A DNA stretch of 45,201 bases. It comes from Escherichia phage PC2. Positions 1 to 45,201 of the stretch are shown one piece after another (the stretch's first letter is position 1; each line of letters starts with the position of its first letter). The notes beneath the pieces were generated by a model. The model had not been told where the DNA came from, searched no databases, and was given only the letters and a program-made list of their open reading frames with translations. Location: the sequence record NC_073088; one strand, given 5' to 3'. The translations under genes and the position numbers were made by a program.

Positions 1-2292
1 ATGAAAGACTTCGAACGCCTTTTTCTCGATACCGAGACATTTAGCGGGGTGGACCTGAAGAAAGTGGGCGCATACGCCTACGCAGAGCACCCAACAACCG
101 AGATTATGATTTGCACCTACGCCATCGACGAGGGCCGCGTGCAGACATGGGATTGCACCGAATCCCCCACAATGCCGCGTGAACTGCGCAAGGCGCTCCG
201 CCGGGTGTCCCGCAAGAAAGCAAAAATCGTGATGGCTAACGGCCTCCTGTTTGACCGCCTGGTTATTCGCGAGAAGTGGGGCATTGACCTGCCAGTGTGC
301 CAGATCGAAGATACCATGATTATGGCCTTTCGACACGCGTTGCCGGGTAGTCTCGATATGCAGTGCCAGGTGCTGGGCGTTGACGCAGACCACGCGAAGG
401 ATAAGGCGGGCAAGGCGCTGATCAAACGATTCTGTAAGCCAACCCCTAAGACCTACAAAATCCGCCGCTACACGCGCGAGACGCACCCCGAGGAGTGGGC
501 TAAATTCCTGCGCTATGCCGCGTTGGATATCATCGCTATGAGGGAAGTCTATTGGCGCATACCGGACTGGGGCAACACGCCGAAGGAAGATGAAATCCTG
601 CTTATTGACCAGATGATTAACGACCGCGGCTTCTATGTGGACGTTGACCTGGCTAACGCCGCGATCAAAGCGGTGCAGGCGCATAAGGAAGAATTGAAGG
701 AAGAAGCGTGGGAGCGCTTCGGCGGTAAGCTGACCGGCAATGACTTTCTGCCAGCGCTGCGCGACCTCGCGCCTGCGTTCACGATCCACAACGCGCAGAA
801 ATCCACACTTAACGACCTGCTGGAAGACCCAGACTTCCCCGACGAGGGAAAAGCGCTTATAGAAATGCGCCTCGGGGCATCATCAACGGCATCGACTAAG
901 TACAATCCGCTCGTAAACGGGCTGTCTTCCGATGGTCGCCGTCGTGGGTGTCTCCAGTATGGCGGGGCAAAACGCACGCTACGCTGGGCGGGCAAAGGCT
1001 TCCAACCGCAAAACCTGGCGCGCGGCGAGTATAGCGACGACCACGAAGGGAAGATTAAGCGCCGTGATGGCGAAAGCGACGTCTCGTTTTGGGTGCGGTC
1101 GCACATGCTTACCAACGGCATCAACTCCCTGTTACGCGGGACCGCACACTGGGCGTATGACATATCGAAGTTAACGGCCTCGACCGTTCGCGGGTGCATT
1201 ATTCCGGCTAAGGGCAAGAAGTTTGTCGTAGCGGACTATTCCAACGTGGAAGGCCGCGGGCTTGCATGGATCGCTGGCGAGAAAACCGCGCTAATGGTGT
1301 TTAATGCCGATCGAGATATCTATTGTGAAACTGCCGGTAAGATGTTTGGCCTCGACCCGGAATACATCAAAGCCAACCGCAAAGACTTACGCCAGATCGG
1401 TAAGGCGTGTGAATTGGGACTGGGTTATGGCGGCGGCGTGGCGGCGTTCTTGCAGTTCGCTAAAAACATGGGTCTAGACCTGTATGCGATGGCGGACGTC
1501 ATGAAGGGTACATTCCCCGATCATATTTGGGCCGCGGCGAAACGTGGTTATGAGTATGCCCGCATTAACGAAGCTAAGCGCCCGCCGAAGCCTGGCAAGA
1601 AAGACGAGCGCCCAACTTACATACTGCCGAAAAACGTATGGCTGACGTGTGATGCGATCAAACGTATGTGGCGCGAGTCGCACCCGAAGACGGTAGCATT
1701 TTGGGCTGAACTGGAAGACGCGGTGCTCTGCGCGATCCGCAATCCGGGCAAAGCGTACTGGGCTGGCGCGAACGTTCGCCCGGATGGCAAGAAAGCGCTC
1801 AAGATAGTCCGCACGAAGGCGAAGCACGACCCAACCTTCGACGAGGAGCGCGACGACCCGAACGCCGCGGGGTGGTGGTTGAAAATTGAGTTACCGTCGG
1901 GGCGCATCATGAGCTACCCCGGCATCGCGCTGTCTGTCACGACCGAGATCGACGAAGACACCGGCAAGAAGCGCACCAGCACCCGCATTAAATATCAGGG
2001 TGAGAATCAGACGACGCGCCAGTGGGGATTCCAGTACACCTACGGCGGCAAACTGACGGAAAACATCGTGCAGGCTCTGTGCCGCGATATCCTCGCATGG
2101 TCCATGCCGGGCGTTGAAGCCGCAGGGTATGAGATCGTACTGTCCGTACACGATGAACTGATAACCGAAGTGCCGGATACCGACGACTACACAACCGAGG
2201 AGTTGTGCGCGCTGATGTGCGACCTGCCGGTTTGGGCGAAAGGCTTCCCGCTTGCAGCGGAAGGCGACATTATGTACAGGTACAGGAAATAA
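1..2292 (+). CDS. Family A (Pol I / T7-like) DNA polymerase with N-terminal 3'-5' exonuclease domain
   Basis: 763-aa ORF; N-terminal exo motif LFLDTETFSG; polymerase-domain motifs resembling T7 gp5 (QIGKACELGLGYGGG, SVHDELITEV). ATG at position 1. Confidence 0.9.
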   Translation: MKDFERLFLDTETFSGVDLKKVGAYAYAEHPTTEIMICTYAIDEGRVQTWDCTESPTMPRELRKALRRVSRKKAKIVMANGLLFDRLVIREKWGIDLPVCQIEDTMIMAFRHALPGSLDMQCQVLGVDADHAKDKAGKALIKRFCKPTPKTYKIRRYTRETHPEEWAKFLRYAALDIIAMREVYWRIPDWGNTPKEDEILLIDQMINDRGFYVDVDLANAAIKAVQAHKEELKEEAWERFGGKLTGNDFLPALRDLAPAFTIHNAQKSTLNDLLEDPDFPDEGKALIEMRLGASSTASTKYNPLVNGLSSDGRRRGCLQYGGAKRTLRWAGKGFQPQNLARGEYSDDHEGKIKRRDGESDVSFWVRSHMLTNGINSLLRGTAHWAYDISKLTASTVRGCIIPAKGKKFVVADYSNVEGRGLAWIAGEKTALMVFNADRDIYCETAGKMFGLDPEYIKANRKDLRQIGKACELGLGYGGGVAAFLQFAKNMGLDLYAMADVMKGTFPDHIWAAAKRGYEYARINEAKRPPKPGKKDERPTYILPKNVWLTCDAIKRMWRESHPKTVAFWAELEDAVLCAIRNPGKAYWAGANVRPDGKKALKIVRTKAKHDPTFDEERDDPNAAGWWLKIELPSGRIMSYPGIALSVTTEIDEDTGKKRTSTRIKYQGENQTTRQWGFQYTYGGKLTENIVQALCRDILAWSMPGVEAAGYEIVLSVHDELITEVPDTDDYTTEELCALMCDLPVWAKGFPLAAEGDIMYRYRK

Positions 2293-2570
2293 TGACACCA
2301 GAAGGCAAGGTCCAAACTCACTTGATGAGACGGGTGAAAGAGGTTGGCGGATTCTGCCGTAAAGTGGCGTGGGAGGGGCGCGCAGGTGCGCCCGATCTGA
2401 TCATCATCATCAACGGCAAGATAGTTTTCGTCGAAGTGAAGCGCCCAGGCGGTAAACCTAAGCCGCACCAGGTACGAGAACATGAGCGAATGGCCCGCCG
2501 CGGTGCGGACGTTCGCGTTATCGACAGCATAGCCGACTGTGATTTATTGGTTGCTGAATTGGTCGCGTAG
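2292..2570 (+). CDS. VRR-NUC family nuclease (PD-(D/E)xK fold)
   Basis: 92 aa; motif GAPDLIIII...VFVEVKRPGGKP (D...E.K); start ATG overlaps polymerase stop (TAATG); AGGA upstream. Confidence 0.7.
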   Translation: MTPEGKVQTHLMRRVKEVGGFCRKVAWEGRAGAPDLIIIINGKIVFVEVKRPGGKPKPHQVREHERMARRGADVRVIDSIADCDLLVAELVA

Positions 2571-2579
2571 CGGTATAGT
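2551..2579 (+). promoter_or_regulatory. Candidate promoter (TTGCTG-N17-TATAGT) inside the 3' end of the VRR-NUC gene
   Basis: Hexamers read directly; preceded by TTGGTTGC as in other promoters here. Confidence 0.4.
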
Positions 2580-2610
2580 GTGCCGGTTAGCCATATCGAG
2601 GATTTTAGAG

Positions 2611-2784
2611 ATGATTGAAGAAAAACGTTGCAGTAATTGCGGCTGCGTTAAACCGCTATCCCAGTTCCATAAATACACCGGTAAGACTGCGCGAAGCCCG
2701 GACGGGTATCGGGCAGAGTGCAAATCGTGCCGCAATAAAAAAGAGCGCGAACGGCAGCGCCGCTACCGCGCAGCGCAAAAATAA
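2611..2784 (+). CDS. Small Cys4 zinc-ribbon protein
   Basis: 57 aa with CSNCGC...CKSCRNKK; RBS GAGGA 7 nt upstream of ATG; terminator follows. Confidence 0.45.
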   Translation: MIEEKRCSNCGCVKPLSQFHKYTGKTARSPDGYRAECKSCRNKKERERQRRYRAAQK

Positions 2785-2791
2785 TTAATAC

Positions 2792-2815
2792 GGCGGGCTT
2801 GTCCCGCCATTTTTG
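2792..2815 (+). terminator. Intrinsic terminator
   Basis: GGCGGG-CTTGT-CCCGCC followed by ATTTTTGG, right after the zinc-ribbon ORF stop. Confidence 0.7.
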
Positions 2816-2827
2816 GGAGACATGACG

Positions 2828-3046
2828 ATGAAAGAACATTACCGACTCACCAAGCTGGGCGAATGCAAACCAGGCGATCGCGTATGGTTTATTGCGGGCA
2901 TGAATGACCCGCTGCCGTTGACGGTATGCTGGCAAAAATTTAAGAGCTTCCGGGCGACGGGTGTGCACATCGGGCACCGCACCAACTACGACGCCACAAA
3001 AAGGAACTGGAACAGTGAAACCGAAGTCTGGAAAAAGGCGGAATAA
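2828..3046 (+). CDS. Hypothetical protein
   Basis: ORF after GGGAGA RBS; start chosen at ATG 2828 (the ORF track opens at TTG 2813). Confidence 0.35.
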   Translation: MKEHYRLTKLGECKPGDRVWFIAGMNDPLPLTVCWQKFKSFRATGVHIGHRTNYDATKRNWNSETEVWKKAE

Positions 3047-3050
3047 AGAT

Positions 3051-4475
3051 ATGGCACGTTTCCGACGTCGCGAATATCAGAAGTTGATAACCGCGTTCAT
3101 CCTCAAGCATAAGCGCTGCAATATTTGGGCGACAATGGGGTCGGGTAAAACCGGCGCGACCATGTGGGCGCTGAATAAAATGTTCCAGACCGGCATCCTG
3201 TCCAACCAGGAGGACCGCGTACTGGTGCTTGCCCCGCTGCGCGTCGCATCGGGCACATGGCCCCCGGAACAAGAAAAATGGCGCTTCCCCGCCCTGCTGG
3301 TAGTAGACGGCACCGGGTCAGAGAAGGACCGCATCGCTGCGCTTGAGAGCGACGCTAACGTGGTTTGTGTTAACTATGATGTGGTTGAGTGGCTTGTTGA
3401 GTATTGCGGCGACGAGTGGCCCTTTACGGTCGTTGTTGCCGATGAATCCACTAAGCTGAAAGGCTACCGCAGCAAGCAGGGGAGTAAGCGCGCCCGCGCC
3501 CTGGCGGCGATCGCACATAAGCGCGTCAAGCGCTGGATTAACCTTACCGGCACACCCGCACCAAACGGGCTGAAAGACCTATGGGGTCAGACGTGGTTTG
3601 TCGACGGTGGCGAACGCCTCGGCAGTAGCTATAAGGCATTCACGGATCGCTGGTTTATTAGCAAGCCTGTTAAGCCTGGCAGCTTCACTATGCAGCACGC
3701 CCCGCTAAAGAACTCCGAGAAGGAGATCCAACAACGCCTGTCTGACGTATCCCTTACCGTTGACGCGGCTGAATACTTCGGATGTGACAAGCCAATCTAT
3801 ACTCCGGTTGTTGTGGACCTGCCGAAGAAAGCCCGCAAGATTTATGACCAGTTCGAAGCGGAGCTATTTGCCGAACTGGAAAGCGGAACGGTGGAGGCGG
3901 CGAACGCTGCTTCGAAGACTATTAAGTGCCTTCAGCTTGCTTCCGGGGCCGTGTATAAAGTCGACGAAGACGGCGAGCGCACCGACGAATGGGTGAAAAT
4001 CCACGACGCTAAACTGGACGCGCTGGAAAGTATCGTGGAGGAGTTGAACGGCGCACCGCTGCTCGTCGCGTACCAGTACAAGCATGACCTGGCGCGTCTC
4101 AAGAAGAAATTCCCTCACGGCGTAGCGATGGGTAAGGGTAAGCAAGGCAATAAGGATATGGAAGCGTGGAACAGGGGCGAGATCCCCATCATGTTCGCGC
4201 ACCCGGCATCGGCGGGTCACGGCCTTAACTTGCAGGATGGCGGACACCACCTTGCCATCTTCTCAGACACCTGGAACTATGAGCATTTTTCGCAGATTGT
4301 GGAGCGTATCGGGCCGGTTCGCCAGATGCAAGCCGGACACCCTCGTCCGGTATTCGTCTACATTATCCAGGCGCGTGGCACACTGGATGAACTTGTCGCC
4401 GAGCGTCGCGACAGTAAGCGGGATATTCAGGACGACTTGATGGAATACATGAAAGCTAAAAAGGCACGCAAATGA
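3051..4475 (+). CDS. SF2 (SNF2/DEAD-like) DNA helicase
   Basis: Walker A GSGKTGAT, motif II VVVADESTKLK, C-terminal motif HPASAGHGLNLQ. Start set at MARFRRREYQ; an alternative GTG start at 2961 exists. Confidence 0.8.
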   Translation: MARFRRREYQKLITAFILKHKRCNIWATMGSGKTGATMWALNKMFQTGILSNQEDRVLVLAPLRVASGTWPPEQEKWRFPALLVVDGTGSEKDRIAALESDANVVCVNYDVVEWLVEYCGDEWPFTVVVADESTKLKGYRSKQGSKRARALAAIAHKRVKRWINLTGTPAPNGLKDLWGQTWFVDGGERLGSSYKAFTDRWFISKPVKPGSFTMQHAPLKNSEKEIQQRLSDVSLTVDAAEYFGCDKPIYTPVVVDLPKKARKIYDQFEAELFAELESGTVEAANAASKTIKCLQLASGAVYKVDEDGERTDEWVKIHDAKLDALESIVEELNGAPLLVAYQYKHDLARLKKKFPHGVAMGKGKQGNKDMEAWNRGEIPIMFAHPASAGHGLNLQDGGHHLAIFSDTWNYEHFSQIVERIGPVRQMQAGHPRPVFVYIIQARGTLDELVAERRDSKRDIQDDLMEYMKAKKARK

Positions 4476-5182
4476 CTATTGCTAAAATGACAATCTGGTC
4501 ATTATTTGACGGCAGCGGCTTGATGATTGAGCGTGCTGCCGAGATGGGGCATAAGTGCTATTGCTTCAACTACTCCGAAGCCGATCACGGGTCGTACCTG
4601 GACTACCGGATCTATGGGCGCGGTATCCGATATCGTAATGAGTTTATCGATCTGGACTTCGTAGACCGCGCGATGAATGGCGATTTCGGTACGCCGGATA
4701 TCATCTACGCATTCCCGCCGTGTACGGATCTGGCGGTTAGCGGTGCGCCAGCGTTCCCGCGCAAACGCTCCCGCGACCCTGCCTTCCAGCTTAAGGCGGT
4801 GCGCACCGCGAAGATCGCCGCTTACCTGGGTGATTTCTTCGAAGTGCCATATATGATTGAGAATCCGCGCAGCGTGCTATCAACTCAATGGCGTAAGCCG
4901 GACCACTCGTTTGACCCGTGGGAGTATGGCGGATATCTGCCGGAGGATGACGTGCACCCGTTATTCCCGGAATACATCAACGCCCGCGATTCATATCCGA
5001 AGTTGACCTGCTTATGGACCGGCAACGGCTTCCGTATGCCAGAGAAGAAACCTGTTTTCGTTGAAAAAGGGTACTCGAAGCAGTATAGTCGCCTCGGAGG
5101 CAAATCAGCCCGCACAAAATTAATCCGGTCGCTCACCCCGCGCGGCTTCGCGATAGCGGTTAACGAGGAAAATTTAAAATGA
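4472..5182 (+). CDS. DNA (cytosine-5)-methyltransferase-like protein, short, no obvious target-recognition domain
   Basis: 236 aa; motif I-like SLFDGSGL, motif IV-like AFPPCTDLAVSG (PCT in place of PCQ), motif VI-like MIENPRSVL (ENP in place of ENV). ATGA overlap with helicase stop. Confidence 0.55.
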   Translation: MTIAKMTIWSLFDGSGLMIERAAEMGHKCYCFNYSEADHGSYLDYRIYGRGIRYRNEFIDLDFVDRAMNGDFGTPDIIYAFPPCTDLAVSGAPAFPRKRSRDPAFQLKAVRTAKIAAYLGDFFEVPYMIENPRSVLSTQWRKPDHSFDPWEYGGYLPEDDVHPLFPEYINARDSYPKLTCLWTGNGFRMPEKKPVFVEKGYSKQYSRLGGKSARTKLIRSLTPRGFAIAVNEENLK

Positions 5183-5502
5183 ATACTGCATTCGACGCCA
5201 TCGACTTTTCAGTGGCAATGACCAATCAGCTTTTTTCCTACGACAGCAAGACCGGCGTCATTCGCCTGAAGTCAACCGGCTGCAAGATTGGCAACCTCAA
5301 TACTGCCGATGGCGGTACTCGTATCGAATGCAACGGCAAGACGCTGTCTGGCGCACGCGTGGCGTGGATTATCGCGACCGGCAATACAATCCCACCAGGC
5401 TTTGCCGTTGTGTGCCGTCAGCGCACGCCAGGCCATTACGGCAACCGGATCAGCAATCTCTATTTGGTTGACGTAGCGCGCGATCCTAACTTTTATGCGT
5501 AA
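5179..5502 (+). CDS. HNH_3/NUMOD-like homing-endonuclease-related protein, probably degenerate
   Basis: 107 aa; pattern ...GY..IECNGKTLSGARVAWIIATGNTIPPGF...NRISNLYLVD resembles the HNH_3 layout but lacks the usual His residues; ATGA overlap with upstream stop. Confidence 0.35.
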   Translation: MNTAFDAIDFSVAMTNQLFSYDSKTGVIRLKSTGCKIGNLNTADGGTRIECNGKTLSGARVAWIIATGNTIPPGFAVVCRQRTPGHYGNRISNLYLVDVARDPNFYA

Positions 5503-5507
5503 ATTGG

Positions 5508-5536
5508 TTGCATAATCATATTGGTTGCATTATATT
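5508..5536 (+). promoter_or_regulatory. Sigma70-type promoter (TTGCAT-N17-TATATT) with two TTGGTTGCAT copies
   Basis: Hexamers read directly; TTGGTTGCAT at 5504-5513 and 5521-5530. Confidence 0.55.
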
Positions 5537-5538
5537 TA

Positions 5539-5563
5539 GGGTGTCCGGTCGGACGCCCTTTTT
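5539..5563 (+). terminator. Terminator-like hairpin plus T5 tract overlapping the start of the 5508-5536 promoter transcript
   Basis: GGGTGTCCG..CGGACGCCC followed by TTTTTAAT, 20 nt before the RBS of ORF 5583. Confidence 0.5.
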
Positions 5564-5582
5564 AATACCTGGAGACAACACG

Positions 5583-6047
5583 ATGAAAATTTTACAAGAA
5601 GAGAAAAATTACTGGGCCGCGCAATGCCTCGAAGCCCGCGAACAGGCCGAACGTGCGAACGCGCTGGCGGATACCTACCTGTCAAGCTATGAAACGGAAG
5701 AAAAGCGTCGCATAGAGTTAGAGGAGCGCTTCGAACTGCTTTTCGAACTGATGGGGATTATGCAGCGCACCGGATACACCACCAGCGTTGCACTAAACCG
5801 CGTCACCGCCGAAGGTCTGCGCGAGCACTGTAAACGTGCGGAGGAGTACGTGCGACCGAAGGGTCGCCAGTCTAAGGTTGACCGGAAAGACCTTGTGCTT
5901 ATGGCGTGGCGCAACCCTACAAACGGCAGCTTCTACCCGGACGCGCGCCCGCTTAGTGCTGAGGAGTCAAAGCGCGTGCAACGCATTCTCAAAACCGGCA
6001 ATAAAATCGCCCTGTATGCGATAGACACCGACCATGCGGAAGAGTGA
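5583..6047 (+). CDS. Hypothetical protein (predicted coiled-coil N-terminus)
   Basis: 154 aa after RBS GGAGA (7-nt spacing); sits downstream of promoter 5508-5536. Confidence 0.5.
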   Translation: MKILQEEKNYWAAQCLEAREQAERANALADTYLSSYETEEKRRIELEERFELLFELMGIMQRTGYTTSVALNRVTAEGLREHCKRAEEYVRPKGRQSKVDRKDLVLMAWRNPTNGSFYPDARPLSAEESKRVQRILKTGNKIALYAIDTDHAEE

Positions 6048-6519
6048 GCAAAAAGATAGCTGGCGCACGCCGCCAGCTTTATTTAAACCGCTGCGCCGAA
6101 AGTACCGATTCCGTTATGACATGGCGGCGAGCGATGCCAACCACCTGCTACCGCGTTACTTCACGGCGGAGCACAGCGCGCTAGATGTGGACTGGTCAGA
6201 GTTGAAAGGGTGGAAGTGGTGCAACCCACCGTATTCCGATCCGCTGCCGTGGGTCGAGTGCGCAGCGCATGGACGTCGGACCGTCATGCTACTGAATCAG
6301 GATACGTCGACTAAGTGGGCGAAACTGGCCCGGAAGACTGCAAACCTGATAATTCTTCTGGACTGGCGTATCCGATTTATTCACGCTGTAACTGGTGAAG
6401 TCGGGCCTAGCAATAACAAGTGCCAGCAATTGATAATCTTCGACGAAGCGCTACCCTTCGGCGGCGCACAAATTGAAATAATGAGCGAAGGAGAACTCCT
6501 TGAATATCTTAATCGTTGA
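6034..6519 (+). CDS. Phage Dam-like DNA N6-adenine methyltransferase
   Basis: 161 aa; WRTPPALF...DMAASDANHL...WCNPPYSD (NPPY catalytic motif), typical of phage orphan Dam methylases. Confidence 0.75.
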   Translation: MRKSEQKDSWRTPPALFKPLRRKYRFRYDMAASDANHLLPRYFTAEHSALDVDWSELKGWKWCNPPYSDPLPWVECAAHGRRTVMLLNQDTSTKWAKLARKTANLIILLDWRIRFIHAVTGEVGPSNNKCQQLIIFDEALPFGGAQIEIMSEGELLEYLNR

Positions 6520-6724
6520 CCGCGACCCCGCGGTAGTAGACCAAATGCAAAAAGACTACGGTATTGACCCGCGACGCGATCGAGTGGTGCGCGCGTCTCG
6601 CCACGAATACATCATGGGCCTTGACCTCACCGGTTGGCTTGTCATGACTCAGCGTTGCCATTTCGTGTGCAACTCCTTTACTGCGCGAAGTGCCCGTTAC
6701 ACCCTTATTGAGAGTTTAAAATGA
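6500..6724 (+). CDS. Hypothetical small protein
   Basis: 74-aa ORF with non-ATG start after AAGGAG; start uncertain. Confidence 0.3.
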   Translation: MNILIVDRDPAVVDQMQKDYGIDPRRDRVVRASRHEYIMGLDLTGWLVMTQRCHFVCNSFTARSARYTLIESLK

Positions 6725-7191
6725 AATTATTGATTTGCGATTTGGATGGCGTTATTAACGGTTCAAGCGATGCGCGTGCCGACCTGGTACCTGGGATAAA
6801 AACTAAATCCACCTTTTGGGCGAAGTGGCACAAAGCGCACGTCCGCGAAGACCTGAACATGGATATGCTGCCGTTGTTGCGCATGTATAAAGAGCAAGGC
6901 TTCGAGATCGCGTATCTGACCAACCGGCAGCGTGAATGTTGGGACACCACCGCGGAGCAATTGAAGGTCTTCCCAGTAGGCCGGTTGTTTATGCGCCACA
7001 TGCTGGACGACACCCCGCCGCCTGAGTTTAAGGCGTGCGCCGTGTTCAAAATGGTCTGTTACGCGGACGTGTCTGAACTGGTCATCATTGAAGATTGCGA
7101 GAAGAACATCGCGGCAATTCGTCGGGTGTGTGGTGATTTGGTCCCGAAAATTTACGCAATAAACGTTGCAAAATTCACTTGCAACCAATAG
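6721..7191 (+). CDS. HAD-superfamily phosphatase-like protein (possible polynucleotide 3'-phosphatase or nucleotidase)
   Basis: N-terminal HAD motif I LICDLDGVI; ATGA overlap with upstream stop. Confidence 0.55.
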   Translation: MKLLICDLDGVINGSSDARADLVPGIKTKSTFWAKWHKAHVREDLNMDMLPLLRMYKEQGFEIAYLTNRQRECWDTTAEQLKVFPVGRLFMRHMLDDTPPPEFKACAVFKMVCYADVSELVIIEDCEKNIAAIRRVCGDLVPKIYAINVAKFTCNQ

Positions 7192-7208
7192 GTTGGTTGC
7201 ACTATAGT
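7179..7208 (+). promoter_or_regulatory. Sigma70-type promoter (TTGCAA-N18-TATAGT) containing a 9-bp-arm palindrome
   Basis: TGCAACCAA-TAGG-TTGGTTGCA at 7180-7201 lies in the spacer; overlaps the HAD gene stop. Confidence 0.5.
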
Positions 7209-7254
7209 AAACGTGTCGGGGGCAATACAGCCCCCTCACTAAAAGGGTAATACT

Positions 7255-7809
7255 GTGAAAGCATACGAATACTGCAAAAACGCCGCCACCACTATGGAAC
7301 AGCGCGGGAAAGAAAACGGCTATGACAACGCGAAAGAAGAACGCAGCGCTAAACAGGTCGCCGCCGTGTTTAACGCGCTTACCGGGCGCGACCTTACCGA
7401 GCAAGAAGCCTGGACCTTCCTGATCTGCCTGAAGCTGGTGCGCCAGCACCGTAAGCACCAGGAAGATAACATCGTGGATCTGGTGGCGTATGCCGCCCTG
7501 CTGGGCGAGTCTTACATGACAGTACATGACGAGATTCAGATCGATACAACGGCAGCACAATTCGACAGCCTCAAAGGTCTGTCCGTGCGCCTGGACGGCG
7601 AGATTAATGCGTATAACAGCGCAATTCGCGTTGCAGAGGACACGGTAGCCTCGTTCGGCAAGACGGTTAAGGCCCGCGATTTTGGAGTTGAAGCCCAGGA
7701 CGTCCAGCCTATGGTCGTGCTCACCGGCGAAGACGGATCGAAAATCTGCATGACGCAGGAAGATTTCCGTAACATGGAAAAAACACTGGTGACTGGCGCA
7801 CTTAAATAA
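7255..7809 (+). CDS. Hypothetical protein
   Basis: 184 aa; GTG start after promoter 7179-7208 and a GC hairpin. Confidence 0.45.
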   Translation: MKAYEYCKNAATTMEQRGKENGYDNAKEERSAKQVAAVFNALTGRDLTEQEAWTFLICLKLVRQHRKHQEDNIVDLVAYAALLGESYMTVHDEIQIDTTAAQFDSLKGLSVRLDGEINAYNSAIRVAEDTVASFGKTVKARDFGVEAQDVQPMVVLTGEDGSKICMTQEDFRNMEKTLVTGALK

Positions 7810-7850
7810 TTTAATCGCGGGCTTCAGCCCGCATCAATGAGGGATTCACA

Positions 7851-8426
7851 ATGTACGGCGAATATGAAATAACCGGTAAACAATTCCACCTGGCGGCAAT
7901 GATTGCAAGCATCGAGTTTGAACAGTGGCGCTTAAAGTCTGACGCGTGCAAGCAAAGCAGACTCGTCGGTGTGCTGGGCGAAATGTTTGCGGGCATGTAC
8001 CTCGAAGGGCAGGCGGGCGGTCGTAGCTGTATCCCACAAGGCTTGCTTATGCGTACCGGCCTGTTTAGCGCTAACACTATCGACCGCGGCGATATTATCA
8101 TGGTTGGCAAGCGCAAGGTTAAGTCCGGTCCTGATTTCCGCGAGCATACGATCGATGCCGTATGGACATACGAGGTTAAAGCCACCAGCGGCATCCGTCG
8201 CGGACTGGTAGAGGCCCGTTGCGCTCGCGAGTATCTGACCCGTCGCGTTGCCGGTGTTATCCTGGTGGGCGTAGATTTCGGACAACATAGCGCGCACGGT
8301 GTGATTGAGGATATAGCAGAGCCATACGTGATCGTGAACGACTGGCCTTTAGTGGAAGTTGACGGTAAGGAATACTACGAAAGCCCGCTGGTGCGGCGCA
8401 AAATGGATTGGGAAAACTCAAACTAA
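7851..8426 (+). CDS. Hypothetical protein (possible PD-(D/E)xK-like nuclease)
   Basis: 191 aa; RBS GAGGG; weak D...E.K pattern (GDIIMVGKRK...WTYEVKAT); followed by a bidirectional terminator. Confidence 0.45.
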   Translation: MYGEYEITGKQFHLAAMIASIEFEQWRLKSDACKQSRLVGVLGEMFAGMYLEGQAGGRSCIPQGLLMRTGLFSANTIDRGDIIMVGKRKVKSGPDFREHTIDAVWTYEVKATSGIRRGLVEARCAREYLTRRVAGVILVGVDFGQHSAHGVIEDIAEPYVIVNDWPLVEVDGKEYYESPLVRRKMDWENSN

Positions 8427-8457
8427 AAAAAAAAGGGGCCATAATGGCCCCTTCTCG
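8425..8457. terminator. Bidirectional intrinsic terminator between the convergent plus arm and the tail fibre gene
   Basis: GGGGCC-ATAAT-GGCCCC flanked by A10 on plus (T10 on minus). Confidence 0.8.
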
Positions 8458-10884
8458 TTATGCTTTAGACAGCGCCGCTACGGCAGCTTTCAATTCCTCC
8501 AGTTCACTACGCAACGACACCAGTTCTTCTTCCTGCTCTTTGCACACCTGCACTGCATAAGCGGCAATAGCGCCATAGTCGACCTGAAAGAAGCGCTGAC
8601 GACCCACCAGCTCCTCTCCGTCTTGCGTTGGCCCTGCGAGGTATTCGTGGTCCTCAAACGTGCTCACTGCTTCCGGCACAACGTCCATTACTTCCTGCGC
8701 AATAACCCCGGCGTAAGGCATACCGTCTTTTTTCAGGGTGTAGGTGTAACCGCCCATCTTAGCAAGGCCCGCGCGAGCGTTCTCGATCGGCTTGATGTTG
8801 TCCTTCAACTCGCGGTCCGATGACTGGTTTACCGTCGTGCAGTTTACCGTCCCGTTAACGCTCATCTGGCGCGTGCCGTTGCTGTTATACTGGGCGTAAA
8901 AAAGCCACCCCGGACCATCGTCAAGCCCAAACTCAATAACCGACGGGCGACCTGCCCCGTTACCCCACAATTTGAAGGTTGCTGGGTGTGACGAGTTGCC
9001 GTCGTTCTGCATTTTGAAATACTTGCCACTCGGACGGTTGATCTCTAAACTTGCGGCCTGAACGTATGCTTTACCCGCAAAATTCTTTGTACCAAGCACA
9101 ACGCCGTCCTTGATCAGCTCAACCTTACACGATGTAATATCGTTCAGGAATAAGGCGTTCGTCCCAGTGTCTTTCCCTAAAAACCAAAGACGTGTGCCTG
9201 CGGAGTTGTACCCTGTTACGTGCAGTGGTTGGTCGTTTGTTGACGCTGTTCCGTCGATACGAAATCCGCCATTAGCGGTTATAACTTTAATGCTGGGTAC
9301 GGTCATAGCAAATGTGCCGCTGGCTGCAAGCCCGTTATACGCGATCAGATTGTTGTCATACGCCAGTTCGCCGTTGTCACGAAGTTGAAAGTATTTATTA
9401 GATGCCGAGTTGTGAACAAATACATCTTTGGCGCCAGGTTTAATAGTTATGATCTTTCCGTCAACGGAAGCGCGCACCGCAGATCCAGTAATTACTCCAG
9501 AAAAAGTCGGCGACGACCCTGCGTTATACAACTCGTACCACTGCGACCATATTCCAGTAGCCGCGTTGTCTAGCCATCGAATCCAGCGCCGCCCGTTGCG
9601 GTATAATGTGTACGTCTGTACGCAACTCTTCGGGTCGTTAGCGCCAGTGCGCTGAACAAGTAGGCAACCTGCTTCCTGAAAGGGATAATTACGCTCCGGC
9701 GTTGCGTTGGCACTCAGGCCAGTATAATAAAATCCGGCCTTATCACCCTGAAGGTCGTTAAGGTCTTCGCTTACCAACGTTGCCCGGCGCTCGTGCATTG
9801 CCTGAAGATTGGCGCGCGCGCCCTGGTCGTTTGACGCACCTGTCCCACCGTCTCCGATCGCCACGTCCCCATTTGACCCCAGCTTCGCAAGCTCAATAGC
9901 GCTAACCCTTCCAGACGATCCGTTAATCGCGGCATTGTTTCCCGAGAAAACTTTAACGCGCGAGGTTTGCCAGTCAACGTTGATTGCAAAGAATGTATCC
10001 CCCGCGCCGCCACATACACCGGGTCCGTATCTGAAAGGGGTCATCTCACCGGCTTGGAACTGCGAAATATCATCAACGCGCCAAAAACCGCCTTTGACCG
10101 CATCGCGCAACCGCTTTAGCATATCCCTCACGCCAGTCGGAGCGTTTACGGTGACGCCCGCATACGGCACTTTCTGCGAGGCGTCCGCGCTGTTCGCAAA
10201 GCCTTCTGCCTCGTCGCGGAATCCTTTTGCCTGATCTTTAGCAGTTACGGCCTGCGACTTAGCAGTTACGGCCTGCGACTTAGCTGTCTCCGCGGCAGTC
10301 TTTGCGGACTCGGCTGCCGTCTTAGCTGTCTCGGCTTTGCCCTGTGCGGCCTCCGCCGCTGTTTTAGCTGTATTCGCGGTGTTCTTGAATCCTTCCGCCT
10401 CGTTACGGAAGCCTTGCGCCTGGTTTTTAGCCGTGATGGTCTGGTCTGCGATAGCCTGCAATTCAACCGGGTCTACATCTTTAAGCAGTTTAGACAGGTA
10501 GCCCCACGACATGCCCTGCACTACTTGACCGTTCGGCAGCGTGACCGAGATTTCCTCTTCTTCTCCGAAGATTGCGCGCCAGTTGTTCTCATCTGCGATC
10601 ATCAATCGCAGCGCTTTTTGCGCCTGGACGGTTACGCCCATCGTCGCCAGCGACATGGTATCGCGCTTAACGCCATCCCACGCAAGGCCGGTTGCCGTTG
10701 GGCCGTCGAACGGCAACACCAGCGTGAGCGCGGTTGCGCTTTCAATGGACGCGATCGCTACGGTGTAGGGGACTTGTCCTACCACCAGCGTTAAGAAGTC
10801 ACCAGCTTTAAACGCGGTAAACGTTGTGCCTACCCCTACAACCGCCTTGCTGTTATTCGTTACGGATAGAGTACCCGCTGCCAT
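8458..10884 (-). CDS. Tail fibre protein with C-terminal intramolecular-chaperone (endosialidase-chaperone-like) domain
   Basis: 808 aa; Ala/Lys/Thr heptad repeats in the shaft; C-terminus ...SSDRELKDNIKPIENA...GGYTYTLKK...GVIAQEV...; last gene of the tail operon; RBS GAGGA. Confidence 0.8.
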   Translation of the reverse strand: MAAGTLSVTNNSKAVVGVGTTFTAFKAGDFLTLVVGQVPYTVAIASIESATALTLVLPFDGPTATGLAWDGVKRDTMSLATMGVTVQAQKALRLMIADENNWRAIFGEEEEISVTLPNGQVVQGMSWGYLSKLLKDVDPVELQAIADQTITAKNQAQGFRNEAEGFKNTANTAKTAAEAAQGKAETAKTAAESAKTAAETAKSQAVTAKSQAVTAKDQAKGFRDEAEGFANSADASQKVPYAGVTVNAPTGVRDMLKRLRDAVKGGFWRVDDISQFQAGEMTPFRYGPGVCGGAGDTFFAINVDWQTSRVKVFSGNNAAINGSSGRVSAIELAKLGSNGDVAIGDGGTGASNDQGARANLQAMHERRATLVSEDLNDLQGDKAGFYYTGLSANATPERNYPFQEAGCLLVQRTGANDPKSCVQTYTLYRNGRRWIRWLDNAATGIWSQWYELYNAGSSPTFSGVITGSAVRASVDGKIITIKPGAKDVFVHNSASNKYFQLRDNGELAYDNNLIAYNGLAASGTFAMTVPSIKVITANGGFRIDGTASTNDQPLHVTGYNSAGTRLWFLGKDTGTNALFLNDITSCKVELIKDGVVLGTKNFAGKAYVQAASLEINRPSGKYFKMQNDGNSSHPATFKLWGNGAGRPSVIEFGLDDGPGWLFYAQYNSNGTRQMSVNGTVNCTTVNQSSDRELKDNIKPIENARAGLAKMGGYTYTLKKDGMPYAGVIAQEVMDVVPEAVSTFEDHEYLAGPTQDGEELVGRQRFFQVDYGAIAAYAVQVCKEQEEELVSLRSELEELKAAVAALSKA
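10240..10281. repeat. Perfect 21-bp tandem duplication inside the tail fibre gene
   Basis: AGCAGTTACGGCCTGCGACTT twice in tandem, encoding KSQAVTA twice; within a longer 21-nt periodic region (about 10225-10390). Confidence 0.8.
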
Positions 10885-10904
10885 AGCTAAATCCTCGTAA
10901 TTGG

Positions 10905-10932
10905 TTGCATTCCTGGTTGAGCGGTGTAATAC
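10905..10932 (+). promoter_or_regulatory. Candidate promoter (TTGCAT-N16-TAATAC) for the lipoprotein cassette
   Basis: Preceded by TTGGTTGCAT (10901-10910). Confidence 0.45.
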
Positions 10933-10963
10933 TAAAACTCAACCAAATATAGGGGATGATACC

Positions 10964-11185
10964 ATGAAAACTTTAATTATGATTTGTGCGGTTCTTTTGT
11001 CCGGTTGCGCCGTAGAACGCAACAACGGCGATTGCGTTACGGTTGCTTACGGTAGCTGCATGTTGCGCTACGTTGACGGGCAAAAAGTCCCGGCAGGAGA
11101 TGTAGACATGCGATTCACTGGGCTGTCATCCGATAGCGACGGCAACTTCTCAGGCACAGTATCAGTTAAATCACGGGAGTGGTAA
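10964..11185 (+). CDS. Small lipoprotein (candidate superinfection-exclusion, Cor/Llp-like)
   Basis: 73 aa; signal peptide with lipobox LLSGC; opposite strand to the tail genes, between tail fibre and J; own promoter at 10905-10932. Confidence 0.6.
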   Translation: MKTLIMICAVLLSGCAVERNNGDCVTVAYGSCMLRYVDGQKVPAGDVDMRFTGLSSDSDGNFSGTVSVKSREW

Positions 11186-11187
11186 TA

Positions 11188-12153
11188 ATGGGCGCTGGAA
11201 TACTTATCGACTATAACGACGGCAGGCCGGTAATGGAGATAACCGCGGGACTCCGCGCTCCGTCATACTGCACCAGCTTTAACCAGCGGGCACAGTCCAA
11301 CAAGACGCTAACCATTAACACCCCGCTTACGGAGGGGTCACAGGTCGTCGTCGCGCTCACTCGCCCGGTAGAGGTGATTGAAGTGTTCGACCAGACCCTG
11401 GTAATACCTGATCCGTTTTACGTTACGTCGGTTACTCGCAACGGTAATAGTGGTATCACCCTGCGCGGGGATGATGCGTATGGCGCGTACTCAGGTTTAC
11501 CACAATGGGCGGGCGTAATAATGGAAGTGCTGCCGGTTGGGTCGCGCAACGCGGGCTTGCTGGTGGCGAACTCGACTGACTTCACGGCAATATCCAACGT
11601 GGCAAAGCTGATGACCTGCCGATACGCGAAGCGTGTGCGCGTCAACGGGAGTATGACCTTGCCAGTTAGCGGTGTCCCGTTCGCCCGCTGGGATGACGGC
11701 AATGTATCAGTAGGCTTCGATGGCGGCAGTATTATCGTCCGCAACGCGTCCTATGGTGGTATCGACGATGTGGCGGCTTCGGTGGACATGGACCTTGTAA
11801 TATTCAACAACACGCCACCCACTCCGGGGGCGGGTATCACCATGACGAACAACCAGAATCAGGTCACGTTCTCGACCGTGAACAAGCCGTTCGTATATGA
11901 CCGCACTATTAACCTCGGAACGGGCGACCAGAATATTGGAAACAGCCTGATCCAGCTTTCATACACCGGCGCGCTGATTCAGAACAACGGAGGCTATAAC
12001 CACGTCCGCATGAACGGTATTCGCATGGCGGGTAATAATGTGCGTGTTGCCAAAAACCGCGTCATCGGCAACTACTCGCGGCAGCAATTCCAGATGCCAG
12101 GTAAAAATATTGCAGTACCAACACCGCTACTCGTCATCCCGAATATGTATTGA
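11188..12153 (+). CDS. Beta-rich, Asn/Gly/Thr-rich protein of unknown function (candidate receptor-binding or exclusion-associated protein)
   Basis: 321 aa; start ATG after GGGAG RBS, 2 nt after the lipoprotein stop; fibre-like composition; followed by a GGGGCC hairpin. Confidence 0.5.
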   Translation: MGAGILIDYNDGRPVMEITAGLRAPSYCTSFNQRAQSNKTLTINTPLTEGSQVVVALTRPVEVIEVFDQTLVIPDPFYVTSVTRNGNSGITLRGDDAYGAYSGLPQWAGVIMEVLPVGSRNAGLLVANSTDFTAISNVAKLMTCRYAKRVRVNGSMTLPVSGVPFARWDDGNVSVGFDGGSIIVRNASYGGIDDVAASVDMDLVIFNNTPPTPGAGITMTNNQNQVTFSTVNKPFVYDRTINLGTGDQNIGNSLIQLSYTGALIQNNGGYNHVRMNGIRMAGNNVRVAKNRVIGNYSRQQFQMPGKNIAVPTPLLVIPNMY

Positions 12154-12157
12154 AAAT

Positions 12158-12173
12158 GGGGCCAGATGGCCCC
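12158..12173. terminator. Hairpin (GGGGCC-AGAT-GGCCCC) between convergent genes, weak U-tracts
   Basis: Between ORF 11188-12153 (+) and the J-like gene (-). Confidence 0.5.
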
Positions 12174-12180
12174 ATCGCAT

Positions 12181-15100
12181 TTACCACGTCCCGACTTTCA
12201 CCCTTCCCCCGCCAGGTAACGGCACGTTTACTCCTGTCTCGTCAATCGTCACGGTCCCACCAGAGAATCCGAAGTTACCGGATGTGGCGTACAGGTTGCC
12301 GCGGACCGTTACCTCGTTAAACTCCGCAGCGCCGCCTTTCTGGATACGCCAGCCGCGTGACCCGGAAGCGAAGTTATTTGATTGAAGCGTGTCCGTGATC
12401 TGTGCAAAGTTGATTGACGCATCCTTGATGCGTGCCGTGTCGATGTACACCTGCCCGCCGTCAACGATAAACGCGGACGAAAGCGACCCATTAGATGGGT
12501 GCATGATATAGAACTGGTCTGCTTTGAACGCAATACGCGATTTAACTGCGTTGCCAGACGTCACAACTGAAAGCTGCATACCGGCGTCATAGTAAGTCCC
12601 ATTATACGTCACGCCAGCCTTAAGACTGTACGTGGCGCTGCCACCCGCATGGTTAAACGAAGACGTCATCTTCTGCTCGATCGCGGCGGACTGCTGACCG
12701 AACTGCGCCGCGACCTGGGTCTTATACTCCGCCAGCGCGCCAGCCACGTCCGCCGTTGCCGTTTGTACCTGCTGGATGGCTGCTTCCTGTTCCGAAAACT
12801 TAGCGGCAACAGTTTGCTGGTACTGGGCGAACGCTTGTTCATGTGTGCTTTGCGCAGTCTGCAACGTGTGGATTGATGCTTCGGCGTCATCCAGGCGCGT
12901 GCCGATCAACGTTTCCAGTTGCGCTACGGCTTTATGCGCGTCCGCCGCCACGTTATACGCCACCGTGATTTCCGCGTAAATCCCTTTATACTCGGCGCGG
13001 GCATTGAATAGCTGCTGGGCGTCCGTAAGCATAGACTCATAGATACCTTGCGGGATCGTGTTAATAGCTTCCTGGAAGTGTTTACCATCCTCGGAAGTCA
13101 AGAACTCGTTATCAAGCCCCTTCATGTACTCGTCAACTTTGTCGCTCACCTGCCCTTCAAACGGGGCCGACCAGTCCGACAGGTTGCCAATTTTATCCGC
13201 TACACGGGCGCGCAACTGCTGATAGATCCCGAACTCCAGTGACGTTTGCGCATACTCCGCCCCCGGGTATGGGACGTTGGACAGGAATTTCCATTCCGTC
13301 TCACCCGTCTTGCGCACTTCAAGCTCGGTGTAAGAGATATCCGTCGCGGCGTTGTTGTGGTTCCACTTCCACAAAATTTGGTGGAGGCCCGAAATCGCGT
13401 TGGTGATGATAGGCGCGTTAAGTCCGCCGAGACGACCTTCGATCGGCGTGATGGCAGACGACACCCACGGGGATGAAATCTCGCCCATACCGATTGCGCG
13501 GACGCGTGCCTGGTAGTTACCGGAGAACACGTTAGGGATGTGCGCGCCGTTCGATGCCGTGTGGGGGATGTTCACCCAGTCGTTACCCCACTGGATTTCC
13601 ATATTCTGCAAGCTGGTACGTCGCCACTGGATTTCATACACCACGGCATCCTTCACCGGCGGGAATACAATATCAACGTTGGTGATTAGCTGGCCTTGCG
13701 ATGAAATCTGCGACGGGGTGATGGTCACGGACTCCGGCCCCTTCATTACGCCGTCAGGCACTTGAGTAAAGATGCCCGGATCAAGGCGAGCGCCATTATC
13801 AACGGCATCATATTTGCTATCGTTGTACTCGATCCCGCGCACTGAAAAAGTGCTGGTAGAGTCGTCATATTCCAGGTCGGTGATGCGGAACTTCTGCAAC
13901 TGGATATCGTTGCCATCGACGCAAAACGGCTGATCAGGAATCGGGTCGGCATCCAGTGCGGTTTTTAGAGTGACCTTGTTGCCGTTGACGCTGGCGATCT
14001 CGCGGGTCTCCACATTACCGCTATCGGTGCGCACCAGGAACTTATCGCCTTGGCGGAACGTGATTTCGCTGTCCGTGTTCAGCACGGTACGCGTTCCAGG
14101 GTCTGACAACAGGCGACCGCCGCGAGTCTCGAATCCACCAGAAATATTAGTATCCGCGATCGCGACTACGCTACCGGGGATAAAGAATAACCCCTCCATG
14201 CCAACCTTAAAACTAACTTGCTGGTCAAGCTGGTTTGAGATTAGCGCCCAGTGCCCCCGGCGTTGCGCTTCTGACTCTCGCGTACAGCCGATCGCCGTAA
14301 TATCAAGACGGTTAATCTTATGGCGGCGCACCAGTTCGACGCGCTGGCCCGTTGCGATGGCGTCATCGTAGTGGTTTTTCGGATTGCCGTATGCTACCGC
14401 GAATGTGGAATAGCGAGTTTTCTGGCTGCCAGATGCGTAGTCGAATCGCCCATCAATAACAGATGCGTTGGTGATAGTGTGCGACACTGCTGCGACCGGT
14501 TGGTCACTGACAATATTCAACATCTGGTTTCCCCACCAGGTCATTCCGGCGAAGATGGCGGCTAAATCCTTAAGCACGGTCCAGGCATCCGTCTGTGACT
14601 GAATGTACATATCATTCTTAAAGCGGATTTCTCGACCACCGTTGCCGTCGCTGACCAACTGATCGCAGCGCTGCGCAATCTGGTAGAGCGCGTATCGGTT
14701 TAGCATTTGCGGTTTGATACGCCGACCGAGGCCGAAGCGCTCAGTAATACAAATATCGTACCAGTGCCACGCAGGGTTATCCGTCCATGCGCGTTTAAAC
14801 GTGCCGTCCCAGTCCCCGGAATAGGTATGATTGATCGGGTCGTAGTTGTTCGGTATTAGAACTTTGCGACCTTTGCACTTAATGGACACGCGCGGGATGT
14901 TCTGGAACGCTTTAGCGTCGAACTCCACAAACAACAGCGCGGTTAGCGGGTAACGCAGGCGGGCGTCGATAATCTCAGTGATGGATTGCACCCGGATATC
15001 ATTAACCACTTTCGCCGATGTGGAGTCTGCCGTTATGCGGTGCACCTCCACTCGCCAGCCGGTGTTCACGTTCGGCGGTAATTCGATGCGGTGGTCGCGC

Positions 15101-15627
15101 TCATATAGCGACATTGTTTTACCAACGGCGGCGAATCTGAACTCACGCGGGTCGGCGTTATCCGTATACACAACGATCTTATAGTCGATGCGCCCGCCCA
15201 CCAGGTCGCCGTTATCTTCGTTAGTGTACAGGGCCGGAATGCCGATGCGAATGCGAACGGCGTCCAGACTGGTATCGTTAATCTGGCGCACCCACGGCGT
15301 GCCGTTTTCCAGTTTTACGCCGACAGATTGCTCACTTTCCACCGCTGAAAATCCGTGGATCACATCCTGGTGCTGTGTTCCTGGGCGGAACTCCACACGC
15401 GCCCCAGGGAAGTTTTCAGACAGGTCTGCATTCTGGATCGGTGTTCCGTCCAGATATACGCGCCGCCGTAATTCGTTAGGGTCTGGAATACCTTCGAACT
15501 CACCTTCTCCCAGCGCAAGCAAGATGCGGATTTTAGCCAGAGAATGCAGGCTATCGGGTGTCTCCTGTGGGGTGTGCTGTTTGCCACCGCCGCCTTTATG
15601 ACCCGTGACGTCGTAAATAATCGTCAT
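12181..15627 (-). CDS. Tail tip / central tail fibre protein, lambda J-like
   Basis: 1148 aa; N-terminus ...GGGGKQHTPQETPDSLHSLAKIRILLALGEGEFEG resembles the lambda J N-terminus; follows I-K-L-M. Confidence 0.9.
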   Translation of the reverse strand: MTIIYDVTGHKGGGGKQHTPQETPDSLHSLAKIRILLALGEGEFEGIPDPNELRRRVYLDGTPIQNADLSENFPGARVEFRPGTQHQDVIHGFSAVESEQSVGVKLENGTPWVRQINDTSLDAVRIRIGIPALYTNEDNGDLVGGRIDYKIVVYTDNADPREFRFAAVGKTMSLYERDHRIELPPNVNTGWRVEVHRITADSTSAKVVNDIRVQSITEIIDARLRYPLTALLFVEFDAKAFQNIPRVSIKCKGRKVLIPNNYDPINHTYSGDWDGTFKRAWTDNPAWHWYDICITERFGLGRRIKPQMLNRYALYQIAQRCDQLVSDGNGGREIRFKNDMYIQSQTDAWTVLKDLAAIFAGMTWWGNQMLNIVSDQPVAAVSHTITNASVIDGRFDYASGSQKTRYSTFAVAYGNPKNHYDDAIATGQRVELVRRHKINRLDITAIGCTRESEAQRRGHWALISNQLDQQVSFKVGMEGLFFIPGSVVAIADTNISGGFETRGGRLLSDPGTRTVLNTDSEITFRQGDKFLVRTDSGNVETREIASVNGNKVTLKTALDADPIPDQPFCVDGNDIQLQKFRITDLEYDDSTSTFSVRGIEYNDSKYDAVDNGARLDPGIFTQVPDGVMKGPESVTITPSQISSQGQLITNVDIVFPPVKDAVVYEIQWRRTSLQNMEIQWGNDWVNIPHTASNGAHIPNVFSGNYQARVRAIGMGEISSPWVSSAITPIEGRLGGLNAPIITNAISGLHQILWKWNHNNAATDISYTELEVRKTGETEWKFLSNVPYPGAEYAQTSLEFGIYQQLRARVADKIGNLSDWSAPFEGQVSDKVDEYMKGLDNEFLTSEDGKHFQEAINTIPQGIYESMLTDAQQLFNARAEYKGIYAEITVAYNVAADAHKAVAQLETLIGTRLDDAEASIHTLQTAQSTHEQAFAQYQQTVAAKFSEQEAAIQQVQTATADVAGALAEYKTQVAAQFGQQSAAIEQKMTSSFNHAGGSATYSLKAGVTYNGTYYDAGMQLSVVTSGNAVKSRIAFKADQFYIMHPSNGSLSSAFIVDGGQVYIDTARIKDASINFAQITDTLQSNNFASGSRGWRIQKGGAAEFNEVTVRGNLYATSGNFGFSGGTVTIDETGVNVPLPGGGRVKVGTW

Positions 15628-16241
15628 TCGTTCAAATCCTCGGTTACGATTCCAGCTGAAATAATAGCGCCGCCGATCTCACGCTCGCCCCATAATACAC
15701 CAAGCGCCGTACCTTGCGCGGTCGTGTTTACCGGACCACCGAACGCATACGAAGCCTTGTTATCCACGTCCTGCCGTGTCTGCAATCCTTTCGGTTGAGG
15801 CGACAGCAATTGCATAACGCCACCCAGCGCCATCGACATGCCGAACGAAAACGTCGCTGTACCAATAGCGGCAGCGGTTGCAGCCGAAGCCCCGAAAGCG
15901 GCAGTAGCAAGTCCGCCCGTATAGAACGACGCCACTACGATCGCAACACCCGCCAGCAATTGGCCCAATCCTCTTTTTGCGCCAGTCATAACCGGCGCGA
16001 TGGTAACGACGCGGTTGCCGTGGAACTCGCCAAGCTCATCATAACCGGTCATTGTGTGGTTGCCTTTGCGCACCTTGAACATCATGTTGTCCAGGTGGGC
16101 GGACATTAAAAAGTCTTGTAACCCTGGCAACTTTACACACAAGCCGGTGATTCCTTCGCCCGGTGTGAAGCAGTCCAGCTTATGCACTTTACCGAATCGA
16201 CGCCCTAAGACGCCGTACAATTTAAACGTTGTCATTGCCAT
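15624..16241 (-). CDS. Tail assembly protein, lambda I-like
   Basis: Position between K and J; ATGA overlap with J. Confidence 0.65.
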   Translation of the reverse strand: MAMTTFKLYGVLGRRFGKVHKLDCFTPGEGITGLCVKLPGLQDFLMSAHLDNMMFKVRKGNHTMTGYDELGEFHGNRVVTIAPVMTGAKRGLGQLLAGVAIVVASFYTGGLATAAFGASAATAAAIGTATFSFGMSMALGGVMQLLSPQPKGLQTRQDVDNKASYAFGGPVNTTAQGTALGVLWGEREIGGAIISAGIVTEDLNE

Positions 16242-16972
16242 TCTGTGATATTCCCCGGTAGGTCTTTATGACGGACCCATTTAACCACATTGTCGCGGAA
16301 AAATCCTGCCCGGAAGGGGACTACGCTCGACAGACTGCCGTAGATATGGTGTAGTAGTTGGTTGCCCGGAAGGAATATCCCAGCGTGGTTAGGTACTGGC
16401 GCGCTAATCTGCATGATGACCATTGCCCCCGGCGTATTCTCCTCGCATTCCCTGAAGCCAGCACCGTACCAATTATCCATATACAGATTTTCGCCTGTCT
16501 CCCACCAGTTATACGGCACGCGGAAGTCTGGAAGGTTTACACCCTGCTTTTTATGCCAGTCCATGACGAGGCCGTAACAATCCGTAATTCCGAGAACAAA
16601 TCTACGCCCCACCAGCGGAGGGTCTTCAGGGTCGATCTCGATAAAATCGCCATATTCGTTAGTGATGGTCCAGACTACGCCGCTGCCGTTGCATCCGTTA
16701 ACGTCGCCAAGTGAGGGGGTAAGCTCTCGCTGGCCCGGATGCGAGTGGACTACGCGCACGACGTCGCCCATATCCTCGGCATCCATCCAGGCCATATCAC
16801 TAATCGTAAAAGCGTCTTTGCGTGAGCGCACGCCGGTCGGGTCTTCGAATACGTTCAGACATGGGACGAACACTTGCTTACGACCCACCATGACAACCAG
16901 GCCACAGGCTTCTTCCGGCAGACAGGCCGCGACGTGTGCGGCGATATCGCTTTTAACCTTCTTCGTTAACAT
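16232..16972 (-). CDS. Tail assembly protein, lambda K-like (MPN/JAMM plus NlpC/P60 domains)
   Basis: HSHPG metalloprotease motif and DCYGLV Cys motif; synteny. Confidence 0.85.
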   Translation of the reverse strand: MLTKKVKSDIAAHVAACLPEEACGLVVMVGRKQVFVPCLNVFEDPTGVRSRKDAFTISDMAWMDAEDMGDVVRVVHSHPGQRELTPSLGDVNGCNGSGVVWTITNEYGDFIEIDPEDPPLVGRRFVLGITDCYGLVMDWHKKQGVNLPDFRVPYNWWETGENLYMDNWYGAGFRECEENTPGAMVIMQISAPVPNHAGIFLPGNQLLHHIYGSLSSVVPFRAGFFRDNVVKWVRHKDLPGNITEWQ

Positions 16973-16974
16973 AA

Positions 16975-17763
16975 CTACCCCTTAATTAATCTGGACCCCG
17001 GAAAGCCGCCGAAGTCCAGCACCGCCGCTTTAGGGTCCGCAAGCCCTTGCCCGAATCGAAGATAACAGTCGGACAAACAGCCGCCGCATCGGTCCATGTT
17101 CATCGCGATGACTTCATTACCTCGCTCGTCGTAATACTTGATACCAGGCTTCGCAAGGTTCCAGGTGCACCCGTCCCCGCTGGCGTACTTCCCGTTGAGC
17201 GCCCATTCGCACATATTCATGATTTGGCGACGTGGTACGACCTGCCCTTCCATATCCGCAGGTGAGGATAGTGCGAAGGTGATTTGCTTGCCCGGATTGC
17301 GCCCGACCTGCGAGTCGATGTAATACTCCTGAACTCGTTTCTGCGTCGGGTCTGGATCTGTCCCGTTGTCCAGGAACTTCGCGAACGTATCAATGATCTC
17401 AACCTTCGCGCCAAGTAGCTGGTCGTGATTCAGCGACAGCCGGGTGATTATGCCGCCAATATCGACGATTGTTAGTTGCGGTTCTGCCGCCGTCGATGTG
17501 GAGAAGTTAAGGCCGGACAAATCGAAGGGCCAAAATTCGAACTCCTGCCCGCCGAAGAAGATTGATTTAGGTTTTAGCTTATCCTCGTCACCTCCGGCGG
17601 CAGCAATATCCTCGGCAGTGTGCGGAATAAAGCAGTAGTGGAAGTAGTGATGGCCCGCGCCGATCGCACCGTCGCCTGGTTCCACGTCCTGCGCGTCAAT
17701 GTGAATCAGGCGAACGCGACCCGATGGGTCAAAGCGCGTCGCCTCGCGATAAAGTTTATTCAT
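16975..17763 (-). CDS. Minor tail protein, lambda L-like
   Basis: C-terminal Cys cluster (C...C...CGGC...C) as in lambda gpL; synteny. Confidence 0.8.
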   Translation of the reverse strand: MNKLYREATRFDPSGRVRLIHIDAQDVEPGDGAIGAGHHYFHYCFIPHTAEDIAAAGGDEDKLKPKSIFFGGQEFEFWPFDLSGLNFSTSTAAEPQLTIVDIGGIITRLSLNHDQLLGAKVEIIDTFAKFLDNGTDPDPTQKRVQEYYIDSQVGRNPGKQITFALSSPADMEGQVVPRRQIMNMCEWALNGKYASGDGCTWNLAKPGIKYYDERGNEVIAMNMDRCGGCLSDCYLRFGQGLADPKAAVLDFGGFPGSRLIKG

Positions 17764-18416
17764 CTTACGAATCCAATAGCAGTCTTAAGGGTGGCGGATA
17801 CGGTTGCCGTGAGGTGTCCGTTGTCCGTGTACGACAAGCTCGAACGCTCGACCACGAATAAACCTGTTTCGCCATCCGGCGCGGTGACGACAAACGGCTT
17901 GACGAAGTGCCCGCGAAGGAAGTTGTAAACCAGTTTAGGGTTGCACCACTTGTCAGTAGTCAGTCCTATGAATTGCACGGGGAACTGTTTAGTTTCGGCG
18001 TTCGGGCCGTCCGCGATGTTCTGCCCGTAGCCATTACCGAATTGCAATTCCTCGGACCGGAAAGCTAACTGCACGTCGCCACCGCCCTGCAATTGCATGT
18101 GCCAGTAATAGGGCCATTCGTTTGATCGCGGGTCGTGTGCTTCGATTAGCTCATATGCCGCACCGGATTTCGTTGGCCCAGCCCAGTTATCTTTCAGGGT
18201 AATGACCGTGTTAGAGTTGAATGCCGCAATTTTGCCGGTGTAGTCGTTGCCGTCGATGCGGGCGAATACGAGTACCTTCCCGATCTCGCTAAGGAACGCC
18301 GTTCCCGCGCCAGTGACGGTCTTACTTCCTTTCGTTAGTGTGATTGTACCTTGTGACATAAAAAGCCCCCACGTTGTAGTGAGGGCCATTTTATCATCGT
18401 TTGTAAAGTACACCAC
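17760..18416 (-). CDS. Minor tail protein, lambda M-like
   Basis: Position directly after the tape-measure gene; overlaps it by 23 nt. Confidence 0.7.
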   Translation of the reverse strand: MVYFTNDDKMALTTTWGLFMSQGTITLTKGSKTVTGAGTAFLSEIGKVLVFARIDGNDYTGKIAAFNSNTVITLKDNWAGPTKSGAAYELIEAHDPRSNEWPYYWHMQLQGGGDVQLAFRSEELQFGNGYGQNIADGPNAETKQFPVQFIGLTTDKWCNPKLVYNFLRGHFVKPFVVTAPDGETGLFVVERSSLSYTDNGHLTATVSATLKTAIGFVR

Positions 18417-21036
18417 CCGGTTTCGTCGCCTTCACGATCTCGGCCTTCACCGCCTCGGTGATTTGCTTGCCGAACGCCTGCGCGGTACGTGGGTCCGTCC
18501 CGCCAACACTGGTATCCGTCTTACCGGTCCCCGTGTAAACGTTAGTCGTCACGACCATACCACCGCCTGCGCCAGACGCGGCAACGCCCAGTTTCCCGTC
18601 CGGCCCGCGCTTCAGTGGCATGATGGCCTCGGGTCCAGCCTCACCCATCAACCCAGCGCCCTTAGCGAACGCCTGGACGCCATAACTGAAAAAGGTGGGC
18701 TGGCTTACCACCTGACCCGAATATGCCGCGAGATTGCCCCCTGCGAACGCTCCGCCGTCTGCATTCTTAGTGAGGCCCGAGAAGATAGCGCCGAACAATC
18801 CGTTTTTGCCGCCGTCACCACCGAAAGAGCTAACGATCGACTTGAACGCCTGCGAGGTAGCCAGCTTGATTAACTCGCTCAGGATGGATTTGACCATATC
18901 CTTCGCGTTAATCTTGCCCGTCTCGAAAAACTCGTTCATCGTGTCTTGCATAGCGCTGAATGTAAATTTCGTGAGCGACGCCATCTGCGTATATCCGTTA
19001 CCCATTTCATCCACGCTATCCTTAAGCCCGCGACTGAATCCATCCCATAGCGAGGCGTTAGCCCCGGTCTGCGCCTCCTGCACTTCCCGCAGCTTAGACA
19101 CCGCCTTGTCAATATCGGTATCGTTAGCGCCCACACGCTTCAGGCGGTCGATTAGCTGCAATTCTTCACGCAGGTTTGCCGCTTCTCGAGTGGAAAGCGC
19201 ATAGCCCGCGGCGGTGGCTTTTAGTTCGGCGTTCTGGTTCTTAACGAAGGCATCGATCTGCGCGTGCGCCTTAATCTGCTTCTCTTTCGCGTCCAGCAAT
19301 TTGGCTTCTTCGACGATCTGCTCGCGCACTTCCTTCACGCGTCCGAATTCGACCATCTGCTGCTTTTCTGCTGCCGTTAGCGCTCTTTCTTTGCTCGCAG
19401 CGATTAACTGCTCATTGTCGGCGATCAGCTTGTTTAAGGCCGCTTGAGCGCGTTGCGTGCGGGTCTGCGTAGACGCGTTGGCTTCGATCTGCTTGCCGGA
19501 TTCTCGAAGCTGGGCCAGTTCGCTCCGTGCGACTTCCAGCATTTTCATACCGGCATCCACGCGAACAGCCGCGGCCTTCTTCGGGGCGGGGTCTTTGTAA
19601 CGCTCGTTTACCTGCTTCACCGCCTCGGCAAGCTCTTTCTCATCAATAACGCCGCGCTTATTCAGCAAATTGAGGCGGGCGATCTCGTCTGCACGCTTCT
19701 TCGCGTTGGTTGCGTACTCCTTCTCGAACGCAGCGCGGTCGCGGGCGGTGCGGTTAGCCTCCTCGTTCGCCTTTGCGGATTCGTCTGCGGCGCGGGCGTT
19801 GTCTCGCTCCGCGCGGTTACGCAGGGTGAGCGACGCCACCACTTTTTCCTGGGCGACCAGTTCGCTGTAAAGCATGTTAATACGTGCTTTCTGCGCTTCA
19901 GTCATTACCCCACCGGCAGCGTTTACCGCTTTCATCTCGGCATAGTAAGCCGTGGTCATGCGCTGTAGTGATTCGCGTGCTTTCATCTCGGACTCATTGG
20001 AGGACTGCGCGCGGCCCACATCCAGGATGGCATCCCACATTGATTTGGCTGCCGATGTGACGACGTTCATCGACCGCTCAAGCGTACCCATGTTCGCCTT
20101 GATCTCATTGGTCATGCTGGTGAACGACGCAGCGGCTGTTTTGTTAGCCAACGCAACTGCGTCTGTCTCACGACCCGCATCAACGAGCGACTGTACCTGC
20201 TGGATCTGCGCTTCGTTTACGACGTGATACTTATCCGCCAGCGCACGCAGTCCGCCTACGGGGTCGGTTGACAGCTTCGCCACCGCCGCTACCACATCCT
20301 CGATCGGCTGGCTGGACACCTTCGCAAAGTCATTAACTACCTTAGCCAATGCGCCGAAGTCACCACCCGCTTTCACACCCGCCGCCGCCAGCGCCTGGAT
20401 TGTGTCACGCGTCTTGCGAAATGACCCGCCCATGCGCTCGGCGTTCTCGGACAGCACCAGGATCTGGTTAGCGGTGAGGCCGGAGATATTACCAGACAGC
20501 GCCAGCGTCTTATTAAGCGCCGCCACCTGGTTCTCTGCGCGGGTCGTAATTGCCACGCCCACGCCTAACGTCGCCGTTAATGCCGAAAGGCCGATCCCTA
20601 CTGGGCCGAGGAAGCCCGCAACATAACGCAGCGTGTTACCAAGTCCGCCAAATGCGCCGGTTAGCTGTGGTAGCTGCTGAAGCATGACGCGGTGCACCGG
20701 CATACCCATCTCAAGCGTAACCGCAATATCCTGCAACTGGAATGCGGCGTTCCTCGATGCGAATCCCAGGTTTTTGGTAGACATGCCTAATCGGCTGGCG
20801 AGTCGCTCCTGTTTCGTCATACCATCGGCGGCACGCTGCGATTCAGTCGCTAACTTTTCCATTCCGCCAGCGGCGTCGCCAGTAACCTTTTTCGACTTGC
20901 CGAGGGTGTCGTTTAATTTCTTTACTTTCTGTTCTGTGTTCTCGGATTTCTGCGCAAATGTGTCCAGCACAGTATTAGCCGTTTTAATTTGCGCGACGTC
21001 CGCCTTGAGCGTGATGCCCGCTGCCTGATCTGCCAT
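18394..21036 (-). CDS. Tail tape measure protein
   Basis: 880 aa, largely alpha-helical Ala/Lys/Glu-rich with hydrophobic segments; RBS AAGGGGGA. Confidence 0.9.
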   Translation of the reverse strand: MADQAAGITLKADVAQIKTANTVLDTFAQKSENTEQKVKKLNDTLGKSKKVTGDAAGGMEKLATESQRAADGMTKQERLASRLGMSTKNLGFASRNAAFQLQDIAVTLEMGMPVHRVMLQQLPQLTGAFGGLGNTLRYVAGFLGPVGIGLSALTATLGVGVAITTRAENQVAALNKTLALSGNISGLTANQILVLSENAERMGGSFRKTRDTIQALAAAGVKAGGDFGALAKVVNDFAKVSSQPIEDVVAAVAKLSTDPVGGLRALADKYHVVNEAQIQQVQSLVDAGRETDAVALANKTAAASFTSMTNEIKANMGTLERSMNVVTSAAKSMWDAILDVGRAQSSNESEMKARESLQRMTTAYYAEMKAVNAAGGVMTEAQKARINMLYSELVAQEKVVASLTLRNRAERDNARAADESAKANEEANRTARDRAAFEKEYATNAKKRADEIARLNLLNKRGVIDEKELAEAVKQVNERYKDPAPKKAAAVRVDAGMKMLEVARSELAQLRESGKQIEANASTQTRTQRAQAALNKLIADNEQLIAASKERALTAAEKQQMVEFGRVKEVREQIVEEAKLLDAKEKQIKAHAQIDAFVKNQNAELKATAAGYALSTREAANLREELQLIDRLKRVGANDTDIDKAVSKLREVQEAQTGANASLWDGFSRGLKDSVDEMGNGYTQMASLTKFTFSAMQDTMNEFFETGKINAKDMVKSILSELIKLATSQAFKSIVSSFGGDGGKNGLFGAIFSGLTKNADGGAFAGGNLAAYSGQVVSQPTFFSYGVQAFAKGAGLMGEAGPEAIMPLKRGPDGKLGVAASGAGGGMVVTTNVYTGTGKTDTSVGGTDPRTAQAFGKQITEAVKAEIVKATKPGGVLYKR

Positions 21037-21104
21037 TATGCAGTCCCCCTTTTTATGCAGTTGCCGTCGGTCATTGTATCAGCGAATTTAAAACAAACCT
21101 TATT

Positions 21105-21270
21105 CAGTCTCAGACGAGGGGGGCCAATGACCCCCGTCTAGTCTGAAAGACTGGGCTTTGTCCCGCCTGTCCCGATCGGCTAAAACCAGCGGCAGCACTG
21201 GCGGGGACAGGGGTGCTGTCCCGCTTTGTCCCGACCCATTCTGTCCCGCTTTTTGTCCCGCTTACTTTAT
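21105..21270. repeat. Copy A of the 166-bp GTCCCGC-repeat / hairpin element
   Basis: Aligns block-for-block with 38166-38331; contains the perfect palindrome GCGGGACAG-GGGTG-CTGTCCCGC and six GTCCCG units. Confidence 0.85.
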
Positions 21271-21300
21271 GCACGAAAACTGAATAGATATTCACATTTT

Positions 21301-21430
21301 GGGGGCGGGACAGATCGGGACAGCACCCCTGTCCGCTTTTAATTTATGCAATGCTGGTGGGTAAATATGCAGTTTTTAAAGGTGCGGGATAGAACGGGAC
21401 AAAACGGGACGTCCCGCCTGTCCCGCTCCG
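21301..21430. repeat. Second cluster of GGGACA / GTCCCGC units adjoining copy A
   Basis: GGGCGGGACAGATCGGGACAGCACCCCTGTCCGC and GCGGGATAGAACGGGACAAAACGGGACGTCCCGCCTGTCCCGC; in inverted orientation to the copy A units, across an AT-rich spacer (about 21271-21300). Confidence 0.7.
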
Positions 21431-21754
21431 TTATGCGGGGTTCTGCCGCGCCATTTCATCCAGCGCAACGCGTTCCATTAGCTTGATATCTTTAAACGCA
21501 CGTTGCGCGTTTTCGATGCCGTGCATCTTAAATAGCCATTCCAGTACGCCATAGTCGATGCCGTATGCCCCGCCAAATCCGGTACGCCATTGCGTGGAGC
21601 AATCTGTGAAGACTGCGACTACCTTCGCGTTGTCGGGCCACAGCGCAACGGGTGGACACACGTCTTCAGGTGTCGCACCCCATAAACTCGCGGCTAAATC
21701 TTCGGAGGGTGGCGGCGGGCCATAAAAGCGTCGCGCCGCCTCAATTAGTTTTTT
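21431..21754 (-). CDS. T-like extension of the tail assembly chaperone, reached only by -1 frameshift from G (G-T fusion)
   Basis: The -1 frame stays open from the heptamer (21754-21748) to the TAA at 21433-21431 with no in-frame start near its 5' end; fused product about 229 aa. Confidence 0.75.
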   Translation of the reverse strand, partial: KKLIEAARRFYGPPPPSEDLAASLWGATPEDVCPPVALWPDNAKVVAVFTDCSTQWRTGFGGAYGIDYGVLEWLFKMHGIENAQRAFKDIKLMERVALDEMARQNPA

Positions 21755-22107
21755 TCACGCAATCCCATCAGTTCGAGATAGTACGAAGTGTGGAACACGC
21801 CGAACGCGCGCGGATAGTTGACCACCAGGCGGCGGACGTTCTCCGCGTTAAATTCGTCCGGCAGATTCCAGCCTTCTGCGACGTGCATGATGGCCTCGAC
21901 CATAACGTTAAAGCCGTCCGGGTCATTGTCGTCATATTCCGACAACTTGCGCTCAGTATCCTGCATGGTCTGCGAAAATTCGTCTATAGGGCGGTGGCGC
22001 ACGGTGAACGTCATTTTGCCTGGTTCGTTTTCGCCGGGGCGCGGGATTTCAATCGGCAGCTTAAAAGTCGGCTTAGGGTCAAGTGTAAAGAGTGGTGCTT
22101 TAGCCAT
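21745..22107 (-). CDS. Tail assembly chaperone, lambda G-like
   Basis: 120 aa from ATG 22107 (RBS GGAGA 7 nt upstream; the ORF track opens at TTG 22122); ends ...MGLREKN* at the slippery heptamer. Confidence 0.8.
   Translation of the reverse strand: MAKAPLFTLDPKPTFKLPIEIPRPGENEPGKMTFTVRHRPIDEFSQTMQDTERKLSEYDDNDPDGFNVMVEAIMHVAEGWNLPDEFNAENVRRLVVNYPRAFGVFHTSYYLELMGLREKN
21748..21754 (-). other. Programmed -1 ribosomal frameshift slippery heptamer A AAA AAC
   Basis: Minus strand reads CGT GAA AAA AAC TAA in the G frame; A_AAA_AAC lies 3 nt before the G stop; -1 frame continues KKLIEAARRFYGPPPP... Confidence 0.8.
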
Positions 22108-22123
22108 TGTAGTATTCTCCAAT

Positions 22124-22146
22124 AAAAAAGGGGCCGTACTGGCCCC
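22124..22146 (-). terminator. Strong intrinsic terminator after the major tail protein gene
   Basis: Minus strand GGGGCC-AGTAC-GGCCCC followed by TTTTTT, just upstream of the G chaperone RBS. Confidence 0.8.
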
Positions 22147-22176
22147 ATATTAACACCCGCTATTTAAGCGACCAAA

Positions 22177-22902
22177 TTACGACAGCGCTTCAACCAGGTC
22201 CTTACGGTAAATAACCATATCGGATTGCATGGTCAGAGTGGACTTCACCGTCTCCACGTTGTTTACTTCAGCCGATGGAATCTTCTGGAAAGACACCTTA
22301 GCCGGGTAAATGCGGATCTCACCTTTGCCGCTTGCCGCTGCCGGGTTGGTGAACTTAATCACAGTGGTTTTCTGTGTGTCGTCCAGGTCTTCCAGAATCG
22401 GGCGGATCGGGTCTTCTTCGTCGTGGGTGAAAGTGTAGGTCTGGACCAACGGGTTTCTCGTGGTGTTCAGACTGATCGCGGTATTCACCTGCAACGGCTG
22501 GAAGGTGGTGGTCTGCTGGTCGCCACCCGACACGGCAACGTTAGTGATATACGGGAAGTCGATAAAATTCGACACTTTCACCACTTCGCCTGGGGTTCCC
22601 GCCCCAAAAGCACCGGCAGGATATTTGGTGACGTCCGAGGTGTCGAAGCGCGCCAGCGTAACGTCGTTAGTCGCCACTTTACCCACGATGAACGCGCGGT
22701 TCCGCGCACGGACCCACGGGGTTTTAGTGAACATAACCACGTCACCAACTTTCAAGCCATGAGAAGCCGCGCAGGAGATAACGCACCCTTTCGTAAGATC
22801 AGAGATCGACGCGGCGGCGTTGGTAGCTGCCGTAACAGCGATACCTTTGCCAAGTACGGACCCAATCTGGACGCTAGACCCGTTAGGAAGTTGATAACCC
22901 AT
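22177..22902 (-). CDS. Major tail protein
   Basis: 241 aa immediately upstream of G/G-T; followed by a strong intrinsic terminator, as expected for a high-copy tube protein. Confidence 0.75.
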   Translation of the reverse strand: MGYQLPNGSSVQIGSVLGKGIAVTAATNAAASISDLTKGCVISCAASHGLKVGDVVMFTKTPWVRARNRAFIVGKVATNDVTLARFDTSDVTKYPAGAFGAGTPGEVVKVSNFIDFPYITNVAVSGGDQQTTTFQPLQVNTAISLNTTRNPLVQTYTFTHDEEDPIRPILEDLDDTQKTTVIKFTNPAAASGKGEIRIYPAKVSFQKIPSAEVNNVETVKSTLTMQSDMVIYRKDLVEALS

Positions 22903-22963
22903 AATGAACGCTCCTGTTTAGATATACGGTTCAATGATACAGCACGCGCAGAATAGCGCCAAA

Positions 22964-23386
22964 TCAGGCGCAACATGTGTAGGGGACTGTAACCACGATG
23001 CGGGCGCGGTCAACGTCCTCGACCACCGAACTGGTGTATGGCGCGTCCTGAAGCTGGAATGCAGCGCCGGAAATCTTTACCGCCAGCCACTTATCCGACG
23101 TAGCGATGGCGTCCGCCAGTTCGCTCGCGTACTGTGTGCCCGTACCCGCGGGGAACACCACAGCAACCTGATAAACGCCAGCATAGATTCGCCCCTTTTG
23201 CTGGAAGCCCACAAACTGGGTCGGTGCCGGTAGTAGGTACGGCTCCAGGTAGACACCACTTCCGTTTGCGTGGCCCCCTTGCACGTTCTCCCAGTTAACA
23301 AGTATCGGTCGCTGGCTGGTGCTCAGGCTTACCGATAAATCCTCCACCACGCGGTTAAGCGCCTTGCGGATTAGAGTATTGCTCAT
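22964..23386 (-). CDS. Tail terminator / tail completion protein
   Basis: 140 aa between head-tail genes and the major tail protein; assigned by synteny. Confidence 0.5.
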   Translation of the reverse strand: MSNTLIRKALNRVVEDLSVSLSTSQRPILVNWENVQGGHANGSGVYLEPYLLPAPTQFVGFQQKGRIYAGVYQVAVVFPAGTGTQYASELADAIATSDKWLAVKISGAAFQLQDAPYTSSVVEDVDRARIVVTVPYTCCA

Positions 23387-23979
23387 TATTTCACCTTCGA
23401 ATTAATTTCTGCCGCTACTACGCGAACAATCCCAGCGGGCGCTTGTTTACTCCAGCCATACTCCAGGCGCTGCGCGTACGGCACGTTGTTAGTAAACCAG
23501 ATCGACCCGTATTCACTCGAATCGTAGTGCGCCAGCACTTCACGCCCCGCGGCTAATGTTGCCGTTCCTGCCTTATCCACGCGGGCAATAGCGCCGACAG
23601 CCGGGCGGTCAAACGTAACCTGCCAGTTACCACGGAAGCGCCCGCCGGTGTAATTCTTCGCGGCCCAGCCACGCTGGCGGAACGTGACGTTGCCGTTTTT
23701 AGTCTTGAATGATACCAGCACACTGGCGTGCTTCTTCTGCCCGCGCTTCAGTTTTCCACCATTCTTGCGACGCTGTGCGGCGTTCACCTTGTTCGCGCGC
23801 TGGCGGGCCAGCGCGTAAGCCCTGTTAATTTTCCACCGGCGGGGGTCGCCCACCGGGGAGATCTCGATCAGGCGTCCAAGTATTTGCATACCGTACGCCC
23901 GCACCGCCTTGTCGTTGTTCTCCTTCGTCTTATCCACCCACGTTGCAATAGTGGCGGCGAATGAGTAGACCTCAGCCAC
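23386..23979 (-). CDS. Neck / tail-component protein
   Basis: 197 aa; assigned by synteny; overlaps neighbours by 1-4 nt. Confidence 0.45.
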   Translation of the reverse strand: MAEVYSFAATIATWVDKTKENNDKAVRAYGMQILGRLIEISPVGDPRRWKINRAYALARQRANKVNAAQRRKNGGKLKRGQKKHASVLVSFKTKNGNVTFRQRGWAAKNYTGGRFRGNWQVTFDRPAVGAIARVDKAGTATLAAGREVLAHYDSSEYGSIWFTNNVPYAQRLEYGWSKQAPAGIVRVVAAEINSKVK

Positions 23980-23980
23980 G

Positions 23981-24340
23981 TTAACCCCTTAGCTGTAGTT
24001 GAAACAGCATGGTTGTTCCAGCCGGTTGCAGTGGGTTTGGATTGACGACCCGGTAGTCTGTATTGTTCAGGCTAACCAAATCCCCGACCTGCACCGTCTT
24101 TACTGCCTGGCACAAAAACTTCACATCCCCGGCAACGATACGCGTCCCGTCGATCTCGCTTGGCTTGTACTCCTCGCGAAGTCCGATGACGTCAAACGAG
24201 GTCGGAGGGATGACAACTTCGTCGCCGTCTACGCGGTCGACTGTACCAGGACGCGTCACCGTAGCCGTCATTCCGAACTTTTTAATCAGCGGATTGACTT
24301 TCCGCTTCAAGCCAGCGTAATTAAAGCCCGCCATTATCAT
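23981..24340 (-). CDS. Head-tail adaptor / head closure protein
   Basis: 119 aa; assigned by synteny. Confidence 0.45.
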   Translation of the reverse strand: MIMAGFNYAGLKRKVNPLIKKFGMTATVTRPGTVDRVDGDEVVIPPTSFDVIGLREEYKPSEIDGTRIVAGDVKFLCQAVKTVQVGDLVSLNNTDYRVVNPNPLQPAGTTMLFQLQLRG

Positions 24341-24437
24341 CCTCCTGTACCGGTGGTTCCGGTTCTGGCGCTGGTTCCGGTTCTGGTTGGCGTTTAGTAT
24401 TTGCGGCTATAATAGCCGCCAGTAATGCAGGATTCAT
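24321..24437 (-). CDS. Small Pro/Glu-repeat ORF bridging two head-tail genes
   Basis: 38 aa (MNPALLAAIIAANTKRQPEPEPAPEPEPPVQEDDNGGL); GGGGG 4 nt upstream of ATG; overlaps both neighbours; may not be expressed. Confidence 0.25.
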   Translation of the reverse strand: MNPALLAAIIAANTKRQPEPEPAPEPEPPVQEDDNGGL

Positions 24438-24438
24438 A

Positions 24439-24939
24439 TCACCCCCGGAATACGTCAAAATTACCCGCTGCGTTGCCGTCTGTGTCAATCCAGTGTCCCA
24501 GCAAGCCATCCCACCACGGGAACGAAACACCGCTACCAATCGTCGCAGGGTCATATTCCATCGTGATCGGGCCAACAGTTTCGCGGATAGTCTCCTTACC
24601 ACTGCCAACCGGAGAAATATCGACCTCGTCCGCCACTAACATCGCCAACCTGTAAACGGCTTGCTCAACGGCAACGGGGATTGATGCGAAGTCTACGATT
24701 TGCCCTGCAGGCACTACTGCCAAAACTTCAGTGAGCGTGTCGCGCACCGGCTTACCGTCCGACTGGTAATTAAGGCGGGGCCATGCGTCGATGCCGGTCT
24801 GGTCTGCGGGTTCGCCGATCCAGTTGATGCCGTTAAGGAAGTCATTAACGACGGTGAGGTGTCGCGTTGCATCGCTCAGCGTGACTTCAACGCCTCGCGC
24901 CGCGGCATAATCGACAAATGTTTGCGGGTCGCCATACAT
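24439..24939 (-). CDS. Head-tail connector (gp6-like) protein
   Basis: 166 aa from ATG 24939 (RBS AGGAG); the track's upstream ATG at 24969 lies inside the terminator hairpin loop. Confidence 0.5.
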   Translation of the reverse strand: MYGDPQTFVDYAAARGVEVTLSDATRHLTVVNDFLNGINWIGEPADQTGIDAWPRLNYQSDGKPVRDTLTEVLAVVPAGQIVDFASIPVAVEQAVYRLAMLVADEVDISPVGSGKETIRETVGPITMEYDPATIGSGVSFPWWDGLLGHWIDTDGNAAGNFDVFRG

Positions 24940-24954
24940 TTCATTCACTCCTAT

Positions 24955-24978
24955 AAAAAAGGCGGGCATAAGCCCGCC
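24955..24978 (-). terminator. Strong intrinsic terminator after the major capsid gene
   Basis: Minus strand GGCGGGC-TTAT-GCCCGCC followed by TTTTTT. Confidence 0.8.
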
Positions 24979-24997
24979 CCTTTGGGATTTGCGCCTG

Positions 24998-26098
24998 TTA
25001 AGACGCGGTTGTCGCAGTCAGCGTAACCAGTACGCCAGCCGTTTCCTTGATGTGACGGGTCGGCACTTCCTGTGCGGCCTGGGTCTTACGACGGCCTTTA
25101 GTATCGCCGTCACCAACAGCGCCAACATCCTGAACGGTTGCCGGTGCGTTGTCTACCTGGCCCTGATCCAGTTCCCAGTTAGCGGAAGTGGTGATGTCGG
25201 ACAGTTTGAACGAGCGAACGCCTTCGACCGGGGTACGAGCGGACGCCTTCAGACGATAGCCTTTAACAGCCACGTTGAAGTCGAACTCGCCCTGCCACCA
25301 GCGCTCAATGTTCTCGTTACCGCCTTTTTCCTGCGCCAGCATATCAAGGCCGTTGGTGGTAACTGCAACCGCGCCAGGGACCAGGCCCAGCATTTTACCC
25401 GCGCCCATCGCATCACCCGCGGCATCGGAGATAATGAAACGGCGGCCCAGGCCGTCGCCCATTACCTGCAGATCGCCGATCGCGAATACCTGCTCGGCAG
25501 ATGGGAGCGCCTGGTATGCGATGAAGTTTGCCCAGGTAACGCCGTCCATAAACCAGGATTTAATCAAAGACGCCTGATCGCCGAACTTAGAAGCCGCCAG
25601 CGGGAAGTCTGCCAGGGTCGGGAAGGTACGACCGCCAACGCCGTCAACGCGCGCCGGTTGGGTGTAGTTTGCCGCTGCGTTGCTTTCGATAGCCGCTTTG
25701 CCCGCACCGATACCCGCTTTCAGGTAGTGCAGCATAATCGCTTGAGTAGCCTGCGCCGCAATCTCAGCCGCAACGCTGTTAACGTTGGTTTCGATCTTAG
25801 CCATCATGGCCTTAGTGATCGCCACCGGACCCACTTTCGCGGACAGGTTAACGGAGTTGGTCAGCATACGCGCCAGCACTTTTGCGGTCGCCGGAGTACC
25901 AACAGGGGCATAGGCGTTACGGTCGGTAACGAGGTTGGCGATCAAGCCTACGGACATTTTTTCTACAACGTCCTTCAGCACTTCACCCGTACCGAGAACA
26001 ACAGCGCCGTTAGCGGCAGCGTTGAACACGTTCAGGTTATCGGGAATCATTTGCGTAACCGCGGTGACGAGTTTACGCTGGAACACTGTTAAAGACAT
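24998..26098 (-). CDS. Major capsid protein
   Basis: 366 aa downstream of scaffold; followed by a strong terminator. Confidence 0.8.
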   Translation of the reverse strand: MSLTVFQRKLVTAVTQMIPDNLNVFNAAANGAVVLGTGEVLKDVVEKMSVGLIANLVTDRNAYAPVGTPATAKVLARMLTNSVNLSAKVGPVAITKAMMAKIETNVNSVAAEIAAQATQAIMLHYLKAGIGAGKAAIESNAAANYTQPARVDGVGGRTFPTLADFPLAASKFGDQASLIKSWFMDGVTWANFIAYQALPSAEQVFAIGDLQVMGDGLGRRFIISDAAGDAMGAGKMLGLVPGAVAVTTNGLDMLAQEKGGNENIERWWQGEFDFNVAVKGYRLKASARTPVEGVRSFKLSDITTSANWELDQGQVDNAPATVQDVGAVGDGDTKGRRKTQAAQEVPTRHIKETAGVLVTLTATTAS

Positions 26099-26169
26099 AT
26101 AGGAATCCTTTGAGTTGTGAGCATTAGCCCAGTACCGTTAATGTTACCTTAGATTTACGCGCTCGCAAA

Positions 26170-26191
26170 ATTGCCCGCTTTCGCGGGCAAT
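26170..26191 (-). terminator. Hairpin after the scaffold gene (terminator or processing site)
   Basis: ATTGCCCGC-TTTC-GCGGGCAAT, 9-bp stem; minus strand continues TTTTGCG. Confidence 0.5.
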
Positions 26192-26195
26192 TTGC

Positions 26196-26897
26196 TTACT
26201 CGTCGCCCATTTTAGCGATGATTTCACCCGCCTGTTTCGTCAGGTCGGTGATGCCAAAGCTGTGGCCCATAGTTATTTTAGACTTCGCATCCTCGACGAC
26301 CTGCGTCGGTTTGCTCGGCGCACCACCGGCTGGCGTGCCTGCCAGGACGGATGCAAAATCGGCGTTATTACGGAACTCTTTTTCAAGCTCTTCCATAGTC
26401 AGCGCGGACGGTTTGCCATCCTGCAAGACACGCACTTTTAAGCTGCCGTCTTCGCCGTCTTCCAGCGTGAGGCGGTCCATAACGTGGCGTTGCATGATGC
26501 CAGCATTCTTTCCGAATAGCTTCGATGCCAGGTCTTTGGCAGCGCTGCCGATGGTTAGATCGTGGATCTGCTTGCGGTAGGCTTCGATTTTTCCCGATGT
26601 GTCTGCTTCGTGTTTTGCAAACTTATCTTTCCAGGACTTGTCGATCGCTTCGAGGTCGCCATTTTTGCGCGCGGCGGCTTCCTCTTTCTCTTTCGCAAGG
26701 CGCTCGGCTTCGGCGCGGCGTTCAGCTTCTGCTTTCTTCTCGCTCACCAGCTTCGCGTTGTTGTCTTTCAGACCCTTGATCTCCGCCTGTACTTCTTCGG
26801 CGGTCATGAACGTGGATTTATACCCATCGCCATCAGCAACAAATAAAGCCTTCATGCCTTCTGGCAACGCGTCATATTCTGCTTTAGTAAGTTTCAT
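26196..26897 (-). CDS. Head scaffolding protein
   Basis: 233 aa from ATG 26897 (RBS GGGGGA); Ala/Glu/Lys-rich coiled-coil (KKAEAERRAEAERLAKEKEEAAARK); immediately upstream of the capsid gene. Confidence 0.55.
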   Translation of the reverse strand: MKLTKAEYDALPEGMKALFVADGDGYKSTFMTAEEVQAEIKGLKDNNAKLVSEKKAEAERRAEAERLAKEKEEAAARKNGDLEAIDKSWKDKFAKHEADTSGKIEAYRKQIHDLTIGSAAKDLASKLFGKNAGIMQRHVMDRLTLEDGEDGSLKVRVLQDGKPSALTMEELEKEFRNNADFASVLAGTPAGGAPSKPTQVVEDAKSKITMGHSFGITDLTKQAGEIIAKMGDE

Positions 26898-26986
26898 GCT
26901 ATCCCCCTGGGATTGTGGCAAAGCGGGCCACCCGCTTGACTTCACGCCTTAATATTATCAGCGATAAAAATAATCGCAAAATTCGC

Positions 26987-27016
26987 TTGCATTGCGAATG
27001 TTGGTTGCAGTATATT
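26987..27016 (+). promoter_or_regulatory. Sigma70-type promoter (TTGCAT-N18-TATATT) for the moron cassette, with overlapping palindrome
   Basis: Hexamers read directly; ATTGGTTGCACACCAAC at 27014-27030 overlaps the -10; AT-rich upstream region. Confidence 0.55.
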
Positions 27017-27051
27017 GGTTGCACACCAACAGAGATATGAAGGAAGACAAA

Positions 27052-27366
27052 ATGACTAACATGACCGTAGCAACTCCAGTAGACGCCGCAATGGCCCGTT
27101 TCAATAAAGCTACCGTAGCGAATACCTTTACCTTTCACGCAATGCGTAACGCGGAAGCGCTGAATCTGTGCCAGAGCATGAATGCTTCTGAAGCGGCAAA
27201 AGCGGCGATCAACTCCGCGATATTCGATAATCCGGCTTGCGGCCTGGTTCCGGCATCTTTCATAAACGCCCTGGTCGAAGCCTTTAACGATTTCATGTGC
27301 GTCGATGCCGTTGAAGCTGTATGTGCCCGCTTAACTTCCACCGGTGGCAACATCAAATTCAACTAA
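27052..27366 (+). CDS. Hypothetical protein, moron gene 1
   Basis: 104 aa; RBS GAAGGAAG; own promoter 26987-27016; plus strand inside the minus structural arm. Confidence 0.5.
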   Translation: MTNMTVATPVDAAMARFNKATVANTFTFHAMRNAEALNLCQSMNASEAAKAAINSAIFDNPACGLVPASFINALVEAFNDFMCVDAVEAVCARLTSTGGNIKFN

Positions 27367-27420
27367 ACCAATCGGGGGCGAAAGCCCCAATAATGAGGAC
27401 ACAAAAATGAGGACACAAAA

Positions 27421-28185
27421 ATGAGACTGACAAAAGACATTAAAAATCAGATTCTGGCTAACATCCTGCGCGACCACGAAATCGCAACCGAAGCCAAACA
27501 AATCATGATGGACTCACGCGACATGGCGTACGCAATCACGCTGGACTGTATGCCGGACGGCATTCGCACATTCGCCGCGCTACGCGAGCATATCCTGTTA
27601 ATCCGCGATGACCAGTCGCAGATGTACGGCGTCAGCATATACACCAACAAGGCGACGTATAGTTATAACTCCGACCGCCCGAAGGGTATCGGCAGCGTCT
27701 ATGACGCCACCTTTGAAATCAACGCAGGCGGCAATGTTCGCACCTTGTCATTGAGCGGCGACGGTCGCCAACACCGCATACATCGCGGGTACTGGGAAGA
27801 GAAATATATGAATAAGCTCGCGCCTGATCTCGGCGATATCGTTCCGGGGTTCGAGACAGTTATGCTCGCGTCAGTGTGCGAAGTGGACGAGGACGGGAAA
27901 GCGCTGCCGATATATCTCCCACGCGGTCGCGTAGACTACCCAGCGGATCATGATTTCTGTAAGCGCCTGGACCGTAACGACCAGGCCCGCCGCGAGTTGC
28001 GCGCGAAGTATGACGCGTTCAAACTCACCGTTACCGGTGTACTTGACCTGCACAATACTGACAAGAAGCTGATTAAGGCATGGCCTGAAGTCGAGCAATT
28101 CATCCCGTACCCGGACAAGCAAAAATCCACGGCGGTGGCGCTGGATGTGAAAACACTCAACGAGATTTGCGGCATTCCGCGCTAA
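27421..28185 (+). CDS. Hypothetical protein, moron gene 2
   Basis: 254 aa; no motif recognised; followed by a hairpin at 28191-28211. Confidence 0.55.
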   Translation: MRLTKDIKNQILANILRDHEIATEAKQIMMDSRDMAYAITLDCMPDGIRTFAALREHILLIRDDQSQMYGVSIYTNKATYSYNSDRPKGIGSVYDATFEINAGGNVRTLSLSGDGRQHRIHRGYWEEKYMNKLAPDLGDIVPGFETVMLASVCEVDEDGKALPIYLPRGRVDYPADHDFCKRLDRNDQARRELRAKYDAFKLTVTGVLDLHNTDKKLIKAWPEVEQFIPYPDKQKSTAVALDVKTLNEICGIPR

Positions 28186-28190
28186 CGAAA

Positions 28191-28211
28191 AAGGGGCCAT
28201 TACGTCCCCTT
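28191..28211. terminator. Hairpin between the moron cassette and the spanin genes
   Basis: AAGGGG-N9-CCCCTT, followed on plus by GATTATTTG. Confidence 0.45.
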
Positions 28212-28430
28212 GATTATTTGCTGCAACTCCAGCACCTGCGCCCTTAGCTTCGCCCCGCATTCCATATTTTTCACGTCAATCATCAAATCCTCGTCGGGGT
28301 CTGCAGACGGGTTATCGAACTTGCACGGCGGTCGCAGTGCCGATTCCGTTAGCGGCATCAACGGCACGCTGCTTGATCCGCACGCGCTCAGCGTCAAAAC
28401 TACAATCAGGGCGGTTAGGGCGCGTAACAT
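28200..28430 (-). CDS. o-spanin (Rz1-like outer-membrane lipoprotein)
   Basis: 76 aa from ATG 28430 (RBS AAGAGG); signal peptide with lipobox LSAC, Pro-rich mature part; starts inside the Rz-like ORF in another frame. Confidence 0.55.
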   Translation of the reverse strand: MLRALTALIVVLTLSACGSSSVPLMPLTESALRPPCKFDNPSADPDEDLMIDVKNMECGAKLRAQVLELQQIIKGT

Positions 28431-28641
28431 ATTTAACAACCTCTTTTGTGATAGTCCGGTATTCCACGTCGCGGGCTTGTTCTGCCTGCACGGAGCGCTC
28501 GATTACTTTAGTTTGCTGCCGTTGGGCTTGGGCTTGCGCTTCTTGCGCCGCCTCCGCCACTACGCCAGCGCGATAGGAGTCACCTAGCCAGAATCCTACC
28601 GCCAGACCTATAACCAGTCCAATCGCTGCATATTTAATCAC
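28312..28641 (-). CDS. i-spanin (Rz-like)
   Basis: 109 aa from GTG 28641 (RBS GGGGG); N-terminal transmembrane segment AAIGLVIGLAVGFWLG then Ala/Gln/Glu coiled-coil; overlaps the o-spanin ORF. Confidence 0.55.
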   Translation of the reverse strand: MIKYAAIGLVIGLAVGFWLGDSYRAGVVAEAAQEAQAQAQRQQTKVIERSVQAEQARDVEYRTITKEVVKYVTRPNRPDCSFDAERVRIKQRAVDAANGIGTATAVQVR

Positions 28642-29737
28642 GCCATAACCCCCGGTTTTTAAGCTGTGCAATAGTCATCAGTTCGCCAGAATCGGTGAAC
28701 ATCTTCGGCACTTTCACGCCGCGCATAATCTGGTCGGCGCGTTGCACTCCGTATAATTCTTCCAGGATATGGCGCGGCTGGCGCTGCACCCATGAGAAGA
28801 AATCAGTCTGCGCGTCGACCTGCTCACTCAGCAATCGACCCGCGTCAGCCTTCAGTGCCGGACGCTTACCACTGGGCCAATCTTCCATGCCTTTAACCTT
28901 CCACGTCTCCGTCGATCGGCAACAATAATGCAACTTGCCCGGACCAGCGCCATATTGTGACCCAGCCACCACTTTCCCGCCGCGCTTTCCTTTGGTGTCG
29001 GGAGTAACACCAACCGGATAAAACAGGCGATCGCGTAGCTGGCACATGGGAGAAGTATGCGTGTCCAATGTAGATAACCATTGGCGACCTTCGAGAATAT
29101 CGTCATTTGCTTTTACCATTAGTTCGCGGGCTGTAGCCGCATAGTGGTTTACTGCGGATTTAACAACGCTCGATATAGCTTGCGCACTACGACCACCTAG
29201 CGCGCGCCTCACGTCCGCGATAATTTCCATCGTTGGCTTGCCCTGGATGAATCCCGCTCGCACCTGATTACCGATCTGCGTCCTGGTCCACTCCGAGAGT
29301 GAGTCGGGCCATTGCATCATCGTATTACCCTGGAACGGGTTTTTCATCGCAGTCGCTGCGATCTGCGCACCTGTAACTACGCCCACCACCTCGACCGCAG
29401 GTACGGCTACCACCGGCTGGATCGCTGCCGTTAATGTGTCAGCGAGATAATCGGCCTCCGTGTCGGCGAACTCCTGAAGGCTTTCAGCCAGCGCCTTAAA
29501 CTCGGTGCGCAGTTCTGTTTTAACGGTCTTGTCGAGTTGCGTTAGCAGAGTGGTAAGTGCCTTGTTGTTCATGGACTTTTTGCCATCAAGTAACTCGGTC
29601 AGCTTACCCAGTAACGTGGGCCGGAACTTCTCCCACATAGCCAGCACCTTTCGCGCCTGGTCATTGCTCAGGCGCTGGGTGAAGATGTGACGGCGAATCA
29701 TTCGATCCGCCATATATTGATTAATTGTCTTTGCCAT
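28634..29737 (-). CDS. Head morphogenesis protein (SPP1 gp7 / Mu F-like)
   Basis: 367 aa directly downstream of portal; overlaps portal by 17 nt. Confidence 0.65.
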   Translation of the reverse strand: MAKTINQYMADRMIRRHIFTQRLSNDQARKVLAMWEKFRPTLLGKLTELLDGKKSMNNKALTTLLTQLDKTVKTELRTEFKALAESLQEFADTEADYLADTLTAAIQPVVAVPAVEVVGVVTGAQIAATAMKNPFQGNTMMQWPDSLSEWTRTQIGNQVRAGFIQGKPTMEIIADVRRALGGRSAQAISSVVKSAVNHYAATARELMVKANDDILEGRQWLSTLDTHTSPMCQLRDRLFYPVGVTPDTKGKRGGKVVAGSQYGAGPGKLHYCCRSTETWKVKGMEDWPSGKRPALKADAGRLLSEQVDAQTDFFSWVQRQPRHILEELYGVQRADQIMRGVKVPKMFTDSGELMTIAQLKNRGLWRD

Positions 29738-31241
29738 TGTCCGCTACCTTGTCCTGGTCTTCTTCGGTAGATTCTACCGCATCCGGGGACATTTGAGGCA
29801 ATGGATTCTGATTTCGCAGTTCGTCTTCCACCTGCTCGACGGTTTGCGAGTCATCAATGACGCCCTGGGCCATCATCCACTTGATAAAGTCCGCCAGACG
29901 GACAGTACCAGTCTGCACACCTGCCATCATCGCGGTCATAAGCTGTGCGTCCACCGTGATCTCGGTGTAAAACTTATTCAACGTGACTTGCTGGGTTGCG
30001 GTGTCCCCCGTGAAAAGCTGGACGATTTGCAGCGCACGGTTGAAAGCCTTCTCAACATTACCGGCAATCAGCGACAAAATACTGTTATCAGTCTGCGCAT
30101 CATAAGCCGCCTCCGTTGCCGTCTTAGGTGCGGTCCCCTTCTCAACCAGGGCCGCGCCCAGTTTAGCCATTTGCAATTCGCGTCGCTCACACAGCGCAAC
30201 TGACAGGTTTCTCTCCTCAGCCTGAAGCAGTTTAGCGTCCATATTCTGCCCCAGGATAACACCCTTAGTCGCGCCTAGTGCGATGCCGCCCTTCAGGTTT
30301 TTATCGGCCCATGATTGGGTAAGACCGGTCGCAATGAGTGTAGGTTGGCCCACAATGTGCGCAATCTCGGCGACGTCTGCTTCGGCGTTGTAGTGCTTAA
30401 TGTTGATGGATGCAATATCCGCCAGCGGTGCGGCGTCCGGCGTCGCGTTGTTGTCCACAGCACCACACCAGCAAAATGGCAGTTGAGTAAGCGCATTACC
30501 GGAGGCATCCACCAGCGGCACTAAGTCGGTGCGGGTGAAGCCGCGCGGCAAGTCCATCTGCACGTCTGACGTGTCCGCGTTGTAAAACCAGCGTCGACCA
30601 TGTGCCTTGCCGTCAATCATGCGAAGCTCGGTCCAGATGGTTACCTCGTGGTTTGCGAAGTCGTCCGGGTCTTCTGTGCTGATTTCGTCCGTTTCCTTCA
30701 GCACGATTAGCGTGTCGACACCGTGGGTCTGCCGCCAGTTGATGATCTGCTCTGCCGTATACAGGCGGATAAGCGGGCGGTGTGACGCCATCTCAGCGGC
30801 TGTCTGCGGAACTACGTTACCCAGTTCATCAAAATGCGCCTGGCGGTCGTAGTCCACCATAAAGCCTGCGCGGCCCGATTGCAGCACTTCCGACATAGCG
30901 CCGCGCAGGAGTTGCGCCAGAGGCATCCCGCTGCCGTCTACGTCATCAATCAGGTCCGCCATTGCCCCAGTAAGGTCTATACTCACCGGCTTGGCGAAGG
31001 CAACGCCTAACAAGGCATTCAGTGTGCGGGCGGTGGCGTTCAGGAAGACAGCACGTTGCTTATACGCCTTATACCGTGCCCGTGATTTCGGGTCGGTGGT
31101 GTCGCCGCTTGCTGGGTGTGGCAGGTATAATGGGCCGCACGCCTTCACGGCGCGCTCCCCTGCTACGCAGTCACGGATCATTTTCCACTCTGGCGCGATG
31201 CGCGCATAGAGCGGGTGCTGGTTGTCAACGTTAACGGTCAT
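29721..31241 (-). CDS. Portal protein
   Basis: 506 aa directly downstream of the large terminase; acidic C-terminal tail. Confidence 0.8.
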   Translation of the reverse strand: MTVNVDNQHPLYARIAPEWKMIRDCVAGERAVKACGPLYLPHPASGDTTDPKSRARYKAYKQRAVFLNATARTLNALLGVAFAKPVSIDLTGAMADLIDDVDGSGMPLAQLLRGAMSEVLQSGRAGFMVDYDRQAHFDELGNVVPQTAAEMASHRPLIRLYTAEQIINWRQTHGVDTLIVLKETDEISTEDPDDFANHEVTIWTELRMIDGKAHGRRWFYNADTSDVQMDLPRGFTRTDLVPLVDASGNALTQLPFCWCGAVDNNATPDAAPLADIASINIKHYNAEADVAEIAHIVGQPTLIATGLTQSWADKNLKGGIALGATKGVILGQNMDAKLLQAEERNLSVALCERRELQMAKLGAALVEKGTAPKTATEAAYDAQTDNSILSLIAGNVEKAFNRALQIVQLFTGDTATQQVTLNKFYTEITVDAQLMTAMMAGVQTGTVRLADFIKWMMAQGVIDDSQTVEQVEDELRNQNPLPQMSPDAVESTEEDQDKVADNGKDN

Positions 31242-31252
31242 GGTCGGTTTCC

Positions 31253-32638
31253 TTAGTAGAAGTCTACGGTAGGAACAACGGCGATCGGTCGAATCACAGG
31301 GAACAGGTGCGCAACAGGATAGCCCGCGGCGTCGTTCATGTGGTCCACACCGGCGGTCTTATCCGGTTCGCCTTTCTTCAGGTCATACACCTGCTGTTCC
31401 AGACATTTCGCTAGTGTAGGGCATTTATCCAGGTTGACAAAATACTGGCGCACGCCCTTCGAGTTGCACATCATCGTATTCATCGCGATCAATCGGTCTT
31501 TAACAGGCGGGTTAACGCTGTCATACTCCACATCGAAGCCAGCGTCTTCCAGTTGTGCGATATCGGACGACGAAGCGTTAACCGTCTTGCGGGACTTGCC
31601 ACTGCTATCCGGGTAAACGACAACACGACCGGCAGCACAATGATCGGGGTAGCGCTCCTCGATCGCCTCAATCATAGCCGGGGTGTCAAACAGGTCCACA
31701 AATTCATCCACTGCGTGAATCTCGTCGCGGAACTCCTTGTTCTCTGTGACTCGCTGCCGTCTGACATACACAACCGCCGCCATCTTAGTGACGTTAAAGT
31801 CCATACCGATAATCAGCGTGTCGTCCGGCTGCACTTCTTCGGTGCTGGCGTTCTCCTCGCGGTTGAACATCTTGTACACCGCGCCCGACGTAAGGTTAAC
31901 AAACAGGCCGTTCAGGTACGCGTCGATCAGGTTAGCTGGGTATTGACTACGCAGCGTGTCGATAAAGTCTGCCGGTAAATGGTGGTTGTCCGTGGTCTTC
32001 GCCCGGATCAAGCGTTTCTGGCTATCCTTCTCCACCTCGAAAATTTGATACATCGCCCGGAAGCCTTCCGGCGTTGACACGATGACGAACTGGCGGACGA
32101 AGCCAGCACGCAGACGACCGAGCAATTTGTGATATGCCGCCAGCGCGACGTCTTGTTTCGTGGTGTCGAACTCGTCGGCAACAATCCACGCGGCGTTGAT
32201 ACCGATCAGGCGGGTATAGTTCTCCATTGACTCACAGATAACGCGAGTCCATTTGCCTTTCACCAGCACGTTGTAAATCTTGTCCTGCTTATTGAACTTC
32301 CACCGGAAGCCAGCCTCGTCGAATGCCTTCTCCAGTTCCGGGTACATGATTTTAACCAGGAGTGGAATAGTCGGTTCGGTCACGATGCCGTCATAACCAG
32401 GGTTAAGTGTCAGAAGCTGGATGACCTTACGTGCGGCAACCCATGACTTGCCACCGCCGAAGCCGGAACACAGGCCGAGGATTTTAGTCTTCGTGTCGCG
32501 CAGTAGTTCAACCTGGTGCGGCAAGCAATCTGGCTGGTAAAGACGCACAGCCTGCGCAACGCGTGTCGGGCGTGGCGGTCGGTTACGATTTGCGATCGCT
32601 CGTTCAAGGGCGCGGTGTTCTGCCGCATAGTTACGCAT
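31253..32638 (-). CDS. terL: Terminase large subunit
   Basis: 461 aa; Walker A GLCSGFGGGKS, Walker B-like WIVADEFD; C-terminal nuclease region; TAATG overlap with the small subunit. Confidence 0.9.
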   Translation of the reverse strand: MRNYAAEHRALERAIANRNRPPRPTRVAQAVRLYQPDCLPHQVELLRDTKTKILGLCSGFGGGKSWVAARKVIQLLTLNPGYDGIVTEPTIPLLVKIMYPELEKAFDEAGFRWKFNKQDKIYNVLVKGKWTRVICESMENYTRLIGINAAWIVADEFDTTKQDVALAAYHKLLGRLRAGFVRQFVIVSTPEGFRAMYQIFEVEKDSQKRLIRAKTTDNHHLPADFIDTLRSQYPANLIDAYLNGLFVNLTSGAVYKMFNREENASTEEVQPDDTLIIGMDFNVTKMAAVVYVRRQRVTENKEFRDEIHAVDEFVDLFDTPAMIEAIEERYPDHCAAGRVVVYPDSSGKSRKTVNASSSDIAQLEDAGFDVEYDSVNPPVKDRLIAMNTMMCNSKGVRQYFVNLDKCPTLAKCLEQQVYDLKKGEPDKTAGVDHMNDAAGYPVAHLFPVIRPIAVVPTVDFY

Positions 32639-33189
32639 TATTCACCCTGGCCTTTGCCGGTAGGCTCCACAACGACGTCGCCGTTATCATCTTCGTCGTC
32701 ATCCAGCGGCACATCGTCGCGGACGCCGTGGTTTGCTTTAAGCAGGAATGTAGCGAAGCCCGCCGCGATGGTTACGCCACCAGCTTCCATCAGGAAAGTT
32801 TTCTGCAACTCCATAGCATCCGCCATCGCCTCGGCGAACTCCTCATGTGCGCGCGCCCAGCGATACAGGCAAGCTACGCCCACGCCGATTTCCGCGGCAA
32901 ATCGACCGAAGGTTGGCATTTTGTTGCGGGGGATTACTTGCGCAGCGCCTTTATCGGAGTAGTTTACCTGCCAGGCGTCGGCGTCGGCAAAATAGCGGCG
33001 AAGCTGATCGCAGTAAACGGATCTGTAGTCAGTAGGGCGTCCACATTTGCCGCCTTTACGGCGCTTTCCGTACTCGATTTCAGGTCCGAGATTGGTATGC
33101 TCGGTTTGCTCGCCTGGTTTACGGCGCGGGGTTACTGCCACTCGTCCGTCCAGTTTGGCGCGTCGGCCCTTAACTTTGATTTCTGCCAT
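32638..33189 (-). CDS. Terminase small subunit
   Basis: 183 aa from ATG 33189 (RBS AAGGG); basic N-terminus, acidic C-terminus; immediately upstream of the large subunit. Confidence 0.55.
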   Translation of the reverse strand: MAEIKVKGRRAKLDGRVAVTPRRKPGEQTEHTNLGPEIEYGKRRKGGKCGRPTDYRSVYCDQLRRYFADADAWQVNYSDKGAAQVIPRNKMPTFGRFAAEIGVGVACLYRWARAHEEFAEAMADAMELQKTFLMEAGGVTIAAGFATFLLKANHGVRDDVPLDDDEDDNGDVVVEPTGKGQGE

Positions 33190-33259
33190 GATATAAGCCC
33201 TTTTGTTCATATGCGCCGACCATCGGCAACATAGGAGACGGCCCTGCCATCTAAGGGGG

Positions 33260-33268
33260 ATTATAACA
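33260..33268 (-). promoter_or_regulatory. Candidate extended -10 promoter (TGtTATAAT) for the packaging/structural operon
   Basis: Minus strand reads CCTGTTATAAT about 70 nt upstream of the small terminase ATG; no good -35, so an activator may be needed. Confidence 0.4.
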
Positions 33269-33306
33269 GGCACAAAAAAGCCCACCAAATCGGCAGGCTA
33301 TGCGGT

Positions 33307-33519
33307 TTAAACGTCGCGCCCGTAGTATCGGGTTAACATGCTTTGCACTTCGCGTATAGCGCCCTCTGTGTAGCGTATTTGCGACAGTATCTCGATTCGC
33401 TCATCCATCGACATACCGACTGCCGCTGCCGTTCGTTCGAATCGGCGCAAGCCTTCGAGTTGTTTGCGTAGTTCTTTCAGGCGGGTGGCCTGCGTGCTCA
33501 TGAATACTTGTCTGATCAT
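33307..33519 (-). CDS. Hypothetical small protein
   Basis: 70-aa ORF; ATGA overlap with the upstream metallophosphoesterase gene. Confidence 0.4.
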   Translation of the reverse strand: MIRQVFMSTQATRLKELRKQLEGLRRFERTAAAVGMSMDERIEILSQIRYTEGAIREVQSMLTRYYGRDV

Positions 33520-34658
33520 TTCAACATTTCCGGGCTAATGGTTAAGCGCGCTACTTCGCCGTAGTTGGCGCTGTAGGTAATGACGTTGGCACTGCGACCG
33601 CTCATCCAGCCGCCGCGGCTGGCGTAGGCGTCTTTCGCTGCTAGCGTCCTGTGCTGTTCGACAATCATGTTGCGAGACTCGACAATCTTCTGGTGGTGCA
33701 AATGGCCTACGTGCGCGTAGCTGTATTCGCTAGACCCGAATGCCTGTCTAAATTTAGCGATCATAACCTGCTCGATAACATCGAATCGCGCTTTGTGCCC
33801 GTGGTGGAAAAACAGCGTGGTCTTACCGTGCTGCACCATTTTGTAGACGTCCGGGGACGTGTCCACATCGACGCGCGGCTCGTTCTCATACAGGGTATTG
33901 AACATCTCAGCAAGCAAAATCATACCCGATTCGTCATGATTACCCTGGACTATTAGCAGTTTGACTTTGTGGTGTTTTTGCAGCGCCAGGTCTACCACGT
34001 TGCGCACCATGCGGATCATGTAGCGGACTAACTTCTGATATCGGGTGTCGGCGTCCAGTACGTGACCGCTTGCCGGGGTGACTGCATCCAGGCTATCAAA
34101 GTGGGCCATATCCCCGAGGATATTGATAACGGCAGTGCCTGCGTCCGGTGCGCGGGCGAAGGCTTCGACAAACCAGCGGTAGAACAGGTCTTCGGCAATC
34201 GCCATATCCCAGTCTTCGCCAGTCTCCTCACCCCATGCCAGCATTCCCAGGTGAAAGTCTGACACGGTGTACAGGTTGAGCAAGTCGAGCGCCTGGATCG
34301 GTACTGGCGGGGCGTTTACAGGCGCTGCCGGTGTGATTTCGCTGTTCATACCCTCGACAACAGCGCGCATAGCTTCGAGTTGGCGCTCCTTGTCCTGCTC
34401 AGTGATGACCCACGACATGACCTCTTCGCCATTTCCGCGCACCAGGGCCGATACGCGCTTAACCCCAAAACCATCGGCAACGCGCTTACGGATCACGGCA
34501 TCATTGCCGTGACCAATTCCCTTTTTCGACAGGCGGGCTTTGCGCATATAGACATTGCGCATGGCAATCCCGTATTTCTTCGCAATCTCTTTAACCGTAG
34601 TCCCTGCCTGAATTTCTGCGATCAATTGCTCATCGGTAATTTTAGTTTGCGGGTGCAT
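33516..34658 (-). CDS. Helix-turn-helix domain fused to a calcineurin-like metallophosphoesterase
   Basis: 380 aa; N-terminal HTH (TVKEIAKKYGIAMRNVYMRKARL); phosphoesterase motifs VSDFHLG, GDMAHFD, VQGNHDE, HHGH, GHLHH. Confidence 0.7.
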   Translation of the reverse strand: MHPQTKITDEQLIAEIQAGTTVKEIAKKYGIAMRNVYMRKARLSKKGIGHGNDAVIRKRVADGFGVKRVSALVRGNGEEVMSWVITEQDKERQLEAMRAVVEGMNSEITPAAPVNAPPVPIQALDLLNLYTVSDFHLGMLAWGEETGEDWDMAIAEDLFYRWFVEAFARAPDAGTAVINILGDMAHFDSLDAVTPASGHVLDADTRYQKLVRYMIRMVRNVVDLALQKHHKVKLLIVQGNHDESGMILLAEMFNTLYENEPRVDVDTSPDVYKMVQHGKTTLFFHHGHKARFDVIEQVMIAKFRQAFGSSEYSYAHVGHLHHQKIVESRNMIVEQHRTLAAKDAYASRGGWMSGRSANVITYSANYGEVARLTISPEMLK

Positions 34659-34680
34659 ATTTAATTAATTCCTGATTAGT

Positions 34681-34706
34681 GGACCGTGGACAATATACCA
34701 CGGTCC
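34681..34706 (-). promoter_or_regulatory. Perfect 9-bp inverted repeat (GGACCGTGG-N8-CCACGGTCC) in the leader of the HTH-phosphoesterase gene
   Basis: Read directly; lies between a 26-aa hydrophobic mini-ORF (34720-34800) and the ATG at 34658. Confidence 0.4.
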
Positions 34707-34829
34707 GTATGGCGGCGGGCTATATCAATTCGCAAATAACCATGCCGATAAAAGCCGCGGTGGTCCAGATCGCTAATACCCAAATATCATTACGTGCCAT
34801 CTTGATTACTCCTCTCGTTGATTGGTCGC

Positions 34830-34859
34830 AGTATGGCGTCTATGTTGGTTGCGAGTCAA
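34830..34859 (-). promoter_or_regulatory. Candidate sigma70-type promoter (TTGACT-N18-CATACT) for the mini-ORF / HTH-phosphoesterase operon
   Basis: Minus-strand hexamers read directly; immediately downstream of the terminator at 34868-34895. Confidence 0.35.
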
Positions 34860-34867
34860 GCAATAAA

Positions 34868-34895
34868 AAGCCCGGAATTAACCGGGCTTAATTGT
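34868..34895 (-). terminator. Intrinsic terminator closing the lysis operon (hairpin flanked by T-rich tracts on both strands)
   Basis: GCCCGG-AATTAA-CCGGGC; minus strand continues TTTTTATTG, plus strand continues TTAATTGTTT. Confidence 0.7.
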
Positions 34896-35063
34896 TTACG
34901 CTGCGGGGCCGGATTCCGTCTGCGGTGGTGGGCTTGGCAGCTTCGCATCGAAGACGCCTGCATGGCTGATAGTGTCCGCGATGATAGCGCGTGCGCCGGG
35001 GTCTTCGGTTTTAGCCAGCGCGGCGAGCGCGTCGGCGTTATGATCAAGAATGCTTTTTAACAT
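34896..35063 (-). CDS. Small ORF between endolysin and terminator
   Basis: 55 aa (MLKSILDHNADALAALAKTEDPGARAIIADTISHAGVFDAKLPSPPPQTESGPAA); RBS GAGG about 9 nt upstream; not in the ORF track (<60 aa). Confidence 0.3.
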   Translation of the reverse strand: MLKSILDHNADALAALAKTEDPGARAIIADTISHAGVFDAKLPSPPPQTESGPAA

Positions 35064-35079
35064 ACTGTGTTACCTCGTA

Positions 35080-35571
35080 TTATGCAGCGTTACGCCCGAT
35101 CTTCTCGGCAACGTCCCACTGCTTACCATCAAACAACGCCTGTCTGCCGATTGCACGGCGTACCAGACCCTTAAGCACTTCCCCGCCTTGCTTGCGGAAC
35201 TGCGGCAGAGTAGCACGGACCTTCGCCCAGTCGCCCAGTCGCACCGCATCATCGAAATCATTCGCGATGTTATCCGGTACGATCGGACCTTGACCGGCAT
35301 TGATTACCAGGTCCACCAGCGCGTCGAATTGCGCCTGGTTAATGCTCGGATGTGCGTATTTGTTCACCCAGTCCTCGGCATACGCCACATCTCGCTTGAG
35401 CAGTTCCAGCGCTTCCGCACGGGTAATGCTTCGAGGCGGGTTAGTGCCGGTATGACCATAACCCCAGGTGTACAGGCCGCGGGCCTGCTCTTTCTTAGTC
35501 GCGAAATACGGCACTGGGCTGAAAGTCTCCCATGCTGCCGTAAATCGTAGACCGTTATCACTGAATCGCAT
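35080..35571 (-). CDS. Endolysin, T4 lysozyme-like (GH24 family)
   Basis: 163 aa; motif GLRFTAAWETF...YTWGYGHTG parallels T4 lysozyme [21 protein letters not shown]; directly after the holin-like genes. Confidence 0.85.
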   Translation of the reverse strand: MRFSDNGLRFTAAWETFSPVPYFATKKEQARGLYTWGYGHTGTNPPRSITRAEALELLKRDVAYAEDWVNKYAHPSINQAQFDALVDLVINAGQGPIVPDNIANDFDDAVRLGDWAKVRATLPQFRKQGGEVLKGLVRRAIGRQALFDGKQWDVAEKIGRNAA

Positions 35572-35803
35572 GTTTTACCCCATTCAAAACAGCATTACGC
35601 AGGGTGCGCAATGCAAACAGCCAGATTAACGCGGTCCAGGTGGTATCAGATACGTCTCCTGTTTGCAACAATCCGATAAGACAGATCATTGCCGTTAACA
35701 GATACAGCACCCGGCCTAAGATACCATCCTGAACGGACGGCGCATATACGTTAAACAGGGACGAAGCCCCGATGATAACAAACAACAGGACGGAGATAAT
35801 CAT
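35558..35803 (-). CDS. Holin / antiholin-like small membrane protein
   Basis: 81 aa with 2-3 predicted transmembrane segments; ATGA overlap with upstream holin; overlaps endolysin start by 14 nt. Confidence 0.5.
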   Translation of the reverse strand: MIISVLLFVIIGASSLFNVYAPSVQDGILGRVLYLLTAMICLIGLLQTGDVSDTTWTALIWLFALRTLRNAVLNGVKHAIQ

Positions 35804-36090
35804 TTTGCACCCCCCGGAAGTCGGAACGACGCAATAGTCTCCCTGATCCGGTCGGCGATTGGCATCCAGAAGATTGCGGTTACGAAGCCCAAACCGGCGA
35901 CAGTGCGCTCACCCGACAAACCAGCCCACTCGGCAATAGCCGGTGCGCCAAATATGGCACACAGGAAGCCAACTACAACATACAAAACGAAGTTTAGCGG
36001 CCCCTTCGTAGCCTCACCATGAATGCGTGCGCCTACGAAGCCACCCGCCAGACATGCCAGGGCGAATAGCCACTCGTTTAGCTTATCCAT
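35800..36090 (-). CDS. Holin
   Basis: 96 aa with about 3 hydrophobic segments and a charged C-terminus; first gene of the holin-endolysin block. Confidence 0.55.
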   Translation of the reverse strand: MDKLNEWLFALACLAGGFVGARIHGEATKGPLNFVLYVVVGFLCAIFGAPAIAEWAGLSGERTVAGLGFVTAIFWMPIADRIRETIASFRLPGGAK

Positions 36091-36142
36091 AAAAAAGTCC
36101 CAGTAAGTTTTAGCTCACTGGGACTATATCACGCTTGCATAA

Positions 36143-36442
36143 TTAATCGAAAATGGACCACTTGCCGACGCCTTTCCACTCCCACCCGGATGACCGGACG
36201 GCTTCGAATGTTCGACCGCCTATCATATCCCGATACCACAGCCACCACATGCGCAACCGGGTCGGGTGCTCCGTTATTCCACGGCGCTTGTAGATCTCGA
36301 ACGTCATGCGGGTAATGCTGGCTGCTTCCACGGCGGGCCATACTACGAACAACAGGACGACCAACAGCACCGCGGTAAGCAGGCACAGCCCGCAGACCAA
36401 ACCAAACCAATAAATCACATCATGAATCATAATCTGCCCCAT
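36143..36442 (-). CDS. Small membrane protein of unknown function
   Basis: 99 aa; N-terminal transmembrane helix (VIYWFGLVCGLCLLTAVLLVVLLFVVW). Confidence 0.45.
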   Translation of the reverse strand: MGQIMIHDVIYWFGLVCGLCLLTAVLLVVLLFVVWPAVEAASITRMTFEIYKRRGITEHPTRLRMWWLWYRDMIGGRTFEAVRSSGWEWKGVGKWSIFD

Positions 36443-36649
36443 AGGTATTTAACCAGACTAATAACAGCCGCCAACAACACCAGGGCCGCCAGACTACCGC
36501 CACATACTACCGCGAAGACGTATAGCATCGAATTGCCCCTTCCGGTTTGCCAATATGGCGCGCCCATGCACGCGCCACGAAGTAATTGCGAAATACCCGA
36601 CCGCCTATCTCAAAGCGGTTGTGCTGAAGCATATCGCGGATCGTCGCAC

Positions 36650-37207
36650 TCATTTCAGAATCACCGAGCGCGGGTCGATGGCGTTCATGCTGCCGTCTCG
36701 TTCTACCCGGATGAATCCAACGCCATATTCCTGCGCATGGCGCTGTGCATTCGTCACGGCGTCAAAGCGATTGACGATTTGGTGTACGGCGCGGCCCATC
36801 TTCGCTTGCACCTGGTGGGCGTCGTAGGTTGCGTAGGCGGGCTGCGACTTGCGGAACTCAACGCTCTCATGCGGCTGGCGTTCGCGAAGGCTGTAGTTGC
36901 GGCCCACGCGCTCGTAGTTGACAAGGCCGAAGTAAGTCATACCGGCGACGCCATCCTTGCGGTTCTGCATACGCAGACCATGAAGACCGACATATTCGAC
37001 GATCCACATACTACCGTCGCGAATATCACGCAGCACATCGCCGCGCTCGATATCATGCGTGACAATATCGAAGTTTTCTGGCAGCTTGTCCTTCTTCGCC
37101 CACCAGACCCGATCGCTTGCGGCGTGGTGTAGGCGCACGTGCGCGACAAGGGTCTGTATTGGCCTAAGAATTTTCCCATCATGCTTGCGGCGGAATAGTA
37201 ATTTCAT
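36650..37207 (-). CDS. Hypothetical protein
   Basis: 185 aa; ATGA coupling with the upstream small ORF. Confidence 0.5.
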   Translation of the reverse strand: MKLLFRRKHDGKILRPIQTLVAHVRLHHAASDRVWWAKKDKLPENFDIVTHDIERGDVLRDIRDGSMWIVEYVGLHGLRMQNRKDGVAGMTYFGLVNYERVGRNYSLRERQPHESVEFRKSQPAYATYDAHQVQAKMGRAVHQIVNRFDAVTNAQRHAQEYGVGFIRVERDGSMNAIDPRSVILK

Positions 37208-37347
37208 TGCTCTGTCTCCTCAATCTCATCGGCAGTTTTCGTGTCGCCATCGCACACCGTAGCGATACCGTCCATCTCATAATCTGCTATGCAGGCATCA
37301 ATAGAAATAAACTTCTGCGAGAATCCCGCCATTAGTGCTGGTGTCAT
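37204..37347 (-). CDS. Small acidic protein
   Basis: 47 aa (MTPALMAGFSQKFISIDACIADYEMDGIATVCDGDTKTADEIEETEQ); ATGA overlaps at both ends. Confidence 0.35.
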   Translation of the reverse strand: MTPALMAGFSQKFISIDACIADYEMDGIATVCDGDTKTADEIEETEQ

Positions 37348-37613
37348 TTGCTCAGTCTCCAGTGTTTGCCTACCCGCTCGACTGCGGGCTTCCGGCGTAA
37401 TGTAATACGGATGCCAATTGGTTGCAAGGACGTTTTTATGGCAAGTCCATGCTCCCTGGCGAACTGGTGCAGATAGCGAGTCTGCGTTAATGGCTTCACA
37501 TCGTCGCGATAGCACCAGAACACAGAATCGCCCTCAACCGCATTCTGCGCCCATATTCGTATGCAATGCAGTGGAATATGCCACGAAAGCTGTTTAGCTC
37601 GTCTGCGGTCCAT
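37344..37613 (-). CDS. Hypothetical protein
   Basis: 89-aa ORF in a chain of coupled early genes. Confidence 0.4.
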   Translation of the reverse strand: MDRRRAKQLSWHIPLHCIRIWAQNAVEGDSVFWCYRDDVKPLTQTRYLHQFAREHGLAIKTSLQPIGIRITLRRKPAVERVGKHWRLSK

Positions 37614-37622
37614 TTTGGCCCC

Positions 37623-37949
37623 TTATTTCGCAAGCTGGGCGAATAACTCACGCTGGGCGGCAATCCGGGCGATGTTTGTTGCTGCCGTCTCACCGATCCC
37701 GAAGCGATACGCCAGGCGCTCGCGAGAGAATGCAAGCGCGTAGTCCTGGATGGCGTTCGCCAGTGGCTGGATCTCTTCCATCGTGTCGAAGCGGCGCCCA
37801 AGCATAACGGTGATGGCCCGCTGCATTACCCTCACAACGGCCCACGCTGCCGATAGTCTTTCTACTGCTTCCACCCCCTCACCGGCGAACTCCGCCGCTT
37901 CTTGTGCCTTCGCCATAGCCATTGCGTAATTCCAGATTAATTTTTTCAT
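37623..37949 (-). CDS. Hypothetical helical protein (first gene of the minus early operon)
   Basis: 108 aa; RBS AGAGGA; directly downstream of promoter 37978-38006. Confidence 0.5.
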   Translation of the reverse strand: MKKLIWNYAMAMAKAQEAAEFAGEGVEAVERLSAAWAVVRVMQRAITVMLGRRFDTMEEIQPLANAIQDYALAFSRERLAYRFGIGETAATNIARIAAQRELFAQLAK

Positions 37950-37977
37950 TGTTCAGTCCTCTTGTTGGTGTGCAACC

Positions 37978-38006
37978 AATCTAGCAGGATGCTGGCATGA
38001 ATGCAA
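37978..38006 (-). promoter_or_regulatory. Sigma70-type promoter (TTGCAT-N17-TAGATT) with an overlapping palindromic operator
   Basis: Minus-strand hexamers read directly; palindrome GTTGGTGTGCAACCAAT at 37964-37980 overlaps the -10; two TGCAACCAA copies at 37971-37979 and 38002-38010. Confidence 0.55.
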
Positions 38007-38165
38007 CCAATATTAATCACGCGTATGAAAAAGTTGATCGCTATCTGCTGTGACTGCAAACTGCATTTTTCACACCCCATTCTGCAACTCGCATTGGTTG
38101 CCTAGTTCAGCGACGACCGCGATTTACAATGTGCTGCCGTGTATTATGCAATCCCGGATTTTATG

Positions 38166-38331
38166 CAGTCTCAGACGAGGGGGTCAGTTGGCCCCCGTCT
38201 AGTCTGAAAGACTGGGAGTTGTCCCGCCTGTCCCGCTCCTCGCCAGGCCGCGTCATCCGGGGCGGGACAGGGGTGCTGTCCCGCTTTGTCCCGCCCCTGG
38301 TCTGTCCCGCTTTTTGTCCCGCTTACTTTAT
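38166..38331. repeat. Copy B of a 166-bp GTCCCGC-repeat / hairpin element
   Basis: Aligns with 21105-21270: identical blocks CAGTCTCAGACGAGGGGG, CCCCCGTCTAGTCTGAAAGACTGGG, TTGTCCCGCCTGTCCCG, GCGGGACAGGGGTGCTGTCCCGCTTTGTCCCG and CTGTCCCGCTTTTTGTCCCGCTTACTTTAT, separated by divergent spacers. Confidence 0.85.
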
Positions 38332-38372
38332 TCAGTTTTATTGCATAACTATTCACTATATTTACACTACAC

Positions 38373-38420
38373 GGCAACCAATGCGACCAGATAAAAACGC
38401 TCAAAATGGCAACCAATGCG
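38373..38420. repeat. Direct repeat of GGCAACCAATGCG (two copies, 22-bp spacer)
   Basis: Copies at 38373-38385 and 38408-38420, just downstream of the primase-helicase stop. Confidence 0.6.
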
Positions 38421-38428
38421 CGCAAAAA

Positions 38429-40693
38429 TTAATCTTTCAGGTCATCATCGGTCGCCGAAAGCGTTATGGGAATATCCGATTTGATGACCAAATTCGACGA
38501 CCCATAGATGGCCCCGGTGTGCGGATCTGTATAAAAACCAATCACGCCGCGCTCGACCATATCGTCGATTGCCTTCGTCGAAGTGCCTCCCTTAGCGAGT
38601 CCAGCCTGGCGGACAATTGCCGATTTACTGAATCCAGTGTGGTTAGGGTTATCTTCCATCAGTTTTTCCAGTGCCGCATAGAGCACTTTCTCTTTTTCGT
38701 TGCGCGGACCGGCGGTGTTCTCCTCCTTAGCTGCGGCTTTTCCCTCCGCCTTCGCCTGTTCTATAGCGAACGGTGCCAGGGCAACCGGTACGAGGTAGAG
38801 AGTCTCGTCGCGAGGTGTGGAGGCAATCGGCTTGACGTCCCAACCGGCAACCACATCCCCGAAGTCTGGCCCGGTGCTGGTGGACTGGTGCGACGCGAAC
38901 GCTTCTGACTTGCGGAGATCCACCTTCACCTTGCACTTGAGCAGGACGAAGCCACGCGGCGCTTGCTTGATACCGTTACGTGACTTTTCGTGGTACAGGT
39001 TGAGTTGTCCCGGCTGGTTGTCGTCCGGCTGTTCCAGGAAGAACGCAGAATCGACAGCACCATGCAGCGCGCCGGACCCGCGGGGGGTTCTGCTGCCGTT
39101 TGCACCTTTCGCGGGGTGGTGGATGACACCCGCACTGCCACCTGTATTTTCCGCAATGGCCTTCAGCGCTTTGACCACTTCACCCATATCGCTGGCGTTG
39201 TTCTCGTCGAACGGTTTAGCATCAGCGGACCGCAACGCAACAGTCTGGTTGAGTGAGTCGAACGCCACCAGGCCAACCGGTTCGCCGTTAGCGGTGCGGT
39301 TGATAAAGCTGATAACTTCGCGCAAGCCGGATTTGCTGGTGATATCCCAGCCGCGTGACTGCAGATCGATAATGTGCAGCTTGTCCAGGTCGTGCTCGTA
39401 TTTAATCTGCAATGCTTCTTTACGCTGGTTGGAGGCTTCACCACCTTCCGCATCGAAATAGAAGCAATGGGACTGGACGACCTTCGCACCGCCAAACGGA
39501 ATACCGGCGGCAACCGCGCCCATCTGGCCCAGCACGTAGAAAGACTTACCAATATTCGACTCACCCGCCATGTACCAGGTCGATTTGAAGTTAATCAGAC
39601 CTTCGATGATCGGGTCGTGCTTACTGAATAGTGCGACCGGCTCGTTATCCAGATCCGCATCGGTGCACACGCCGTATTCTTCGCCGTCGCCAACCGCATC
39701 AACAATATGTTCATATAAGGATTCGACTTCCTCGTCGTCCAGCCCTGGGAGGATGGCGGCAATTTGCTTACGTGACATGTTGTGCGGCTCGACGTTCAGG
39801 TGGTCCGGTATCCCGATAAGACGTAGCGCCAGGTGCTGGTGTCTATTTAGCTCCGAGCAACACTCGTTTCCGGTGTGCATACACTTGAAACGGATCTCGC
39901 CATCCTTGACCATGATAGCCGTCGACCCTTCGCCGCTGTGCAGATGTTCGTTCGGGCACGGCACTTCATAACCGCGACCAGAAGATAACTCCTCGAATCC
40001 TGCCTGGAAGCACCAGTCCAGAATACCGTCCGCCACTGCGTCGTCGCCCTGGGTAAGCTCGCGGCGTACTTCCTCTTTCTCCACCCCCAGCTTGTCCGCC
40101 AGGCGGAGCAGACGCCGCACATTAGCGCGCTTGCCGTAGTGGCACTTAATAACAGACTGCTGGTGTGGCAAGTACATAAGACGGTTTGTGTCTTTCGTGC
40201 AATCGTCGAAGTCCACATCCGACAGGCCCAGTTGGTCTAACAGCGCGTACTGCACGCGGCCCAGGTCTTCCGCCGGTACTGGTTTATCTGTGAGCACAAG
40301 GAAACGGGCGCAACGCGTGCCGCCTTTCAGCGGGTGGCGGTCGCCGGTGGTTGTGTGGAATACGTGCTCAAGCCCCGCGCCGATGAAAGCCTTGCGGCAG
40401 CGGCGTAGGGTGCGGGTGTCGGTACGGTCAATATCGAAGAACAGGATCGAGCGGTCCACCGCACTTGTCTTGCGGCGTAAGCCGTCACTGGTATACGCTA
40501 CGATGCCATCGGCCTTACGCTTGCGGCGCGCATACTCGGCTTTATCTTCCGTCTTGTTGATATGCACCGAGGAGATTTCTTTCGCATCATTGATAAATTC
40601 GAAAAATTCATCGGTGGTCATCTGGAAGTTTTCCGCCCTGGCTTTTTCGCCTTTTTTAGCGGGTCTTGTTACAGCGAATTTAATTAAGCTCAT
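38429..40693 (-). CDS. Primase-polymerase (AEP-like) fused to a P-loop helicase
   Basis: 754 aa; N-terminal DxD motif (ILFFDIDRTD), central Cys-rich zinc-binding segment (CPNEHLH...CMHTGNECC), C-terminal Walker A (MAGESNIGKSF). Confidence 0.8.
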   Translation of the reverse strand: MSLIKFAVTRPAKKGEKARAENFQMTTDEFFEFINDAKEISSVHINKTEDKAEYARRKRKADGIVAYTSDGLRRKTSAVDRSILFFDIDRTDTRTLRRCRKAFIGAGLEHVFHTTTGDRHPLKGGTRCARFLVLTDKPVPAEDLGRVQYALLDQLGLSDVDFDDCTKDTNRLMYLPHQQSVIKCHYGKRANVRRLLRLADKLGVEKEEVRRELTQGDDAVADGILDWCFQAGFEELSSGRGYEVPCPNEHLHSGEGSTAIMVKDGEIRFKCMHTGNECCSELNRHQHLALRLIGIPDHLNVEPHNMSRKQIAAILPGLDDEEVESLYEHIVDAVGDGEEYGVCTDADLDNEPVALFSKHDPIIEGLINFKSTWYMAGESNIGKSFYVLGQMGAVAAGIPFGGAKVVQSHCFYFDAEGGEASNQRKEALQIKYEHDLDKLHIIDLQSRGWDITSKSGLREVISFINRTANGEPVGLVAFDSLNQTVALRSADAKPFDENNASDMGEVVKALKAIAENTGGSAGVIHHPAKGANGSRTPRGSGALHGAVDSAFFLEQPDDNQPGQLNLYHEKSRNGIKQAPRGFVLLKCKVKVDLRKSEAFASHQSTSTGPDFGDVVAGWDVKPIASTPRDETLYLVPVALAPFAIEQAKAEGKAAAKEENTAGPRNEKEKVLYAALEKLMEDNPNHTGFSKSAIVRQAGLAKGGTSTKAIDDMVERGVIGFYTDPHTGAIYGSSNLVIKSDIPITLSATDDDLKD

Positions 40694-40703
40694 TGCCGTG
40701 GCC

Positions 40704-41033
40704 TTACTTAGAAGTTTTATTATTGCGTACCCAGGAGCGCACTGTGCTCTGATTAATTCCGGTCAACTCGGCAATCATTGCCCAGGATTTTCCCTCGGCG
40801 CGCAAACGGATAACCTGTTTTTTGTATTCTTCCATTTCTTCATTGTGCTTTTGCAGCTTGCTGGCTGCCGTACCGTTGAGCAATTCCAGCCTGGCGCGTA
40901 ATTCTTTTTCTACACTGCGCAGGCGCTCGACCTCAAATAGCACCGCCCCCACGGCATCGGTATAAGCCCATGACCGGCTTGTTTCACTGCTAACAGTCTT
41001 CGTTAACATTTCGATTGCGTCGTTTACATTCAT
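40704..41033 (-). CDS. Transcriptional regulator with C-terminal helix-turn-helix
   Basis: 109 aa; coiled-coil N-terminus; C-terminal HTH (GKSWAMIAELTGINQSTVRSWV); RBS GAGGG; first gene after promoter 41065-41093. Confidence 0.55.
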   Translation of the reverse strand: MNVNDAIEMLTKTVSSETSRSWAYTDAVGAVLFEVERLRSVEKELRARLELLNGTAASKLQKHNEEMEEYKKQVIRLRAEGKSWAMIAELTGINQSTVRSWVRNNKTSK

Positions 41034-41046
41034 TGCTCAGCCCTCA

Positions 41047-41063
41047 GTTGGTTAATGACCAAC
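41047..41063. promoter_or_regulatory. Palindromic operator candidate GTTGGT-TAATG-ACCAAC at the start of the regulator transcript
   Basis: Perfect 6-bp arms read directly; related palindromes at 37964-37980 and 27014-27030 overlap two other promoters. Confidence 0.5.
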
Positions 41064-41064
41064 G

Positions 41065-41093
41065 AAACTACACCTAAAACCACAAGGTGTCAA
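41065..41093 (-). promoter_or_regulatory. Sigma70-type promoter (TTGACA-N17-TAGTTT) for the regulator and primase-helicase
   Basis: Consensus -35 read on the minus strand; divergent from the plus promoter at 41213-41241. Confidence 0.55.
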
Positions 41094-41212
41094 ATCCTTT
41101 GGATATTGAAACGGGCGCGCACGCGTGTAATAATAATAATTCCCGTCTCATTGTCTCTTATTGGTTAGCGCCGTCGCATTTTGCTTCGGCGCTTTTTTTT
41201 TAAAATTAGTTG

Positions 41213-41241
41213 TTGACTCCCTTCTGCAACCAATCTAATAT
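41213..41241 (+). promoter_or_regulatory. Sigma70-type promoter (TTGACT-N17-TAATAT) with upstream T/A-rich tract
   Basis: Hexamers read directly; T9 tract and AAAATTAG at 41194-41210; drives the plus arm. Confidence 0.6.
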
Positions 41242-41247
41242 TCACCT

Positions 41248-41436
41248 CGTCGACAGGATGCAGGACGCAAACTGGAGAGGGGCAACGCAGGGGCCGGATC
41301 GAAGTGTCAGGATTCCCAACCGTGATTATATAACCCGGTCCACTACCCGAAGGGAGAACGCGCAACCGGGCACTATGTTAAGGCCACCGACGAAGTTAAT
41401 GGTCGACACCTAAACTTAACCAATCGGAGATATACC
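41248..41436 (+). other. Long (about 190 nt) GC-rich 5' leader before the first plus-arm gene
   Basis: No RBS-supported ORF; two GTCGAC palindromes near its ends (41251-41256 and 41409-41414); could be a structured regulatory RNA. Confidence 0.35.
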
Positions 41437-41949
41437 ATGTTTGAACAAATCGTAAACCTGATTACTCGCGGCGTAGTAGCACTGGAAACCATCGCTAAGC
41501 ATTATGAAACCGTCGGCGCTGCCGTTGGTAAACAGGAAGACAAGAAGCCGTCTAAGGCTAAAAAAGAAGTTGTCGAAGATGACGACGCCGAAGACGAAGC
41601 ACCGGCGAAAACCAAAAAAGCACCGGCGAAAGGTAAGGCCAAAAAAGAAGTCGTAGAGGATGACGACGATGAAGAAGCCGAAGACGAAAAACCGGCGAAG
41701 GGTAAAAAAGCACCGGCGAAAGGCAAAGGTAAGAAAGATGCCGACCCGCTGGCAGAGATGCGCGACGAGATCAAACAGTATGCCGCGATTATCGCTGGCG
41801 GTGATGATGACGATGCGAACGACGAATTTGACGACCTGCTGGAATCGTTCGAGATCAAATCAATCGCCAAGCTGGAAGATGACGACGTGGAAGATTTCCA
41901 CAAAGATCTGAAAGAAATCGTCGAAACCTATTTCGAACTGGAAGATTAA
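41437..41949 (+). CDS. Acidic protein with alternating Lys-rich and Asp/Glu-rich repeats
   Basis: 170 aa; repeats KKEVVEDDD(A/D)E...APAKGK; first gene after a strong promoter; followed by a terminator. Confidence 0.55.
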   Translation: MFEQIVNLITRGVVALETIAKHYETVGAAVGKQEDKKPSKAKKEVVEDDDAEDEAPAKTKKAPAKGKAKKEVVEDDDDEEAEDEKPAKGKKAPAKGKGKKDADPLAEMRDEIKQYAAIIAGGDDDDANDEFDDLLESFEIKSIAKLEDDDVEDFHKDLKEIVETYFELED

Positions 41950-41955
41950 TATTAT

Positions 41956-41985
41956 CCGGCCCGCTAATCTGCGGGCCTCTTTTTA
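41956..41985 (+). terminator. Intrinsic terminator after the acidic-protein gene
   Basis: GGCCCGC-TAATCT-GCGGGCC followed by TCTTTTT. Confidence 0.75.
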
Positions 41986-41997
41986 GAGGACGAGACA

Positions 41998-42249
41998 ATG
42001 GCACGATTCACGCTAATCGAGGCGGTGGATTCCCGCGACCAGCGCCCGTACTATTGGCTATTCGAACGCATCGGCAGCTTTCAATCACGCGTTGCCGTAA
42101 TAGATAAACGCCGTAACACCCCCGCGCAAATTAAGCGCACCACCTTTACTAACCCCGACTTTTATATTTGGGCGGATTCAAATCTGGAATATGTTCGCTT
42201 CGCAGTTGCATCCGAAGCAAAAACAATTGACCGCTGGGAGACAAAATAA
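41998..42249 (+). CDS. Hypothetical protein
   Basis: 83 aa; RBS AGAGGA. Confidence 0.45.
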   Translation: MARFTLIEAVDSRDQRPYYWLFERIGSFQSRVAVIDKRRNTPAQIKRTTFTNPDFYIWADSNLEYVRFAVASEAKTIDRWETK

Positions 42250-42438
42250 ATGGCTATATTCTTCGTTTTATTTCGTTGCCGTATTACCGGCGACGAGCAA
42301 CCGGAAATTGTTATGAATCAAAACTGGAATTGCTGCTGGATGCAAGCCCGAGGACTGGCGGCTACCATGAACAATGCCGCTAAGCGGGCCAATGTTGAAC
42401 ATGATTATTACATTGCTCAGTTTTCAAGGGTGGAATAA
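42250..42438 (+). CDS. Hypothetical small protein
   Basis: 62-aa ORF starting right after the upstream stop; TAATG overlap with the nuclease gene. Confidence 0.3.
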   Translation: MAIFFVLFRCRITGDEQPEIVMNQNWNCCWMQARGLAATMNNAAKRANVEHDYYIAQFSRVE

Positions 42439-43868
42439 TGGCGATTAAACCAAAACGTAAAACGCAATCCGGTAGCAATACGGAACACTCATTACTCGGA
42501 CCGTCCGGTGCTAAAAAATGGATGGGTTGCCCTGCCGCCCTGGTGGTGGAAAAAGATATCCCGAACGAATCCGGGCAAGCCGCGATTAACGGTACGAGTA
42601 TGCACACCGTATCTGAGGTGGTGCTAAACCGCATTATCGCCGGTGAGAAGCTGATAACCGCGAAGACGTATAAAGGGTGCTACGTCGAGAACGAAGGCAA
42701 GGGGCCAGTAAAGGCACACCCTAAAGCACCGAAAGGCGGCGTACTGGTCAACGACGACATGGTGAAACAGTGCGACGCGTACATCGACCACTGGCGACCG
42801 CTCCTCGAAGTGGCGGAGTTTGTCCAGCTTGAGATGCGCGCCGATCTGACCCGCGTCCTTCACTCAGGCTACGAGATCGACGGCAACAGGATTAAAACGT
42901 TCGGTACTGCCGATATGGTCATGGTCATGAAGAAGACTGACGGCACGTACATGCTTATTGTTGGCGACCTGAAGACCGGGCGGCATAAGGTCGAGGCGAA
43001 AGAAAACAAACAGCTTATGTTGTACGCGATCGGACTGCTGCGCAAGCTGCACACTATGTACGACATTACGACCGTTCGCCTGGTTATCTTCCAGCCGTAT
43101 TGCGGCGGGGCGTCGGAGTGGGATATTTCGGTAGAAGCGCTGGAGATATTCGCGAAGTTTGCATCCAAGCGCGCTATTGCCGCACTGGAGGCGTATTCCC
43201 GCGGCAAGAAGGGACTCACCCGCGCGGACTTCCGGCCCAGCGTCGATGCGTGCCAGTGGTGCCGATTTGCGGATCAGTGTAGTGCCCGCGCTAAGGCCGC
43301 AATCGACACGATGACCCCACCGACGGCAACCGACGAAGACCTGGGCGACGACGTGAGTATTGCGACAGAGGAAGAATGCGCCAACCATGCCCGCAATATG
43401 GCCCGCGAAGCGCGGAAGGCGGCACGACGAGCGAAGCGTGGTAAGAAAGAAGCAGCCCCCGGTGCTATGAGCGCTGCGGAACTGCGCAAGGCTTATGAAG
43501 GCCTGGACGCAATGCGCCAGCACATCAAGGCTATCGAGTCCGCGGTATTCAAGGCGGTCATGGCTGGCGATGGCGAATCGCTGGGCCTCAAGATGGTTGC
43601 CGGTAAGGAAGGGGTCCGTAAGTGGGCGGACGAGAGCGAAGTGATTGAAATATTCACGAAGGCCCGGATCAAGCGCGATGTGATGTACAAAGAAACATTG
43701 CTCAGTCCTACGGACGCCGAGAAGGTGCTGAAGGACGAGAAGCCGAAAGTGTGGGCTAAATTATGTGATAAAATCACGCGCGCACCGGCTAAACCGGTAT
43801 TAGCACCCATCGACGACCCGCGCCCTGCGTGGTCGGAGGCCACTGACGAGGACTTAAGCAATGAATAA
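42438..43868 (+). CDS. Cas4-like PD-(D/E)xK nuclease (DUF2800-like) with Fe-S cysteine cluster
   Basis: 476 aa; N-terminal Cys (WMGCPA), core GDLKTGRHKVEAKENKQLMLYA (QxxxY), C-terminal CQWCRFADQC. Confidence 0.7.
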   Translation: MAIKPKRKTQSGSNTEHSLLGPSGAKKWMGCPAALVVEKDIPNESGQAAINGTSMHTVSEVVLNRIIAGEKLITAKTYKGCYVENEGKGPVKAHPKAPKGGVLVNDDMVKQCDAYIDHWRPLLEVAEFVQLEMRADLTRVLHSGYEIDGNRIKTFGTADMVMVMKKTDGTYMLIVGDLKTGRHKVEAKENKQLMLYAIGLLRKLHTMYDITTVRLVIFQPYCGGASEWDISVEALEIFAKFASKRAIAALEAYSRGKKGLTRADFRPSVDACQWCRFADQCSARAKAAIDTMTPPTATDEDLGDDVSIATEEECANHARNMAREARKAARRAKRGKKEAAPGAMSAAELRKAYEGLDAMRQHIKAIESAVFKAVMAGDGESLGLKMVAGKEGVRKWADESEVIEIFTKARIKRDVMYKETLLSPTDAEKVLKDEKPKVWAKLCDKITRAPAKPVLAPIDDPRPAWSEATDEDLSNE

Positions 43869-44103
43869 AGTATTTGCGATCTTATTGATGTTTTTGCTCG
43901 GCGCGCTGGGCTTTATCCTGCATTGCGTGCAAGGCGTGTTAATGGTGGCTTGGATGATTCGCCATCCGACCCGCTGGCTGGACGACGGATATAGTGACGC
44001 TGCCGTCGACTGGGTGGTGAAGAACAACAACCGACCGCCGTTAAGCTGGATCGAGAACGCTACCAACTACGTGACCAGAAATCTTTTTAATGAAAATGCT
44101 TGA
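43861..44103 (+). CDS. Small membrane protein
   Basis: 80 aa; hydrophobic N-terminus VFAILLMFLLGALGFIL; overlaps the nuclease stop by 8 nt. Confidence 0.45.
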   Translation: MNKVFAILLMFLLGALGFILHCVQGVLMVAWMIRHPTRWLDDGYSDAAVDWVVKNNNRPPLSWIENATNYVTRNLFNENA

Positions 44104-44193
44104 CCGCTTAGGCGCAACCAAGTAGATCGGCAACCAAGCCGAACGGGGTGGCTCACAATAACCCCGATACATGTGAAAATGAGGAATTGGAAA

Positions 44194-44976
44194 ATGGCTA
44201 AAGTCAACCTGAAAAATGTGCGCGTATGTTTCCTGAAAATTTGGGAACGTGATACCCCTAAACAGGATGGACAAAAACCGGCATACCGTGCAGTGATTCT
44301 TCTTGATAAAGAAGATCCGCAGGTGGACAAAGTGGAAGCGGCAGCGCGCGCAGTGCTAACCGACAAGCTGAAATCCGAGAAGAACGCCGATAAGTGGATG
44401 GACCGCCACTACGCCCAGGATTCTAAGGAATGCGCTGTTCGTGACGGTGACGAGCGCGATGAAGTGACTGAAGAATTCGAAGGCATGTTGTACATCAACG
44501 CTAAATCGTTCAAACAGCCGAACATCCAAACGTCACTCGGCGAGAAGCAGACCGAACAGGGTCTGACCATCGACGGCGACGAGATTGAAGGCCAGGAGAT
44601 CTACTCCGGTTGTTATTGCAACGTGTCCCTGGATATTTGGGCGTGGAACAACACCAACGGCAAGGGACTCGGTGCTGGACTGCTGGGTTTACGCTTCCGT
44701 GATGACGGTGAAGCCTTCGGCGGTGGCGGATCTTCTTGCTCCGATGAAGACCTGGACAACGACGAAGACGAAGCACCGCGCAAGGCTAAGAAGTCAAAAC
44801 GTCGTGATGACGATGATGAAGATGATAAGCCGCGTAAGTCCAAAAAGTCCAAGCGCCGCGATGACTACGACGATGAGGAAGATGAAAAACCTCGCAAACG
44901 TCGCAAGTCCCGCGATGACGAAGATGAGGACGAAGACGACGAAGACGAAGCACCACGTAAACGTCGCCGCCGTTAA
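44194..44976 (+). CDS. Single-stranded DNA-binding protein-like (gp2.5 / DUF2815-like) with charged repeat tail
   Basis: 260 aa from ATG 44194 (RBS GAGGA); N-terminus MAKVNLKNVRV; C-terminal about 80 aa of alternating D/E-rich and PRKSKKSKRR repeats ending RKRRRR. Confidence 0.55.
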   Translation: MAKVNLKNVRVCFLKIWERDTPKQDGQKPAYRAVILLDKEDPQVDKVEAAARAVLTDKLKSEKNADKWMDRHYAQDSKECAVRDGDERDEVTEEFEGMLYINAKSFKQPNIQTSLGEKQTEQGLTIDGDEIEGQEIYSGCYCNVSLDIWAWNNTNGKGLGAGLLGLRFRDDGEAFGGGGSSCSDEDLDNDEDEAPRKAKKSKRRDDDDEDDKPRKSKKSKRRDDYDDEEDEKPRKRRKSRDDEDEDEDDEDEAPRKRRRR

Positions 44977-44994
44977 GGGCAAAGCCCACTATTC

Positions 44995-45019
44995 AAGCCC
45001 GCTTAGTGCGGGCTTTTTA
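44995..45019 (+). terminator. Intrinsic terminator after the SSB-like gene
   Basis: AAGCCCGC-TTAGT-GCGGGCTT followed by TTTAAT. Confidence 0.75.
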
Positions 45020-45034
45020 ATAGGACAATGAAAA

Positions 45035-45201
45035 ATGCGCATTAAAGCCAGCGAAGTAAAAGTCGGAATGCAGGTATGGTCTAAATTGCTGGGCGAGTAT
45101 TTCACCGTTGCCGAGATTCGCAACAGCGGCGAGGAGATAACCCTTTCCGACGGTATCTTCTCCATGATCGGCAGCGCTGACGCCGTAGTGAGGATTAAGC
45201 A
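45035..45201 (+). CDS. Hypothetical protein, 3'-truncated by the window edge
   Basis: RBS AGGA 8 nt upstream of ATG; frame stays open to the last base (MRIKASEVKVGMQVWSKLLGEYF...). Confidence 0.35.
   Translation, partial: MRIKASEVKVGMQVWSKLLGEYFTVAEIRNSGEEITLSDGIFSMIGSADAVVRIK

Follow-up and report, generated by a model that had tools for sequence, protein, structure and literature searches.

The leader that precedes the first plus-arm gene of Escherichia phage PC2 belongs to an undescribed family of structured RNAs. Horizontal transfer has spread this family across several genera of virulent siphophages that infect enterobacteria, and the feature goes beyond a gene-specific leader. As judged from the comparison of related sequences, positions 41249-41407 of the window (the whole stretch of 45,201 nucleotides analysed here, record NC_073088) encode an RNA domain of ~160 nt that is self-contained and comprises seven helices (P1 to P7) and two multi-helix junctions. 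An earlier note on this DNA had proposed that the leader folds into a large structure, and this structural guess was correct. The signal emerged only from the comparison of related phages, a single sequence giving nothing significant.

RNAs that are this large and have both invariant junctions and strongly covarying helices are usually ribozymes, ligand sensors or protein-binding scaffolds and, to our knowledge, new RNAs of such kind are rare in well-studied E. coli phages. The carriers are easy to grow and to engineer (relatives of HK578, members of the BASEL collection and T1-like Warwickviruses). Function is directly testable, since tractable phages, natural deletion variants that can serve as controls and E. 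coli genetics are all at hand.

The leader locus of phage PC2

The window is the complete or near-complete genome of a Dhillonvirus (HK578-like). The 500 bases around the leader matched 191 phage records with 90-97% identity, mostly Escherichia phages of Dhillonvirus. The leader sits within an intergenic region of 403 nt, flanked on one side by a minus-strand HTH gene (109 aa, 40704-41033) adjoining the helicase-primase gene, and on the other by plus-arm gene 1 (170 aa, 41437-41949, plus strand, ATG at 41437). Genes for an exonuclease and a gp2.5-like annealing protein follow 3' of gene 1, and this plus arm, which is involved in replication and recombination, wraps across the window ends to ~8400. 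The product of gene 1 carries KAPAKGK-type Lys/Ala/Pro repeats alternating with D/E runs; its only match was phrog_3127, to which no function is assigned, and no support was found for the GenBank names of its homologue ('nuclease inhibitor gamma', 'prohead core protein').

The sigma70-type promoter assigned to positions 41213-41241 (plus strand) by the earlier note was recovered by a consensus scan (-35 TTGACT at 41213-41218, 17-nt spacer, -10 TAATAT at 41236-41241, 9 of 12 consensus positions), and the GenBank record of HK578 annotates a promoter at the homologous place. Transcription is predicted from the sequence to start at ~41248, leaving about 189 nt up to the ATG at 41437. The claim that this stretch lacks a credible ORF agreed with the ORF list, where the only ORFs over the leader begin upstream of the -10 hexamer or are antisense. 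Two GTCGAC copies do flank the leader, at 41249-41254 and 41402-41407, i.e. 2 and 7 nt away from where the note had placed them. Its description of the leader as GC-rich did not hold, with 54.5% GC against 54.6% for the whole window; the remainder of the intergenic region is AT-rich (42% GC).

Examined on its own, the PC2 sequence was unremarkable. GTCGAC occurred at chance level in the window (12 observed versus 11 expected), and the minimum free energy of the leader was no better than that of shuffled sequences on either strand (z = +1.1 and +1.2). The minimum free energy fold (-49.1 kcal/mol) moreover differs from the comparative model (-36.4). Thermodynamics alone are therefore uninformative here.

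Secondary structure of the element

The structure model was made by hand and then checked against every sequence. The plus strand is the folding strand, because invariant G.U pairs turn into A.C when the opposite strand is read, and all features below are given on it. Covariance model R1 matched the whole domain P1-P7 (41249-41407, ~159 nt) at 41244-41413 (159.9 bits, E ~1e-44), the single match in the window. The domain is closed by P1, in which GUCGAC at 41249-41254 pairs with GUCGAC at 41402-41407, the 3' strand being followed by ACCU. This is the pairing suggested by the earlier note, and it is borne out by complementary replacements in other phages.

P2 is a hairpin (41255-41273; pairs 41255-56/41272-73 and 41259-61/41267-69) with an apical loop AGGAC at 41262-41266. 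The loop reads AGGAY in all variants, and the stem differs, as in L079 (AGCUAUA[AGGA]UAUAGCU) and tunus (GGCAA[GGA]UUGCU). The following junction J2/3 (GGAGA, 41274-41278, part of GGAGAGGRG) is made of columns that are invariant in alignments A3 and A5. In P3, GGGGC (41279-41283) pairs with GCCACC (41383-41388, A41386 bulged). This helix was 100% paired, with a middle pair that is A-U in 22 sequences and G-C in 20, and it encloses both the long hairpin P4 and a second arm composed of P5, P6 and P7.

P4 (41285-41323) successively comprises ACG/CGU, GGGGCC/GG..UCCC and GAU[CGAAGU]GUC; it was 100% paired and contains the invariant GGAUUCCCAACCGUGA. Compensated changes were found in KA2-1 (GUU/AAC), MQ-4 (GAU/AUC), KMI8 (AAU/GUU) and L079 (C-G to U-A). 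P5 (41326-41381; 41326-32 with 41374-81) encloses P6 and P7 and reads UUAUAUA/UAUGUUAA in PC2, GGCCAG/CUGAGCU in tunus and GGCCGA/UCGAACC in the sortkaff type; only 75% of its cells were paired in alignment A7, in which it is partly misaligned. P6 (41334-41370; CCCGGU at 41334-39 with ACCGGG at 41365-70) was 100% paired, and four of its pairs each occur in three or four pair types. Within Dhillonvirus alone it occurs as CCCGG/CCGGG, CCAGG/CCUGG or CCUGG/CCAGG. Hairpin P7 (41343-41356, CU-CCC[GAA]GGG-AG) mostly has a GNRA loop in relatives, on stems CCC/GGG, GCC/GGC, CUC/GAG or CCG/CGG. The columns of AGAACGC, which spans the end of P7 and J7/6 (41355-41361), are invariant, and GACGAAG in J3/1 (41389-41395) is nearly so. 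The element of ~160 nt thus holds long invariant stretches (GGAGAGGRGYRACGCAGGGGC, GGAUUCCCAACCGUGA, AGAACGC and AGGCYAYCGACGAAG), separated by segments that vary yet remain complementary. An A/C-rich, unstructured linker and the RBS (GGAG, 41426-41429) occupy positions 41408-41436, between P1 and gene 1.

Covariation evidence

Model R1, built from 38 distinct sequences, scored 47 loci at 141-192 bits. In the model-based alignment, core helices P3-P7 were 95.9% paired versus 83.3 +/- 0.6% with shuffled partners. Both sides had changed in 15 of the 31 pairs, a number reached by none of 500 shuffles, and pairing was at most 50% when partners were slid by 1-3 columns. The covariation analysis across related phages proposed by the earlier note thus showed covarying helices on the one hand and invariant junctions and loops on the other; most of the ~68 invariant positions lie in the latter.

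The sequences split in two large clades (Dhillon versus non-Dhillon), so that many two-state columns correlate from phylogeny alone. Independent support was therefore counted only for helices with at least three distinct versions, namely P1, P2, P5, P6, P7 and P4c, together with one change in P4b (C-G to U-A, in L079). P1 was found in every type, with at least seven distinct complementary sequences: besides GUCGAC, the replacements were GACGGGC/GCCCGUC, GACGGGUG/CACCUGUC, GGGCGGCG/CGCCGCCC, GGGAGGCG/CGCCACCC, AGGCAG/CUGCCU and GUCGACAG/CUGCCGAC. Versions of P6 were CCCGG, CCAGG, CCUGG, CUAUC, CAUGAU, CGCAC, AUUGG, GCUGG and AUAAC, and those of P4c GAU/GUC, GAU/AUC, GUU/AAC and AAU/GUU. Column covariation yielded one extra P6 pair and no other tertiary pair or pseudoknot, because the division into two clades dominated the signal. 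When applied to raw alignments, MAFFT and RNAalifold mis-register P1, P2, P5 and P6 because linker lengths differ; the model alignment corrects P6 but not P1 or P2, which were checked sequence by sequence.

Promoter and 5' end

Each of the 37 distinct upstream contexts, at least eight unrelated promoters included, has a -10-like hexamer whose end lies 6-10 nt upstream of P1. P1 would therefore begin within a few nucleotides of the RNA 5' end. A terminator often lies 5' of the element's promoter.

Other features were observed in the upstream regions. In PC2, a terminator-like hairpin (41168-41201, plus strand; GCGCCG, 13-nt loop, CGGCGC, nine T) stands upstream of the leader promoter, and UCCCCG/CGGGGA takes its place in Ioannina, a compensated change. 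This hairpin is itself preceded by a sequence matching 10 of 12 promoter positions (41106-41134, plus strand), and the two could delimit an ORF-less plus-strand transcript of ~60 nt. Element-bearing promoters of Drexlerviridae and Murrayvirus share a motif, AGCAC(G/T)WWTTGYTAAA, ~20-22 nt upstream of the -10 hexamer (L002:2425-2470, L003, L026, L029, L079). Since it is too far away for a sigma70 -35 element, it may be a candidate binding site for a phage factor.

Distribution, transfer and natural deletion variants

The conservation of the leader on which the earlier note had made its reading depend was observed. By blastn, the segment was found in Dhillonviruses and in unannotated DNA of the unrelated phages tunus, swan01, Motto, KMI8, BUCT618, sortkaff, IME279 and KA2-1. 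The loci compared were those of tunus, swan01, Motto, KMI8, BUCT618, sortkaff and KA2-1, as well as Arya, Lumpael, MQ-4 and PT1, which were obtained from a search with the sortkaff element. In all of them the segment occupies a gene gap of 200-260 nt on the strand of the surrounding genes. The Dhillon-type element was present in ~144 records, and the Dhillonvirus upstream region in 153 phage records. Another 26 records belonged to other genera (Warwickvirus and other Drexlerviridae, Sortsnevirus, Jilinvirus, Murrayvirus and unclassified phages). The element always occurred as a single copy and on the gene strand. Among 132 Dhillonvirus records it was 95-99% identical, compared with mostly 90-95% for the adjoining promoter region, a difference that we count as support for selection.

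The family appears narrow, being confined to virulent siphophages of Enterobacteriaceae. No copy was found in 5,426 E. coli genomes or 72,556 plasmids; the element is thus not a host, prophage or plasmid element. A pattern search of GTDB genomes and JGI metagenomes returned phage contigs only, apart from two chance matches (L032 and L033), which R1 rejected as family members. Relaxed pattern scans of IMG/VR added two new variants only (L079 and L088); another ~40 IMG/VR matches, to AGAACGC..GGCYAYCGACGARG, proved to lie in a coding sequence from a gut phage unrelated to the carriers, and R1 rejected these as well.

Some host labels are doubtful. Contig L031 (QFQS01000013.1, 42.7 kb), filed as a Cereibacter sphaeroides MAG, is a mis-binned sortkaff-like phage, and phages A144, NJ01, Motto and SO-1, labelled as phages of Campylobacter, Acinetobacter, Pseudomonas and Sodalis, carry the same enterobacterial-phage element.

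The interior of the element was missing in ~9 of the 153 Dhillonvirus records (Envy, Ioannina and others), ~135 nt being absent in some. In Envy it is replaced by 13 nt, and Ioannina is left with GUCG-AAA-CGAC; both retain the promoter and the first gene, and Envy also the terminator that follows this gene. Some Warwickviruses are also without the interior. One of them, tonijn, whose flanks are 94% identical to those of tunus, displays a mini-hairpin GGGCG...CGCCC, which looks from its sequence like an element with a deleted interior, and the first small gene is absent. Since such interior-less phages are viable isolates, the function of the element is dispensable.

Downstream genes, linkers and terminators

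The first downstream gene was unrelated in at least 14 contexts, and a shared downstream gene or module was rejected on this ground. In the BUCT618 type, near-identical elements are followed by genes of 87, 55, 99 or 117 aa. Primase or helicase genes often adjoin the element (Arya, PT1, MQ-4, KA2-1, PC2). An A/C-rich linker of 20-60 nt, then an RBS and an ORF always came after it; linkers differ between phage groups, and no terminator lay directly 3' of the element in any locus compared. The suggestion that the leader carries a regulatory RNA structure therefore stood only in part: the conserved multi-helix fold is there, and 'regulatory' is unsupported as there is no conserved expression platform. 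The absence of a platform, the unrelated genes and the natural deletions together indicate a self-contained RNA module and not a gene-tuned leader.

In PC2, gene 1 is directly followed by a strong intrinsic terminator (41958-41984, plus strand; GGCCCGC-loop-GCGGGCC and UCUUUUU), 14 nt before the next ORF (41998). This gap leaves no room for a promoter, and the genes behind the terminator thus depend on read-through. Envy, which lacks the element, displays the same arrangement of terminator and gene. Further terminator-like sites occur in the plus arm at 2792, 5538 and 6058; none was found within ~2 kb downstream of the element in tunus or sortkaff.

Several minor observations concern the same region. 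Genes are replaced particularly often directly 3' of the element (L004, L015, L035, L041, L002, L100), and tunus and tonijn differ here by the element interior and one 60-aa gene. In 11 of 28 distinct contexts, ACC(A/U) comes directly after the P1 3' strand (41408-41411 in PC2), and in several more it lies within 1-2 nt of that strand; it weakly recalls the NCCA that follows the tRNA acceptor stem and is not universal. Gene callers either leave the stretch blank or place spurious 'hypothetical protein' ORFs there. Several GenBank records accordingly display hypothetical protein CDSs over the element, such as a minus-strand CDS of 68 aa in Salmonella phage PT1, which are probably spurious calls on non-coding RNA.

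Comparison with known RNAs

The search of RNA family models put forward by the earlier note gave no relevant match. With Rfam 15 (4227 models, E up to 10, including lax-filter scans of short stretches), nothing was found over the element core, and the sole overlap was a 9.6-bit S15-leader match on the 3' tail and RBS. ARAGORN detected no tRNA or tmRNA in the window; a tRNA-like identity was rejected for this reason and because ACC follows P1 in just 11 of the 28 contexts. No description of the element was found in the literature searched, which included the core sequence as a text string. A large phage and virome screen yielded thousands of unnamed candidate structured RNAs (PMC10690425). The text of that paper mentions none of the element-bearing phage groups; the element may be among the unnamed candidates, as what is reported there is of the same kind (intergenic, covarying phage RNAs without assigned function).

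Among characterized RNAs, the put sites of phage HK022 offered a close parallel to the reading favoured below. HK022 has two of them, putL and putR; the former is located just downstream of PL and requires no protein factors (PMC9378689). The ~70-nt put RNA forms a V shape from two stem-loops, I and II, the first of which contains a triplex (PMC9378689). Like put, the element is a phage RNA transcribed in enterobacterial hosts from an early promoter of host RNA polymerase, it lies upstream of terminators in a long early operon (with P1 6-10 nt after the -10 hexamer and, in PC2, the terminator at 41958), and its action would not depend on which genes follow. Unlike put, it measures ~160 nt and has seven helices closed by P1. 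It is also single-copy and naturally dispensable, whereas HK022 growth depends on put, and its carriers are virulent siphophages instead of lambdoid phages. Homology to put was rejected, as a search of the complete HK022 genome (L051) with R1 at E up to 1 found nothing.

The eps-associated RNA (EAR) of Bacillus is a cis-acting antitermination RNA of more than 100 nt, which constitutes an Rfam family and lies inside an operon. The element resembles it as a structured RNA of more than 100 nt in an operon, EAR promoting read-through of distant terminators. EAR is, however, chromosomal, occurs in Bacillales and sits between genes and not at the transcription start, and the element has no Rfam match. 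The CI RNA of P4 and the c4 RNA of P1 and P7 (Rfam C4) are small RNAs processed from the leaders of phage early operons. If the element were processed, it would share with them the early-operon leader, an origin by processing without its own terminator and a tRNA-like closing stem. Those are, in contrast, immunity RNAs of ~70-80 nt from temperate elements with antisense targets in the same operon, and no C4 match was obtained on the element. Riboswitch aptamers share with the element the 5' UTR location, the multi-helix fold closed by P1, the invariant junctions and the covarying stems, but the element has no expression platform, no coherent downstream genes and no match to a known class.

Possible functions

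We tentatively propose that the family represents a new class of complex-folded phage RNA whose invariant core would serve to bind a host machine or signal that is conserved. It would be either a second, structurally unrelated, protein-free processive antiterminator acting on RNA polymerase, or a decoy or aptamer neutralising a host factor, a defence protein or an immune messenger, in each case spread horizontally as a promoter-proximal cassette among virulent coliphages. The best explanation at present, and still a rather speculative one, would be a cis-acting RNA that modifies host RNA polymerase at the promoter, as put does. A cis action via a host component is what the strict start position, the absence of a following terminator and the invariant unpaired nucleotides, found in phages with no nearby proteins in common, led us to infer; a put-like action would account for all three. 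A host partner is preferred to a phage one because these nucleotides are invariant across phages without other nucleotide similarity.

According to this scheme, the domain would form the very 5' end of the transcript that runs from the 41213-41241 promoter into the plus arm, and would fold on leaving host RNA polymerase. GGAGAGG, the AGGAY loop, CGWAGU, GGAUUCCCAACCGUGA, AGAACGC and GACGAAG would then bind a component that is conserved across enterobacterial hosts, the likeliest partner being the transcribing RNA polymerase itself. The resulting complex would resist pausing and termination, both intrinsic (e.g. at 41958-41984) and Rho-dependent. This would amount to the logic of HK022 put, reached with an unrelated and larger fold. 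P1 would also bury the 5' end and should protect the mRNA, a simpler role that would persist in the mini-hairpin deletion variants. If the element acts on RNA polymerase, it would be only the second protein-independent phage antiterminator RNA, and it would explain how virulent siphophages without a polymerase of their own transcribe through mosaic early operons.

The presence of terminators to be read through (41958, 2792, 5538 and 6058) was counted in favour of this put-like action. Several observations were counted against it. Interior-less phages keep the promoter, first gene and terminator and stay viable; there is one copy per genome despite several early promoters; downstream terminators are inconsistent, with none in ~2 kb in tunus and sortkaff; the element has no similarity to put; and the joining of both ends by P1 as well as ACC(A/U) are more typical of processed stand-alone RNAs or aptamers.

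The last point leads to the main rival, which we consider somewhat unlikely: a processed, trans-acting accessory RNA, i.e. a decoy or sponge released from the 5' UTR of an early operon with strong expression. The A/C-rich linker would be cleaved, and the 5' end trimmed where there is a short leader, to free a compact and stable RNA, which would accumulate and bind a host or host-defence macromolecule. Such a role would add RNA to the list of phage counter-measures, which is now almost entirely protein. It agrees with the P1 helix, which brings the two ends together, a feature also of tRNA, 6S and Y RNA, and is followed by ACC(A/U) in 11 of 28 contexts, with an element that is present once per genome, is frequently lost and passes from genus to genus as an accessory gene does, and with its position at a hot spot of small hypervariable early genes; the invariant loops would imply a specific partner. 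The P2 loop (CAGGAUG/AAGGAU) and GGAGAGG 10 nt downstream presumably resemble CsrA sites, which was counted for this possibility. As for GGA motifs at large, the element offers one universal P2 loop and the single-stranded GGAGAGG, while the CAGGAU of P4 is paired and lost in L079. A multi-site CsrA sponge is thus unlikely, since a compensated change in L079 destroys the second CAGGAU. More generally, a processed RNA would not need to lie directly at the promoter, as the element does in 37 of 37 contexts, and the element never has its own terminator.

An unlikely third explanation is a stabiliser or insulator of the early mRNA. P1, at 0-4 nt from the 5' end, would block 5'-end-dependent decay, and the folded domain would uncouple expression from the identity of the gene that recombination places after it. 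Provided that transcription starts ~7 nt after the -10 hexamer, as inferred, a stem would begin within a few nucleotides of the 5' end, as in ompA-type stabilisation. The constant distance between -10 hexamer and P1, the interchangeable downstream genes and the 5' mini-hairpin derived from the P1 arms, which is kept in deletion variants of two genera (Ioannina, tonijn, Envy), all point in this direction. These same variants show, however, that a simple hairpin suffices, and ~68 invariant positions and five further conserved helices are left unexplained.

A riboswitch-like sensor would be an aptamer that recognises a metabolite, ion or signalling nucleotide of the host and sets operon expression by way of Rho access or RNA stability. 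Aptamers typically have such an architecture (P1 as closing helix, stems that covary, invariant junctions, GNRA loop, 5' UTR), and the linker after P1 is C/A-rich and G-poor. We nevertheless regard this as quite improbable, since there is no conserved expression platform (neither a terminator nor a conserved anti-SD in the linkers), the first downstream genes are functionally incoherent (at least 14 unrelated ones) and no Rfam riboswitch matched at E up to 10.

Another reading is a new class of self-cleaving ribozyme that trims the 5' UTR, in keeping with the conserved multi-junction core; glmS and VS ribozymes are comparable in size and ribozymes are common in phages. It is very improbable, as the element differs from known self-cleaving classes in being single-copy and fixed at the promoter, gave no match to a ribozyme model of Rfam and has no inferable cleavage site.

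Finally, a protein-coding region or a chance structure without functional RNA, to which the 67-aa plus-strand ORF (41210-41413) and 66-aa minus-strand ORF (41165-41365) of the mechanical list and the shuffle-like folding energy of the single sequence might point, is refuted by the comparative data: the plus-strand ORF begins upstream of the -10 hexamer, 1- and 2-nt loop indels among close relatives (such as the 1-nt difference between P7 loops GAA and GAAA or GAAC) break both frames and thereby exclude coding, helix substitutions are compensatory, and the element is conserved across genera with unrelated flanks.

Follow-up and report, generated by a model that had tools for sequence, protein, structure and literature searches.

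Interleaved acidic and basic repeats and an arginine-rich terminus in the C-terminal tail of the Dhillonvirus single-strand DNA-binding protein

According to textbooks and structural papers, every bacterial and phage single-strand DNA-binding protein (SSB) recruits its partners through an acidic C-terminal tail. The window analysed here, the whole 45,201-nucleotide stretch of Escherichia phage PC2 (NC_073088), is a complete, circularly permuted Dhillonvirus genome beginning at the ATG of the DNA polymerase, and it encodes an SSB whose tail alternates acidic and basic blocks and ends in RKRRRR. The locus thus raises the question of whether this tail is genuine, how far it departs from the rest of its family, and what it might do. 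The gene and its immediate surroundings are laid out as follows.

44194 to 44976, plus strand: SSB gene, 260 aa and stop, assigned by PF10991, PHROG and PDB sequence matches.
44194 to 44718, plus strand: predicted OB-fold ssDNA-binding domain, residues 1-175 (Pfam, AF2, Foldseek).
44719 to 44739, plus strand: Gly/Ser hinge GGGGSSC, residues 176-182, recognised from the sequence and from the pLDDT, which falls here.
44995 to 45018, plus strand: intrinsic terminator 3' of the SSB gene, a hairpin AAGCCCGC-UUAGU-GCGGGCUU followed by a U run.

The ATG at 44194, with a GAGGA ribosome-binding site 8 nt before it, is the likely start, the alternative being a longer ORF from an upstream GTG at 44173 (44173 to 44976, plus strand). 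The terminator hairpin was found by direct folding (-24.8 kcal/mol, z -5.3) and a terminator is annotated in related phage records; a consensus promoter and terminator scan gave matches at chance level only and overlooked it. The SSB gene is contained in more than 150 GenBank relatives, and orthologues in related phages are annotated as Gp2.5-like SSB or DUF2815. In all, DUF2815 SSBs are found in 857 phage records.

The earlier note's premise of an OB-fold SSB of the gp2.5/Enc34 type at the N-terminus is borne out by Pfam, PHROG, PDB sequence search, AF2 and Foldseek, all of which concur. The protein matched PF10991 (DUF2815) over residues 3-191 with 109.7 bits, where the curated cutoff is 26 (E 1.6e-31), and phrog_112 at 6.4e-51. 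The AF2 model has a pLDDT above 90 over residues 1-170, and Foldseek with this model returned 4klk (2e-13), Enc34 ORF6 (5odl, 7e-13) and T7 gp2.5 (1je5, 1e-6), the last sharing a related OB fold at a sequence identity of ~11-12%. W149 and N153 align with the DNA-stacking residues Trp150 and Asn154 of Enc34, while Enc34 Tyr156 aligns with the non-aromatic N155, W151 being close by. The protein is the replication and recombination SSB of a Dhillonvirus, consisting of an Enc34/T7 gp2.5-type OB fold and a disordered C-terminal tail. In SECphi4/SECphi18 the orthologous protein has been defined genetically as the SSB that triggers Retron-Eco8. The escape mutations covered here are T56P or promoter mutations, with none in the tail, so that the genetics, to this extent, does not point at the tail.

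The tail comprises residues 183-260 (78 aa, with 35 D/E and 28 K/R, a net charge of -7 and 81% of residues charged). Position 44740, which the earlier note gave as its start, is the S of SDEDL, residue 183. The tail is built as follows.

44740 to 44754, plus strand: proximal acidic motif S-D-E-D-L, residues 183-187, genus-invariant, a candidate docking motif.
44755 to 44805, plus strand: repeat unit 1, DNDEDE and APRKAKKSKRR, residues 188-204.
44806 to 44859, plus strand: repeat unit 2, DDDDEDD and KPRKSKKSKRR, residues 205-222; missing from HK578.
44860 to 44913, plus strand: repeat unit 3, DDYDDEEDE and KPRKRRKSR, residues 223-240; missing from LM40P1.
44914 to 44973, plus strand: repeat unit 4, DDEDEDEDDEDE and the terminal APRKRRRR before the stop, residues 241-260, with the basic terminus at 44950-44973.

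Where about four repeats had been proposed, exactly four units were counted, each an acidic block followed by an x-P-R-K-basic block. The proposed end in five Arg held in that five of the last six residues (RKRRRR) are Arg, but only four of them are consecutive. In the AF2 model a one-turn helix is formed by residues 184-187, and residues 190-260 are disordered, with pLDDT values of 49-58 and no secondary structure. The charges are segregated far beyond chance: the tail switches charge sign only 7 times, against 31.1 +/- 3.8 in 5000 composition-preserving shuffles, none of which was as low (0/5000), and its blob-charge asymmetry exceeds that of every shuffle (kappa ~0.59).

Repeats of this kind could be produced by collapse or expansion of an assembly, or by a frameshift or an error of annotation, and frameshifted tails do occur in two database proteins, P0005 (phage vB_EcoS-22664B1) and P0009, which look like errors or rare mutants. 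For the tail studied here, however, such an origin is so improbable that we give it almost no weight. The repeats are short (~54 nt) and diverged, the units sharing only 61-78% DNA identity, so that reads span them; the identical in-frame four-unit layout is present in more than 100 independent genomes; and the frame stays intact to the stop codon, followed by the strong terminator. The four-unit tail was also found in a 90%-identity cluster with 537 member sequences, and the array, with its diverged units and its recurrence in many independent genomes, is genuine. A tandem repeat at the DNA level, subject to collapse in assembly, had been considered as a candidate and was ruled out by TRF, which detected short 9-nt periodicities only, together with the unit identities given above. 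An alternative reading frame or a programmed frameshift was likewise considered, as the +1 frame is open across the tail (ORF 44585-45031), but this openness is a consequence of the GAN-codon composition.

The family at large was sampled with the OB domain only, because a first search with the whole protein was biased toward proteins sharing the tail, and 150 representatives were examined. Basic blocks were present in about 13-16 of the 150. The remaining representatives have short acidic tails, mostly with a hydrophobic last residue, and since ~90% of the sample is acid-only, the tail is indeed atypical for its family, as had been claimed. In a rough NJ tree of OB domains the 70-member clade around the query, Guernseyvirinae included, is uniformly mixed-tailed, and mixed-charge tails also recur in separate clades; this pattern suggests several independent origins, although so rough a tree does not prove them. 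The net charge of the OB core averaged -3.3 with mixed tails vs +2.1 otherwise (p = 7e-24), a comparison uncorrected for phylogeny, in which close kin of the query are over-represented among the mixed tails.

Among close relatives, the Guernseyvirinae (Jerseyvirus, Kagunavirus, Cornellvirus) and other Dhillonvirus isolates, SECphi4/SECphi18 among them, carry direct homologues of the same architecture, which differ from the query in unit number and small substitutions only. The Guernseyvirinae SSB has a single unit and ends in DDLEDDEDEAPRRERRR(N)R before the stop; those of Jerseyvirus and Kagunavirus end in DDLEDDEDEAPRRERRRNR before the stop, and that of Cornellvirus ends in RRKRRSYEDDEE, not in Arg. 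Viable Dhillonvirus isolates have one, three or four units: one in phage welsh, three in HK578, SECphi4 and LM40P1, and four in most. Between zero and nine basic blocks were found in wider relatives. Because copy number varies in this way among homologues, the internal repeats behave like a dispensable low-complexity spacer. The idea that the tail is a routine low-complexity linker stands to this extent, but fails for the tail as a whole, which has a pN/pS of 0.13 and is invariant at both ends: SDEDL after the OB fold does not vary in the genus, and the terminal PRKRRRR was unchanged in 10/10 Dhillonvirus orthologues read.

The same variation would be expected if slippage or recombination in GA-rich codons had simply expanded a tolerated charged spacer that does nothing specific. 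Direct repeats, for example the 18-nt CGACGAAGACGAAGCACC common to units 1 and 4, are the sites between which the deletions lie, and a 170-aa protein encoded at 41437 to 41949, discussed below, is equally variable in length. We nevertheless regard neutral expansion as rather improbable. Across 10 orthologues the pN/pS of the tail compares with 0.07 for the OB domain, and indels take out whole units, in register; the units are kept at the protein level through synonymous changes, 8 of 11 codons differing between the basic block of unit 1 and that of unit 2, 6 of them synonymously. Relatives with as little as ~30% OB identity still share the x-Pro at the junction from acidic to basic block, almost always present, and the Arg-rich last unit, and the mixed tail is kept throughout the 70-member clade and recurs in separate ones. 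Part of the low pN/pS could reflect constraint on composition and not a specific interaction. Judged by sequence comparison, the tail is real, under purifying selection and common to many related phages.

The proximal acidic motif led to other replication proteins. A search of the six-frame translation of the whole window with the pattern [ST]D[DE]DL gave four matches, 4/4 in replication proteins. The exonuclease and the helicase-primase that carry it, and the polymerase as a putative target, are the following.

42438 to 43868, plus strand: DUF2800 / PD-(D/E)XK exonuclease (Pfam, PHROG), with TDEDL twice: at 43842-43856, where it stops 3 aa short of the C-terminus, and internally at 43329-43343.
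38429 to 40693, minus strand: replicative helicase-primase (AAA_25; Pfam, PHROG), with TDDDL at 38438-38452, 2 aa from the C-terminus.
1 to 2292, plus strand: DNA polymerase (family A), to which the shared acidic motif might bind.

The motif recurs in Guernseyvirinae helicases and exonucleases, and the exonuclease C-terminus matches the SSB of its own phage better than those of other phages (0/20000 permutations). As to the earlier suggestion that the tail may change partner binding, exonuclease and helicase-primase end in the same motif, which suggests that the canonical acidic docking element has not been lost but is kept as SDEDL near the OB fold. T7 offers a parallel, in which one acidic tail motif is carried by both gp2.5 and gp4, [ST]D[DE]DL being the analogue here, found in the exonuclease as well. 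The T7 polymerase has basic patches on which the acidic tails of gp4 dock (PMC12593628), and the gp2.5 tail competes with ssDNA (PMC10359462). In contrast to gp2.5, which ends in an acidic run and a C-terminal Phe, the query has its acidic motif internally, with basic blocks and the Arg terminus coming after it.

This arrangement could alternatively mean that docking has reversed its polarity, the terminal PRKRRRR, perhaps with the internal basic blocks, replacing the acidic-hydrophobic tip and binding an acidic patch or tail of a partner such as the polymerase, the helicase-primase, the exonuclease, the 170-aa protein or the host SSB tip. The terminal unit is genus-invariant, and in 88 of 111 homologues the last basic block has the longest run of K/R and is the richest in Arg. 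Moreover, the 70-member clade around the query is without an acidic-hydrophobic tip, and the C-termini of helicase-primase, exonuclease and 170-aa protein are all acidic. In phages PS6 and YeP6, however, the SSB tail is purely acidic and the exonuclease has the same acidic tail, and the target must therefore be basic and cannot be a basic block of the SSB. Mixed-charge repeats in distant DUF2815 relatives lead up to an end in DDEIPF, DDDLPF or DDDVA; where these relatives keep PRRRR(S)R, it is followed by the classical DDDVA or DDEIPF, so that the Arg block is not the terminus. A basic docking tip thus seems unlikely to us, if still worth entertaining.

The 170-aa protein had been described as carrying a similar mixed-charge repeat, and this proved correct, two KKEVVEDDD..EDE(A/K)PAK.KKAPAKGK.KK repeats being found.

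41437 to 41949, plus strand: 170-aa protein, phrog_3127 (PHROG).

The repeats, at residues 42-100 (nt 41560-41736), lie between an N-terminal helix and a three-helix bundle at the C-terminus, and the protein varies in length as does the SSB tail. A Pfam search gave no match, and Foldseek against the PDB found generic helical bundles at best (E = 0.38), with the Red-beta CTD and Sak at E 4-6.

The PAKGKAKK-type repeats of this neighbouring protein are among the observations that could be taken to mean that the Lys/Arg blocks of the SSB bind the backbone of DNA or RNA in the manner of an arginine-rich motif, strengthening the hold on ssDNA, on dsDNA junctions or on RNA primers, or aiding strand annealing, with the acidic blocks acting as competitors only. 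PRKSKKSKRR and PRKRRRR are typical nucleic-acid-binding compositions, and gp2.5-type proteins also anneal DNA, related records bearing the label 'ssDNA annealing protein'. On the other hand, with a net charge of -7 and a longer acidic block flanking every basic block, DNA binding by the tail should be suppressed, and one-unit variants are viable; we consider a dedicated nucleic-acid-binding arm quite doubtful.

The reading that we tentatively hold, at somewhat less than an even chance of its being right, is that the tail adds a polyampholyte module, by which autoinhibition and the electrostatics between SSBs or between SSB and DNA would be tuned. The work of the gp2.5/Enc34 tail, mimicking DNA and docking partners, would fall to the acidic blocks and the proximal acidic motif: they may occupy the basic ssDNA cleft or basic patches of the partners, leaving free SSB autoinhibited and ssDNA-specific. 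The basic blocks and the Arg terminus would form a counter-charge arm, by analogy functionally like the LAST arm of T4 gp32; this counter-charge arm would pair with acidic blocks or acidic core surfaces of a neighbouring SSB, or with the DNA backbone, and so tune how cooperatively SSB coats ssDNA, how it clusters there or how it turns over. How strong or far-reaching this effect is would depend on how many internal units there are; as viable phages can lose internal units, any role in cooperativity would be modulatory and non-essential.

Among the closest known systems is Enc34 ORF6 (5ODJ/5ODK/5ODL), from a phage labelled as an Enterobacter/Hafnia phage, which has the same family and fold (sequence E ~1e-8 to 1e-10), a disordered C-terminal tail and a location in the replication module. 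Deletion of its tail unmasks dsDNA binding, and in the crystal the tail inserts in the groove of a neighbour (PMC5686142). That tail, however, is short and purely acidic (16 D/E in the last 29 residues), whereas the query's has 78 aa, with 28 K/R in four blocks, and ends in RKRRRR. T4 gp32 resembles the query in combining a basic K/R/S-rich arm with an acidic arm, RKSKKSKRR being similar in composition to LAST (Lys-Arg-Lys-Ser-Thr). This basic LAST arm confers cooperativity (PMC12893549), and the acidic arm serves autoinhibition and partner binding. The likeness would be functional only: the core of gp32 is unrelated and contains Zn, its two arms are found at opposite ends of the protein and do not alternate as tandem repeats, whereas the query's basic blocks are C-terminal, and the Foldseek/PDB matches of the SSB included none to gp32, all being of the DUF2815/gp2.5 class. 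E. coli SSB likewise has a low-complexity disordered region of variable length after its OB fold, which tunes cooperativity and condensation, but its linker is Gly/Gln/Pro-rich and nearly uncharged, in a tetramer ending in DDDIPF, in contrast to the highly charged region and basic terminus seen here.

In the literature on DUF2815, the SECphi18 SSB and arginine-rich SSB tails, we found no description of the tail or experiment on it. Published structural work leaves the tail out of view.

As a bolder, distinctly speculative proposal that we think improbable, the poly-Arg polyampholyte tail may be a distinct, positively selected module with several independent origins within DUF2815, conferring multivalent acid-base self-association, while docking has shifted to the internal SDEDL shared with exonuclease and helicase-primase. 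If so, self-association would give rise to replication foci resembling condensates, or to filaments of high cooperativity, in cells infected by siphophages, and the SSB tail could act jointly with the 170-aa protein carrying like repeats.

The shared [ST]D[DE]DL motif offers a hypothesis for the coupling of SSB, exonuclease and helicase-primase in a widespread replication module. The SSB itself is known to trigger Retron-Eco8 and has been implicated in ShosTA escape, and the clade to which it belongs comprises hundreds of isolates, including the SECphi and BASEL phages of anti-phage defence research. With its interleaved basic blocks and Arg end, the Dhillonvirus and Guernseyvirinae clade is an exception to the acidic-tail rule; should cooperativity or the choice of partners be tuned by the basic blocks, it would allow the control of SSB function by tail electrostatics to be followed through a natural series of one to four units, with termini ranging from acidic to basic.

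The sequence is a complete, circularly permuted Escherichia Dhillonvirus genome of the HK578 / SSL-2009a / SECphi18 group, whose first base is that of the DNA polymerase ATG, and 80-95% identity to its SSB region was found in 159 phage records. The SSB gene, already labelled Gp2.5-like SSB or DUF2815 in GenBank, and its tail are placed as follows.

44173/44194-44976, + strand: SSB gene, ATG 44194 downstream of GAGGA, 260 aa
44740-44973, + strand: SSB tail, residues 183-260

The ATG at 44194 is the probable start, judging from the sequence, and folding places a strong terminator hairpin after the stop codon. The N-terminal domain belongs to the T7/Enc34 class of OB-fold SSBs, as established by matches to PF10991 (Enc34_ssDNA-bd, DUF2815; 109.7 bits, Pfam cutoff 26), to PHROG 112 ('Gp2.5-like ssDNA binding and annealing protein') and to the PDB sequences 4KLK, 4JG2 and Enc34 ORF6 (5ODJ), and by an AlphaFold2 model (alignment of 72 homologues; pLDDT >90 over residues 1-170) with 4KLK (2e-13), ssDNA-bound Enc34 ORF6 (7e-13) and T7 gp2.5 (1e-6) as Foldseek neighbours. 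The doubt raised in the earlier note, that this domain might not be an OB fold, is thereby removed. W149 and N153 align with Enc34 Trp150 and Asn154; the residue aligned with Tyr156 is N155.

The tail reads SDEDL-DNDEDE-APRKAKKSKRR-DDDDEDD-KPRKSKKSKRR-DDYDDEEDE-KPRKRRKSR-DDEDEDEDDEDE-APRKRRRR, so that the four units described before, each an acidic block followed by an x-P-R-K-basic block, can be read directly in residues 183-260. With 35 D/E and 28 K/R among its 78 residues it is 81% charged (net -7), and the charges are strongly segregated, the sign switching only 7 times as against 31.1 +/- 3.8 in shuffled tails (0/5000 shuffles as low; kappa ~0.59). AlphaFold2 gave the tail a pLDDT of 49-58, without secondary structure except for a one-turn helix on DEDL. 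As DNA, the units share only 61-78% identity with each other and TRF detected short 9-nt periodicities only, which rules out a recent DNA duplication and excludes an artefact, the collapse or expansion of repeats in assembly for which the earlier note had proposed a check. In two SSB homologues, P0005 (Escherichia phage vB_EcoS-22664B1) and P0009, a frameshift close to where the tail begins leads into the +1 frame (..MTKMKHRARLRSPNVV..) and beyond the usual stop; this reflects a sequencing error or else a natural mutation that removes the tail.

An initial homologue search with the whole protein and a word index was biased toward tail-sharing proteins, and the OB domain alone was therefore searched against 1.8 billion representatives. 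Basic blocks were present in the tails of only about 13-16 of the best 150 representatives, while the remainder carried purely acidic tails of 20-40 aa, mostly with a hydrophobic or aromatic last residue (DDDIPF, DDLPF, DDLL, EDF). The Enc34 tail is likewise purely acidic (16/29 residues D/E), and a long acidic tail has been said to characterise all prokaryotic and phage SSBs (Cernooka et al., PMC5686142). A literature search found no paper describing or testing this mixed-charge, Arg-ended tail. The earlier interpretation is partly supported: such a tail is atypical of the family, and the SSB that carries it has a genuine OB fold.

The unit grammar nevertheless recurs in 118 homologues, down to ~27% identity, with 0-9 basic blocks per tail (mode 3) and an acid-to-basic junction that is almost always x-Pro (AP 82, RP 62 and KP 40 occurrences). 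The longest K/R run was the last basic block in 88/111 proteins. Tails ended in basic residues in 42 homologues and in acidic ones in 61, and in 37 of the latter the last residue was hydrophobic, e.g. ..PRRRRSRDEDVA or ..RRPAEDDDDDLPF. Cultured relatives form a graded series.

SSB tails of cultured relatives and, within the genus, of Dhillonvirus isolates
Xfas53, PS6, YeP6: purely acidic
Jerseyvirus SE2, Kagunavirus RP180/Bas75: one unit, ending ..DDLEDDEDEAPRRERRRNR
Cornellvirus SP-031: two units, then ..SYEDDEE
Serratia phage Otaku: three units, end RRSRRRR
welsh (Dhillonvirus): one unit, SSB 202 aa
HK578, SECphi4, LM40P1 (Dhillonvirus): three units, SSB 239-241 aa
Most Dhillonvirus isolates: four units, SSB 256-262 aa

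Viable Dhillonvirus isolates thus differ in unit number, the deletions being in register with loss of whole units, while both tail ends (initial SD(E/D)DL..DEDE, terminal [A/K]PRKRRRR) are kept in all those compared. In a rough NJ tree built from 246 OB domains, the clade of 70 proteins that contains the query is entirely mixed-tailed (42 with a basic end, 27 with an acidic end but no hydrophobic tip), and a separate clade combines mixed tails with the classical acidic-hydrophobic tip. By parsimony, mixed tails would have been gained or lost several times, which is only suggestive because the tree is rough. The repeats are a clade-wide, copy-number-variable module and not peculiar to this genome.

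Neutral low-complexity expansion, as an explanation of the repeats, is disfavoured by the data on selection. Between the basic block of unit 1 (APRKAKKSKRR) and that of unit 2 (KPRKSKKSKRR), 8/11 codons differ, 6 of those 8 synonymously, and among 10 Dhillonvirus orthologues pN/pS was 0.131 in the tail (pS 0.44) and 0.069 in the OB domain. The tail peptide is under purifying selection, despite the loss of whole units.

The acidic start of the tail contains a motif, [ST]D[DE]DL, that matched exactly four times when the 45-kb window was translated in six frames, each time in a replication protein.

44740-44754, + strand: SSB, SCSDEDLDND, directly after the OB fold
43842-43856, + strand: DUF2800/PD-(D/E)XK exonuclease, SEATDEDLSNE, three residues from the C-terminus
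43329-43343, + strand: same exonuclease, TATDEDLGDD, internal
38438-38452, - strand: helicase-primase, LSATDDDLKD, two residues from the C-terminus

The pattern is seen again in the relatives examined (loci L001-L008 and L018-L022), with these C-termini.

Otaku exonuclease: AASDEDLA
SP-031 exonuclease: ATDSDLDD, identical to ATDSDLDD of its own SSB
SE2 exonuclease: VTEDDLEA
PS6 exonuclease: ADEFDDLD; its SSB has DEFDDLDD
YeP6 exonuclease: ..ESAESLI; its SSB ends ..DAESLI
Helicase-primases: TTEGDLE, ATYDDLE, SEEDDLEN

In 11 phages, the exonuclease C-terminus matched the post-OB segment of its own SSB with a mean best 8-mer score of 22.6, as against 15.2 for the SSBs of other phages, and 0/20000 permutations reached the cognate mean. 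In T7, gp4 and gp2.5 each have an acidic C-tail directed at the same basic patches of the polymerase (PMC12593628), and the tail of gp2.5 can in addition fill the DNA cleft of gp2.5 itself (PMC10359462; PMC5686142). The sharing of one acidic motif by SSB, exonuclease and helicase-primase resembles the T7 arrangement and suggests, by analogy, a candidate common docking site. The exonuclease and helicase tails lack a basic block and stop right after the motif. The canonical acidic docking element seems not to have been replaced in the SSB but retained at residues 183-193, upstream of the repeats, and the polyampholyte repeats and Arg terminus would be an SSB-specific addition downstream of it.

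A similar repeat had been pointed out in a second protein, and this likeness holds.

41437-41949, + strand: 170-aa protein, phrog_3127, first gene of the rightward replication operon

A conserved helix (residues 2-24) and a conserved acidic three-helix bundle (residues 106-166) flank a disordered segment of mixed charge in which the repeat KKEVVEDDD..EDExPAKxKKAPAKGKxKK occurs twice. Neither a Pfam match nor a significant fold match was found for it. Positional homologues in Guernseyvirinae are SE2 gp11, Otaku 00480 and SP-031 gp14, and phrog_3127 homologues range over 115-239 aa, mostly because repeat units have been gained or lost; among the longest, some are extended at the N-terminus by a start called further upstream. 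The replication module of the SSB thus includes another protein that uses a variable polyampholyte spacer.

The acidic elements of the tail could act in DNA mimicry, autoinhibition and partner docking, as in gp2.5 and in Enc34 ORF6, where tail deletion unmasks dsDNA binding (PMC5686142). The basic blocks interspersed among them, with the Arg terminus, would then form a counter-charge arm. Its partners would be the DNA backbone or, on adjacent SSB molecules, acidic blocks or acidic core surfaces, and such pairing would tune cooperativity, clustering or turnover. The closest parallels in function are T4 gp32, with its basic LAST arm (PMC12893549), and E. coli SSB, whose disordered linker governs both cooperativity and condensation. 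OB cores bearing mixed tails are more acidic (net charge -3.3 +/- 3.8, n=122) than those with acid-only tails (+2.1 +/- 2.8, n=123; p = 7e-24, a statistic that ignores phylogeny), which is compatible with core-tail electrostatics. Rival explanations would make the tail a docking tip of reversed polarity or an arm that binds nucleic acid directly. A single unit suffices in welsh and in the Guernseyvirinae, so the internal units cannot be essential and must have a modulatory role.

The SECphi4/6/18 orthologue is the genetically shown SSB trigger of Retron-Eco8, and escape from ShosTA also occurs through SSB mutations; the escape mutations covered here are T56P or promoter changes, none in the tail. 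Between SSB and DNA polymerase lies a small ORF (MRIKASEVKVGMQVWSKLLGEYF...VVRIKQ; 56 aa in SECphi18) at 45036-45201, continuing to position 1, whose stop overlaps the polymerase ATG across the circular-permutation junction; its SECphi18 frameshift E21fs is among the defence-escape mutants in the supplement of bioRxiv 10.1101/2022.08.27.505566. The polymerase ORF (1-2292) is uninterrupted, unlike that downstream of SSB in Sodalis phage SO-1 (L015), annotated with a type I self-splicing intron. An 80-aa ORF at 43861-44103, between exonuclease and SSB, has a hydrophobic N-terminal segment and is probably a small membrane protein inside the replication operon; the RefSeq label of its SECphi18 homologue, 'mature oligodendrocyte transmembrane protein', is implausible.

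While the function proposed for it is inferential, the SSB tail contradicts a commonly stated rule on SSB tails, occurs in model phages that are in wide use, and has natural variants that make up an allelic series.
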